From Paraspadella gotoi (Eukaryota; Animalia; Chaetognatha), in assembly GCA_051294375.1 (NCBI GenBank), contig CM119264.1:28624696-28688695 (forward strand): a stretch of DNA of 64,000 nt, in the 5' to 3' direction. The notes beneath the pieces are model-generated. The model was not told the origin of the DNA. It made no database searches and saw only the letters and a list, made by a program, of their open reading frames with translations. Each line of letters begins with the position of its first letter. The stretch's first letter is position 1. Below, piece after piece: positions 1 to 64,000 of the stretch. Position numbers and translations under genes: made by a program.

Positions 1-1265
1 GGGGAAGGCAGCGGGTTGCGTTCGTCCATCTCGTTTTTGATTTTGTCACTGGAAGATTGTTTATCTTCGGGGTGTGTGTGTGTGTGTGTTTTTTCGGTGT
101 CACCAACGGAAATTGCCGATTTTGCCGATCGTTCTTTTTTCTCCCGAAGAAATCTATTCCTCGCTTCCGCCCTCTCAGCGTCCAACTCTTCCTTCTTTTT
201 CGCCTCCACTGCCTCTAGTTGACGTCTTCGTTCCAGGTCGGTTTGATTCTGCGGCCGTTTCGGCGGCTGTTGTTTGACGAGTTCGCGAAACTGACGAAGA
301 TGTTTTTTAAGGAACTCGGAATCTCGATCCGTCCGTTCGGGCGACGGTTCGGTGGCGTTCGACTCCGGTCGACCCGTTAAGTTTTCGATGTCCCTAAAAT
401 CTAAAACCTTTCGGGTTTCCGTCGGTTCGATTTCATCGCGATCGTTTCCTCTCTCAGTCGGACTCTTGTTCCGATTTCGGTGACTTTTGTCGTTGATCCT
501 TTTGTCTTTTTCGGCGAAATTCGTCGAGTCGTTTTCCGTAGCCTCGTTTTCGATTTCGTTATCTTTTGTCACCGATTCGTTTTCGGTGGAAGCATTGTTG
601 GGCGACGACCCCGGTTGGTAATGACCTTTTCCTCGCTGGCCCCGAGTTTTTTGATGAGCGCGCGATTTAAAACTCTTTCTCGAGTCGTAATCCCGATTAT
701 TGGAGTAAGTCGGGTGATTTTGATGCGGAGGATAAGGTGGGTAAGAGGGATCGGGTGGGTAGGGAGGATAAGGATGATGAGGCCGTTGAGAATACTGATG
801 ATTCGGATACAAAGGGTATGAATGATGCGCTGATTGCGTGCTTTTCTGAAAGTATCTCGTTTGCTGATAGACTCTTTGGCCCCTTCGGTCGTCGTTGTGC
901 CTCAACCGGCCGCGGAACGTCCCACGGCCTCGCCAATTCACCGCTGCATCACGCAGGGGATCGCCAGTTGGTCCTCTTCCCGAAAAGCGTCGGTTATCGT
1001 TTCGACTCGAGTTGTTTTCGCCACGCGAAGATGTCGCGATCTCCGGCTCGGGAGATAGAGAGGGATTCAGCGGATCGTCAGTCTTTGGCGCTGACGCATC
1101 CTCGGGCGTGGCGTCGCCTTTTTCGCGATCGAAGCGAACCTGGCGGCGAAAGCGCCCCGAGTTTTGGGAAGGAGCGTCTCGAGAAAACCTGGCCTCGCGA
1201 CGGAAGGGACGATTTCGTCTCGCGTTTCTCGCCGCGCTCTCTTCTCCGCGTTCAACCACTTCCAT
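1..1265 (-). CDS. Partial (runs off left edge) low-complexity protein, >=421 aa, Arg/Gly-rich, YPP-rich, ending in a coiled-coil-like segment; function unknown
   Basis: Hand translation from ATG at 1265 is stop-free to position 1 (MEVVERGEES...NWRGRGTFRGR...HPYPPYPPDPSYPPYPP...LERRRQLEAVEAKKKEELDAERAEARKRF). Absent from the ORF track, probably because it has no stop in the window. TTTTCAG acceptor near 1349. Confidence 0.6.
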   Translation of the reverse strand, partial: MEVVERGEESAARNARRNRPFRREARFSRDAPSQNSGRFRRQVRFDREKGDATPEDASAPKTDDPLNPSLSPEPEIATSSRGENNSSRNDNRRFSGRGPTGDPLRDAAVNWRGRGTFRGRLRHNDDRRGQRVYQQTRYFQKSTQSAHHSYPLYPNHQYSQRPHHPYPPYPPDPSYPPYPPHQNHPTYSNNRDYDSRKSFKSRAHQKTRGQRGKGHYQPGSSPNNASTENESVTKDNEIENEATENDSTNFAEKDKRINDKSHRNRNKSPTERGNDRDEIEPTETRKVLDFRDIENLTGRPESNATEPSPERTDRDSEFLKKHLRQFRELVKQQPPKRPQNQTDLERRRQLEAVEAKKKEELDAERAEARNRFLREKKERSAKSAISVGDTEKTHTHTHPEDKQSSSDKIKNEMDERNPLPS

Positions 1266-1568
1266 TAAACATGGAGATAATGAGTTCCCGCGATTTTTGA
1301 TTAGGTTTTTTCTACCGAAGGTTTTAAGTTTAATGACAAACGTGCACTGAAAACCAGAATCGATGGGAGGGGGGAGGGAGATGGGGTTACAAACTCATAG
1401 GTACAAACTAGGAAATCAATGCTAATCCAGCTGTCAACCTGCGGGTAATTTCGGCGAATGTTTTTTTTCAAAAAACTGACCGGGAAACCTCAACGATTGG
1501 AGGGAGTCGGGAGGGAGGGAGGGAGTATACGTGAAATATTCCCGCACAAACAACACGAATTACTTCCC

Positions 1569-3088
1569 CGTGTCCGTTCGCGAGTGACACCAACAAAATG
1601 CATAGCATTTCTTATTGGATAATTATTTTTACAATTTTCTTTTTTCATTCGATAACAAAGTACTGGACGTTTATTATATTTAATTTTATAAGATTAATTT
1701 GATATTTACTTATGTAAAACGAACCTTCTTTAATAGTCATCCAATTTCATTTTCAGGAAAAAACTGAAACTGAAACTAATTGGACGAATTGTATAAAAAA
1801 AAACTTAAGATTTACAATTACATGGTGACAATTTTACAAGCGCCGGTAAAAAACGCTGTCATTTGCAAACCACTGGTTATTTCATAAATTTTAAAAATTA
1901 ATTGAGTAGAAAATATTAAAGTCATTTATGTGTTCAAATTTTATATTGATCAGTTAAGATATGCCTTGACAATGAGTGGAGAAAGTTGGCTGGTAAAATC
2001 GGGTTTAATTTTCTAACTCACTCAAATTCTTTTTTTTTTCAACTTTTAACACTTTTTAAAACGAAGTATTTATTAAGATATTAAAAATATTAATATCCTC
2101 AGAAAGCCCTTAAAAAAATGAAGAGAATGATACACTTACGAAAGCTCAAACATAAAAATTAAACTGCCTAGCCTTGGTTCAATTAAGAGAATCAAAAGTT
2201 AATTATCTGAAATTTTAAATCTTTTTTAAAATATATGACCTGTTTAAATTATTATAACATAAAATATTATTATTTATATAAGTATCATGAAAGAGCCTGA
2301 AAAAAAGAGATTGAAGATAACCAATCAAAATTTGATAAACTTTAATTTACCCTCCAGCTATTGATTTTTGGAAAGATGTCTTGTTTTTAAATATCTTAAT
2401 TAAATTAAAGCTGGGCCAGTAAAATTTTTTACTACAGTATTTATAAGTATGTCATTCTCTTTAGATTTGAAAGGGCTTTCAGAAGATAATAATATTAATA
2501 TTATTTTATTTCAAATTTCTTCAGAAAACTTACTGAAAGTAAGAGAAAAAAATTGAATCTAAATTGGAAAATGAAACCCGATTTTACCAGCCAACTTTCT
2601 CCACTCATTGTCAAGGCATATCTTAACTGATTAATATAAAATTTAAACACATAAATGACTTTAATATATTCTATTCAACTAATTTTTAAAATCAATGAAA
2701 TAACCACTGGTTTGCAAATGACAGCGTTTTTTTACCGGCGCTTGTAAAATTGTCACCATGTAAAAAAATAAATTAAAAATCATTACTCAGAAATTACTCA
2801 ACATTACGATAATTCAGATATGCCATTTATTAAACCATTAATAAGGATTTCTTATGATGTAATTTTTTTAAATTCAAACAAGAACACGCCTAAAATAGTC
2901 TTTTTTCGACAATTTTACTGTGTTAGATAAAAAACTAAACAGAATAGTAAATTAATTAAACACGAAAAAAACTTATACATAAAAAACGTCCAGTAGTTTT
3001 CCGACTAATGATATACTTATAAATTATATTTATTAAGTATAGTATAGTATAGTAAATATTTTTTTTGTGTCACTCGCGAACGGACACG
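1569..3088. mobile_element. Putative non-autonomous DNA element with 22-bp terminal inverted repeats; hosts a nested MITE
   Basis: Perfect IR CGTGTCCGTTCGCGAGTGACAC at 1569-1590 and 3067-3088. Second IR pair TACTGGACGTTT at 1661-1672 and 2984-2995. No clean target-site duplication seen. Confidence 0.5.
1821..2760. mobile_element. 940-bp MITE, Tc1/mariner-like (TA target duplication), ~190-bp TIRs
   Basis: TA|CATGGTGACAATTTTACAAGCGCCGG... at 1821 mirrored by ...CCGGCGCTTGTAAAATTGTCACCATG|TA ending at 2760. Arms ~1821-2010 and ~2570-2760. No ORF. Confidence 0.8.
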
Positions 3089-3964
3089 AGGTAAGGCACT
3101 GACGGTGTATATATATACTAATTTTAAAGAGATTACGTCTCGCATTACGAAAAAGAAAGAGAAAGAGCAAAATGTTTTTTTAAATGAGAGAAAAAAAAAT
3201 AAAATCGATTTTTTGAAATTCATTCACTATCAATAGGGGTAGCCGCACTCAATGGGATGAGTCAAAAATTTAGAGTGAGTACATGCTCAAACGAATATTT
3301 AGACATTTTTAAGAATACTTTCAATGGACAAAAAATTTCTAATATGGCTCTATACCCTAGTAATTAATTTTTTAATATTTATTTATAGATAGGAAAGGCC
3401 AAAAATTTTTTTTCTAAATTTTAAATTTTAAGACCAGATTCAGATAGCTCATAAAAAGTTGTCTACACAAAGTATGATTCTTTTTTAAATATTTTTACGA
3501 TAAGGGTGTCAAAAATAAGAAAAACTGTAAAAAATCATCATCATCATCATCTTTCGATGATTTTATCAGTTTTTTTATAATTTCACTTAGAAAATGTAAG
3601 AATTTTTAAAAGCTGTAATTATATTTCTTGCTTAACTTTTTATGCTCTATACGAATCCATCAACAAATTTTAAGATTTAAAAAAAAATTTTTTTGCTCTA
3701 TATAGTAATATAATATTTTTAATTAGGTTAGTACCCTCAGAAGAAAGCATTTTTGACAAAAAATATTTTAATACCATAATCTATGGTCATGATAGATTAT
3801 TTTAATGCTGTATACATTAGCATTTAAATTTCATCGGCTATGGCTACTATCAACGAAAGCCAAACTTTACTAGTTCTAAACATAGAATTAAATACTCTAA
3901 AGAATTAACTAACTGAGCTTTTGTAATGAAATTGGTACATCTACGTCTTCCACTTCAAGGACGG

Positions 3965-7100
<3,136 letters not shown>

Positions 7101-7515
7101 CTCGATCCAATTTATTAGTCTTCTTCCGAAGTGTGGAGCAAATTAGTTTCTGATCGAAATTTGAAAAACTATCTCTTCTCGTCCATCGTGCATTTCCGAC
7201 AATGTTAAAGATGACTTTTATGATGAAGTTTCGGGGACTCGTTCGCCGTTTTCGCTTTTATCCTCACGGGGATCATTTTTCTGGATTTGCGACAAAGAAA
7301 GTCTGTAAAAATAGTGGGAAAAAATAGAATAGAAAATAGAAAACTTCATAATAAACGATAGAATATAAAAATAACAAAATAGTGTGTAAAAATATTGCAT
7401 TTTCCGCCAAGAAAAACTGGAAAAGGATGGCTGCATTCTAAAGTCACGAGTCGCAGCTAATCCCATATATTTTAGCATTCATGCGATAGAGCAGCATCGA
7501 TCTTCAGCGGCAGCA

Positions 7516-10001
7516 TCAGTTTTCATCGGCAGCAGCGGTGGAAACGGCGAAAGGTTTTTCCACTGGAATAACTCCGCAATCGTCGATAACAACCTAGAAA
7601 GAGTAACAATTTCCTCATTGCTGGTTCTCATTACATCTCATCGAATTTACTTTTTCTTGAGGAACGTCCTTATCGTTTGTTATAACTTGCTCAACTTGAC
7701 GGACGACTTGCATCCCTAAAATGGAAACTGGAAAATGAGCAACTTTGCCCCACACAGACTGACGAAATCGAATGCTATACATATATGGTAGTGCGGGGTA
7801 ATTCGAAACACTTTTTTCGCATAGCAAACATATTTGAAAAAAAAAATACTGGTAATATATCTAGGAAAGTGTTCCCGTACCAGATTGATGTAGTCGTTTT
7901 TATCGTGCGGCCCCTAGAGGTCGCATTTTTTTTTTAAATTGCAAAGTGTTCCGTTTTACCCCACCCTGGGGTAATTCGGAACACTTAATAAATTATAAAT
8001 ATTTTTCATAATATTAAGGAAAATAAAAATTAAAACACTATTATTAAGTGCATAGATCCTTTCATGGCTAAATTTTACTTTCGCCGACCGCGGTTTTGAA
8101 AAACCACTTAAAAATACTTATTTTTTTTTAAAATTTAAAAAAAATATTACTTAATTACCTTAACCCTAAAGCTTATTAACCCTAACCACCACTAACCCTA
8201 AACCACCCCTAAAACACCTTTACCCCTAACCCCGGTCGGCGAAAGTAAAAGTAACCCGCCTTTTCATTAATGTTTTGTCTAAAAAATTTTAAATTTTATA
8301 TTCCGAAGTGAATAAAATGATTTTTATTACTATGTTCTCACTTTTGACAAATTATTGAATAACAGTAGATACGAAATTTGCATTTATTTTTTGATTTATA
8401 GTATTTTTGACAAAGTTTTTTTTATTTCCTACCATTACTGCATTTCGTCCCCATATTCTTTTCCATTTAATATTGGTTTTCACTTTATTTTTTTATTTTT
8501 AATATTATTTTTTTCTTATTATTTGTATTTATAATTTGTATTTATCTTTTTAAATTTTATTTTATTCTTTACTTCCATTTCCTAATATTTTTATTAATAT
8601 TAATTTTATTTTAATTTCACCTTATAATTTTATAACCTTATTTAGGCATTAAATTCCATTCAAAACTTGTTTATATTTTTAGGGCTTAAAATATATTTTT
8701 TTAATATAATATTACTATAACAATTTTTTTCGCCTAATTATTCCACAAATGTTGCTAACTGTTATTATTATTTAGTAAATTATTACTAATCCGTTAAAAA
8801 AAGCATATTGGGTAACACAGGTGTTCCGTTTTACCCCAATTTAATTGTAGCTATGTAAAAAATAATTAAATTATTTTTTCGAAATGAACTCTACAATAAT
8901 TAAAAATTAGTAGTCTCATCTATCAGGTCAGGTCAGGGGCAAGATAGCTTGTTTATTAAATGAATGGATAATTTTTATATTGGTTGTACCAATTTCATAT
9001 TATTATTCCATATTCATATTACGTGAAATATGACTGTGACAGAGGGTTGAAAACGACTACTCCAAGACTAAATTTGACTAGCAGCAGCAGCGGAATGTTG
9101 TAACTTTAATTTTGGAATGTCAAGTTGGTGAAATATTTAATGAACCCAAAAAAGTTTAGTTCACAATTATATTATTTCAGAATTACCCCGTACTACCCTA
9201 CAAGATACGTTAAGTTCACCTTTTAGCACTTTTCCAAAAGTAGTGTGGGTGGCATCAAGCCATGGACAGTTCGTGAAAGTTATGTAGAACTGACATCCGT
9301 TGGTATCGCGACCAGCGTTGGCCATCGCGACCCAACCTTTAATTTTAATACAAAAAGTTTAAATTTTTTAATTTAGAAAAAAAAGAATTTACCTCAACGT
9401 CAACGAAAAAAAACAAAACAATTATTTATTTCTTATTCCAAACAACCACTTTTCCAAATTAACTTTTAAAACAATGTTATCATTAGACATTGAACCTGAG
9501 CCATAATGTTTGACGATGAAATTTTCATCGGGAAATCTTTCTCCGTAAATACTAATGCTGCCTGTTCCATCTCCATTCAGGACGTCGCCACCCTTGTAAA
9601 AGATTTATAAATTGATACAAGATGTATAAATTATATGATATTCGATCGAGGTTAAACCAAACCTGCATCATGAACCCTTTTATGACTCTGTGAAATGATG
9701 AGCCCTTGTAGGTCAGACCCTCAACGGTTCCCGCGGCAATCGTTTCAAAATTGTGAACAGTTTTCGGGGAGGTGTTGCCAAATAGCCCGATTTCAATGCG
9801 ACCTTAATGACAAAAATGAGCATTTAACCAAGTAACTCAAAAGTGTGCGAGTATATTTTATAGCGACGGAAGAAACAACTCACCAGTTTTGCGGCCTCCA
9901 ATGGAAACATCAAGAAAAACTTTGGAAGTTACAAGAGTATCGCTTCCAAATGCAGGTAGTTCAAGTAACGATATAAAAAGACAATAAAATAGAAGCGTCA
10001 T
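7516..10001 (-). CDS. PPIB: Secretory-pathway cyclophilin (cyclophilin B-type peptidyl-prolyl isomerase)
   Basis: Exons 10001-9884, 9802-9663, 9592-9496, 9336-9220, 7715-7651, 7593-7516. Signal peptide, then [91 protein letters not shown]. Confidence 0.93.
8073..8250. mobile_element. Short IR-bounded element with TAACCC-rich core (copy 1)
   Basis: Perfect 17-bp IR TTTTACTTTCGCCGACC (8073-8089) / GGTCGGCGAAAGTAAAA (8234-8250) around degenerate TAACCCT repeats. Related copy at 32548-32744. Confidence 0.6.
8925..9000 (+). repeat. Dispersed repeat family A, terminal copy ending in ATTGGT-TGT-ACCAAT hairpin
   Basis: GTCAGGGGCAAGATAGCTTGTTTATTAAATGAATGGATAATTTTTATATTGGTTGTACCAATTTCATA recurs at ~20430, ~20920, ~38975, ~39170, ~45650 and ~48650. 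Confidence 0.75.
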
Positions 10002-10720
10002 TGTCAATTGTTGACTTTTTGATGGAATTGAAAACTTGTTAAATTTTTCTCTGTGAAAAATTAAAGGAAACAAAAAAATCCCCGAATAATAATAAAATAA
10101 TAATAATAGAGTTCAAGATATTTTTCAAAAAAAATTTAAATGTCAATAAGATCCAATTGTGAAGTCAAATTGTAAGAGCCATTGAACTGGTGAACTTTTT
10201 TCCCGCTGATGGAAGATAAAAAATCTTGCGAAGACTTCTTGATAAAGTCCCTCAAATTTGCAATAGCATAACACTTCCTGATCTCAAAATTTATCAAAAA
10301 CAAGCGGGCGGTGAGGGACAATTCACTCCCAAGAATTAAAAAAATATTTTATTCAATTAATACTAGTTAAGGAAGAAGTTGTGAAGTTCTTTGCAAGCTG
10401 GGAAGGGAACGCTTCTCTCGTCACGTACTCTATAGGCGAGAATTGTCGAAGCGCAAGAAAACTTCCAGCGTAAAGTTAAAGCGAAAAAATAGCTTGGGGT
10501 TCTTCGCGGGAAAGTTGGCTCCTGCGCCGTAGTCAAACGACAAATGCTGCACATAAGAATTGTCAATTGATTCGGCTTACTCTGAAACGTTACACATTAC
10601 ACAATCAATTTTTATTAAAAACTAACTGAAGTCTACAATTTTCAATTAAACTAACAAATTCGAATAAATATGAGTTTCCCGGGAAGGGGGGTCTTCTTCG
10701 AGTCAATTTATCTCTCTTCG

Positions 10721-11663
10721 TCATTGTATTTCCCACGAAAAAAAATCGTTTTCAATACGAAATTCGTAGATCTGGAAACAAGAATCAATTGTTACACGTC
10801 CACCGATTAACTCGACCAGAATTCGAAAACCGACCTTGGCGTAAAGTCTCGAGATCGCGGGAGGAATGTTTTGCGGGCTTGGTACGCAAATGGTGACGCT
10901 TCCGGTCGAGAATATCCGCAAAAGCGCCTTTAAGTCACGGCAGCGGAAAGCGGCACCGGGATGAAGTTCGGGCTCAAAGTCAACCTCCTGAAAAAAATGG
11001 CCCAACGCTCTTGGGTATGACTTATTTACTGTAATGACTATGGAACTCCAACAACCAATCTTGCCACAATCACTTTGGGGTATTTCTCGGCGAACTTATG
11101 AATCCTGACGCCGAAAGGAAAAACACAGGTAGCGAGGACATTCGTGACGCGGAATCGTGCGAACCGAACTTTGTAACCGAGTTTCATTAACATGCGACCG
11201 ATTCGCCGGCAACCTTATTTCGGAAAAAAGTGAGCATTTTTTTTTAATATTCAACTACGAAATAATTGATTAAAAATATAAAATGATGAAATAAAGCTGG
11301 ACCTTTCTTGGCTTCTTCCTCAGAACGAGCGCCCGCGATGGAGACTTTTCCCGATCGCCAGATGGAGCCAGTGATGAGCGGAGAGCGGAGACGAATTAAA
11401 ACGACCTCCCTTTCCGGGCAATACTGGGTATTCCACAAATTTAACGTTACTTTTCGCAGATCGAGGTGGCAACACACTGTAATAACGACAAAAGCCCTTA
11501 ATATTCGAAAGGGGAATGGGCAATGAACCGCCAGCTCAACAGTAAACGTTATACCAGCAAACGAGGCAACGACGTTGTTGATGTAAACATCCAACGGAGG
11601 TGCTGTTTTCTTAAAATTGGAATTTCCAAAGAAATTCAATGATTGATTAGTTTGTAGATTCAT
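10721..11663 (-). CDS. TBPL1: TBP-like factor TRF2/TLF
   Basis: Exons 11663-11555, 11476-11303, 11213-11074, 10987-10835, 10771-10721, all phase-consistent. LDVYINNVVASF, CHLDLRKV, LRSPLITGSIWRSGKV.IAGARSEEEAKKG, VTNVLATC.FPFGVR, FEPELHPGAAFR...LRIFSTGSVT match the TLF/TRF2 subtype rather than TBP. Last-exon frame is less certain (homopolymer). Confidence 0.9.
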
Positions 11664-11793
11664 TGGACTAGATCTTTTAAAAAAAACGTTACACGATGAG
11701 CGAAAGGTCGACAAATCAATCACAATGTCGCGCACGACCTAATGTTTATTATAATATATAGTTGAATAAAAACACTTGGTAACAGTTCGATTT

Positions 11794-13466
11794 TCAAAAA
11801 ATGACTTGCTCTCTGAAATGCTTCTGCAACTTGTTGGCTTTGACCCCGAGGCGCATGTGGCTCTTTTGGAAGGCGTTTCGGGCAAAGGTTTCGTCCTTGG
11901 CCTTGACTTTGGCGGCTTCGCCAGTCGAGCCCGTCCAACCCAGAGCTCTATAATGCGACAAAAGCTTTTGCACAGCCGTTCTTTGCTTCGAGACGACGGC
12001 GTTATGGAATCTTGGAGGACAAAAAAGGAGATACGATGGTGATACGCGGGTTCGAGAAACAACTTCACATTAAAGAATCGAACCTTGGATTGAGCGATTG
12101 TCGATAGTAGCGCTGCAAGGAACGATGTCCGACCGTTGCGCCGGAGGGAAGAACCAGTTGATATCCATCACCATCTAATTCTTCGATCGATAAATCGTCT
12201 TCTGAACAGGAATCTAATAATATTTTTACCATAATCGTATCTTAAAAATAATAATAATAATAATAATATTCAAATATTTAGAAGCGCAGTGGCGAACCTT
12301 CAGTAGTACCACATTCCACCTCCATGTCCGTATCAACGGTTTTCTCGGGATTGTAGTCAGGATAACTTGGTCGGTAGTCGTAATAGTCCGAATATTCTAA
12401 AAAAGCGTCACCTGATCCAACGAAATAAGTTAAAAGAGGACAACATTTTAACAGTAGTCACCGCCATTACCTTCATGAAGCATTTTTGTGTGTCCCTTGT
12501 CTTGCATATGCTTCTGAGCGGCTTCCACACTCTGAAAAGCCTTCCCCTTTTCGTTGCACCAAAGGCAGAGAAATCCACAGCCGACTTTCTCGCCAAGGTA
12601 AGTGAGAAGCCCCGCGGGATCCACGAGGTATTCCAGATCGGGAATGAAAAAGCTGTGGGTCGTGGACATGTGCACCAGGTTGTCTTCGACCGACTTGAAC
12701 TTCTTGCAGCAGAACAAACAGGTCAGGTTCGAAAGGGGCTTTCCCCCGCCCCACAAAAGACCGTCGTTATCTCCGTCAAGCCCTTGGTACGGGATGGGAA
12801 AAGAAACTGGTATTTCTAACAAAAGTAATTGAGAAATAAAATTTCAATAAAAAAAAAAAAAAAACAAGGAATGAGACTTCGCTTACCTTCCTCCGCGTCC
12901 GCCTCCTCTCCCTCGTCCTCATCCAAGCTTTCCCAACCTTCTTCGTCTTCATCTTCTTCCTCCTCCATCTCCTCCTTGGCCGCCTTTATCGCGGCGACCC
13001 TCTCCTTCGGTCCCGGACCCCGCCTCCTCTTCGCCTCCACCGAAGATTCCGACTTCTTGGCCACGATCACCACCGCTTCGTCCGCTCCACGTTTGGCCGC
13101 CGCCTCCTTGTGCTTCTTCGATTCGAGATGACTGCGCAAGGAATTGTCGGAGGCGAAGGTCTTGGAGCAAACTGCGCAGCGGCTCGCGGTGGACGAAGTC
13201 GTTTCGGCCTTAGACTCCTTGATAAGTTGGTCGGTCTTTTCGACGAAAGCCTTGAGAGTGATTGAAGGCAGCGAAACCACTTTGCGCTTGAGGTTGTATC
13301 TGGAAATCGGGGTTGACAAAGGAGTTAACTAATGCGCACTTAACCTCTGAAGTAGTTTGTGGGCTAACCTGTGCCATTCCGACTTGTAATGGAGTCTTTG
13401 TTGATCCCCAACGTCGAATTGGACTCGACAAGTGACGCAGGTAAACATTCCGCCGCCGGTTAACAT
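11794..13466 (-). CDS. ZNF622: ZNF622/REI1 pre-60S maturation zinc-finger protein
   Basis: About six exons: 13466-13369, 13299-12887, 12815-~12460, ~12400-12298, ~12213-12084, ~12015-11794. FTCVTCRVQF..QRLHYKSEWHRYNLKRKV, CAVCSKTF..LRSHLESKKH, CLFC..LVHMSTTHSFFIPD..YLGEKVGCGFLCLWCNEKGK, LVLPSGATVGHRSLQRYYRQ, YRALGWTG, HFREQVIF*. Confidence 0.93.
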
Positions 13467-13513
13467 TTTTTTTTCTCGACGACCCTTTGGCTCAAAGCTT
13501 TGATTAAAAATGT

Positions 13514-13768
13514 CTAATTGGAGTGCAAGAACCCGGCCTTCTTCAAAAGAAAAGGCGCCAACTGCAAAGTGATGACTGTGACGGCGAATTGCGTGAGGCT
13601 TCGCTTCACTTGGGACAATGCCAATCGGTTTTCGGCTTCCGGGTCGGACAGTGCTGTGAATAGAGGATGGGAACATGCAAGCTTGACAAAAGACCGCGAA
13701 ACAAATGGTTTTCTCATAAACATGAACAAAACTCAAATTTACGAACCTTTTTGTCCGATGCGAAGCAT
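13514..13768 (-). CDS. TOMM5: Mitochondrial import receptor subunit TOM5-like microprotein (53 aa, two exons)
   Basis: Exon 1 13768-13747 (AAAAG|GTTCGT), 93-nt intron, exon 2 13653-13514 (TTCACAG|). Product MLRIGQKALSDPEAENRLALSQVKRSLTQFAVTVITLQLAPFLLKKAGFLHSN resembles metazoan TOM5 as recalled (M.RI...DPEE...V..S...F...V..L...PF.LKK). Confidence 0.75.
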
Positions 13769-13849
13769 AATTTAACGTGTCTAAAATGATAAAAACGAAA
13801 GAATCAATGGCAAACAATTAAAAAAAAAATACATAGTTCATGTCATTAA

Positions 13850-16417
13850 TTAATAAGGATGAGACTTGAATGAATTTAAATGGAATCTGCCGGTGGATGG
13901 AGTCTTTTGTGAAGCCGGTACAAAATCCTCATCATCCCCATCTTCAGATTTTTCGTCGCGTTCGAAAAGATCCCCGCATCTTCGGCTGGTGACAGTTCTC
14001 TGAGGACGACGATTGAGAAAGTTCGCCGGGGTTTGTGAAGGAAAAACTATGTCATCGTTATCGTGGTCGTCGTCTTTGTCAACGGCAATCGTTTCTCGAC
14101 AAGATCGAGGGTCGAGTTGATCTTCATCGTATTTCCGTCCAATTTCCGGTTTTTGGGAGGAAAAGACGACGTCGTCGCTCGAGTTGGCAGACGAATCCAC
14201 GTTACGGTCGTCCGACGAAGCGTTCCCGGTCGAAAAAAGGTTGGAGTTCCTCGAGGGGCTTTCGGCGATGCTCCCGATCGCTGGGGAATTGTTGCTAGAT
14301 CCCAATGCTTTAAGTCGCTATGGAAAAAAAGAAAAGAAAAGGTAATCGCCGTCAGTATCGATAAAAATAAATAATCCGACACAAGCTTAGACAAATCAAT
14401 AACCTTGAGCAACTGAGAAGCGGAGTTTTCATCGGTCTCAACCGATTGATATTTTTCGTCATCACAGTAATTTGAGGAAGAGAGATTGTCAAAGATGTGA
14501 TTGTCGGAATGGTCTTGATTGGATGAGGGCCAAGCAATCCAGAATAAATTAAAATATAAATATAAATTTCATAAAAAGATTAGTTAAAAATATCATGATT
14601 CGCAAAGTAATAGACTTATTATCATCATTACCATCATTACAACAGAGATATCCCTCTGTTAGACTTACCTCGAGATTCGTTGACGTGAGGTATAAATGAT
14701 CTCCGCTTAGTGAGAAACATAAGGGATTTCCTTGCGGATCTTCGCGCCTTCGGACTCAACTCTTCGAGACAAGTCTTCATTAGTTCGTCATCTTCGTCCG
14801 ACGACCAAAAGTGATTGGACTGAAACATCAATTGGATTTGGAATTATGTTATCAGCCTTTAAACGGTCTACGACTCCTCTAAATCATTAAAACTTACGTC
14901 GAAGTCGTGAAAAGGTACGATGGACAAAGTTTCTGTTTTGACTCCAGAATTAAAACCGGGTCCAGGTCTCGTCTTCTCTTCCGACGAACAACTGGATGCC
15001 GATATCGGTCGAGTTTGCGGCGGAGTACGAAAGGCTCCGCAAACGGGTTCCCGGAATCCCTTCGCTCCAACGGGAGTTAAGGGAGGGTATGAAGGGACGA
15101 CCGGAACTTTGAAGGCTTGAGCGGTAGTGGGAGTTGAGTGGAGTGGCGCCGAAGTCGGACTAGAAACGACGCCCGGCCCTGATCGAAGCCGATCCGGCAC
15201 AGCCGAGGGCTTCGGGGAAAAAAGGGTTGGTCCTAGCGAAGTTGGGGAGACGTAAGGCACGAAGGGAACCGGAAGTGAAGGGACGGAAGAGTCGAGGAAA
15301 GAGGAGTCGTCTCGACTCGAAGACGAGGATTGTCCGAAATCTGCTTGAACGCTCGCGTCGGCCACCTCGACGCGAGAGAGACTGGATGAGACGTCGTCGA
15401 AGGATGAGGACGTGACTGGAGATGCTAGACTGTCGAGGGAAGCATCGGCGAATCCGTGGGCGTCTTCCTCGAAAGGGAGAGTCACTTGGACGGAGGAATC
15501 GACGACTTGAACGAAATCTGCATCGTCTTCATTATTTTGGTCGACACCGCTGCGGTCATTTTCCCGCCCCGTGAATGAGCAATTTTCTTCTATTTGAGAG
15601 GCATCGAGCGCGAGGGAGGTTTGAATAGCAGTGTCACACACCTCAACGTAGGACAAATTCTGCATTAAAAATAAATAAGTTTGTAAAAAATAACTAGAGA
15701 CAAGGATCGGACAAACTGTTCAGTAAAGTATAAACTTAAACTCGCCTGTTGTCGTTGACTGGAATCTTGAACCGAAAGTTGCGAAAATACATCGTGAAGT
15801 TTTTCGATTTTGGCGGCGGCGGAAACGTAAAGCGATTGATGCGATTCTATCGATACAGGATTAAATTGATAAAAATTTTATATTTTCATGAAACAGATAA
15901 AAAGTAATATATTTAAATATTTAAAACAAAAATATTTAACAAATAAATAAAATCATAAATATAAGTTATTTTAAATCTAAAAAATAAAAAATAAAGATAG
16001 TGAAACAAGTAATTTTGCAACTTTCATATATATATCACCCGGCTTCGTTGGAGATCCGTAAAGCGGAAACTCGAAGCTTCGATCTTCGGAATGCTCGGTC
16101 AAGGCTTCTGGAATCTGAGACTCAGAGATGTCCACGGAAGAGACGGTGAGGTGTGTCAGAGCTTGACTCAAACCCGATAGATCTGACGACCTCGTTGAGT
16201 GGAGATGGTCGCCATCGCCGACGACGTTTGTCAAGTTGGAATCGTTTTCGTCGTTTGATTCGGATGACAAAACGTCGGTAGCGTCGAAACGATAACCTCT
16301 TCCATTTTCCCTCTTTTTCTTAGTTCCAGGTTTGATAGAGTTGAGTCGGGCAGACCGGCCGACCATGGACGCGCCTCCGCTCTTCTGCGACTCGCGAATG
16401 CGAAGGTTGCGGCTCAT
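13850..16417 (-). CDS. Uncharacterised multi-exon, intrinsically disordered Ser/Asp/Pro-rich protein
   Basis: Phase-compatible exons ~16417-16022, 15660-14898, ~14822-14729, ~14510-14405, ~14325-13850 with canonical sites (e.g. GAC|GTAAGT, CGAG|GTAAGT, TTTTCCATAG|). No domain recognised. Confidence 0.65.
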
Positions 16418-17543
16418 GACGAAGAGGGCGACGCAGTTAGCTCCACACAGTTTAGATTTCTCTTAACCGCGCGTCGCGGCATCGATCCAAAATATCTAAG
16501 AGGACAAAGATCAAATACGAAAAAAAGGGCGTGTGCTTAACATTATTTCGTTTTAGCGATACACGACGTGATAGTTGCTTAGAAATATACGACATTCAAA
16601 AACGTAGAAAAACTATGGCGCTCAAAAGTCATGACTTGATACATTAATAACATGCCATAAATTTGCTACGATATGACAAACTGATAGGTTTTACTTAACT
16701 GCTATTACTCTTCTAAATGGCACAAAGATATAATCTCGCAATATATATAATTTATTAAAACATTTCCGAAATCCAGAGCAGTCCCGTGGACCAGCTGATT
16801 ACCACCCAGTTTTTTACAAAAGGACAAAGAAATGAGGTTAAAAATAAACCTTTTTAATTAGTTTAGGACAATTATTCCATATGAAGATAAAATTTTGTCT
16901 AAATTTAATCCTGAAAACAACAAAATTTATATTGACGAAAGAGGGGAAAAAATTTTGAAATATACGAAACTAAACCGAGCTTTAGGTCATTCAGGGTTAT
17001 GAGCATGTATCAACATCTTGGCAACATACATCAATCCGTACGTAGTAATAATAAAATGCCTAGGCAATGAATAATCATTCATTAATGATTCAGATTGGGT
17101 TGTTAACTTAAAATTTTAGGGCCACGAAGACATCTGGCCATTTTTTTTCCTGATTATGACGTTATACGAGTCAATGCTTCCCTCCAATGTTAAACGAGGC
17201 ACTTGGTAGATCTAATATTACAAAATAACTTAGATTACTTAATTTTATCCAATCAAAAGTCCTTTATCTACCAGGTAGACCTCACTGTTCGTTATCGCCA
17301 GAGAAGGCGCTGAATGCATATCTGATAACATTGATACTTTTAGCAAAAAAAAAAGAAAGAAATATGGATTACAATAAAAAAAAGAATTGAGATAAGTGCT
17401 ACAATTAATTACAAAAAAAAACAACTAACAAGCGGGAGACAGTCTCTCGTAAACGTTTAATGAGGGTGACGAGAGCGAGCCTTTGCAAGGACCAACGCGG
17501 GTTTTGGGTTTCGTTTCAGGCCGCTTTCAATTTTTTCCGCTCG

Positions 17544-18426
<883 letters not shown>

Positions 18427-19458
18427 TTAGTTAACTTAATGGTAAATTGTTACGAAAACTATAACCGCCATTTGCTTTTTCCTAAACAAATCAATAATAC
18501 ACAAATTAAACTCTTACTTAAGGACACCAAACAAATTAATCCTTGTTGATTTCTTTGATACTGAAAAGATCGGTTTTCAAAAGCTTTTGAAATAAAGATC
18601 CTGAAATAAACCCAAAAGAAAAGGCGTGACTGCAGTTACATTTGAAATATAAAAATATTGCAAAAGTGAGATCAATGGGAATAACAAAATGTTAAGTAAT
18701 GCTGAACATGCAACTTTTGAATAAATATTATGACGGAAGTCTCATTGGGACATTATCTCGGCCTCTAATTAACGTCTCGTCATGACAAAGCAAACTATTA
18801 TATTTCCGAAAAATCTGACGACCACCTTGACACAAAACGAATCTCAATTTGTTCAAGTGCTCTATACAAAATAAAGCGAAGTTAAAACGTGTGACCATCA
18901 GGTCACTCGGGACAACGTGGAAATCGACTTACTTTAACCCTAAATGATTGGAATTGGAAAATTTTTCTCCTCGGAAAAAAAAAGAGAAGAAAAGGGTTGA
19001 ATCCCGAGCAGACGATTTGGGTTATTCTCGACGGAAGGTAAGGAGCTTTTGTTCCTTTAATCTTCACCACCGACGCTCGATGTCTCTGTCTCAGTACAAA
19101 GATGATAAAAACAAAAGACAAAAATTATATCCTTTTTAATTTTATTAGAATTTGAACCGTGAACGGTTAAGATATTTAATTGGAGGGTTAAGACATCCAC
19201 CCCCCTTACGAGACAATATCAACGTTTCCATAAACCTTTTCAGTTACATGAAAAAAGTTAGCTGAGGTGACTGAGGTGAATAACCGCAATTTCCTACCGA
19301 TACCAAAATAAACAAAAGAGCAAGTAATATATTCAGTTAGATCTAACGGTACGTAACAAGAAAAGCGTTACTGTCAATGTAATTATTTACGTTATAAATA
19401 TAATATTTTTCACGCTACTAAATTCACAACCTACTTTATTGATTATAGACTCTCATAG

Positions 19459-22185
19459 TTATGTATCGGACGGCAGACTGACAACTAAATCCAGCAAATG
19501 ATAAAATTTAAAATAGTTCAAGTTTTCTTCGATTATTTCCTGAAACTCGTCCCTTTCCACCCAGTGCGAAAAAGGGGCATTTCCGCCGTCCCGCGGAACG
19601 AGCTCACTCCTGCCCTCAGGAACTGGCTCAACCCCGCTGTCCCGCGGAGTGGCCGCATTTGCGGGGTCCATTGGAGAGACGTCATTGACGCCGTCCCAAG
19701 AAGCGGCGTCTTTTCCTGCGTCACCTCCTTCGCCGACGACATCGAACGAGTCCCAGGTTTGACGGTAACCCATCGGACCGTCTCCGTTTTCTCCAGGATT
19801 TTCGAATTCAGCGTCGCCTCTATTCGGAGCGCATGCGCCTTTGCAGCACTCTGGTTGAACTTCTTCGACGACGTGATCGATGAGGATTTCGGCAAAGGTG
19901 TGCCGCAACGTGTCTCGGTTCCAACGCTGGAAATACTCGTCGTCGAAATGCATCTCCCTGATGTCGGGAGTTCCTTCGTACGCGAGTTTAGGTCGAGCGA
20001 ATCGCAAGACTCGAAGCAACGTCTCCACCGACAAATGAGGTTCGGCGTCGTCGCTGTCGTCATAGCAACCGCAGGTTTCGCCCGCCGTCGCCTCGCAATC
20101 GAAATCATCGCCGACGCAAGGGGGCGTCGGAGATGGGCAGTCGCACTCCTTGCGGATGAGCAAATCTAATGAGTGACGCAAGATAATTAAATATAAAACG
20201 AGGAAATATCATAGGCTAATTCGTGGAATGATTGATTAACCCCTGTTTCCGGAGTCGTAATGAAATTCTGCAGGTTGCTGAGACGATAGTTTATTTGTGA
20301 CGCCGGTTTCGTAACAGAGGGGAAGCGTTATTCTCGTAGCCGGATCATCGGAACCGCTTCCCAACAGCCACGCAGCCGACGTTTGTAACCGCCTGAAGTT
20401 TTAAATCATTTCGTTTTATTGTCAAATTTATGAAATTGGTAAGACCAATATAAAAATTTTATCCATTCGTTTAATAAAAAGCTGTCTTGCCCCTGACTTA
20501 CGTAACAATCATGCGATGCAATATTTTACTCGCTAACAAAGTATTTTAATTTCTTCACAACCTGCTCTTCATCGGCGAGGACAGCATAACGTCGCTCGTC
20601 CAAGACTGACACAAAGGCTTTCCGTTGGTCACGCTGAGAGCCTTGGCCCAACCCCACTCTGCTTGCTTGTCCAAGCAGAGGTTCATTAAAAAGTCGACGT
20701 AATTGATGGATTGAAGGTGAGAGGGATGAGCCTTTTGATCCTCGTCCACGTGGAGATCGAACAACAAAGTTTGCATCCTCACGGGATCGAACGTTGTCCC
20801 GTTGACGCCTTCGGGAATCGTTTCGCCGGAGACGATGTCCGGTTCGAAGATCGGAACGAAATCGTAATCGGGTCGGTAGAGGATTCCAGTTTTGTCGCGG
20901 TCGAAGCTTTGATACTATAAATAAATTGGTACATTCCATATAAAAAAAAAATTCATTCGTTTAATTAATAAGTTGTCTTTCCCCTGACTTTTGACAGACT
21001 ACGGTCGGTTTAGGCCTCCATTCCTCTTAAAAGATAATAACATAGCAGGACACTGCAACCTTTCAATCAAGACTCTCTCTCAGTCCAGTTCATTATCTTC
21101 CCGAGTCCTTGACAAAATCATATTAATATTTTATAAAACATTGATCTCTATACTAAACTTATGCACATGCAGCTATTTTCAATCGACCTGATAAAGCAAA
21201 AACATGAGTCTGTCCAAGGTAAACTTGACCGGGGGTGACATCATGCTCAAAACGAGTTGAATTCTGGGAAAAACTCTCATTTTCCGTTGATCCAGAAAAA
21301 ACTGGAGCGCCAGTTCGATCTTATGAAGCGACACGTCCTTCCAAGCCGCATGAGGTATCTCGACTTGGTTGGGATGCTCGGATTCGAAAGCCGTCTGCAA
21401 TTCTTCCATGAGATCTATAACTTCGTGATAATGAACGAATCCTTGCTAAAGACAAATAAAAAAAAAGACGAAATTACGCGCACGTACAAACACACGTACA
21501 CGCGCGCACGATCGACGACCTCTTCCACCAAACGAAGACGCGCATCGAACCGACGCAACTCGCCCTCGTAGTCAACGTCTTCGTATTCCAGGAAGTCCGT
21601 CTGCGGAGGTTCCAACCAACTTGGCTCTTCCAGATTCTCGATCGCGAATCTGATGAAGGATTCGAATTCGTACACTTCTTGACGAGACTCTTGGTAAAAG
21701 GTTAGGAAGTCCAATTGGAGTCGCCGGCCCAGACCTTCCAGGGTTTCCTGGACGAAAATTGATAATATTTGAAAAAAAAAAAGATTTAAACTCTTTCTTA
21801 TTTTTAAGTTTATTTTTATAAACATTTTCCCTAAACCCCCAGTTCATTTTAATTTTAGAATTATTTAAGTTATCTTTTATGTTTAAAATTTAATTTAGGT
21901 TAAATTAGTTGAAAGGTTATAGTTAGAGATTTTGTTATCATTATGGTTAGGGATTGGTTTAGGGATTAGGGTTAAGGACTAAGGTTTAGGGTTTTGTTTT
22001 AGGGTTAAGGTTAGATTTAATAATTAAGGCTAAGGCTTAGTAAAGGTTGAGTACTGGGTTATGGGTTACTTAATTGGTTAGGATTAAATATTAAATTAAA
22101 TTTGAGGATAGAAGGGGAAAAAATGAGCATCTTGGGAACAGAAAGCTATTATTTCATCTAAACTTACTAAAAAGTATAACTTGAG

Positions 22186-22269
<84 letters not shown>

Positions 22270-25200
22270 CACTTCCTCTCCAATTCTCACTTTGTACTGA
22301 TTAAGAGTGTTGAACGCCACGTAAGCAATCAGATCCACTCGTTTCCTCCTAATTTCTCTCTCAAAGGCCAACAGTTCTTGAATTTCCCGTCAACGCTTTC
22401 TCCTTCGCGAGTCTCAACTGCTTTTCCTCTTCCGTCTCCGGTGGCTTCTTCGGGCTGCCCTTTCCGCCTTTCTTCCCGCCTTTTTTCCCGCCCTTTTTCG
22501 CGTTCCAGTTCGTGTTGATGTCAAAGACGTCGTCGTCGGAGAAATAATCATCCATGGCGCTGTCGTTTACATTTTCCTCTACTTCCGATTCATCGTCGGA
22601 TTCATTTTCGGATTCATCGTCGTCATCTTCGTCGTCGTCGCTTTGCCCGCTACCGGCGTTGATGTTATGCTTTCCCTTGTTCTTTCCTTTCTTCCCCTTT
22701 TTCCCTTTTCCGCCCTTCTCTTCTTTGGGCGGATTCAAGAGTTCGCTCCCTTTCGGCGGCGAGGTGTAGATCTGAAACGCCATCTCCTGAACCTTGGTCA
22801 AATTGGCCAGGGCCTCTTTGTGAGCCTCGTTCAAAATCTTGACGTCCCAAGGAAGATTCGGATCGTTGGGTTGTTCGAGAAAAGGATGTTTCTCCGCCAC
22901 CAAAGCGGGTCCCTTTTTGGCCCCGCCCTTTCCCTTTTTGTCGTCCTTTTTATTTTTTTTCCCTTTGGCCTTGTTCACATTCTCGTCAAAGTTTTCGTTC
23001 GACTCTTCTACCTCTACGGGGTCAGGAAAACTCGGCACGGCCGTCGCCTCCACTTCAACGTTCTTGATGATCATTCGCGGATAAACGTCTTCCCATTTAA
23101 CGTTTTCCAAATCCAGATTTTCTTTATTCATCTTGGCTGCGACTTTGCTCACCGTTTGAGCGAGACTGGGGACATGAGCCGGAGCGATCGGGGACGGAGT
23201 TCGAGGCGGCGGCGGCGGCGGAACCGATTCGTCCGGAACATCATCACCTTCCTCTTCAGTCGGCGAAGGCGGCGGCGGCGGTGGCGGCAGAACCGACACG
23301 AATATCAACGCCGGTCGAGTAAGATTTTGTAAGGCGTCCATCTCTTTAATCTCCAACCCGGTGGACGAAGTGTAATAATCAATGAGAAAAGCGGCGATTC
23401 GACCAAAGAGCTCAACCTCTGCCGATATCAGACTCAAGAAATAGTTTAACGTCATTCCCGTCAGATGGCCGATCCTCTCGTCGAAAAAGAATCGCTCCTT
23501 GTATTTCTTCACGCAGCGAATGACGCGCTCCGTCTCTTCCGCCATCTCCGCTTTGAGATCGTCGATCCGCAGATGCAACTCGGCCAGAGTCTCCTCGTCC
23601 CGCCACATCTCTGGCGGTAGCTCGACGAGATACTCGAGGTGCTTGTCCTTGACGTCCTCGAGCATCGCCGCTTCCCGGACGATCGCCAAGTAATCCGCGA
23701 GATCTTTGGTCTTGTCGTTCAAAAATCCGGTGAGGTCGCGCTGATGATCTTCCATTCGACGAAACAATCGAATGAGGTATGTCAGGTAAGAGCATTCGAT
23801 CAACTTCCAAGATTTCGTCAAGACTTTGAGCCTCTCCGCCGGAATCTCGGTCTGGAGATAATCCGCCGGATTGAATCCGACCGGCTTCGCCTCCGCCGGT
23901 TCCTTTTTTTCCTTTTTTCCTTTTTTACCCTTCTTTCCTTTGCCTCCCTTGGCGCTCACGTTGGCGTCGGACATGGCGCTATAATTGGTGTTAGTTTCCC
24001 AGCGGCTGGATGTGGGCGATTCCGAGGCGACGACGATGTCCAAAAACGGGTGGGCGGCGCCGGGCAAGCTCTCTTTATCGTCGTCGACTTCATCGCTATC
24101 TTCGTCGCTATCGTCGTCGCTATCGTCGTCGCTATCGTCGCTGGAATCGCTCGAGAGATTCGCGTTCGAATTCGTGTTCCGATTTTTGGATTTTCCTTTT
24201 TTACCGCCTTTTTTGTCTTTGCCTTTTTTTCCTTTTCCTTTTTTTCCCTTCGGCGGAGGTGACTCGACGGGGGGCGGTTCCGGGGGCTTCTCCAACTCCT
24301 CCAAGATCTTCAACGTCTTCTCTAGGGTGACCTCTTCCAACTTTAACCAGACGTCGTCGGCGACGTCTTCGTGTTCTCTATCGCCGTCGACGGTCCTCAC
24401 AGCGGCGAAACCTTGGAACCAGGCGCCCATCTCCTTCCAGGCCTCCATCGTGGCGTCGATCCGCGTCAGCGCTTGTCGGCGCCAGTCCGACGTCGACGGA
24501 ACGGCCTGTGGTTTCCCCGGAAACGGCGACAGACTCCCGAAAGGCATGGGCACGAATTCTAGATGGCGCTCGGTCGACGCCATCTTGGATTTTTCCTCTT
24601 CTTTCTCGCCGAATTCCGTCTCCATTTCGTAGACGCCTCGGTTCCTCTTGACGACCTCATCGAACGATCTCTCCACCTTAATGAAGCAATCCAATCCGCA
24701 CTTGGGATTGTCGCATTCCTGCGGTTCGATCAACACGGGATCCTTGACGATCGAAGAGGCGTACATCGGCATCTTCCGCCAAAGTTCCCCGCGGAAGCAT
24801 CCGTCGACGGTGGTGAGCAATGAAGGAGGCCGCGGATCCGTGGACAGGGGACAAACGTAGCCGGTGAGGTAACGGGACAACCAAGCGGCCTGAGCGACGT
24901 TGCGCGGGAACCCGTCGAGGACCCAACCCGTATCGTCTGAGATTTGAGTGATCTGGATGGCGGCCAACTTGGCGAGGTGTTTATCGAGAGTGGGTTTCCC
25001 TTCCTAGAGGGATTAGGGGGGGGGGAAGGGACTGAACCCTGGACTCTTCTTAGTCGAGTGAAAATATATGGTTAATAAACAATGGCTAAAACATATTAGA
25101 AAATTATTAGTTGCGGCGCCAGTACTCGCGGAGCAACTCTATAAGTCACTTTTCGGTCGGACTGTTGGTCGGTATGTCTGTCCGGTATGTATGTCTGCCT

Positions 25201-27350
25201 GCCTGCCTATAGTTGATTGCTCATTTGTTAAGACAGGAAAAAACCTCAAATCTAAGTGACTGCTAGCGCCGCCTTCAGGAAATCCTAAGACTTTAAAGAA
25301 TTAAAGACAAGATTCCGATGCAATGCGGGTCATAAATAAGCGTGAAAACTGCTCAACTGTCTTTAGGCAAGGGTAGACATAAGGGTGTTAGACCAATTTG
25401 AATGGCGATTCGTGCAATCCTATTTATTTAGGACCTGCCCCATCATGTTAGATATAAATTGGGATCAGAACAACTTTTAGATTTTGACACACCCTAGCGC
25501 AACACATTTGAATTACCGTTCTTGTTAGAAATAGATAATTAAACATAAAGATGATAAAAATAGAAATAAAAAAAAGGTCTTTAAAGACGTCTCACCCTCA
25601 AGCGTTTGTAGATGATTCGACCCAATTTTGCCCTCAGCGTCGGGATGTGTTCAATTTCCACGGGAGTCAAAGATTCTCGTGACACCGCATCCGTCTCGAT
25701 TGGCGGTACAATGACTTCGCCAGTCTGAGAGACGACGGCGCGAACCAACGGCGCGGGCGGTGTGTAAGAATCTGTCGCATTGTTGTTAGTGTTCTTCAAG
25801 CTGTCGTCAAAATTTAAACATTATTTGCATAAGTTCAAATAAATTTTTAAGTTTATTTAAAAATATACTTTGAAACTATAATTAGAGGAGTGATTATAAT
25901 CTTAATTTATTTTGATGAGAAGGGGGATAATGTTACATCATTCCTTTTTTTTTGTTTATAATTTATAATATCCAGTAAAAGGTTGAACAAGTTAACAGCA
26001 AGCGATAGAATTGGATAATACATTTGGGATTAATCATTAATTGACTGATTTTATAAAATATAAAAAGTCGTCCATCGTCAGGAAACAAAGTCGACCTGGC
26101 GCGAGATGACGTTGAAGTGACCACGATTCCTGGCGTCGACTTCAGGCGCAGCAAATGAATCTTCTGGACGCATTCCTTGTCCCAATAAGCTTGAATCGCT
26201 TCCTCCATCAAAGTGTCCACGTCGATGACGACGGTGTTGAGCTCTGTAAGGCTGCGCTCAAGTCGAGGCAGCACTTGGCGAACTTTCTCTGTGTCAGAGG
26301 TGCTGACAGAAGCTGACAATGGAAATGAATTTCTTTTTCTGTGTTTTTTGCTTTTTCTTTTTTTCTTTCCTTCTTTTTTTTTGTCTTTTGTTTCTTTATT
26401 TCTTTCTTTCTCCGCTTTTCTATCCTACTGTTTTGTTTGTTTTTTTGTTAGTTATTCTTTCTTTCTTTCTTTCTTTCGTTCTTTTTTTTCCCTCACCATT
26501 CCTCTCAAACACTACCTTTGATATGACTATTCCCAATGCGACAAAGGCTCGTCTCATCAGGCGGAGGCAAGGGATAAGCGAGTTTCAGGATTCGATGAAC
26601 GACGAATCCCAACCCTTCGTTGACGAACATGTTGAGCTTCTGATGCCTCCGGCTGCGTCCAGAGCCCTCCATGGCGTGATAATCGTTCGCCTGCAGAATA
26701 GCGGCTTTGAAGTCGGCGCGTCGGCATGGGCGTCGCTCGCGCCGGCAAAGGCTTCCTCTTCGCCTCTTCCTCCGTCTTCTCCTCTTCATCCTCCACGGAA
26801 CTGATCGTCCGTACGAAGAATGCGGCCACGGTCGTCGGCAGCGCCGCCTCCACCAAACACCTTTCCGCGTCGGCCACTTCCGGGACGGACCGCGCCAAGT
26901 CGTTCACGATTCTTCGGCTCATCTTCCAAACGCCGGCGATCCGTTCCAACTCCGCTCTCTGATCCTTCTCGAATCTCCACGTGATGTCGCCCATCACCTC
27001 TCGCCTGTAGTTATTTTTGGCCACCTCCCAGGCGGCCGTCTCCGCCTTGAGACGATCCTCCCACTCGGCGACGCGAGCCGCCTCCAGAGCGCCGCTTGGC
27101 GAACGGCGGAGGCTTTGGCCGCGTTCTTGTACCGGAACCTGACTTGTGCCAATCGCGTGATCACTCGAGATTCCATCTGCGTCAAGGGAAGGAGACAGGC
27201 TCGGGAGGTGGCCGTGGCACGCGATCGTTGCGACACCAATCGTCGATCGAGAGAAAATCGACGAGGCGGCGTCGTCGGCGACGCGTTGATTCTTCACCCA
27301 TCGTTCGTCCTTTGTTTTTCTATCTTGAATGTCGGCCACGTATTCGCGGC
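19459..27350 (-). CDS. SPEF2: SPEF2/KPL2-like ciliary central-pair protein (adenylate-kinase-like and EF-hand-like regions), with apparent frameshifts
   Basis: Exons 27350-26517, 26312-26096, 25800-25596, 25003-22291, 21747-21502, 21445-21230, 20914-20562, 20392-20241, 20165-19459; splice phases all fit. Motifs VIDVDTLMEEAIQAYWDKE, TLRAKLG, GWVLDGFPRNVAQA, INYVDFLMNLC..EWGWAKALSV, FQEIIEENLNYFKF resemble human SPEF2 as recalled. Frame breaks near 22387 and in 26690-27290. Confidence 0.8.
20430..20500 (-). repeat. Dispersed repeat family A copy
   Basis: Reverse-complement match to 8925-9000; lies in a SPEF2-like intron. Confidence 0.7.
20920..21115 (-). repeat. Dispersed repeat family A, longer copy
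   Basis: Aligns over ~190 bp with 39170-39360 (GGCCTCCAT..CTCTTA..AGATAAT.ACATAGCAGG..CTGCAA.CTTTCAATCAAGACTCTCT). Confidence 0.75.
25104..25330 (+). mobile_element. Non-autonomous Helitron/Helentron-associated-type interspersed repeat (DINE/HINE-like), copy 1
   Basis: TAGTTGCG..AGTACTCGCGGAGCAACTCTATAAGTCACTTTTCGGTCG followed by a GTCT/GTCG microsatellite. Near-identical inverted copy at ~47460-47723. Family assignment is inferred from architecture. Confidence 0.65.
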
Positions 27351-27437
27351 CTGAGATAGAAGATGTATGGATGACAGATAGATAAAGTAATAAAGCTGAG
27401 ATAGATAGATAGATAGATATATAGATAATTAGATATA

Positions 27438-27880
27438 TATATCATCAACGATAGTAACCAATTGCAGCAGGCGGCTGCATCCCCCTCTCGCTCCTCCTTC
27501 CAGCGGACGCAGGAGCAGCGGCGAAGCCGCAGGAGCGAAACAAAGGACCTCACCATGAAAAGGAACCTACCCAAAGCTCAATGGCCTCACTAAAAACTAA
27601 CAACCAATGAGGAACTTGTACATGGCCAATTGGCCATGAGCTGAAGGAAGAACCAATAAACAATGAGTGAGGGTTCATAGTGAAGGGATAAATGAATCAC
27701 TGAATTATGCAGAAGTAGAAGTTTGGAGTGAATAGGCATTCTCTCTCACGTCGATCTGAAGATCAGACATATTGTCTTAAACTGTCTTTTATAAACTCTG
27801 TTCTCTACTAAATAAAAGGAACGTTAAAATTACATAGTTCGTTTAATTACTACTTGATTATTCACTTCCGTTCACGATAT
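27438..27880 (+). mobile_element. Possible solo-LTR-like insertion in a (TA)n tract
   Basis: Block bounded by TATC...GATA inside TA repeats, with several CCAAT motifs, a TATAAA-like motif (~27795) and AATAAA (~27810). Termini are not canonical TG..CA; single copy here. Confidence 0.3.
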
Positions 27881-28529
27881 ATAGAGAGAACATTGATGGG
27901 AGTGAACATGTAGCAGATTAATTTGTGAATTATCTGAAATAAGATTGAGTTCCTCAATCTCATTTGCATATTGTCGTATTCTGATTAAGCTTTGATAAAT
28001 TTTTGTTCTATTGCCTTAAAGATTTAATTTTAATATTTTGCATTAGTAAATAATCATGTTTATGGTTCAATTAATAGCTAAATAATTAATGATTTAATTA
28101 TCATAATTGCTAGTTTACTACTTTAATTATTCTTGTGATTATGAAAATTTGCAAATTACTTGTTTCACTATTTTTTATTTTTCTATTTTAATATTTTTAT
28201 GAAGGATTTAGTATTTAATTTATATTATTTATTCAAACATATATTGCTTTCTTTTTTAAATTTTTTTTTTTTTTTTTTTTATCTAATAATTCAATTTGGG
28301 AAGGGGAAGTCAGTGTTGTCTTCTGGAAATAGAGGGAGCATCTATACAACACAAGGTTAGATTACTATCTGTCCTAGTTTTCTATTATTTCTATTATTAT
28401 TATATCCCTATATTAACCGATGTCATGTATTAATTTCATACAGAGATATCCCTCTGTTAAAAGACTTAAAAGACTTAAAGCAAGACTTAACGAATTCGGT
28501 CGATTTACTGTTTTTTTAAAATAAATTAT

Positions 28530-28985
28530 AAACCAATTATAACCCTTACTCTGGCGATAAATCTTTTGACGTTGAAATTCTCTTTCTGCCAAATCACGAA
28601 GATCGTTCCCGCCGACAGAGGTTGCCGAACCTGACATACAGTTCAAAGCTGATTTCATACAATTTTTAAACTAATGACGTACAAATAAAAACATTTCGTA
28701 CCAGACTTGCATTTCAATTCTCCTTGATTCATCTTTGACGCGTTCAACTAGATATATTTAAAATCTACTTGTTTAATTTACCATCAATTTGTTTTCAGCT
28801 TCTTTTTTTTAAGTCTCAATGGAATTCGCTTAGTCGTTCGGCCCGTTGTTCTTGAGATGAAATTAGATAATCTCTATCCTTAATCTTCAAACTAATCCTT
28901 TATCTAATCCCTAACCCTAAATTCTTGCTCGATTCAAAGCTGAGGCGCTTTCAAAAAATATGGCCAAAAAAGGTTTAACTGAAAT
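28530..28985 (-). pseudogene. Possible disrupted 5' exons of the SPEF2-like gene
   Basis: Exon-like block FKNCMKSALN...DLRDLAEREFQRQKIYRQSK|GT ends in phase 1, matching the phase-1 acceptor at 27350. Upstream coiled-coil-like pieces carry in-frame stops (EQRAERLSEFH*DLKKRAENK). Confidence 0.35.
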
Positions 28986-31900
28986 CATGGAACGAAACGA
29001 TTAGAATTTTTTATTCGCGTATTCGACTGCATAACATTTCTTGATCAAGGGTAATAAATGATTGGACTTTTTCCATGCTCTTGAAGATGTCGGTGATGCC
29101 TTCTAGGTTATCACAAGTGGAAGCCTCGTCTTCTCCGTCACTTTGCCACAACTCAAGGGCACAATCCTAAAAGAAAAAAAAAAGAAACCCGCGGATTATA
29201 CACGTAATTTAAGTACTGTATTTCTTTTTAGCAGACATGCGCGAGCAAAGTTATTAAATTCGTCATGGCATGACTCATGCCGCATTTCAATTTTGAAATA
29301 CCTCGGTGTTCTCAAGTTTGTGCAAGGTGAGATAGAGGGAGGAGTCTGTAAATCGAAACTCCGCGCATCGGCGGCTGATTTCTGCTTTCCAGCAGCAGTT
29401 GCGGCAACTAAAACCACGGACCGAATCGGCGGGTGAGTTGCGACACCTACTGCAGCCTCCATGCTGAATGTCGGCGCCGGGGCGCGCGTCAAGCTTTTAC
29501 CGACGATTCTGGGGATTTCTTGGTCGGGGACTCCGCCGTCGCGGACCAACCGCTTGATGGATGGCGCCTGTCGCTGAACAAAGACGAAAGGCGGCAGCAC
29601 GGGTGACCGGGTGGACTGTCTCCCGAACGGAGCCAATTCCCCACCCTTAAGAAGTTTCCCTGCGAGAGTTCGTGAGAAAAATGAATTACGATATCACAGT
29701 GATACATCACACTAATACAATATTTAAAAAAAAAATTACATCCCGTGGATTACATAGTTTGGCTTTTTGTTATCCCCATATCCCCAATATACCTTTTCCG
29801 CCCTTTTTTCTGTTGTACAAAGTCTCCATGAACTTAGAATCAACGTCGATCGGTTCCACGACTTTTTGCTTTTCCAAAGAAACGTAGTTTTCGAGAGAAA
29901 GTCGACATTCCATCGGAAGAGGAAATGGCGCCGCCATTTCTCGAAGCTTGTCCAGATTGCTCGTCGCCTTTGTGAAAATAATAATAGAAATAATAATAAT
30001 AATAATAATAAAAATAATAAAAATAATAATAATAAAAATAATAATAATAATGATACTAATAATAATATTAATAAAATAAGCAATAAGCAATAATAATAGC
30101 ATAATTCATAATTAATTAATTCCATTGACTAATTCTTAAATATTTCTTAACTCGTGAAGGTTGAATTTCTTTACAAAAAGAATTGTTGTAATAACATATT
30201 CTTGAAACTATAATTAGTTTTTCCAATAGTACACAATCTTTTCATCATTTAATGCAGTAATTAAATAATTGATTTCACCCTCAACGTCTTTAATGCAATA
30301 ACGTTGCAGAATCTTGCGTCGGCGCAGTCCCAATGCGGCGGAGGACCGTGACCCCTTCGAAACCGAGAACTTGCGCATCGACACTCCGCGTTCCAGGGAC
30401 CGAATTCCTGGTCATCGAAGGGGGAAGATGTTAATTGGAATTTGATAATATATTTAATGTAGTTGATACATCGTTAATGATACTTGATGTTTTAGTCTTC
30501 TCGCAGTTCGTAAGAGGTCAATGTTGACAGTAAAAGGTCAACAGGAAAAAGTCTCTAGATTTTTATTATCTCACCGGGCATTTTTTTGCGTGAGGAAACG
30601 CGGCGAGTGTGAGCCGTCTGAGGGCCGCGTGCAGAGAGATGTTGCGATGAGGAACGCGAGACAAGAGTAGATTTGATTTCTTGATGACTTTACGTAGGTC
30701 TTATATGTAAAAACGAATTCAAACAATAGAGTACAAAAGTGGAAATTATACGTTGTACAAGTATGGGAAAATAAAAATGCGACCAAATATCTTACGGTTC
30801 CTTTTAAACGAGATTGTGTTCCTAAATCTCATTTACATATTGTAGCAGTTTATATTATTTCTCAAAACTTTGGATACGATTTTGTTATAAGTTTTATTTT
30901 TATAATTTCAAGAATACTTTTATGAAGATTTACAAAATAAAATGTCACAAAAACCTGATAAACTGGAAGGCAGCGTGAGGAATTGACTTCCTGGCGACGG
31001 CATTTGACTTCCGCTCGTCTCAAGAGTCGCGGTTTCGAACCGCGCAAGTGTCGTCGCCGTCGACGGTTTCCAAAGATTAGAATCCGCGCGACTCGATCGA
31101 CGCGTGGTCGTCGGTCCGTGTTTTATCGACAAAGTTGTCCGGCTCTCGGTTCTGACGCGGTTCTCCTCTGACCGACGTTTGGGCGCGTCGGTCGGGCGAT
31201 CGGGCGCGTCTTCCGGCGTCGCGGCGTCATCGCGCCGGTCGTCGTCGTCGCTGGCGTCGCCGTCCGTTTGACGCAGGTAACGTTGGAGTTGTTCGCGGAT
31301 GTCGACCGGAGGCGCTGCAGAGTTCTTGGGGCTTCCGGGCGTTTCTGTTCGGCGAAGCGGTTTGGCGGGAAACGGAGGCTCAGGTTCGGAATCTCCGTAG
31401 GCCACGCAGAGGGCGTCTGGGGAAGAGGGACGGATATGAAGGGGAGGGAGGGGGAGAGAGAGAGAGAGAGAGAGAGAACGATTGTGGGAGAAAAAAATAG
31501 AGAAAGAGAGAGAAAGATAGTGGGAAATAAAAAAAAAGGAAAGAGAACCAAAAAAAGAAAAGTTGTTTATTTGTGGCCGATTTCTGTATAACTTATTTTA
31601 TCTTTGATCAAAAAGTTTACTGTTGTTATGTTATGCATCGTTAGGTTTTACTCATCCTTTTGCTTCTAAACTGGTCATCTCGACTGCTGAAGTATCTGAA
31701 TATTTGATATCCACGACACATCAACTGTCAATCTCTCATTTACTGATTTGGTTATCCACGAAAGTGATTGTAGTTAGCAAATATATTACCCTACTTTGCT
31801 TGGTCGGCTTGGTTTACGGAGAAAACGCGGAAAATGAGCGGAAAGTGGATCAAAGATATATTCGTTCCAACCATCAAAACAAGCGCAATTAGCAAGCACG

Positions 31901-33234
31901 CACCCAGATGGTCGTCGGTGAAGGCCAACAACGTCTTCAACGCATGTTGCTCGTGATACTTTTTCATGTAGCAGTTGGAGTCGCCGATTCTTTGTCCTGA
32001 ATCGTCCGTTTGAGCGGAGCTCGATCCTTCGACGCCCGGAAACGACGTTTGGCGGCGCCACTGTTTCTGAGTCATCGTCATCATTAAACTTCCGGTTCTT
32101 CGTATGGAAACGGTCAAAGGAGTCGCTTCTGAAGGACAACAACAACAACAAGAACGTTTCTCAATTCGCGAGTCAACTTGATTTTTTGAAAATATTTTAT
32201 ACGTTTGACATTTTATGTTTGTAAATTTTTGGTAGTATATATGCCACGAAAACTGGTATATATTTTATATTTAGTAGAAAGCCGAGAAAGTTACTAGTCA
32301 AAGATACCATTCATTAGAAACTACTAAAATACTTTATTTGTAGTAACGGTTATTGATTTGATAACCTTTACTAGGAGTGTCGACGACGATGGAGTTTTCG
32401 TCATTTTCCATTTTATTCCTGACATCGATTTTCTTTTCTTTCTCATTCGACGGATGTTTGTCGCAATTCATCCCTAATGCCACAGAAGTAAAAATCTAAT
32501 TATAATAAATGATAACAATAATTATAATCAACAAGGCATAATTTAACATTCGCCGACTGGGGTTAGGGTGATTTAAAGGTGTTAAATTTCTCGGGTTAGG
32601 GCTGGTCAGAAGGGTTAGAAGGGTTAGAAGGGTTAGAAGGGTTTAGGGTAATTACTAATTATGTAACCTATTTCACTATTTTTTTCAAGTAATAAAATTT
32701 ATATACATTATTAGTCCAAAGAAGCAAAGATCCCAGTCGGCGAAAGTAATGTTTCGCAATTAACAAATATTAAATAATAATGAATAATTTTAAAAATAAA
32801 AAAAAATAGGAAGAAACCTCTGTCCGGCGAAGCGTCATCGTCGATGCTTTCGTCGACGCTCGTCATCGACGCCGAAGAGATTCCGGACGAGGATCTTCTC
32901 TCGGCGCCGGAGAACGTACTCGCCGAGAAAGATTTGGCGGGAGACGCTCCAGCGGCGGAAGCAGCGGCGGCAGTAGCAGCGGAGGCGGCGGATCTCGCGG
33001 ATTGAGAACATCGCGTCGAATCTGAGTTTCGCCTCTGAAGAGAAGTCGACGTGAAGACGTTGCGAGCACTCTTCGACGATCCTTTCGACAACTGAAGCCG
33101 AAAAAAAAAAAGAATCGTAGGCGTGGCAGATTGTTTCATCGATCATCCGAAATCAATAGACTCACCTGGACTTTTTTCGTTTTTACGACGAAACCTTTGA
33201 AAGGGTCACCGTCGCTGGAGAGATCCAAACCCAT
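28985..33234 (-). CDS. Uncharacterised multi-exon protein: low-complexity N-terminus, Cys/His-containing central exon
   Basis: Chain of phase-compatible exons: 33234-33166, 33091-~32813, ~32472-32368, ~32130-31910, ~31417-30957, ~30699-30575, 30407-30279, ~29969-29795, ~29661-29450, ~29167-28985. The 3' end is ambiguous. No family recognised. Confidence 0.55.
32548..32744. mobile_element. Short IR-bounded element with GGGTTAG-rich core (copy 2)
   Basis: 13-bp perfect IR TTCGCCGACTGGG / CCCAGTCGGCGAA around GGGTTAGAA repeats; same TTCGCCGAC terminus as 8073-8250. Confidence 0.55.
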
Positions 33235-33710
33235 AAGACTGAATGAGATTATAGTTTATTTTTTTAGACTAGTTCATTGTTTAATTGATTTTATTTTTAT
33301 TCATTCGTCTCTGGGCATTTTAAGTCTATTTTGTCCTAAATCCCATCGTCCGATATTCGATTCTTGGTCTCTTTTTTTCAGGAAACCCTTTCCCGGATTT
33401 GACGACTCGGTTATTCCGTTTATTTAATACGATTCCATATCATTCCTCTGGTCGTCAACAGATACTTAAAAATATTTAAATTCGGCTGGATCCTCCGTTT
33501 TGATTTATGTTTTATTCAAACTTATTTAAAAACATTAAAATAAATGCGACTATTGGAGAGAATATTAAGTATAAAAAAAATTCAGCCCAATCGAATGGTT
33601 TTTTTTTTCGTTTTTTTTTATGAGGAGACAATAGCGTGTCATGAGTCCTGTGTCCACGGAAAGCCAAATTCTACAATATTTATGTCGGTCAGAGAGAGAG
33701 AGAGAGAGAG

Positions 33711-33758
<48 letters not shown>

Positions 33759-34994
33759 CAAAGGGGCGTCAAAAAAATTCTGCACGAGAGTAATGCGACC
33801 TTATTTGGTGGAAACCAAATCAGTTAGAAATAAAAATGCCAAAATATAATGATTTATGCGCGGATTCTGTTGTTACTGGTAACGATTGTGCTATATTTAT
33901 TACGGATTATGAAACTGGTAAATTGTTTTTTTGATTTAACCCTATATTTAGTATTTAAGTAGTTCTCTCTTCAGCTCTTATGCAACTTCGAAAGTAACCA
34001 CGATAATGAAGTCGGAAAATTGGCTGCAAGAAAAATAAGGATTTTGGTTGTGAGGTCATATAACCTAAGTCTAAGATCCTCGTCACGAAACCGAGAAATG
34101 TACTCGGTTGAAAAATAGGGTTTTTTTCGCTTGAACTTGAAGTTGTAACGTTGAAACAAAAGCTAAATTTGTCAATAAGCTTTAATAGCTTTTCTTACCT
34201 CATGAATTGTCTTAAATTTAAAATTATGTCACTAAGAGAAAACAAAGTTTTTATACGTTAAAATAAATTAAAAAAATTTGATCGTTCAATAGATAATAAT
34301 CTTTTTTCACTCTAGTTTATTTGTTTTTTTTAAATTTTTTTCACTTTGCATTGAAATACAATTTTTAAATTTCTTAATGTTGTTTTTTTCCTTAAATATT
34401 TATTAATAATATTCTTTTCATGCATAATATATATCTAAAGTACTAAGTTCAAAATGAGTTCAAAATGGGCATTATTCTTTAAATGGCCATCACATAAAAG
34501 AGAAGAAAACAGAGGTTTAATCTGATAATTCGAGTGCGTTTAATCCGAAACTGAGTGGTTTATGGAAATTGCGTATTGTGTCAAAAAAAGATGATTGCAT
34601 GATCCGGTTAACTTTTTTTCCCGCCTTCCTCTCTCTCTTGGCTACTTTTTCGTACTCTCCTTTTTGTTCTCTCTCCTACTTAAAAAAAAAAAGAATACAG
34701 AAAATTAGCTTATCAGGTTTATTTGCAAATTTCTTTTTAATTTTAAAGATTTACAGGGNNNNNNNNNNNNNNNNNNNNNNNNNNNNNNNNNNNNNNNNNN
34801 NNNNNNNNNNNNNNNNNNNNNNNNNNNNNNNNNNNNNNNNNNNNNNNNNNNNNNNNNNTAATATTGAACGTTGAGCATTGAGCAACTCATTTGAACATGT
34901 TATAAAGATTTTGAGTTTACAATCACTGGCAATGTCCTTATCACAAGGTTTTAAACTGGCTTAATTAATGCGATAAGGTTTGCTCGAATGTTGC

Positions 34995-35584
34995 AAGGAC
35001 GTGAAACGAGATCATGGCAAAACGAGGAAAGAACATTGGATGAAGTCGCTTCAAGATCATGACATGTTCGAAGCCATAGGTAACGCCTAATTTCTTTGGT
35101 AGATGATAAATATTATTATTTAAGTGCAAATAGTAATGATGATAATCTTTTATTCCTGTATATTTTATATTTTTTGTAAATATTTATATTAGTCTATAAA
35201 GTCATTTCTGGTTTTTATTTTTGTGATATGATTTTATATGTTTTTGATTAGACCTTTCGAATGATAATGGCAATGCTAATAGTAATGATCTACAGCCAAC
35301 ACGAAGGGTCAGGTTGTCCAGTGGAAAGAAAACGACAGACCAAAACCGGGGGGCAACGCAGTGGAGGATGACCTTAGACCCGGTCCCGCCAAGTCGGTGA
35401 GAGAAATTTGTGAACGAAAAATTAGAAAAATTATAAACAATTATAAATTATAAATTATTATACGTATGAACTAAACATATACTTAAGTTATTTACTGTTA
35501 ATGATGTTTTCTCAGCACACTCTCATCGCACAATGCCCAATCTCTGTCACTAAGTGACACTTTTCAAACTGATTCTAAGCCGTG
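34995..35584 (+). CDS. Possible 3' exons of an unidentified plus-strand gene
   Basis: Three phase-compatible blocks: ...RKEHWMKSLQDHDMFEAI G|GTAACG (~35080), TTAG|DLSNDNG...PVPPSR|GTGAG (~35252-35396), CTCAG|...QTDSKP* (~35515-35584). No similarity recognised. Confidence 0.3.
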
Positions 35585-36194
35585 ATCACTGATAACCACT
35601 GACCATGTCATCAGCTTTGCGCCAACAAAGATGGCAGCACTGGGAAAATCGTTCACGGCGCACCGAAGCCTCGTTTCACCAAGCAAAAGAAAGTCGATGA
35701 CGGTAAGAACGAGGGTGACGGGTGACGGATGACGAGGGTCAACAAATTCGCAATACGTTTTAACATGGATATCGCGTTCAGAAAAAATTAATATTTTTCT
35801 GCGAGTATTTTTAGTTTTTCGTTAGCTAAGATGACTTTAAATGTCACGTTTCGTCTGCTTGGGATCGCGTTAAAAATTAACGTAAAGAAAACTACATTAG
35901 AAACTCATACATACATCCCGCGGTTACTCTGTTTCGGGACGCCTTCTTTTCTTTCATTTCGATGCTTTGACAGTCAAGGTAAANNNNNNNNNNAATAAAA
36001 AAGGAGGAAAGGAAGAAGAGAAAGAAATAAAGGAGAAGAGGAAGAAGAAAAAAGGAGAATATATAGAAATAAAGGAAAGGAAGAAGAGAAAGAAATAAAA
36101 GAGAAGAAGAAGAAGAAAAAAGAAGAATATATAAAAATAAAGGAAAGGAAAAAGAGAAAGAAATAAAAGAAACAAAGGAACAATAGACTTAACC

Positions 36195-39100
36195 ATGAAG
36201 GACGATATCCGCGACGACGCCGAAGACGACGACGACGACGACAGTTTCCGACCCGACGGCCACATCGACGCCTGGACATCTCGCGATGCGAACTTCGCCG
36301 TCGACAACACGAATCGATCCGCGCGGAAGACCAAGGGCGACAAATCCGTCCAAGTGGACAAGACTCGGGAAAAGTGGAGAGTGTCGGTGCTACGCGGCAA
36401 CGTACCGCGCCGCGCGCTCGACGAGCTTCTTCTCAAGATCGGCCTCTGGGGCTTCTTCCCCCTCGGCGTCCTTCTTCTCCTCTACTACGCCAACGCCCTC
36501 GCCAAAATGTACATGCCGCTCGCCACCTTCGTCGCCTGGATGCCGCATCATTGCTGCAAAGTCAATGGATCGCTGAGGGTGAGGAAAATGGGTGAGGGNN
36601 NNNNNNNNNNNNNNNNNNNNNNNNNNNNNNNNNNNNNNNNNNNNNNNNNNNNNNNNNNNNNNNNNNNNNNNNNNNNNNNNNNNNNNNNNNNNNNNNNNNN
36701 NNNNNNNNNNNNNNNNNNNNNNNNNNNNNNNNNNNNNNNNNNNNNNNNNNNNNNNNNNNNNNNNNNNNNNNNNNNNNNNNNNNNNNNNNNNNNNNNNNNN
36801 NNNNNNNCCTCCTTTCTTCTTTCATTCCTTCCTTCCTTCCTTTTTTCATTCCTTTCTTCTTTCCTTCTTTCCTTTTTTCATTCCTTCCTTCCTTCCTTCC
36901 TTCCTTCCTTCCTNNNNNNNNNNNNNNNNNNNNNNNNNNNNTCCTTCCTTCCTTCCTTCCTTCTTTCCTTTCTTCTTTCCTTCTCAACAGGAAGCAATAG
37001 ACGCTACGTCGAGTCCATCCCTACTCTCTTGGACCTCCAAACCTCGACCTCACTCGACGGACTCGTTGAGCGGAGGCCACGACTCGGCGACCTGCAAGAA
37101 ATTGGTCCGACANNNNNNNNNNNNNNNNNNNNNNNNNNNNNNNNNNNNNNNNNNNNNNNNNNNNNNNNNNNNNNNNNNNNNNNNNNNNNNNNNNNNNNNN
37201 NNNNNNNNNNNNNNNNNNNNNNNNNNNNNNNNNNNNNNNNNNNNNNNNNNNNNNNNNNNNNNNNNNNNNNNNNNNNNNNNNNNNNNNNNNNNNNNNNNNN
37301 NNNNNNNNNNNNNNNNNNNNNNNNNNNNNNNNNNNNNNNNNNNNNNNNNNNNNNAAAACCTGTTACCCTAATAGTAATACTGTTACAGGTAACATGTAAC
37401 ATGTAACAGGTTCTATGTTTGTTTTCCAAAGAGCGCGCCAAATGTCCTTCAAAATGTGTTTTTGCTTCACCAAAAGAGCATCGAGCCTTTTTATTCACGA
37501 GCCTTTCGAACTTAGGTTGGAATTACGCGACTCAAAAATCCAACTCTCTCTCCGCGGACGAGGATCTCGGCTGCCGCAACGTCCACTACGTGGCGCAGAT
37601 CGCCAACGCCGTCTTCATGGGCGGGTTCGGAGTCGGCGGACTCTTCCACGGTGTACTCGCCGACGCCTACGGGCGAAAGCCGGTCCTCGTGACCTCGACG
37701 TGGTCCTTGGGGATCTACGGATTCGTGACCGGGACGGTTCCCGACGAGGCGAGTCCGGAACGAGACATCCCTGCCCGCATGATGTCGTCTAAGGTGTTAA
37801 TTTATGGCACCTCGTTTTTTGTAGACGGCTTTTATAGGGGTGCGTTTTCTTCACGGGTTTTTCGTGGGCGGAATCAGTCTCGCTTCCTCCACCATGATCT
37901 GCGAGCTTTTTCCTTCGAAGCAGAGAGCTATTCCGCACATGCTGATACAAGTAATTNNNNNNNNNNNNNNNNNNNNNNNNNNNNNNNNNNNNNNNNNNNN
38001 NNNNNNNNNNNNNNNNNNNNNNNNNNNNNNNNNNNNNNNNNNNNNNNNNNNNNNNNNNNNNNNNNNNNNNNNNNNNNNNNNNNNNNNNNNNNNNNNNNNN
38101 NNNNNNNNNNNNNNNNNNNNNNNNNNNNNNNNNNNNNNNNNNNNNNNNNNNNNNNNNNNNNNNNNNNNNNNNNNNNNNNNNNNNNNNNNNNNNNNNNNNN
38201 NNNNNNNNNNNNNNNNNNNNNNNNNNNNNNNNNNNNNNNNNNNNNNNNNNNNNNNNNNNNNNNNNNNNNNNNNNNNNNNNNNNNNNNNNNNNNNNNNNNN
38301 NNNNNNNNNNNNNNNNNNNNNNNNNNNNNNNNNNNNNNNNNNNNNNNNNNNNNNNNNNNNNNNNNNNNNNNNNNNNNNNNNNNNNNNNNNNNNNNNNNNN
38401 NNNNNNNNNNNNNNNNNNNNNNNNNNNNNNNNNNNNNNNNNNNNNNNNNNNNNNNNTATCACCCTCGCCGCGGCCACAGGCGCGCCTGCGAGTATCTCCA
38501 ATCGGTGATTGATTCGCGCGGGATGGAGGCCGACGTCTACGAGGAACTCTACATCAACGCCTCCCGTATGGTCGGTCAGTCGGGCTCCGAGATCGATTTC
38601 AAGCCGCCCGTCGAGGAAACCAACGTCAACGCCGGCAACGACGACGACGACGATGACGACGACGACGACGAGGGCATCGTCGTCGACGGAGACAAAAACA
38701 ACAACAACGACGACGACGGCGAGGACGACGACGACGACGACGATGATGACGACGACGAAAACCGGAACCGAAACGAGCAACCGTATCCTAGCAACGAGAC
38801 GAACGAGTCTTTCCTCAAGCCGAATGGTCGTCGTCCTTCTGCGTCCGAGTGGAGTTTGGAGGCGATCATCGTCGTCGGCGTGCTTTCCACTTTGACGCTT
38901 ATAAACGTGAGTGGGTCGGGTGGGGGGGGGGGAAAGAGGTTGGTTGAAGGGGGGGGAGTTGTATTCACCGCATATAAAATTGGTACAACCAATATATTTT
39001 ATTTATTTATTTATTCTACTTACGTTTAAATGCGTAAAAAAATTTGCTATAGCTATTGGACAATGGACATGGACATTGGACATGGACATTGGACAATGGA

Positions 39101-40829
39101 CATGGTCGCTATTTTATTAGATTAATGTCGTCTACCGCTGAGGCAATAAAATAGGCTTTTTAAATACAGTTATATGAAATTGGTACAACCAATATAAAAA
39201 TTATCCATTCATTTAATAAATAAGCTATCTTGCCCCTGACTTTGGACAGGCTTTGGTGGTTTAAGGCCTCCATCACTCTTACAAGATAATGACATAGCAG
39301 GTCCCTGCAAGCTTTCAATCAAGACTCTCTCACAGTCCCGTTTATTCACTCCCAGAGTACCTGGCTTCCCTATCAATGAAGTGGAAAATATTTCAAAGAA
39401 TGTTTCAATTGTATGAAAAGACCACTCCCTTAAGTATTAGATCGGGGAATACCTATTGTACCTATTATATGATCCCATGATCACAATATCATATGTAAAT
39501 TGATATTAGATTAAATATTTTTCTAATATTTTTATGTAATAAAGAAAACGTGCAAATGAAGTTGAAATTCAGGCTGAAAAAAAAAAACAACAAAAAACAA
39601 AACAAATGAGGAATCAAATATTTAATCAATGCGGTGCAACAGCTTGAAATTGCACTTCGTTTTTTTTTTCACCTCTCTTTTTTCCCCTCGGCTCTTTCTT
39701 TCAACTCCCTGCTTCTTCCTGCCTGTCNNNNNNNNNNNNNNNNNNNNNNNNNNNNNNNNNNNNNNNNNNNNNNNNNNNNNNNNNNNNNNNNNNNNNNNNN
39801 NNNNNNNNNNNNNNNNNNNNNNNNNNNNNNNNNNNNNNNNNNNNNNNNNNNNNNNNNNNNNNNNNNNNNNNNNNNNNNNNNNNNNNNNNNNNNNNNNNNN
39901 NNNNNNNNNNNNNNNNNNNNNNNNNNNNNNNNNNNNNNNNNNNNNNNNNNNNNNNNNNNNNNNNNNNNNNNNNNNNNNNNNNNNNNNNNNNNCCTCCCTC
40001 CCTCACTTCCTCCCAGTTCTTCGTGTACTACGGCCTCGTTCTCTCCACGGACGAATTCGCCGGCGAACGCTACCTCAACTTCTTCCTCTTCACCCTCGCG
40101 GATTTGGCGGGAGGCGTCGTCGTCGTCGTCGTCGTCAACCGAGCGCCTCGACGTCAAATCCTCTTCTTCCTCTACGACGCCATCGTCGTCGTCGTCGTCG
40201 CTCTCATCGTCTACGAATTTCTCCACCGGGCGGAGCCACGACCCGCGAATTACAACGTGGTCGTCCTCGTGGCGCATCTGCTCATCAAGTCGAGCATCTT
40301 GGGGGCGCTGTCCGTCATGGAATTGTCCGCAATAGAGATACCGCCCACTTCGATTCGATCAATCAGCACGGGGATCTTTATCGCTTNNNNNNNNNNNNNN
40401 NNNNNNNNNNNNNNNNNNNNNNNNNNNNNNNNNNNNNNNNNNNNNNNNNNNNNNNNNNNNNNNNNNNNNNNNNNNNNNNNNNNNNNNNNNNNNNNNNNNN
40501 NNNNNNNNNNNNNNNNNNNNNNNNNNNNNNNNNNNNNNNNNNNNNNNNNNNNNNNNNNNNNNNNNNNNNNNNNNNNNNNNNNNNNNNNNNNNNNNNNNNN
40601 NNNNNNNNNNNNNNNNNNNNNCCTCGCCGGCATCACCTCTTCCTTCGTCGCCCTCCTCCTTCGACGCTACGACCTCGTGGCGGAATTCCTCTTCCTCTTC
40701 CTCGTCCTGATGGCGACGACGTTAATATGGGCGTTGCCGGAAATGAAGGACGTCTCGATTCCGCGCGACGCCAAAGACTTGAAGCAATGCTTCAAAAACA
40801 CCAAGAATAAATTCCCTTTTATGCATTAG
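36195..40829 (+). CDS. MFS transporter, SLC22/organic cation transporter family
   Basis: LDELLLKIGLWGFF..F..WMPHHCC N-terminus; EDLGC..AQIANAVFMGG..G.LADAYGRKPV; RFLHGFFVGG..ICELFP..R; VYYGL..YLNFFL; EIPPTSIRS..G; LPEMKD..IP C-terminal signature. Model is interrupted by gaps. Confidence 0.87.
39170..39390 (-). repeat. Dispersed repeat family A, longest copy
   Basis: Matches 20920-21115 and 48650-48810; short terminal fragment also at ~38975-39000. Confidence 0.75.
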
Positions 40830-41609
40830 ATTTTGACTAGAAAGGAAAATAATCTTGACTTTTTTTTAAATTTTAAATATTCGTTTTTTTTTTATTTAGC
40901 GCCTTTTTTTTCTCAATGTGAAATCAATTTTTTTTTCACGTTATGTTAAAATATGATGTAGGTTTTTTTTTTTTATCGATTGTGCGTTTCGTTACCGGGT
41001 ACGAGAATGATGACAAATTCATGGTCGTATTTTATAATTGAAGTTAATAATATACTTATTGCGTTACGATTGATTATTTGTAACACTTGGAAAGGCTATA
41101 GTCAGTAGTTTTTAAAAAAAAAGTAAAAAATAAACGAATATAAACATAACATTAATCATTAAAGAAAAGTTATGACCCTAAAATCTAATTTTATAATTTC
41201 GTGATTTCGATATTTGCCTCGTTTTGGATTTTGCTTTAAGGTTTGGACCCTCATCGCGCGCTCATCAACTACCATTGCCTCTTGGACAGAAAAGCTTTTC
41301 AGCACAAAGGTGAAATGTGTGACGCGTGTTCGCTGTTCACGCGACAATGTGAAATTGCCAAATCCCCTCGAAAGGTCCGTGGCCCTGGACTCATCAGATC
41401 CCGATTTCAACTCTCGCCGCGACTTCAGTTCAAATGTCGGAAAATGCGCCGGAGTTTGGCAACGATTGATGTCGGTCGAGTCACCGACACAAATTGGAAA
41501 CGAGAAACCGATGAACCGACAAGATGAACCGACAAGAGGGACGAAACGAACGAGATATTTTAATAAGAAAATTGTGGGGTTTAAGTCAAATTAAAGGATA
41601 TTAATAAAG

Positions 41610-42092
41610 CTAATTATCCTCACCGGATTCGAGTCTTTTGTTTATTTTCATGGACGAGTTTTCGTTCTTGATCGCCAGAGTAGTTTTCTCACTTTGAGTG
41701 GGACGGTTCTTTTGTTTTCTCGATTGAGATCTAAAGATCGAAATGAGAAAAACGATCGTCGAAAGAGAAAATTGACTGACTGAAGAGACTGATTTGACTG
41801 ACCTCCAACGACAGGCGAATTTCCAGGCGAAGCAGGCGACGACGACGATGAGGACGACGATGGCGCCGACGACGATGATGAGGAAGCGACGGTCAACCGG
41901 AAGACGTCCTTCCCAAATCGGAACGAGTCGTCGAAGGCGAAGAGTTCGGTCGCCGGGAATTCGAGGGAGGTCAGCCAAGAAATTAAGCCATGGCGCCGGA
42001 CAGTCGGTTGAGGGCGCCGATAACTGCGTCGACGTTTCGTCTGGGTGGCAGACGTCTTTATCGGAAGCGGCGCAGAATTCGGTCGCGTCCAT
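41610..42092 (-). CDS. Single-pass membrane protein fragment, unknown family
   Basis: ORF with hydrophobic FLIIVVGAIVVLIVVVACFAWKF followed by basic residues. Likely in-frame intron (TGGAG|GTCAGT...CTTTAG|) and a donor CCG|GTGAG near 41624. Gene limits unresolved. Confidence 0.5.
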   Translation of the reverse strand: MDATEFCAASDKDVCHPDETSTQLSAPSTDCPAPWLNFLADLPRIPGDRTLRLRRLVPIWEGRLPVDRRFLIIVVGAIVVLIVVVACFAWKFACRWRSVKSVSSVSQFSLSTIVFLISIFRSQSRKQKNRPTQSEKTTLAIKNENSSMKINKRLESGEDN

Positions 42093-42147
42093 GACGGAAG
42101 ATGAGACGAAGAAAGGAGAATGAAGGAAGAAAGAATTAATGAGAGAG

Positions 42148-42234
<87 letters not shown>

Positions 42235-44419
42235 TTGATTATTTTCTCCTCGAGGATTTTCGAGTGAATTTTTCTTTCATCTCCTTAATCTTTGATTCAA
42301 GTTGTCAGAGACAGAGAGAGGGAATTTTGTATTGATTCAATTTCAGCTCGTTGTTTTCCTTAGTTTAAATTTTAAAATATATTTTACTTCTATTTAGTAA
42401 CGAAAATTCCAAGTGAAGCATAAGAAAGTAAAGTTTCAACATTTCCACGAGTTTCCTGTGGCATAACTAATTAACTATGCCTTGTTCCCATCCATCCCAT
42501 CACCATTTCTCTCTTTTCCTTCTCCCCTCCCTTCGCCCTCTCCCTTCTTCTGTCCCTGCTCCTCTCCTCTCCTTCTCTTGTCCCTTCCCCTCTCCCTTCT
42601 TCTGTCTCTTTCTCCTCCATTCCCCTCTCCCTTCTTCTGTCCCTTCTCCTCTCCTTCTTCTTGTCCCTCCTTCCTCTCTTCTTCTGTCCCTTCTCCCCTC
42701 CATTCCCCTCTCCCTTCTTCTGTCCCTTCTCTCTCCCTTCTCTTGTCCCTTCCCCTCTCCCTTCCCCTAATCTTTTCCCCCTCCCTCTCCTTTTTTTAGC
42801 GAGTGCTCTCCCTATCCTCTTCCTCTTCCTCCTCCCATTGGCCCCAAAGACTCCAAGCATTTGTGCCTCATCCTTCAAAAGTTGTCATAATTTGTCTAAG
42901 GGTGTTGCCGAACAACATAAATCGAAATAACAATCAAATTTTGACTAAAAGATAAACAAATAAAAGGCGTTGGATCAATAAACAAGTCGGAACAAGAGAA
43001 CCGCTGAATAAAATAAGATACTTTTTTTAATTTTTAAAGTTATTAATTTTTAAATTTTTTAAAATTTTAAAATTTTAAACAAGCAGGCGTCAATTTTCTT
43101 AATTTAAATAAGCTTTATTTTTTTTTAACGAGGAATAAAGTAAGTCGAAACGAATTCAAATAAATTAAAAAGGTCATTAAGGTGAAATCAAGTTTGTAAA
43201 TAAAGTGAAAACTGCGAAGTGAGTTGAAGTAAAAAGTTGCACTATCATCGAAGTGAACGTTAAAATCGGAAAAAATTATACAAATGGCATATTCAGATAG
43301 CTTAACCAGAGTAATTTTTGAAATCTTCAGAGGTTCTTCTCATAAATTCTTAATATTTCCAAAAAGGACAAAAATGTTTCATATTATTTTTTTACGATTC
43401 CTAAAGATGGAACGAAACTCGGGGTGGTAAAGTATCGGATGTGAACGACGATTAAGACGTGGGGTGCGACTCGTAACTTTTTTTTTGAGGGCGTTGAAGA
43501 TTCGTCGAAAGAGTCGTCGAAACGCCGATGAAGCTGTGGGAAAGGCTGACCGCGCCTTCCTTACCTCCGCTGCATTTTCTGCAAATCCGAAACCCTTATA
43601 TTGCTATATTATTATCTTATTAAAGGGTTGTAGGCCTTAATTCACCATAACCTGAAAAAAGTCGGGGGCAAGATATTTCAGACATTAAATGAACAATTTA
43701 ATGTCTGAATCCATTATTTTTATAATTATTGTGCCAATTTTTTTTTTCCTACAATTTTTCGGATACCGCCTTTGTGATTTTTTGGGTTCATTTTGTTATG
43801 CTTTGATCATTTTTATATATTGCATTTAAATATTCTTATATTTTTACTATTTTTTTCTTAATTCGTTATTACCTTCCGAGCTTGTTAATATTCTTTCCCT
43901 CTTCGCCTTCCCTTTTATTTTATTTCCCCGTACGAGTCGGGGCGAAAACGTAAAGGTGAGATAATAATAGAAGAAAAAGAAAGAGAAAAGAAAGAGAAAA
44001 GAGAGAGAAAAGAAAGAGAAAAAAAAGAAATGTCCTTAAAATCTTAATGAAGTTCCTCTCCGTTCGCCCCCCCCCGACCTCCCCCCGTCTTTTTATTTCT
44101 CCAAGGACACGAGTTTTTAAAAATACGAGTCTCCGATATTTTCTTAACCTCGATTTGAATACCAAATATAAAAAAAAAAGTCTTTTTTTTTGTCCAAATG
44201 ATAATAAATAAACGTCGAGGGAGCTTAAGAAACAGTATTAGCAATAATGTTATTAAAAAAAAAGCGGATCGAGTCGGGGGCTGGGCGTCCGTCTCGTCTC
44301 TCGACGGACGAAGACCGGGTCTTGACGAAACGGAACAGATGGTCGGCGGCGGCGGCGGCCGGCGGGGCGGCGGCGGCGGCGGCGGTGATAGCGACGTCCG
44401 CCTTTTGACGGACGGAACG

Positions 44420-44475
<56 letters not shown>

Positions 44476-44580
44476 GTATCTATTTTCTTCTTTCTCTTTT
44501 CTTTTTCTTTTTCCCTGTCTGTTTCTATTTCTATCTCTCTTTCTCTCTATCTCTGTCCTTTCTCTCTAGTTTTATTTATC

Positions 44581-44642
<62 letters not shown>

Positions 44643-45639
44643 GTCTCCTCTCTCTCTCATCTCTAACTCTCTCTCGTACATGGTGTTCTCGTCTTTAATT
44701 CGTCTCGACTTACTTTTCCCAAGCTCTCTGTCTCCATTTCGCCGTCAATGTCGGACCAAGCTTTTCCCAAATTCTCATTTTTTTGACAAGAAAAAATCGT
44801 TTGAATTTTAATTAAATTTATTATTTGTCTTATTTCCTAATCTTTAAATTAACATTTGTTTTGGTTCTACATAAAATAGGGTTTAAATTTAACGACGATT
44901 TTTAATGATTAACCATTATTGTTATTAAAGTTATTACCTCATTGTCTTCACTTATATTTTTGCGTCTTCTGCTATTACATTTCAAGGAGTCCGTGCTTCA
45001 AAATTATTTTATTTTAAGAGATAAAAACACAAAAAAATTATACAGAGAAGCGTCTATAACTATTTCATAATAAAAAAAGCGAAAAAGATGTGAGAAAAAT
45101 ACCGGAGCTTTCATAACTATTATCATTACTACGTATTATTACGTATGATTATTATTTTTATTATTAGTATTGTTGTTAAAACTTTGCCTATTATTATTAA
45201 AACTTTACCCGTTGGATTATAATTGGCAATTATAATGAAATCAAACCGATTACAANNNNNNNNNNCTCTCTCTCTCTCTCTCTCTCTCATTGGAGACGCG
45301 GCTTGGCGGCCTTCCGCCTCCGGTTCTATGATGAATGTCGACTTATACTGGATGTAGGAAGTTCATTAAAAGAATGTAGGACGTCTCTTGAACGAAGTCG
45401 GACATTCCTTTCAAGGATCCAGGATCTGAGTGAACAGAAATCACCCTGCCCTTCCCATTTGACTGCGAACACTAAGATGTTACGTGACCACGTGATAATT
45501 AGAAAAATAACAAATTAAACAACTCCAATAAACTGGTTGAGTTTAGAATCCGAGATGTTAATTATATTACATAAAATGATTACAATTTTGACAGCGTCTT
45601 GTAAATTCTTAGATTGTCAGCCAATAGAACGAAAAATAG

Positions 45640-45725
45640 TCATAGTCCAAAGTCAGGGGAAAAATAGCTTATTTATTAAATGAATGAATAAGTTTTTTAA
45701 TGGTTGTACCCATTTCATAATTTAT
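45640..45725 (+). repeat. Dispersed repeat family A copy
   Basis: CCAAAGTCAGGGGAAAAATAGCTTATTTATTAAATGAATGAATAAG...GGTTGTACCCATTTCATA. Confidence 0.7.
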
Positions 45726-47459
45726 AAACTAGGTTTTAGTTATACCTAAGCTAAAATAAAAAAATATACATCCTAGTCGGAGATTTTTTATTTAAAAAAA
45801 AAAATAGCGAATCCTCGCTTTCACGTTCGCGCAGAATCGTAAACGAACAAATTTTGGCACTATTTTTAAAATGCAGCTCATTTCTGTTTATTAATCCGTA
45901 AACTTAGTTTTAACTTTTATAACTAACCCTACTTTCTTAACAAAACTCTAACCCATTATTTAAACCCTAATCGACTAGCCTTATTCCTAAATCTTATTTG
46001 TAAACATAACCTAATCTTACTTCAGAAGCCAAGTCTTAGCAAAAATTGGGTGAAATTGAAAAATATGAAAAAAAAAGTATCAATGACTTTTAGGGATATA
46101 GATTTAAATAGTCTTGGCCGTATCAGAGTAAATCTAGTTCTAAAACTTAGTTTTAACTTTACTTTGTCATTAATACACGATTTATTGAACGTTTTAAATC
46201 CTTATAAAATCTTATCTCTCTATAAGTTGACAATCGTTTTTTGCTTTTGTTCTGTTTGAAAAATGATGTATTTTCAAAGGAATCCTTTTGTCTTTCCTCT
46301 TCATTTCCACATCTCTCCTTCTCTAATGAGCTCATCCTCTCCCTTCTTTTTCCTTTTCTAATCGAATAAAATAATCGAGCAAGAGATCCACCCCTCCTAC
46401 CCCCTTTTTTCCCCCACCCCCCCTAAATTTTACCCCCTCAGACGAGACAGGTTAACTTTCGAGCGACGTCGTCGTCACACCTGCCGACGATTAGGTCGAA
46501 CAACGACAACAACAACAACAACGAATAGGCTGCGATTAAATTTCTCTTTCGATTTTATTTTATTTTTAAATAGTGTTGCCAAAAAAAGAAATAACATTTG
46601 TTTAAATTCATTAAATTAAAATTGAATAACAAGACTAAGAATAGAATTTAAAATTTATATAGAACTTTTTACTTACTCTAGTATCTTTACTTATATCAAA
46701 ACTGTTTTAATTAATTTAACTTTAGTTAATGGTAGGCCTATGGATATTTTTTCAGTCATAAGACAAATAATTAATTGATATAAGGCGATTCAGTGGGTCA
46801 ACAATAATAATAATAAAAGATGCCCACCCGCTAGAATACAAGTGCAGTTTGTAAAATTTTTTAGTCAATAAAAAATATACTATAAATAAATAAGTAATTA
46901 GCTGTCTCCTAAAAAACAAAACAATTGATAATGGTACCCCTTCCAAGGACTATCAATCCTTTTTAAAACCCTTCAAATAATATTCACAGTTTTTTGGAGA
47001 GAGAGAGAGAGAGAGAGAGAGACGAGAGAGAGAAGAGAGAGAGAGAGAGGGAGAGAGACGTGAATGTCAGAAAAAAGTTTACTCACTAACGACCAAGTAA
47101 CTGAGATGTCAATGAACATTCCGTGAATGCTCCAAAGAAAGAATTCGAAATTGAGTGAAGAAGACGAACTACAAACCTGCGCTTCGGTTCACCGATTTTC
47201 TGTGATTCGTGATCCGTGATTCATCAGCGTCAGTGAGACGAGGAGAAAGCGATGATTTTTTACCTTCAAAGAAAAACAAGCGTGGGTGGTCATTTTTGAG
47301 GCGGTCATCCTTCGGACATTCCACCCTGGGTGGTTTAATACTTCGTAGTTTCGTTAATTATTTAAATGTTAATGTTTTTAGATATATCAACTACACCAGC
47401 GCCACACATTTACGATACAAGTTAAAAGTAAAATATACCTGTGTATTTTCTGATTGTGT

Positions 47460-47723
47460 GACTGCCCTATCACGTGTATTTCTCGTGCCATTACATGACG
47501 TCTTTTATTCTTTATAGTTTTAGGATTTCCTGAAGGCGCCGCGAGCAGTCCCTTAGATTTGATGTTTTTTCCTGTCTTAACAAATGAGCAACCAACTATA
47601 TGCAAGTTATGAGCATTTTTAATGTAAGTTAGACAGACTGACGGACAGACATACCGACCGACCGGAAGAGCGACCGAAAAGTGACTTATAGAGTTGCTCC
47701 GCGAGTACTCGCGGCGCAACTAA
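47460..47723 (-). mobile_element. DINE/HINE-like interspersed repeat, copy 2
   Basis: Reverse-complement match to 25104-25330 over >200 bp. Confidence 0.65.
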
Positions 47724-48862
47724 GAGAGGACTGGTGAACATGATGTATGAATTATCTTTGTCTTAATCAGCCGAACAAACACAACTTTATCTTTTAGGTT
47801 TGACCGTTAATAATGTAAGAGTCTCGAGCACACGTTAGAATTGGGGTCGAGGAGCGACCTTATTTTTTCATTATCATTTAATACATTTTGTAAATATTTA
47901 AAGAACAAAAGTACAAAATTACGAAAAAAATTTTAAAAAGTCTTGAATCGATTTGAAGTCAGAGAAAAATAAATAAAGTCAAATCAAAATTGCTAATAAA
48001 AAGAAAGATACAAATTGCACTCTAACACGAAACTCTTCGGAAATTAAATAATAACAAAACAAACATAACAAAATATAAAAAAAGAAACAAAACAAAGCAA
48101 AAACAAAAGACTAAACAACTTAGAAAAAGAACGGAGAGGAGAAAGACGAGAATCGAAAATTCTCTCGCGTCATCTGGTGACGTCATATTCGTTGTTGTTG
48201 TCGTCGTCGTCGTCGTCGTCGTCGTCATCGTCATCGTCTCCCGCCGAAGTCAAAACTCAAACGACGGGATCCAAAGTTGGGAGCCTGAAAATCAATCACG
48301 CCGAAAGTGAAGACGAGCGTGAAATTGGATCACGGGGAGGGGGATTCACAGGTGAGGCCTCACAGTCGGACGTCGTGAGAGTCGACGCCGCGAAAATGAC
48401 GTGAACGGAAAAGCGTCATTAATCGGTCACGCCTTTTTTCTGAGTGTGATCGACTCGTGAGGGATAAGGATGGAGGAGTGAGGCTGTGAGGCTGTGAGGC
48501 TGTGAGGGGGTGAGGGGGTCAAGTTTTAAAGTACAAAATACTTACGAATTGGAAAAAACAATTCTGTTTTGATTATAAAAAATTACATTATATCTCAAAT
48601 ATCAAAGAACAAAATGTGCTATTGAATATATCTAATTTTGTACATACTCTCTTATGAAATTGGTACAAAAAATATAAAAATTATCCATTCAATAAAATTC
48701 TATGAGTTTAGGGTTAAGACTTACTTCTCTCTTAAAAGAGAGTAACAGAGCAGATTTTTATAATTTAATAACTACTAGAGTGCTTGTCTTCCCTATCAAT
48801 GAAGTGATATGATATTTTTTTAACCGTTTCAATTAAATATTGGAGTCGCTTAGGTTTTATGA

Positions 48863-48947
<85 letters not shown>

Positions 48948-49510
48948 TCTCCTCTCTCTCTATCTTTTCACATTCAAAAGACTCGAATTTCCTTTTTTCC
49001 CTTTTTTTTCCTTTTCTTTTTCCTTTATTTTTTCCTTTTATTTCCCTTTATTTTTCCTTTCTTTTTTTTTTTCGCTTTCTCTTCTTTTTTCTTTTTTTCC
49101 TTTCTTTTTCCTTTATTTTTCTTCCTTTCTTTTTCCTTTCTCTTTCTTTTCTTTTTCCTTTCTTTTTCCTTTCTTTTTCCTTTCTTTTTCCTTTTCTTTC
49201 TCTTTCTTTTCTTTTTCCTTTCTTTTTCCTTTCGTCTCGATTCCGCGCTGACGTCACTCGAGTCTCGTCGAGTTTATAAACGAAGAGGTCGCGCGTTCGA
49301 TCCTCGATTCTTCCTCCGAAACTCCGAAGAGCTCCAATCTTTTTTTTTCTTCGCACGATCTTTTTTTCGACTTCACAATTTCACAGCTTAGAATCTCACT
49401 TCAGTCGTTCCATGTTTTTCCAAATTTTTACTCTTTTTCTCAAATTTTAATCTTCAATCACAGAAAATAAATTATTGTACTCTCTCTCTCTCTCTCTCTC
49501 CATCTCCATC

Positions 49511-51356
49511 ATGTCATCCGCTAACGACGCCGGATCCAAATCTCATCGCGGCGCCCGTCGCGCCGCACTGAGTTTGATAGCGGCGCCGTTGATTTCGCTC
49601 TTTCTTTTGTCTTCGTTCGGCGTCGAAGCTGAGATGGAATTTTCGAGTCGAAGTGGAATCGTGGAATTGAATCCTCTTTCAATTTGGTCGCAGGTCATTC
49701 AGAACAAGGTGAGGACAAAACTGGGAAAAAGGGGGACAAGGTGAGTAAAAATTTTAAAAATGGGATATGAATCTAAATAAAAAAGTGACCGAGAAATGAG
49801 TTTTTTATTGCCAATCAATGCGAGGAAAAACATCAGGGGAAGGAAAAAAAATTGACATGTAAATCAATGAGGTAAAAAAAAGGGGTCTACAGGGTTAAAC
49901 TTAAAGTAAACAAAAGTTGGAAAAAAGAAGAATCGTACAAAGTGAAGATGAAGATATTTTTGAATGCATTCGAGAGCTCTGGTCAATTTCATATTCTAGG
50001 GAAATAAATAAAAAAAATATATATTTTGGTCTCTACAGCGTGTTTCCGTCTGGTTGGTCAACTTCTGTCAGCCTTGGTGTCCTTTCTGCAAAAAGTTCGC
50101 GCCAAAATTCAAGCAAGTCGCTCATATACTAAGACATCGCAAGGACATTGGTGTGGCAGCAATGGACGTCTTTAAGTACAGGTCCGATGTTTTTTTAGGG
50201 GAAAATAAGATAAAACTTAAAACTTAAATTTAAAATTTAAAATTGATGCAAATTTGGTCCGTGTCAGAAAAAAAAAATTTAAACCAAAAAATTGTAAGAA
50301 TTTAGTTATTCTTTCTATGAAGAAGAAGATTCAAAATTTACGATTCATTGATTTTTTTTATTGTTGTCTCATGAAATTGTTAACTTTCGATTAAAAAAAA
50401 AAGAGCTCAAATTGTATACAAATCATGAATTGAAAGTTGAAGCCTCGTTTCAAATTTCAGTTATTGGAAACATTTGCCGACGCCTTTCGTCTATCTCTAC
50501 GTCGAAGGTTCTCACGTGAAAACTTTCATCAACGAGTGGAAGGACGACGTCTACTACCCAATGGATCCCGTAAATTTGGCTAACGAGGTAAGACGTGAAA
50601 TTCTTTTGGCCAATGAGGCGAGAGGATACATCCTTTCGTTAAAAAATCGTTCTTTGAAAAATTCCGATCATTAAAACAAAATTTTATGCCTAATGAAGAA
50701 AACCTACTCACCAATTTCTCTCCATAAATCCGCCATTGTTTATTTTTAAACTGACCCAGGCGATGGCTGCGGCGAACCGACTCCGTTCCGATTTAAACCT
50801 GAATTCGGCAACGAATCGAAATTCGGCGTCAAAATTCGGCGCCGTTCGTCGGGCGCCGAATCGATTTCAATCGACTAACTCAATCGCGTCTGGCGCCGCC
50901 ACTTCTTCGTCCAGCACTGCGACCTCCTCATGGAACCGGCGTCGCGTCAAGTCACCCTCTTGGCGCCGCGGATTTCGAGGCGCCGTCGACGGCGACGCCT
51001 ACCCTCGGCGCGCGTCATCTCAGCGGCTCCGCGGCGTCGGTTGGCAGCGGGCGCAGCGCAACAACTGGCAGAGAAACGAATGGCAGGGAAACAACTGGCA
51101 AAAGAACGAGTGGGGCGGCGCTGGATTGGGGCGGCGTCAAACGGCGGAGTCGGAGCTTCGACGCGGCGGACGGCGGGGGCTGCGGGACGCGGCAGAGCGG
51201 GGGCGAGGGCGGAGACCGCAGCCAGAGCCTCTGAGGATCGTCGGCAGATGGCCGAGGGTCTCCCACAAACAAAAGGTCAATCACTTGACGAACAAAAACG
51301 ACGAAAGAAATTATAAAAACTCACGCGTGAGGAGAAGAGGAAACAAAACTGAGTAG
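49511..51356 (+). CDS. Secreted single-domain thioredoxin/PDI-like protein (WCPFC) with an Arg/Gly/Trp-rich repeat tail, 354 aa
   Basis: Exons 49511-49708, 50039-50181, 50461-50587, 50760-51356 (phases 0, 2, 0; 1065 nt). Signal peptide ending ..FGVEA; IVELNPLSIW..VWLVNFCQPWCPFCKKFAPKFKQVA..IGVAAMD..PTPFVYLY thioredoxin fold. Confidence 0.82.
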
Positions 51357-52453
51357 TATTAACATTTTCTTAGTACGTTCAAGGCTAATGGATTAATCTA
51401 ATAATGAGATGTTTTTAATAAGTATTAGATTTGGACCATAGTTCCCAGTTATAATTTTTGACAAGATTTCTCCTTTCTTCAGTGTTTTATCTTTAAGAAT
51501 GGAGCTTCTGAAATGTTTTCAAAAAGCTGTTTATTTTTCCTGACCTTTCAAGCTTTATAGATAAGGAAATCTGTACATTTTACTTGTATGAACAGAAGTT
51601 TGATTATTTTCCATAGTTTCAAAGTCGCTTCGAACACATTTTATAAGGCCAGTGGCAAAAATGACGGACGAAAAAAAAAAAGAAAAAAAAATGACCGAAG
51701 CGATTTACAATTAGAGTTTCAAACCTTTTTTCTTTTTCTCTTTTTCCATTTGTTAAACAGAAATAAAATTTTCTGAGACATTGAGGAGCAATTAGTATTT
51801 TTTTAAATTTTCTAATGGAATTACTATTTTAAAATGAAACCTCTCTAAAAGTATTAGCGTTCTTAAAAAAAATTAATATGAATATTACTTTTGTACAAAT
51901 GATTTTTCCGATATTCCTGCCCTTTTTTTAGCAGTATTTACCTTTAGGCACGTTTTTGCATTTTTTTTCGCTTTTTGCATATATTTTTTACGGATTTTTT
52001 GTATCGATTTGTATTTCTGTGATTAATTGTCTGATTCTGTTACAAGAAAATTAGTTGAATAATTACTATTCTTCTTAATTTTTTTATTGCTAAAGGAAAT
52101 GGCAAAAAATTTTCAACTTTGATAAAAAAAAAGAAAAAGTAAAAAAGAAAAAAGAAAAAAGAAAAAGTAAAGAAAAAAAGAAAAAGAAAAAAGAAAAAAA
52201 GAAAAAAAAGAAAAAGAAAAAGAAAAAAGAAAAAAAAAAAGAAAAAAGAAAAAAGAAAAAAGAAAAAAGAAAAAAGAAAAAAGAAAAAAGAAGAAAAAAG
52301 AAAAAAAGAAAAAAGAAAAAGAACCTGAAAAAAAAGACAAGTAACTTTGATTAGGTATTTAAGTAAGCATATAATATAATATAACATAATATAATATAAT
52401 AAGTAAACATATTCACAATAAATCTCTAAATTAACAAAAAGGGCAACCAATCG

Positions 52454-61102
<8,649 letters not shown>

Positions 61103-62479
61103 TTTTCTTTGGGTCGAGGAATTTGATTCGATTTCCTTATTATAACTAGAAATGAAAAGGAATTCTAATCTATTAAAACACTTATTTATATGAAATATAT
61201 TTATTATCATAAATTGAATTTTGAAAATTGAATTTTTTAACCGAAAAAAAAAAAAATAGGAAAAGCGGTTTGTAAACATTTGAAACAGGAAATGATTTAA
61301 GGTTTGCATTTTGCATTTTAAACATTAATATGTGTTATTATTAATAATGTTGTCATTATTATCATTTTACTTTTATTGTTATTATCAATATTCTTACTCT
61401 TATTATTAAATTATAATCATTATCATCGAATGCCGGAACAATTTCAGCGAACGATTTTATTTCTAGTCAAGCGATCTCAATTTTCGTCGACGTCGCACAA
61501 TCAATGAATTGTGCTTCGTCTTTGTTATTCACGACTTCATTTACACGCAAATTGCTCGACGCTAATTTGGGAAATTCGCTTTGAGATTCTGAAAAATCGG
61601 GTAAAATTATTTTTCAAAGTTCCGTCTTTTTGTTTTACGGGGACAAAGACGTTATGATCGGATTAAACAATGTCCACTGTCCAGTCACTCTTGTGTCCAG
61701 GCTTTGGCGTTCATAAATATTTTTATCCGGATTGCGTATTTCCCTCAGTCAATCTCATATACTTATTTCCACTGCAGTATATTTTCCTGTTTGCCATTTA
61801 ATGAAAGCAAAAAAAAAAAAATTAAAAAAAATAAAATGGGCAGAGGATTTTATAAGTTCGTGTGACTTTACTCGAATGAACTTTAAGTTAAAAAGTAAGA
61901 ATTTTAAACGACAATAATAACTAAAGTAAAAAAAGGTCATTCAAGAAAAAAAATATTTTCCGTGAGAGAATGAAACATCTTTCACGTCTTTTTTTCTCTC
62001 GACTCGATGTTTGTCGAACAAACTTGGGAATTTTCGAAACGCGAAAAGGGGGCAGGGCTAAGGGTGCAGGGCTGCAGCTTGGGGAGAGGATCAGGTGCTA
62101 GGCGTGTAGGGCCGCAGCCCAGGTATAGGGGACTTTCGAGAGGTTTAAAGCCGCAGGCCGATAAAAAACGAAGGGCAGGGAAGAAGAAAAAATAAAGAAA
62201 GAAAGAAAAATTAATTGTATTGATCTAATTAGAATTGTAATTTTATTTTAAATTAAAATGGCTGTTGTGATGGTTCGGTGCAAAAATCCAATGACTTATC
62301 AATAATACCACTTTTCTATTTATGAATGAATATAGCTCAATTTTAATATAGGTTAATATAGAAACAATGAAAGACGATTTTAGGTCTTTTTCTTTTTAAA
62401 TTAAAAAAAAATTTTTAAAAGAAATAAGAAAGATAAGAAAACGAAAACGATAAAAAGTAAAGTTAATAAAAAAAAAATG

Positions 62480-62560
62480 GTCTCTCAGGCTCTCAGGCTA
62501 TCAGGCTCTAAGACTCTCATCTATCAGGCTATGAGACTCTCAAGCTATCAGGCTCTCAGG
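62480..62560. repeat. 9-bp minisatellite (CAGGCTCTC/CAGGCTATC)
   Basis: About nine degenerate tandem units read directly. Confidence 0.7.
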
Positions 62561-62807
62561 TCGCGAAGAAACTGAGTTTCCTGGAAATAGAGAGACACGC
62601 AATTTCCTTAGACACGGAACTCGGAACTTTTGTCTTGAAGAAAAAAATCTTTTCTTGGTCAGAGTCGAACTTATTATTCATGTCATCATCATCATCATCA
62701 TCATGATCATGATCATCATTATCTTTATCATCATCTTCATCATAATCATGATTATCATCATGATCTTCATCATAATCATCATCATCAAAATAAATATCAT
62801 TGTTTTT

Positions 62808-62860
<53 letters not shown>

Positions 62861-63317
62861 AACAATAATCGTCATTATCATCAATATATATTTCCTTACC
62901 TAATTAATTTATAATTAATCCTCATTATCTTCCTCTTGACCTTTTAAAACCTTCCTCCTCCTCCTCCTCCTCCTCCTCCTCTTCCTCCTCCTTCTACCCC
63001 TCCTCTGTCCAGGCGGCGTTCCCAGGGAGTTTGAAATGAGACACGCGACTCTGTTGACAACTCCGCTCCTTTCCTATTTTAAACTTTTTTAAAAAAACAC
63101 CACTATTGTTTAATATTGTTTAATGTAAACAAAAGTTTTTCTCTATTTAAAGACCGAAACAAGATTTTGAGGAAAAAAAAACAAACCAAAAAACAAAAAT
63201 CTTATTTTAATTAAAACATCAAACTTCCCGTTAAAAAGATTAATAAACAAATTTATTTATTTATTATTTTTTTAAATTTTTATTAATTTATTTATGAATT
63301 TTTCTAAATATTTTCAG

Positions 63318-64000
63318 GTAGCAGAGTGGGAGAAAGAGGCCCACTGGTTACTGCTCAAATCGCCGCAATTTTCAAAAAGGGTAAGTTTATGTCATCGTTC
63401 TTACCACTGCCGCCGCCGACGCCGCCGCCACTGCCGCCGCCGACGCCGCCGCCGACGCCGCCTAACCCCTGCTCCTGCTCTTTCTCTCGCTCCAGCAATC
63501 CCTCTCGACTCCTTCAGCCATGCAGAAGGAGTTGGCAAAGCTTGGCGAGGCCCGAATTGGCCCATCCTCTTGGCGAGATGGAACCAAAGAAGAGATAAAG
63601 GCCTCGCACGACGTCATCGCTAGGGCGGACAAGGCCAAGGAGGTGAAAGAGGGGCGAGGTTGGGTGAAGTCAGAGGGTAAGTTAATGGGTGAGGTGACTG
63701 GGCTTGTGAAGTTTGAAAATCGTGAAAATTAACTAACAAGAATTTCACGTTGGATTTTGATTTAACGCTTCGTGAAAAGTCAGACTTACCTAAAGATCTC
63801 GTTGACACAACTTTAAAGCCATTACCGGGATACAGAATGTTGAACCCGGGACCCATTGCTCAGCCCGTACCCGATTCTCTGACGTTCAACTCATAATTTT
63901 GTCCTCCATCTTGAACTTTGTCCAGATCGGAAAGACCTCGGACCCTCTTCCCGTTTTTCGTGACACCTTGACGGATCTGAGCAACAATCACAGTCTGAGA
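63318..64000 (+). CDS. Partial plus-strand gene, unidentified; runs off right edge
   Basis: Phase-0 exon chain TTTTCAG|VAEWEKEAHWLLLKSPQFSKR|GTAAGT, CAG|KELAKLGEARIG...ADKAKE|GTGAAA, TGTCCAG|IGKTSDPLPVFRDTLTDLSNNHSLR. Possible earlier exons near 62560-62660 and 63012. Confidence 0.5.

What the first reader, a model, noticed from the sequence alone, without database searches (positions are those of the whole stretch)
10721..16417. Operon-like core: four unrelated co-oriented genes separated by 81, 47 and 130 nt
Seen: the unknown S/D-rich gene stops at 13850, 81 nt before the TOM5-like ATG (13768). TOM5 stops at 13514, 47 nt before the ZNF622 ATG (13466). ZNF622 stops at 11794, 130 nt before the TBPL1 ATG (11663). 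These gaps are far shorter than the introns and repeat-filled spacers elsewhere in the window. Established: nematodes, tunicates and some other invertebrates resolve such clusters of housekeeping genes by spliced-leader trans-splicing. Inference: one polycistronic transcription unit linking mitochondrial import, 60S maturation and a core-promoter factor. The host lineage is unknown, so novelty depends on it.
Basis: partly seen in the sequence, partly recalled or inferred. Interest (0 to 1): 0.85.

Follow-up and report, generated by a model that had tools for sequence, protein, structure and literature searches.

The report
Arrow-worm operon with a two-gene mRNA
The four tightly packed genes sit in an arrow-worm (chaetognath) genome, a phylum where operons resolved by spliced-leader trans-splicing are already known, but the middle pair (TOM5 and ZNF622) seems to stay together on one mature mRNA in every related species sampled.

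Summary
Four spliced, minus-strand genes have coding gaps of 81, 47 and 130 nt: an unknown S/D-rich protein, TOM5, ZNF622/REI1 and TBPL1.

The host is almost certainly a chaetognath. The window's ZNF622 nests (NJ bootstrap 100/100) among unnamed marine-metatranscriptome proteins. Their transcripts begin with the published chaetognath spliced leaders, including an exact 36-nt SL2.0.

Operons resolved by SL trans-splicing were reported in this phylum in 2008. In Paraspadella gotoi they hold 18% of genes (2025). So the operon reading is ordinary for this host.

One junction does not fit. In 22 of 24 transcript contigs, from six relatives, TOM5 and ZNF622 lie on one RNA. The other two contigs are too short upstream to tell. 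Two contigs run from a full SL through both ORFs to a poly(A) tail. No contig has an SL in the spacer, and one species' 34-nt spacer has no AG at all. ATGs are depleted in the spacers (2 seen, 10.8 expected). One isoform joins an SL to TOM5 exon 2, which removes the TOM5 start codon.

The locus most likely yields three mature mRNAs: A, TOM5-ZNF622 (dicistronic) and TBPL1. No transcript from the window's own species was available, so this is inferred.

The parts
13850..16417 (-). Gene A: unknown S/D-rich, probably disordered protein of 656 aa. Exons 16417-16039, 15846-15746, 15659-14898, 14819-14669, 14513-14404, 14317-13850. It is the first tightly linked gene.
   Evidence: The spliced model is in frame. 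There is no Pfam family and no hit in the word-indexed search. A full-library phmmer search finds only unnamed fragments (P0141 E=1.9e-11, plus P0142-P0144). These share the FWSxDDDELM..LSPK.RRS block, VEVxDASxQ repeats and DDxVxSSQxP repeats and also have no Pfam family.
16496..16497 (-). Candidate trans-splice acceptor AG for gene A (tttgtcctcttag|ata). It lies 78 nt upstream of the ATG.
   Evidence: Sequence only. The pyrimidine fraction is 0.83 and the score falls in the 94th percentile of AG sites under a rough acceptor matrix.
13769..13849 (-). A-TOM5 gap of 81 nt. It has no AATAAA or ATTAAA.
13781..13782 (-). Predicted SL acceptor of TOM5 (ttcgtttttatcattttag|acacg). The exon starts at 13780, 12 nt before the ATG and 69 nt after gene A's stop codon.
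   Evidence: It is a strong acceptor (96th percentile). In all relatives with a complete 5' end, the TOM5 5'UTR is joined to a chaetognath SL.
13514..13768 (-). TOM5 homologue of 53 aa, exons 13768-13747 and 13653-13514. It is the upstream cistron of the dicistronic unit.
13654..13655 (-). Acceptor AG of the TOM5 intron (ctctattcacag|cactg). The homologous site is used as an alternative SL acceptor in a relative, which removes the TOM5 AUG.
   Evidence: In L010 a full SL is joined directly to TOM5 exon 2, at the same position after 22 nt of CDS. Use of this site in the window's species is inferred.
13467..13513 (-). TOM5-ZNF622 spacer of 47 nt. It has no ATG and no AATAAA or ATTAAA. It holds a weak AG (exon start 13497) preceded by a tract that is only 56% pyrimidine.
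11794..13466 (-). ZNF622/REI1 homologue of 438 aa in six exons. It is the downstream cistron of the dicistronic unit.
11745..11750 (-). AATAAA poly(A) signal 44 nt after the ZNF622 stop. It is the first canonical signal downstream of gene A, TOM5 and ZNF622.
11664..11793 (-). ZNF622-TBPL1 gap of 130 nt. Candidate acceptors have exon starts at 11738 (aataaacattag|g) and 11673 (cgttttttttaaaag|atc, 10 nt before the ATG). There is no ATG in the gap.
   Evidence: Sequence only.
10721..11663 (-). TBPL1 (TBP-like factor) homologue of 208 aa in five exons. It is the last tightly linked gene.
10611..10616 (-). AATAAA 105 nt after the TBPL1 stop. A cgtttcag motif follows 27 nt later.

Best explanation
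The window comes from a chaetognath (arrow worm) genome, and genes A, TOM5, ZNF622 and TBPL1 form one spliced-leader operon of the kind already described in this phylum.

The proposed mechanism is this. A polycistronic precursor is read from upstream of gene A. An SL is added at the strong acceptor 12 nt before the TOM5 ATG (exon start 13780). Another is probably added at an acceptor before TBPL1 (exon start 11673 or 11738).

The 47-nt TOM5-ZNF622 junction is not cut. TOM5 and ZNF622 leave the nucleus as one SL-capped, polyadenylated dicistronic mRNA that uses the AATAAA at 11750.

ZNF622 is then translated in one or both of two ways. Ribosomes may scan past, or re-initiate after, the 53-codon TOM5 ORF, which the absence of ATGs in that interval would allow. 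Alternatively, a second isoform may carry the SL on TOM5 exon 2 (acceptor at 13655-13654), which deletes the TOM5 AUG and makes the ZNF622 AUG the first one.

The locus would therefore give three mature mRNA units, not four.

Shown: gene structures and gaps; the chaetognath affinity; SL on TOM5 and TOM5-ZNF622 co-transcripts in six relatives; ATG depletion.

Inferred: that the window's own species behaves the same way; that A and TBPL1 share the precursor; the mode of translation.
For: Lineage.
- The window's ZNF622 is 58-62% identical to 17 unnamed marine-metatranscriptome proteins, against 45-47% to the best named animals.
- It nests inside that group with NJ bootstrap 100/100.
- Their transcripts start with published chaetognath leaders. 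L003, L099, L105 and L106 carry the exact 36-nt SL2.0. L005-L007 and L104 carry the 3' end of SL1. Other contigs carry further variants.

Known biology.
- SL trans-splicing and an RPS14-PCNA operon were shown in Spadella (PMC2481426).
- In P. gotoi 18% of genes are in operons, with three SLs and none specific to operons (PMC12460157).

Dicistron.
- In 22 of 24 contigs from six species-level lineages, a TOM5 ORF or its 3' end lies 34-197 nt upstream of ZNF622 on the same strand.
- L105 and L106 run from full SL2.0 through TOM5, a spacer (197 nt in L105) and ZNF622 (469 aa) to a 170-nt 3'UTR and A41.
- No contig has an SL in the spacer. The 34-nt spacer of the P0012 species has no AG.
- In L010 a full SL is joined to TOM5 exon 2, at the same intron position as in the window.

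Translation signature.
- The six spacers hold 2 ATGs against 10.8 expected (P=7.5e-4). The whole interval between the two start codons holds 4 against 23.
- The window has no ATG in the 187 nt from TOM5 exon 2 to the ZNF622 ATG.

Window features.
- On the minus strand between 16700 and 9900, the only AATAAA sites are after ZNF622 (11750), after TBPL1 (10616) and at 10353. None follows gene A or TOM5.
- A strong acceptor sits 12 nt before the TOM5 ATG.

The linkage looks specific to this lineage. No TOM5 lies next to ZNF622 in 79 non-chaetognath loci, or within 10 kb in Capitella.
Against: - No RNA data from the window's own species could be reached.
- The relatives' contigs are short-read assemblies. 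They cannot prove that single molecules carry both ORFs. Overlapping transcripts could assemble the same way, for example a ZNF622 start site inside TOM5 or a TOM5 poly(A) site inside ZNF622.
- The look-up tool shows the longest contigs first. Shorter SL-ZNF622 forms could therefore exist unseen: 10 of the 22 contigs of P0010 are under 2 kb and were not shown.
- The window's spacer does contain an AG (exon start 13497) that scores in the 93rd percentile under a rough matrix built from 15 sites.
- The TOM5 AUG has A at -3 in all six species, so its context is not obviously weak. This does not favour simple leaky scanning.
- One species (L016) has an out-of-frame ATG in TOM5 and a short uORF in the spacer.
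- Nothing tests whether A and TBPL1 share the precursor.
- In the relatives, the 150-450 nt seen after the ZNF622 stop holds no TBPL1 coding sequence.
Confidence: 0.68

Rival explanations
1. Classical four-cistron operon. Every gap, including TOM5-ZNF622, is resolved by SL addition (at 13780, 13497, and 11738 or 11673), giving four monocistronic mRNAs. On this view the dicistronic contigs in relatives are unprocessed or partly processed precursors.
For: - The phylum resolves operons by trans-splicing.
- AG sites exist at all three places in the window.
- The spacers of some relatives hold 5-11 AGs.
- Shorter contigs that might carry SL-ZNF622 were not shown by the look-up.
Against: - None of 24 contigs in six lineages has an SL in the spacer, while 17 show an SL at the TOM5 5' end or on exon 2.
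- The P0012 species has no AG in its 34-nt spacer.
- L105 and L106 carry an SL and a poly(A) tail around both ORFs.
- TOM5 has no poly(A) signal in the window.
- ATG depletion in unalignable spacers points to selection on scanning ribosomes, which a mere precursor would not experience.
Confidence: 0.15
2. No operon. The genome is simply compact at this spot, and each gene has its own promoter inside or just after the upstream gene. The SL is added to separate primary transcripts (outron trans-splicing).
For: - About half of P. gotoi genes are trans-spliced but only 18% are in operons, so an SL alone does not prove polycistrony.
- No transcript crossing the A-TOM5 or ZNF622-TBPL1 junction was seen.
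Against: - Gaps of 47-130 nt, with acceptors 10-12 nt from the ATGs, leave no room for a promoter outside the upstream gene.
- TOM5-ZNF622 co-transcripts are seen in six lineages.
- In L010 an SL on TOM5 exon 2 continues into ZNF622, which needs a precursor covering both genes.
- The field's own operon criterion is met.
Confidence: 0.1
3. Assembly artefact. The TOM5-ZNF622 contigs are chimeras of two overlapping or adjacent mRNAs merged by short-read assemblers and have no biological meaning.
For: All evidence from relatives comes from de novo short-read metatranscriptome assemblies.
Against: - The same join appears in JGI and Logan assemblies of many independent samples, in six lineages with different spacers.
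- A 34-nt spacer is probably shorter than a single read (inference; read lengths were not checked).
- The genomic adjacency in the window, found independently, matches the join.
- ATG depletion is not something an artefact would produce.
Confidence: 0.05

Closest known systems
Chaetognath spliced-leader operons (Spadella cephaloptera RPS14-PCNA, Marletaz 2008, PMC2481426; 1,470 validated operons in Paraspadella gotoi, Piovani 2025, PMC12460157)
   Same: - Same phylum, judged by phylogeny and by the relatives' SLs.
- Co-oriented housekeeping genes less than 250 bp apart.
- Several SL forms are used interchangeably on one acceptor (four forms on the TOM5 acceptor of the P0012 species), matching the reported lack of operon-specific SLs.
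- The 3' ends of ZNF622 mRNAs in relatives abut acceptor-like motifs, as in the Spadella case, where the poly(A) site is 3 nt from the acceptor.
   Different: The TOM5-ZNF622 junction shows no sign of being resolved. The published operon calls rest on distance plus the presence of an SL, and do not separate resolved junctions from unresolved ones.
Nematode (C. elegans) SL2-type operons
   Same: The ZNF622-TBPL1 gap has AATAAA followed about 70 nt later by a U-rich acceptor close to the ATG. From my own knowledge, this is the layout of a C. elegans intercistronic region. The genes are housekeeping or germline-type.
   Different: Chaetognaths have no operon-specific leader. From my own knowledge, C. 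elegans downstream genes are normally trans-spliced and not left dicistronic.
Directly translated dicistronic mRNAs: Drosophila stoned and Adh-Adhr (reviewed in PMC2776167), green-algal bicistronic loci translated by leaky scanning (PMC11892635 / PMC11291117), plant CDC26-TTM3
   Same: - A short upstream ORF encodes a real, conserved small protein, followed by a longer ORF on one mature mRNA.
- The arrangement is conserved across deep divergences.
- Start codons are depleted before ORF 2, the signature reported for green algae.
   Different: - Here the mRNA's cap comes from a trans-spliced leader, and the unit sits inside an SL operon.
- The ORF 1 Kozak context is not clearly weak (A at -3 in all six).
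- An alternative SL acceptor inside ORF 1 offers a second route to ORF 2. None of the papers I read on those systems mentions such a route.

Membership tests
SL trans-spliced operon (chaetognath/nematode/tunicate type) | The host lineage performs spliced-leader trans-splicing | tested here: met
   The window's ZNF622 nests (bootstrap 100/100) in a clade whose transcripts carry the published chaetognath SL1, SL2.0 and SL3-like leaders. No SL gene lies in the window itself. None is expected there, because SL genes lie elsewhere in the genome.
SL trans-spliced operon (chaetognath/nematode/tunicate type) | Co-oriented genes with very short intergenic distance (less than 250 bp in the P. gotoi annotation) | tested here: met
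   The coding gaps are 81, 47 and 130 nt, all on the minus strand.
SL trans-spliced operon (chaetognath/nematode/tunicate type) | Each downstream gene receives an SL at an acceptor in the intercistronic region | tested here: inconclusive
   - TOM5: met in all relatives with a complete 5' end, and a strong acceptor is present in the window.
- ZNF622: not met in relatives. No contig has an SL in the spacer, and one spacer has no AG.
- TBPL1: not testable. No chaetognath TBPL1 transcript was recovered.
SL trans-spliced operon (chaetognath/nematode/tunicate type) | One polycistronic precursor from a single upstream promoter | not testable with these tools
   Only the TOM5-ZNF622 junction is spanned by transcripts, and only in relatives. 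No RNA, CAGE or chromatin data for the window's species were available.
Directly translated dicistronic mRNA | Both ORFs lie on one mature (capped, polyadenylated) mRNA | tested here: met
   L105 and L106 run from full SL through TOM5 and ZNF622 to A41 in single contigs. L003 plus L009 give the same picture in another species. Caveat: these are short-read assemblies from relatives, not from the window's species.
Directly translated dicistronic mRNA | Both ORFs encode conserved, functional proteins | tested here: met
   TOM5 has 21 invariant positions across six species, and its profile hits human TOM5 at E=6.7e-6. ZNF622 has a mean column identity of 70% across 18 sequences.
Directly translated dicistronic mRNA | Start-codon depletion between the ORF 1 start and the ORF 2 start | tested here: met
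   Spacers hold 2 ATGs against 10.8 expected (P=7.5e-4). The whole interval holds 4 against 23. The window holds none.
Directly translated dicistronic mRNA | Weak initiation context at ORF 1 (needed for leaky scanning) | tested here: inconclusive
   A is at -3 and no G is at +4 in all six TOM5 starts. ZNF622 mostly has AAAATG. The optimal context in chaetognaths is not known.
TOM5 (small subunit of the mitochondrial outer-membrane translocase) | A protein of about 50 aa that matches the TOM5 family over its full length | tested here: met
   Pfam Tom5 E=1.4e-5 at 25.4 bits, just under the 26.1 cutoff. The profile of six orthologues aligns residues 1-47 with human TOM5 residues 1-48, E=6.7e-6.
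ZNF622 / REI1 (60S maturation factor) | zf-C2H2_2 plus JAZ-type zinc fingers, and orthology to ZNF622 | tested here: met
   zf-C2H2_2 E=3.8e-34 and zf-C2H2_jaz E=3.9e-8. Named hits are ZNF622 at E about 1e-100.
TBPL1 / TRF2 (TBP-like factor) | Two TBP repeats, with best matches to TBPL1 and not to TBP | tested here: met
   TBP domain E=3.7e-38 in two stretches. All named top hits are 'TATA box-binding protein-like 1'.

The most novel reading that the evidence does not exclude
TOM5-ZNF622 is an obligately dicistronic, SL-capped mRNA that has been kept since the last common ancestor of living chaetognaths. The choice of SL acceptor (before TOM5, or on TOM5 exon 2), together with leaky scanning, sets the ratio of a mitochondrial import subunit to a 60S maturation factor. 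In addition, the 3' ends of upstream operon mRNAs in this phylum are made exactly at the downstream gene's trans-splice acceptor. That would mean trans-splicing and polyadenylation share one cleavage event.
Probability: 0.25. Interest if true: 0.65.

Novelty: new variant of a known kind. Interest (0 to 1): 0.42.

Why it matters
As an operon, this locus is ordinary once the host is known. Chaetognath operons have been known since 2008 and were catalogued genome-wide in 2025.

What may be new is that, inside a phylum that can resolve polycistrons by trans-splicing, one gene pair has apparently been kept unresolved across all sampled lineages. Its start-codon depletion points to translation of the second ORF from the shared mRNA.

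This has two consequences. Operon catalogues built on distance plus SL presence would mix two different things: junctions that are resolved, and true dicistronic mRNAs. It would also give a natural animal case for studying how a small mitochondrial protein and a ribosome-maturation factor are co-expressed from one message. It can be tested directly with Iso-Seq reads of the kind generated for P. gotoi, or with new long reads from the window's species.

Tried and rejected
- Rfam scan of the whole window: no family reached threshold, so there is no SL RNA, snRNA or rRNA gene here.
- Search for the 36-nt SL2.0 in the window with up to 3 mismatches: none.
- Look-up of an unspliced exon ORF (14868-15665): not on record. 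The ZNF622 search returned no near-identical hit either. The window's species therefore seems to be absent from the protein collection.
- TBPL1 homologue search: the best unnamed hits, P0125 and P0128, are not chaetognath. L013's 5' end has no SL, and P0128's contigs could not be read and their origin is undetermined. The ZNF622-TBPL1 junction could not be tested in relatives.
- Metagenome scan with the ZNF622 alignment: only 1 of 80 loci (L016) was chaetognath.
- Supplementary gene table of the P. gotoi paper: stored truncated, with no ZNF622, TBPL1 or Tom5 entry in the held part. I could not check whether this locus is already listed as an operon, nor whether the window is P. gotoi.
- Gene A: no named homologue and no Pfam family, in A or in its only four relatives.
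- A position-weight matrix built from the 15 cis acceptors discriminates poorly (leave-one-out scores from -4 to 9.6). I used it only qualitatively.
- Contigs L096 and L097 have only 135 and 93 nt upstream of ZNF622 and show neither TOM5 nor an SL. They are uninformative.
- Simple leaky scanning as the sole mechanism was considered and not adopted, because the TOM5 AUG context is not weak.

Full report
**Observation.** On the minus strand I built four in-frame spliced gene models:

| Gene | ATG | Stop ends | Exons | Protein |
|---|---|---|---|---|
| A | 16417 | 13850 | 6 | 656 aa |
| TOM5-like | 13768 | 13514 | 2 | 53 aa |
| ZNF622 | 13466 | 11794 | 6 | 438 aa |
| TBPL1 | 11663 | 10721 | 5 | 208 aa |

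The coding gaps are 81, 47 and 130 nt. The introns inside these genes are 59-192 nt (median 84), so the gaps are about intron-sized. The next genes on the same strand are much further away. UBE2D lies 1126 nt upstream and cyclophilin B lies 719 nt downstream.

**Gene identities.**
- TOM5: Pfam Tom5 E=1.4e-5, just under the family cutoff. A profile of six orthologues aligns end to end with human TOM5 from the TOM complex structures, E=6.7e-6.
- ZNF622/REI1: zf-C2H2_2 E=3.8e-34, with named hits at about 1e-100.
- TBPL1: TBP domain E=3.7e-38. All named top hits are TBP-like 1.
- Gene A: no Pfam family and no named relative. A full-library phmmer search found only four unnamed fragments that share its motifs.

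**Host lineage.** The window's ZNF622 is 58-62% identical to 17 unnamed proteins from marine metatranscriptomes. It is only 45-47% identical to the best named animals, which are molluscs, annelids and echinoderms.
- In a neighbour-joining tree the window nests inside the unnamed group, with bootstrap 100/100.
- The transcripts encoding those proteins begin with the leaders published for chaetognaths (PMC2481426, Table 3).
- L003, L099, L105 and L106 carry the exact 36-nt SL2.0, GGAAGCTTATAATTGAGTAGTTTCAATTTGTTTAAA. Others carry the 3' part of SL1 or SL3-like forms.
- Several contigs start with ACATGGG just before the leader. From my own knowledge this looks like the end of a template-switching oligo, so the leader would be the true 5' end. 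This is an inference.

The window is therefore very probably chaetognath DNA. It is about as far from each sampled lineage as the deepest of them are from each other. A benthic spadellid such as Paraspadella gotoi is possible, but I could not show it.

**What is known in this phylum.** SL trans-splicing and an operon (RPS14-PCNA, with the poly(A) site 3 nt from the acceptor) were reported in Spadella in 2008. For P. gotoi, a 2025 paper reports the following:
- trans-splicing in nearly half of the genes;
- 18% of genes in operons, defined as less than 250 bp apart with at least one gene carrying an SL;
- three leaders, none specific to operons;
- enrichment of housekeeping functions among operon genes.

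The window's cluster meets that definition. As an operon it is an ordinary member of a known class.

**The TOM5-ZNF622 junction.** This junction does not behave like a resolved operon junction.
- I read 24 ZNF622 transcript contigs from six species-level lineages (P0001, P0002, P0004, P0009, P0010/P0017, P0012).
- In 22 of them a TOM5 ORF, or its 3' end, lies 34-197 nt upstream of ZNF622 on the same strand.
- The other two contigs have only 93 and 135 nt upstream and say nothing.
- Seventeen contigs carry leader sequence. In sixteen it is joined to the TOM5 5'UTR, and in none to the spacer.
- L105 and L106 are single contigs that run from full SL2.0 through TOM5, a spacer (197 nt in L105) and ZNF622 to a 170-nt 3'UTR and 41 A's.
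- In the P0012 species the spacer is 34 nt and has no AG, so it cannot be trans-spliced.
- In L010 a full leader is joined directly to TOM5 exon 2, after the same 22 nt of coding sequence at which the window's TOM5 intron sits. That isoform lacks the TOM5 AUG, and its first ATG after the leader is the ZNF622 start.

**Sign of translation from the shared mRNA.**
- The six spacers cannot be aligned with each other and total 662 nt. They hold 2 ATGs where composition predicts 10.8 (P=7.5e-4 by shuffling).
- The whole interval between the two start codons holds 4 ATGs against 23 expected. The coding part of that interval is not independent between species.
- The window has no ATG in the 187 nt from TOM5 exon 2 to the ZNF622 ATG.
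- Depletion of start codons before ORF 2 is the signature reported for green-algal bicistronic genes translated by leaky scanning.
- It fits equally well with the exon-2 leader isoform.
- The TOM5 AUG has A at -3 in all six species, so its context is not clearly weak. I cannot choose between the two routes, and both may operate.

**The window's own features agree with this.**
- On the minus strand between 16700 and 9900, the only AATAAA sites are at 11750 (44 nt after the ZNF622 stop), 10616 (105 nt after the TBPL1 stop) and 10353.
- The only ATTAAA, at 11248, lies inside a TBPL1 intron. No signal follows gene A or TOM5.
- TOM5 therefore has no canonical poly(A) signal of its own.
- A strong acceptor (ttcgtttttatcattttag) sits 12 nt before the TOM5 ATG.
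- The AG in the spacer has a poor pyrimidine tract (56%).
- Before TBPL1 there are two candidate acceptors, with exon starts at 11738 and 11673. The second follows a T8 run and lies 10 nt from the ATG.

**Model.** A precursor runs from upstream of gene A through TBPL1. Leaders are added before TOM5 and before TBPL1, and probably before A at 16495. The mature products are SL-A, SL-TOM5-ZNF622 and SL-TBPL1. A minor SL-(TOM5 exon 2)-ZNF622 form may exist as well.

The gene structures, the lineage, the behaviour of the relatives and the ATG depletion are shown. The behaviour of the window's own species, the membership of A and TBPL1 in the precursor, and the translation route are inferred.

**Is the linkage older than chaetognaths?** I found no sign of that. 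None of 79 non-chaetognath ZNF622 loci has a TOM5-like ORF upstream. Capitella has none within 10 kb of its ZNF622.

**Rivals.**
- A fully resolved four-cistron operon remains possible for the window's species, because its spacer has an AG and shorter contigs were not shown to me. Everything seen in the relatives argues against it.
- Independent promoters are unlikely, given the gaps of 47-130 nt and the co-transcripts.
- An assembly artefact is unlikely. The join recurs in independent assemblies, samples and species, and it matches the genomic adjacency in the window.

**Literature.** Full-text searches found no paper on dicistronic mRNAs in chaetognaths, or on a TOM5-ZNF622 transcript. Directly translated dicistronic mRNAs are known in Drosophila, mammals, plants and green algae.

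**Limits.**
- All transcript evidence comes from short-read assemblies of relatives.
- The species is not identified.
- The held copy of the P. gotoi gene table is truncated.

**Verdict.** The locus is an ordinary chaetognath operon, except that its middle pair is probably a conserved dicistronic mRNA.

Noticed in passing
L009 (3' end), L105/L106 (3' end), L099-L101 (3' end): In three relatives the ZNF622 mRNA ends right after a pyrimidine-rich AG motif that looks like a 3' splice site: ccccttttgcag+A20, cttgttttttcag+A41 and ccttgttttctag+aagaaa. This recalls the Spadella RPS14-PCNA case, where the poly(A) site is 3 nt from the acceptor. It suggests that the 3' ends of upstream operon genes form at the downstream trans-splice acceptor.
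   Followed up: partly
L010 1-60; homologous window site 13653-13655: A full SL3-like leader (GGAAGCTTAAAATTTATCTTCACTTGCTTAAA) is joined directly to TOM5 exon 2, which removes the TOM5 start codon. The same leader type is also used at the normal TOM5 acceptor (L008).
   Followed up: partly
L099-L104, 5' ends: At least four different leaders are spliced to one and the same TOM5 acceptor in one species: SL2.0, SL1, GGAAGCATATATATATAAAACTTGCTTGTTTAAA and ...TTATATTATTTTCCAAGCTTGTTTAAA. The last two are not in the 2008 table of chaetognath leaders.
   Followed up: partly
L105 versus L106: Two versions of the full dicistronic transcript occur in the same sample. They differ by substitutions in the 5'UTR and by indels in the spacer. 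They may be alleles or the duplicated gene copies reported for chaetognaths. Both keep the dicistronic layout and have no ATG between the two start codons.
   Followed up: no
window 10353-10581 (-): Between the TBPL1 poly(A) signal (AATAAA at 10616, with cgtttcag 27 nt later) and cyclophilin B lies a stretch of about 230 nt that ends in its own AATAAA (10353). It contains a 42-codon ORF (MCSICRLTTAQEP...). It could be a small or non-coding operon member, or just 3'UTR or spacer.
   Followed up: no
window 10050-10052 (-): Cyclophilin B (ATG at 10001) is preceded by a very strong acceptor (tttaatttttcacag|aga, 98th percentile) 49 nt before its ATG. UBE2D, gene A, TOM5, ZNF622, TBPL1 and cyclophilin B are all on the minus strand. 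The co-transcribed unit could therefore be longer than the four tightly spaced genes.
   Followed up: partly
window 16414-16482 (-): If gene A is trans-spliced at 16495, its leader holds a 22-codon upstream ORF (ATG at 16482). The stop codon of that ORF overlaps the gene A ATG (tcATGa).
   Followed up: no
window 15746 (-): My model of gene A needs a GC donor for intron 2 (cag|gcgagt). The flanking exon is confirmed by similarity to P0144 (SLY.AAAKI..LHD.FSQLSV), but the exact junction is not verified.
   Followed up: partly
L096 1-40: This ZNF622 contig starts with 31 T's followed by attatag, and has no TOM5 in the 135 nt upstream of the ATG. It may be an artefact, a pre-mRNA pyrimidine tract, or a species in which the spacer is longer. 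Unexplained.
   Followed up: no
window about 36500-40700: Several runs of N (masked or unassembled sequence) interrupt ORFs on the plus strand that look like a membrane transporter. I did not test this identity. There are also long (CT)n/(GA)n-type simple repeats elsewhere, for example around 48.8-49.4 kb and 52-53 kb.
   Followed up: no
window 55733-56335 (-) and 22361-24967 (-): An exon with a Patched/sterol-sensing domain (Sterol-sensing E=1.7e-8). Separately, an uninterrupted 868-aa ORF rich in K/G and acidic runs with no Pfam family.
   Followed up: partly

What the first reader, a model, noticed from the sequence alone, without database searches (positions are those of the whole stretch)
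13467..13849. Hidden two-exon TOM5 microprotein wedged in front of ZNF622, possibly a bicistronic mRNA
Seen: a 53-aa spliced ORF that the ORF track shows only in part, with a false start. It is preceded 12 nt upstream by a strong acceptor (TTTCGTTTTTATCATTTTAG, 13781). The 47 nt after its stop contain no AATAAA, only a weak TTTTTAATCAAAG acceptor (13498). Inference: TOM5 either acts as a conserved uORF on the ZNF622 mRNA (reinitiation or leaky scanning) or is cut off by trans-splicing. Either would couple mitochondrial import with ribosome maturation.
Basis: partly seen in the sequence, partly recalled or inferred. Interest (0 to 1): 0.7.

Follow-up and report, generated by a model that had tools for sequence, protein, structure and literature searches.

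The report
Conserved TOM5–ZNF622 two-protein mRNA
A tiny two-exon gene for the mitochondrial import subunit TOM5 sits 47 bases in front of the ribosome-maturation gene ZNF622, and in six related arrow-worm (chaetognath) species the two reading frames travel on one mature, spliced-leader-capped, polyadenylated mRNA, which is an exception in a phylum that normally cuts its operons into single-gene mRNAs.

Summary
On the minus strand, exon 1 (13768-13747), a 93-nt GT..AG intron (13746-13654) and exon 2 (13653-13514) give a 53-aa peptide. An acceptor ends at 13781, and a 47-nt spacer without AATAAA or ATTAAA leads to the ZNF622 ATG at 13466.

The peptide is TOM5:
- Pfam Tom5 scores 25.4 bits against a cut-off of 26.1.
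- A six-sequence profile hits human TOM5 end to end at E=1.4e-5.
- dN/dS is about 0.1.

Relatives were found on metatranscriptome contigs that begin with published chaetognath spliced leaders (SL2.0, SL1). Of 26 ZNF622 cDNA contigs, 22 carry TOM5 just upstream, with spacers of 34-197 nt. Fifteen start with the leader in front of TOM5 and none has a leader in the spacer. Two run from the cDNA 5' end through leader, TOM5 and ZNF622 to the poly(A) tail. One contig joins the leader directly to TOM5 exon 2, which confirms the intron position and removes the TOM5 AUG. Spacers hold few ATGs (2 observed against 8-12 expected).

Most likely this is a conserved, unresolved bicistronic mRNA inside an operon-like cluster. 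No RNA data exist for the window species, and how ZNF622 is translated is unsettled. A functional link between mitochondrial import and ribosome maturation is unsupported.

The parts
13850..14305 (-). Last long exon/ORF of an unidentified Ser/Asp-rich upstream gene on the same strand. Its stop lies 81 nt before the TOM5 ATG.
   Evidence: ORF list; no Pfam hit. Its membership in the same transcription unit is inferred from spacing only.
13781..13800 (-). Pyrimidine-rich acceptor TTTCGTTTTTATCATTTTAG, the predicted spliced-leader (SL) trans-splice site for TOM5. It holds the only AG in the 81-nt intergenic stretch.
   Evidence: Sequence. In relatives the SL is joined 18-67 nt upstream of the TOM5 ATG. 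The SL sequence is absent from the window.
13769..13780 (-). Predicted 12-nt 5' UTR of TOM5 after SL addition.
   Evidence: Sequence; inference from relatives.
13747..13768 (-). TOM5 exon 1 (22 nt: ATG plus 7 codons and 1 base; MLRIGQK).
   Evidence: The N-terminus matches the orthologues' MLR[LM]G. The exon 1 length of 22 nt is confirmed by the SL junction in L020.
13654..13746 (-). TOM5 intron, 93 nt, GT..AG, phase 1. Its acceptor is a candidate alternative SL acceptor.
   Evidence: The donor GTTCGT resembles the ZNF622 donors GTTCGC and GTTCGA. In relative L020 the SL is joined at the equivalent exon 2 start.
13514..13653 (-). TOM5 exon 2 including the TAG stop. It encodes the conserved SDPEAEN motif and the C-terminal transmembrane segment with its conserved Pro.
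   Evidence: Pfam Tom5; PDB TOM5 hits; HMMER orthologue P0019 at E=1e-10.
13467..13513 (-). 47-nt intercistronic spacer. It has no ATG, no AATAAA or ATTAAA, and only weak AG sites.
11794..13466 (-). ZNF622/REI1-like gene with six exons (13466-13369, 13299-12878, 12782-12471, 12411-12298, 12198-12084, 12010-11794), encoding 425 aa.
   Evidence: tblastn against the L001 protein and the splice model; Pfam zf-C2H2_jaz and zf-C2H2_2; homologues named ZNF622/REI1.
11745..11750 (-). AATAAA 44 nt after the ZNF622 stop codon. This is the conventional 3'-end signal that the TOM5-ZNF622 spacer lacks.
   Evidence: Sequence.
11674..11690 (-). T-rich acceptor (AACGTTTTTTTTAAAAG) 10 nt before the ATG of the next gene. 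It looks like an ordinary SL-resolved operon junction.
   Evidence: Sequence; inference.
10721..11663 (-). TBP-like gene, 130 nt downstream of the ZNF622 stop on the same strand.
   Evidence: Pfam TBP at E=1.2e-14 and 7e-8 on its two long ORF pieces.

Best explanation
The window comes from a chaetognath-type genome; the species was not determined. It holds a genuine two-exon gene for TOM5, the roughly 50-aa tail-anchored subunit of the mitochondrial outer-membrane translocase.

TOM5 lies in an operon-like row of same-strand genes: a Ser/Asp-rich gene, then 81 nt, TOM5, 47 nt, ZNF622, 130 nt, and a TBP-like gene. A spliced leader is added at the acceptor ending at 13781, and the 93-nt intron is removed. 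Unlike an ordinary operon junction, the TOM5-ZNF622 junction is not cut, so the mature mRNA reads leader, TOM5, 47-nt spacer, ZNF622, poly(A).

TOM5 is translated from the first AUG. ZNF622 is translated by ribosomes that reach its AUG through an AUG-poor stretch, either by leaky scanning past the TOM5 AUG or by reinitiation after the 53-codon ORF. A minor isoform probably also contributes: the leader is spliced onto the TOM5 intron acceptor, which deletes exon 1 and the TOM5 AUG and makes the ZNF622 AUG the first one.

Shown directly: the sequence anatomy, the TOM5 and ZNF622 identities, and the bicistronic SL-to-poly(A) transcripts and exon-1-less isoform in relatives. Inferred: that the window species does the same, and the mode of ZNF622 translation.
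For: TOM5 identity:
- Pfam Tom5 E=1.4e-5. All six orthologues hit Tom5, best 2.9e-9.
- With the single peptide, the only three PDB hits are TOM5 chains. The six-sequence profile hits human TOM5 1-48 at E=1.4e-5, and its top four hits are all TOM5.
- dN/dS is 0.08-0.2 with saturated synonymous sites.

Splice model:
- P0019 and five other cDNA-encoded orthologues are colinear with exon 1 plus exon 2.
- The SL junction in L020 falls after a 22-nt exon 1, the same length as in the window.

The relatives are chaetognaths: the 5' ends equal SL2.0 (GGAAGCTTATAATTGAGTAGTTTCAATTTGTTTAAA) and SL1 of Table 3 in PMC2481426.

Bicistron:
- 22 of 26 ZNF622 contigs from many independent JGI and Logan samples carry TOM5 upstream. 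They represent six distinct TOM5 sequences.
- 15 contigs have the SL in front of TOM5, and none has an SL in the spacer.
- L003 and L004 run from the template-switch remnant through SL, TOM5 and ZNF622 to 41 A's. L025 has both SL and poly(A).
- The spacers of L005, L025 and L013 hold 0, 1 and 1 AG beyond the stop codon.
- Spacers hold 2 ATG against 7.7 expected from dinucleotide shuffles (P=0.005) or 12.1 from composition (P=5e-4). The ZNF622 3' UTRs hold 27 against 25.7.

Within the window, the next junction (ZNF622 to the TBP-like gene) has AATAAA and a T-rich acceptor, while the TOM5-ZNF622 spacer has neither.
Against: - No RNA data exist for the window species, so everything about its transcripts is by homology. 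ZNF622 is only 54-61% identical to the relatives' proteins.
- Assembled contigs cannot give isoform proportions. In principle they could include partially processed precursors.
- Spacers of L001, L013 and L025 carry AATAAA or ATTAAA, and in L028 one overlaps the stop codon. TOM5-only mRNAs ending there are therefore possible and would not have been retrieved.
- The TOM5 AUG always has A at -3, so it is not obviously leaky, and a 50-55-codon ORF is long for efficient reinitiation.
- The absence of ATG from exon 2 is fully explained by the protein sequence (codon-level null expectation 0.6), so it adds nothing.
- L001 and L005 each have one ATG in the spacer.
- The exon-1-less isoform rests on a single contig (L020).
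- L011 and L012 show no TOM5 in their short upstream stretches.
Confidence: 0.72

Rival explanations
1. This is an ordinary SL-resolved operon junction. TOM5 mRNA is polyadenylated inside the 47-nt spacer, and ZNF622 receives its own spliced leader at one of the spacer's AGs (for example TTTTTAATCAAAG at 13498). The bicistronic contigs in relatives would then be unprocessed intermediates.
For: Chaetognath operons are reported to be resolved this way. Only 3 nt separate the poly(A) site from the acceptor in RPS14-PCNA, and 18% of P. gotoi genes lie in operons less than 250 bp apart. The window spacer holds four AGs beyond the stop codon.
Against: None of 26 contigs has a leader in the spacer, while 15 have it in front of TOM5. 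Contigs with both a leader and a poly(A) tail span both ORFs. In three species the spacer has almost no AG. The spacers are ATG-depleted, as expected of a scanned leader. The window spacer has no poly(A) hexamer and only weak pyrimidine tracts.
Confidence: 0.12
2. ZNF622 is effectively monocistronic. Its working mRNA is the isoform in which the leader is spliced onto the TOM5 intron acceptor, so there is no TOM5 AUG. The full bicistronic form yields only TOM5. Choice of SL acceptor, not reinitiation or leaky scanning, decides which protein is made.
For: Contig L020 reads template-switch remnant, an SL variant, then the first base of TOM5 exon 2. From there no ATG occurs before the ZNF622 AUG. 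The same SL variant is seen at the normal site in L018. Exon 2 plus spacer is ATG-free in the window and in four of six relatives.
Against: This is one contig among 10 shown (22 on record) for that species, and none was found in the other species. The absence of ATG in exon 2 follows from the protein sequence alone.
Confidence: 0.25
3. The small ORF is only a regulatory upstream ORF that throttles ZNF622 translation. Its peptide has no function of its own.
For: It lies upstream of a main ORF on the same mRNA, and its AUG has a good -3 A (read from the 5'-UTR sequences printed).
Against: The peptide sequence is conserved with dN/dS of about 0.1 while synonymous sites are saturated. It matches the TOM5 family end to end, including the transmembrane Pro. 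The one whole-library search (E<=0.001, clusters at 50% identity) returned a single TOM5-like cluster, so no clearly separate TOM5 lineage surfaced, but that search could not have separated close paralogues.
Confidence: 0.04
4. These are two independent transcription units that merely overlap. ZNF622 has its own promoter inside or just after TOM5.
For: Compact genomes often have overlapping units. L011 and L012 show ZNF622 with 135 and 93 nt of upstream sequence without TOM5 or a leader.
Against: The upstream stretches of L011 and L012 are shorter than several known spacers, so they are uninformative. In three other species the ZNF622 contigs that reach a true cDNA 5' end (template-switch remnant) start with a leader upstream of TOM5 or at its exon 2.
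Confidence: 0.05

Closest known systems
Chaetognath spliced-leader operons (RPS14-PCNA in Spadella cephaloptera, PMC2481426; 1,470 validated operons in Paraspadella gotoi, PMC12460157)
   Same: Same-strand genes lie less than 250 bp apart. The leader on the relatives' transcripts is identical to published SL2.0 and SL1. The flanking junctions (upstream gene to TOM5, and ZNF622 to the TBP-like gene) look like ordinary ones.
   Different: The TOM5-ZNF622 junction is not resolved. No leader appears on ZNF622 in any contig, and both ORFs stay on one polyadenylated mRNA. Both papers describe operons as being resolved into single-gene mRNAs.
Animal dicistronic or uORF-encoded microprotein genes (from memory: Drosophila sloth1/sloth2, human MIEF1 upstream microprotein, SNURF-SNRPN)
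   Same: A conserved small protein, here a mitochondrial one, is encoded upstream of a larger conserved ORF on one capped, polyadenylated mRNA. The downstream ORF must be reached by leaky scanning or reinitiation.
   Different: Here the mRNA carries a trans-spliced leader, in a phylum that has the machinery to separate cistrons. The two proteins have no known shared pathway. An alternative SL acceptor can delete the upstream AUG.
TOM5/TOMM5 (Pfam PF10642; human TOM5 in PDB 7ck6)
   Same: About 50 aa, an N-terminal M-[LF]-R, an acidic DPE segment, and a C-terminal transmembrane helix with a conserved Pro followed by basic residues. The profile aligns 1-47 to human 1-48.
   Different: The window peptide scores 0.7 bit under Pfam's cut-off on its own. 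The chaetognath proteins have no Met after exon 1, whereas the human protein has internal Mets in the aligned region. The gene is physically tied to ZNF622; the human genes are on different chromosomes (from memory).
Alternative SL trans-splicing at internal acceptors and the '5' UTR sanitising' idea for SL addition (from memory: nematodes, tunicates)
   Same: Adding the leader at a downstream acceptor discards upstream sequence that contains AUGs.
   Different: The discarded piece here is the start codon of a real, conserved protein gene, so the choice of acceptor changes which protein the mRNA can encode.

Membership tests
TOM5 / TOMM5 (Pfam PF10642) | Match to the family HMM at or above the curated cut-off | tested here: inconclusive
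   The window peptide scores 25.4 bits against a cut-off of 26.1 (E=1.4e-5). All six chaetognath-type orthologues hit Tom5, best E=2.9e-9. One is marked as an unqualified Tom5 hit in the precomputed table (L025).
TOM5 / TOMM5 (Pfam PF10642) | End-to-end similarity to an experimentally solved TOM5 | tested here: met
   The profile of six sequences hits human TOM5 (7ck6_I) at E=1.4e-5, positions 1-47 to 1-48. The next hits are a TOM fusion that contains TOM5 and two other TOM5 chains.
TOM5 / TOMM5 (Pfam PF10642) | About 50 residues with a single C-terminal transmembrane segment containing a conserved Pro, and a charged N-terminal part | tested here: met
   53 aa. FAVTVITLQLAPFLLKK aligns with human FLIYVALLRVTPFILKK. 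Pro41 is invariant in the six-sequence alignment.
TOM5 / TOMM5 (Pfam PF10642) | Physical subunit of the TOM40 complex in the mitochondrial outer membrane | not testable with these tools
   Needs fractionation, co-purification or a structure.
SL-resolved operon (chaetognath or nematode type) | [quoted passage not shown] | tested here: met
   The gaps are 81, 47 and 130 nt. The criterion is taken from PMC12460157.
SL-resolved operon (chaetognath or nematode type) | The downstream gene (ZNF622) receives its own spliced leader in the intercistronic region | tested here: not met
   Tested in relatives only. None of 26 contigs has a leader in the spacer, and three species have 0-1 AG there beyond the stop codon. 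Not tested in the window species.
SL-resolved operon (chaetognath or nematode type) | The upstream gene (TOM5) is polyadenylated before the downstream acceptor | tested here: inconclusive
   No TOM5-only contig could be looked up. Poly(A) hexamers exist in four of seven spacers but not in the window.
Eukaryotic bicistronic mRNA encoding two proteins | Two non-overlapping conserved ORFs on one mature (5'-capped or SL-bearing, spliced, polyadenylated) mRNA | tested here: met
   Met in relatives. L003 and L004 read template-switch remnant, SL2.0, TOM5, 197 or 191 nt, intronless ZNF622, then A41. L025 has SL1 and poly(A). For the window species this is inferred.
Eukaryotic bicistronic mRNA encoding two proteins | Both ORFs are translated from that same mRNA | not testable with these tools
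   Needs ribosome profiling, reporters or proteomics. The ATG-poor spacers are indirect support.

The most novel reading that the evidence does not exclude
The choice of spliced-leader acceptor works as a switch inside one transcription unit. A leader added at the upstream acceptor gives an mRNA that makes TOM5, plus some ZNF622. A leader added at the acceptor of the TOM5 intron deletes the 22-nt first exon with its AUG and gives a ZNF622-only mRNA. On this reading the tiny first exon, the intron and the AUG-free exon 2 and spacer have been kept across chaetognaths for that purpose. This would be a way of apportioning two proteins from an unresolved operon pair that has not been described.
Probability: 0.25. 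Interest if true: 0.75.

Novelty: new variant of a known kind. Interest (0 to 1): 0.6.

Why it matters
- **Annotation.** A 53-aa, two-exon gene with a 22-nt first exon is the kind that gene finders miss. Here it is an essential-complex subunit.
- **An exception to a stated rule.** Operons in chaetognaths, and SL operons generally, are described as being resolved into single-gene mRNAs. This pair stays unresolved while synonymous sites have saturated, so the linkage is old and presumably selected.
- **A testable system.** It offers a natural case for asking how a downstream cistron is translated on a leader-capped animal mRNA (leaky scanning, reinitiation, or alternative leader acceptor). The sequence variants across species are already at hand.

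It says nothing yet about any functional link between mitochondrial import and 60S ribosome maturation.

Tried and rejected
- The word-indexed protein search with the 53-mer found nothing because the query is too short.
Exon 2 was submitted as a window reference instead.
- The metagenome scan with the TOM5 alignment only re-found the L001 contig.
- Rfam and tRNA scans of the window found nothing, and no SL gene was found in the window.
- Cluster look-ups only showed that TOM5 peptides sit on contigs of bicistronic size. One 610-aa cluster member (P0143) is an unrelated ABC-F ATPase, a clustering artefact.
- The nemertean control look-up failed.
- The Capitella control showed no TOM5-like sequence within 10 kb of ZNF622. 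This is one control only.
- The ATG desert in TOM5 exon 2 (0 observed against 10.6 expected from composition) was rejected as evidence. A codon-level null given the protein sequence expects only 0.6.
- An IRES-type explanation was considered. Folding was not run, because the spacers vary from 34 to 197 nt and show no obvious shared sequence on inspection; they were not formally aligned.
- P0038/L024 (48% identity) has no TOM5 in the 111 nt upstream, and its ZNF622 is the most divergent of the group (48% identity), so it may lie outside it. It was not counted.

Full report
**1. What is in the sequence**

Everything lies on the minus strand. An ATG at 13768 opens a 22-nt exon (13768-13747) that ends at a GT donor (GTTCGT). 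A 93-nt intron (13746-13654) ends in CACAG. Exon 2 (13653-13514) runs to a TAG stop. The spliced product is 53 aa: MLRIGQKALSDPEAENRLALSQVKRSLTQFAVTVITLQLAPFLLKKAGFLHSN. The unspliced reading hits stops after 9 codons.

Twelve bases before the ATG, TTTCGTTTTTATCATTTTAG ends at 13781. It holds the only AG in the 81 nt that separate the ATG from the stop of the preceding same-strand ORF at 13850.

After the TAG come 47 nt (13513-13467). They contain no ATG and no AATAAA or ATTAAA, and their AGs follow poor pyrimidine tracts. Then comes the ATG (13466) of a six-exon gene with introns of 69, 95, 59, 99 and 73 nt, all GT-AG. Its 425-aa product has zf-C2H2_jaz and zf-C2H2_2 domains, and its named homologues are ZNF622 or the pre-60S factor REI1.

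**2. The small protein is TOM5**

- Pfam Tom5 (PF10642) matches at E=1.4e-5 and 25.4 bits, which is 0.7 bit under the curated cut-off.
- Against all PDB chains, the only three hits of the single peptide are TOM5 chains.
- A full HMMER pass over 1.84 billion representatives with exon 2 found one clear relative, P0019 (55 aa, E=1e-10). Its N-terminus MLRLG matches the window's exon 1.
- Five more orthologues came from cDNA contigs (section 3). All six sequences hit Pfam Tom5, best 2.9e-9.
- Their profile aligns end to end with human TOM5 (7ck6_I, E=1.4e-5, positions 1-47 to 1-48), and the top four PDB hits are all TOM5.
- Pairwise dN/dS is about 0.08-0.2, with one pair at 0.44, while synonymous sites are saturated. 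The peptide itself is under selection, not just the presence of an ORF.

**3. The relatives are chaetognaths, and there the two ORFs share one mature mRNA**

P0019 sits on a 1,784-nt JGI contig (L001). That contig carries TOM5, a 147-nt spacer and an intronless 434-aa ZNF622.

A profile search with ZNF622 gave a tight group of unnamed proteins from transcript-sized contigs (54-59% identity). The best named hits reach only 44% identity and come from a nemertean, bivalves and amphioxus. I fetched contigs for nine proteins of this group (P0019, P0022, P0023, P0027-P0030, P0036, P0037).

Several contigs begin with ACATGGGG. From my own knowledge this is the tail of a template-switch oligo and so marks a true cDNA 5' end. 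It is followed by GAAGCTTATAATTGAGTAGTTTCAATTTGTTTAAA. A full-text search for part of that string found exactly one paper, the chaetognath transcriptome study, where it is spliced leader SL2.0. Other contigs begin with the 3' part of SL1.

Tally over 26 contigs from many independent samples and two assembly sources:
- 22 carry the TOM5 ORF upstream of ZNF622. They represent six distinct TOM5 sequences, with spacers of 34, 84, 106, 147, 168 and 191/197 nt.
- One starts within the last TOM5 codons.
- Two have only 93-135 nt of upstream sequence and are uninformative.
- 15 have a leader in front of TOM5.
- None has a leader in the spacer.
- Four end in poly(A) after the ZNF622 3' UTR.

L003 and L004 are complete from the 5' end to a 41-A tail. 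They read leader, 33-nt 5' UTR, TOM5, spacer, ZNF622, 3' UTR, poly(A). In three species the spacer has at most one AG beyond the stop codon, so it offers almost no place to trans-splice.

**4. Cross-check of the intron, and an alternative leader site**

One contig (L020) has the template-switch remnant and an SL variant joined directly to CTCCTTCCGATCCC. In the sister contigs this follows ATGTTACGAATGGGCAATAAAT, a 22-nt exon 1 of the same length as in the window. The same SL variant is also seen at the normal site, in L018.

This fixes the intron position independently of the window. It also shows that the leader can be spliced to the intron's acceptor, which removes the TOM5 AUG. From that junction to the ZNF622 AUG there is no ATG.

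**5. Signature of scanning**

Across the seven spacers (783 nt) there are 2 ATGs. Composition predicts 12.1 (Poisson P=5e-4), and dinucleotide-preserving shuffles predict 7.7 (P=0.005). The ZNF622 3' UTRs of the same contigs have 27 against 25.7 expected. This fits ribosomes having to travel through the spacer to the ZNF622 AUG.

TOM5 exon 2 also has no ATG in any frame. I do not count that as evidence, because resampling synonymous codons for the same proteins gives an expectation of only 0.6.

The two exceptions are a 7-codon mini-ORF in L001 and an out-of-frame ATG 4 nt before the called start in L005. The ZNF622 ORF of L005 also has an odd N-terminal extension.

**6. Context in the window**

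ZNF622 ends at 11794. An AATAAA lies at 11750-11745. A T-rich acceptor ends at 11674, and a TBP-like gene starts at 11663 (Pfam TBP). The window therefore holds four same-strand genes with gaps of 81, 47 and 130 nt. This meets the operon criterion (less than 250 bp) used for Paraspadella gotoi, where 18% of genes are in operons said to be resolved by trans-splicing.

The ZNF622 to TBP-like junction has the usual signals. The TOM5 to ZNF622 junction has none. The leader sequence itself is absent from the window, as expected for trans-splicing.

**7. Interpretation**

Most likely the window species also makes a leader-capped, polyadenylated TOM5-ZNF622 mRNA. ZNF622 is a conserved 60S biogenesis factor, and the only transcripts recovered for it in these relatives carry TOM5 sequence upstream. 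It must therefore be translated from the bicistronic form, from the exon-1-less form, or from both. Which one dominates is open:
- The TOM5 AUG always has A at -3, so it is not obviously leaky.
- The ORF is long for reinitiation.
- The exon-1-less isoform rests on one contig.
- Several spacers carry poly(A) hexamers, so TOM5-only mRNAs may also exist.

**8. Limits**

There are no reads from the window species. Contigs are assemblies and give no isoform proportions. The species of the window was not determined. Only one non-chaetognath control was possible: in Capitella no TOM5-like sequence lies within 10 kb of ZNF622. No paper in the held library links TOMM5 with ZNF622, or Tom5 with a bicistronic mRNA.

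**9. Verdict**

The feature is a new variant of a known kind: an evolutionarily old, unresolved two-protein mRNA embedded in a spliced-leader operon system. The suggested functional coupling of mitochondrial import and ribosome maturation is unsupported.

Noticed in passing
L003, L004, L019, L025 (3' ends); compare window 11674-11750: The poly(A) tails of the relatives' ZNF622 mRNAs begin immediately after a pyrimidine-rich ...TTTTTTCAG or ...TTTTGCAG, and none of the four has a canonical AATAAA or ATTAAA hexamer nearby (L019 has only a near-match, ATATAAA). The 3' end seems to coincide with the trans-splice acceptor of the next gene, in line with the 3-nt gap reported for RPS14-PCNA in PMC2481426.
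   Followed up: partly
window 10721-11663 (-): A TBP-like gene (Pfam TBP on two ORF pieces) starts 130 nt after the ZNF622 stop and is preceded by AATAAA and a T-rich acceptor. It is probably the next cistron of the same operon.
   Followed up: partly
window 13850-16417 (-): Long Ser/Asp-rich ORFs (13850-14305, 14868-15665, 15977-16417) with no Pfam match lie upstream of TOM5 on the same strand. This may be a lineage-specific disordered protein and possibly the first gene of the cluster.
   Followed up: partly
L005-L010, positions about 245-330 of L005: In this species the ZNF622 ORF has a 27-aa N-terminal extension (MKLVYLSTMLTDSR...) and an out-of-frame ATG 4 nt upstream (ATGTATG). The true start may be a downstream Met.
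   Followed up: no
L011 1-31: The contig starts with 31 T's directly in front of an ATG-free 104-nt leader and ZNF622, with no TOM5 and no spliced leader. It could be an artefact, the poly(A) of an antisense transcript, or a paralogue. Unexplained.
   Followed up: no
L006, L009, L018, L020 (5' ends): Further spliced-leader variants appear, for example ...GAAGCATATATATATAAAACTTGCTTGTTTAAA and GAAGCTTAAAATTTATCTTCACTTGCTTAAA. They are not among the forms visible in the excerpt of Table 3 of PMC2481426 returned. Several variants are used on the same gene.
   Followed up: no
window 22361-24967 (-): An 868-aa single-exon ORF with a weak adenylate-kinase match at its start (E=0.002, below the cut-off) and long Lys/Gly- and Asp-rich low-complexity stretches.
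   Followed up: no
window 55733-56335 (-) and 37419-37940 (+): One exon matches a sterol-sensing or Patched domain (E=1.7e-8). Another weakly matches a major-facilitator transporter (E=3.9e-5, below the cut-off). The region from about 36.4 to 40.6 kb is broken by several runs of N, which are assembly gaps.
   Followed up: no
window, e.g. about 44.4 kb, 48.8-49.4 kb, 52.5-53.0 kb, 59.8-60.0 kb: Many long (CT)n/(GA)n microsatellites, which read as SLSLSL... in the ORF list, and other low-complexity tracts.
   Followed up: no
P0143: A 610-aa bacterial-type ABC-F ATPase is listed as a member of the 90% cluster of a 49-aa TOM5 peptide. This is a clustering artefact in the protein collection.
   Followed up: yes
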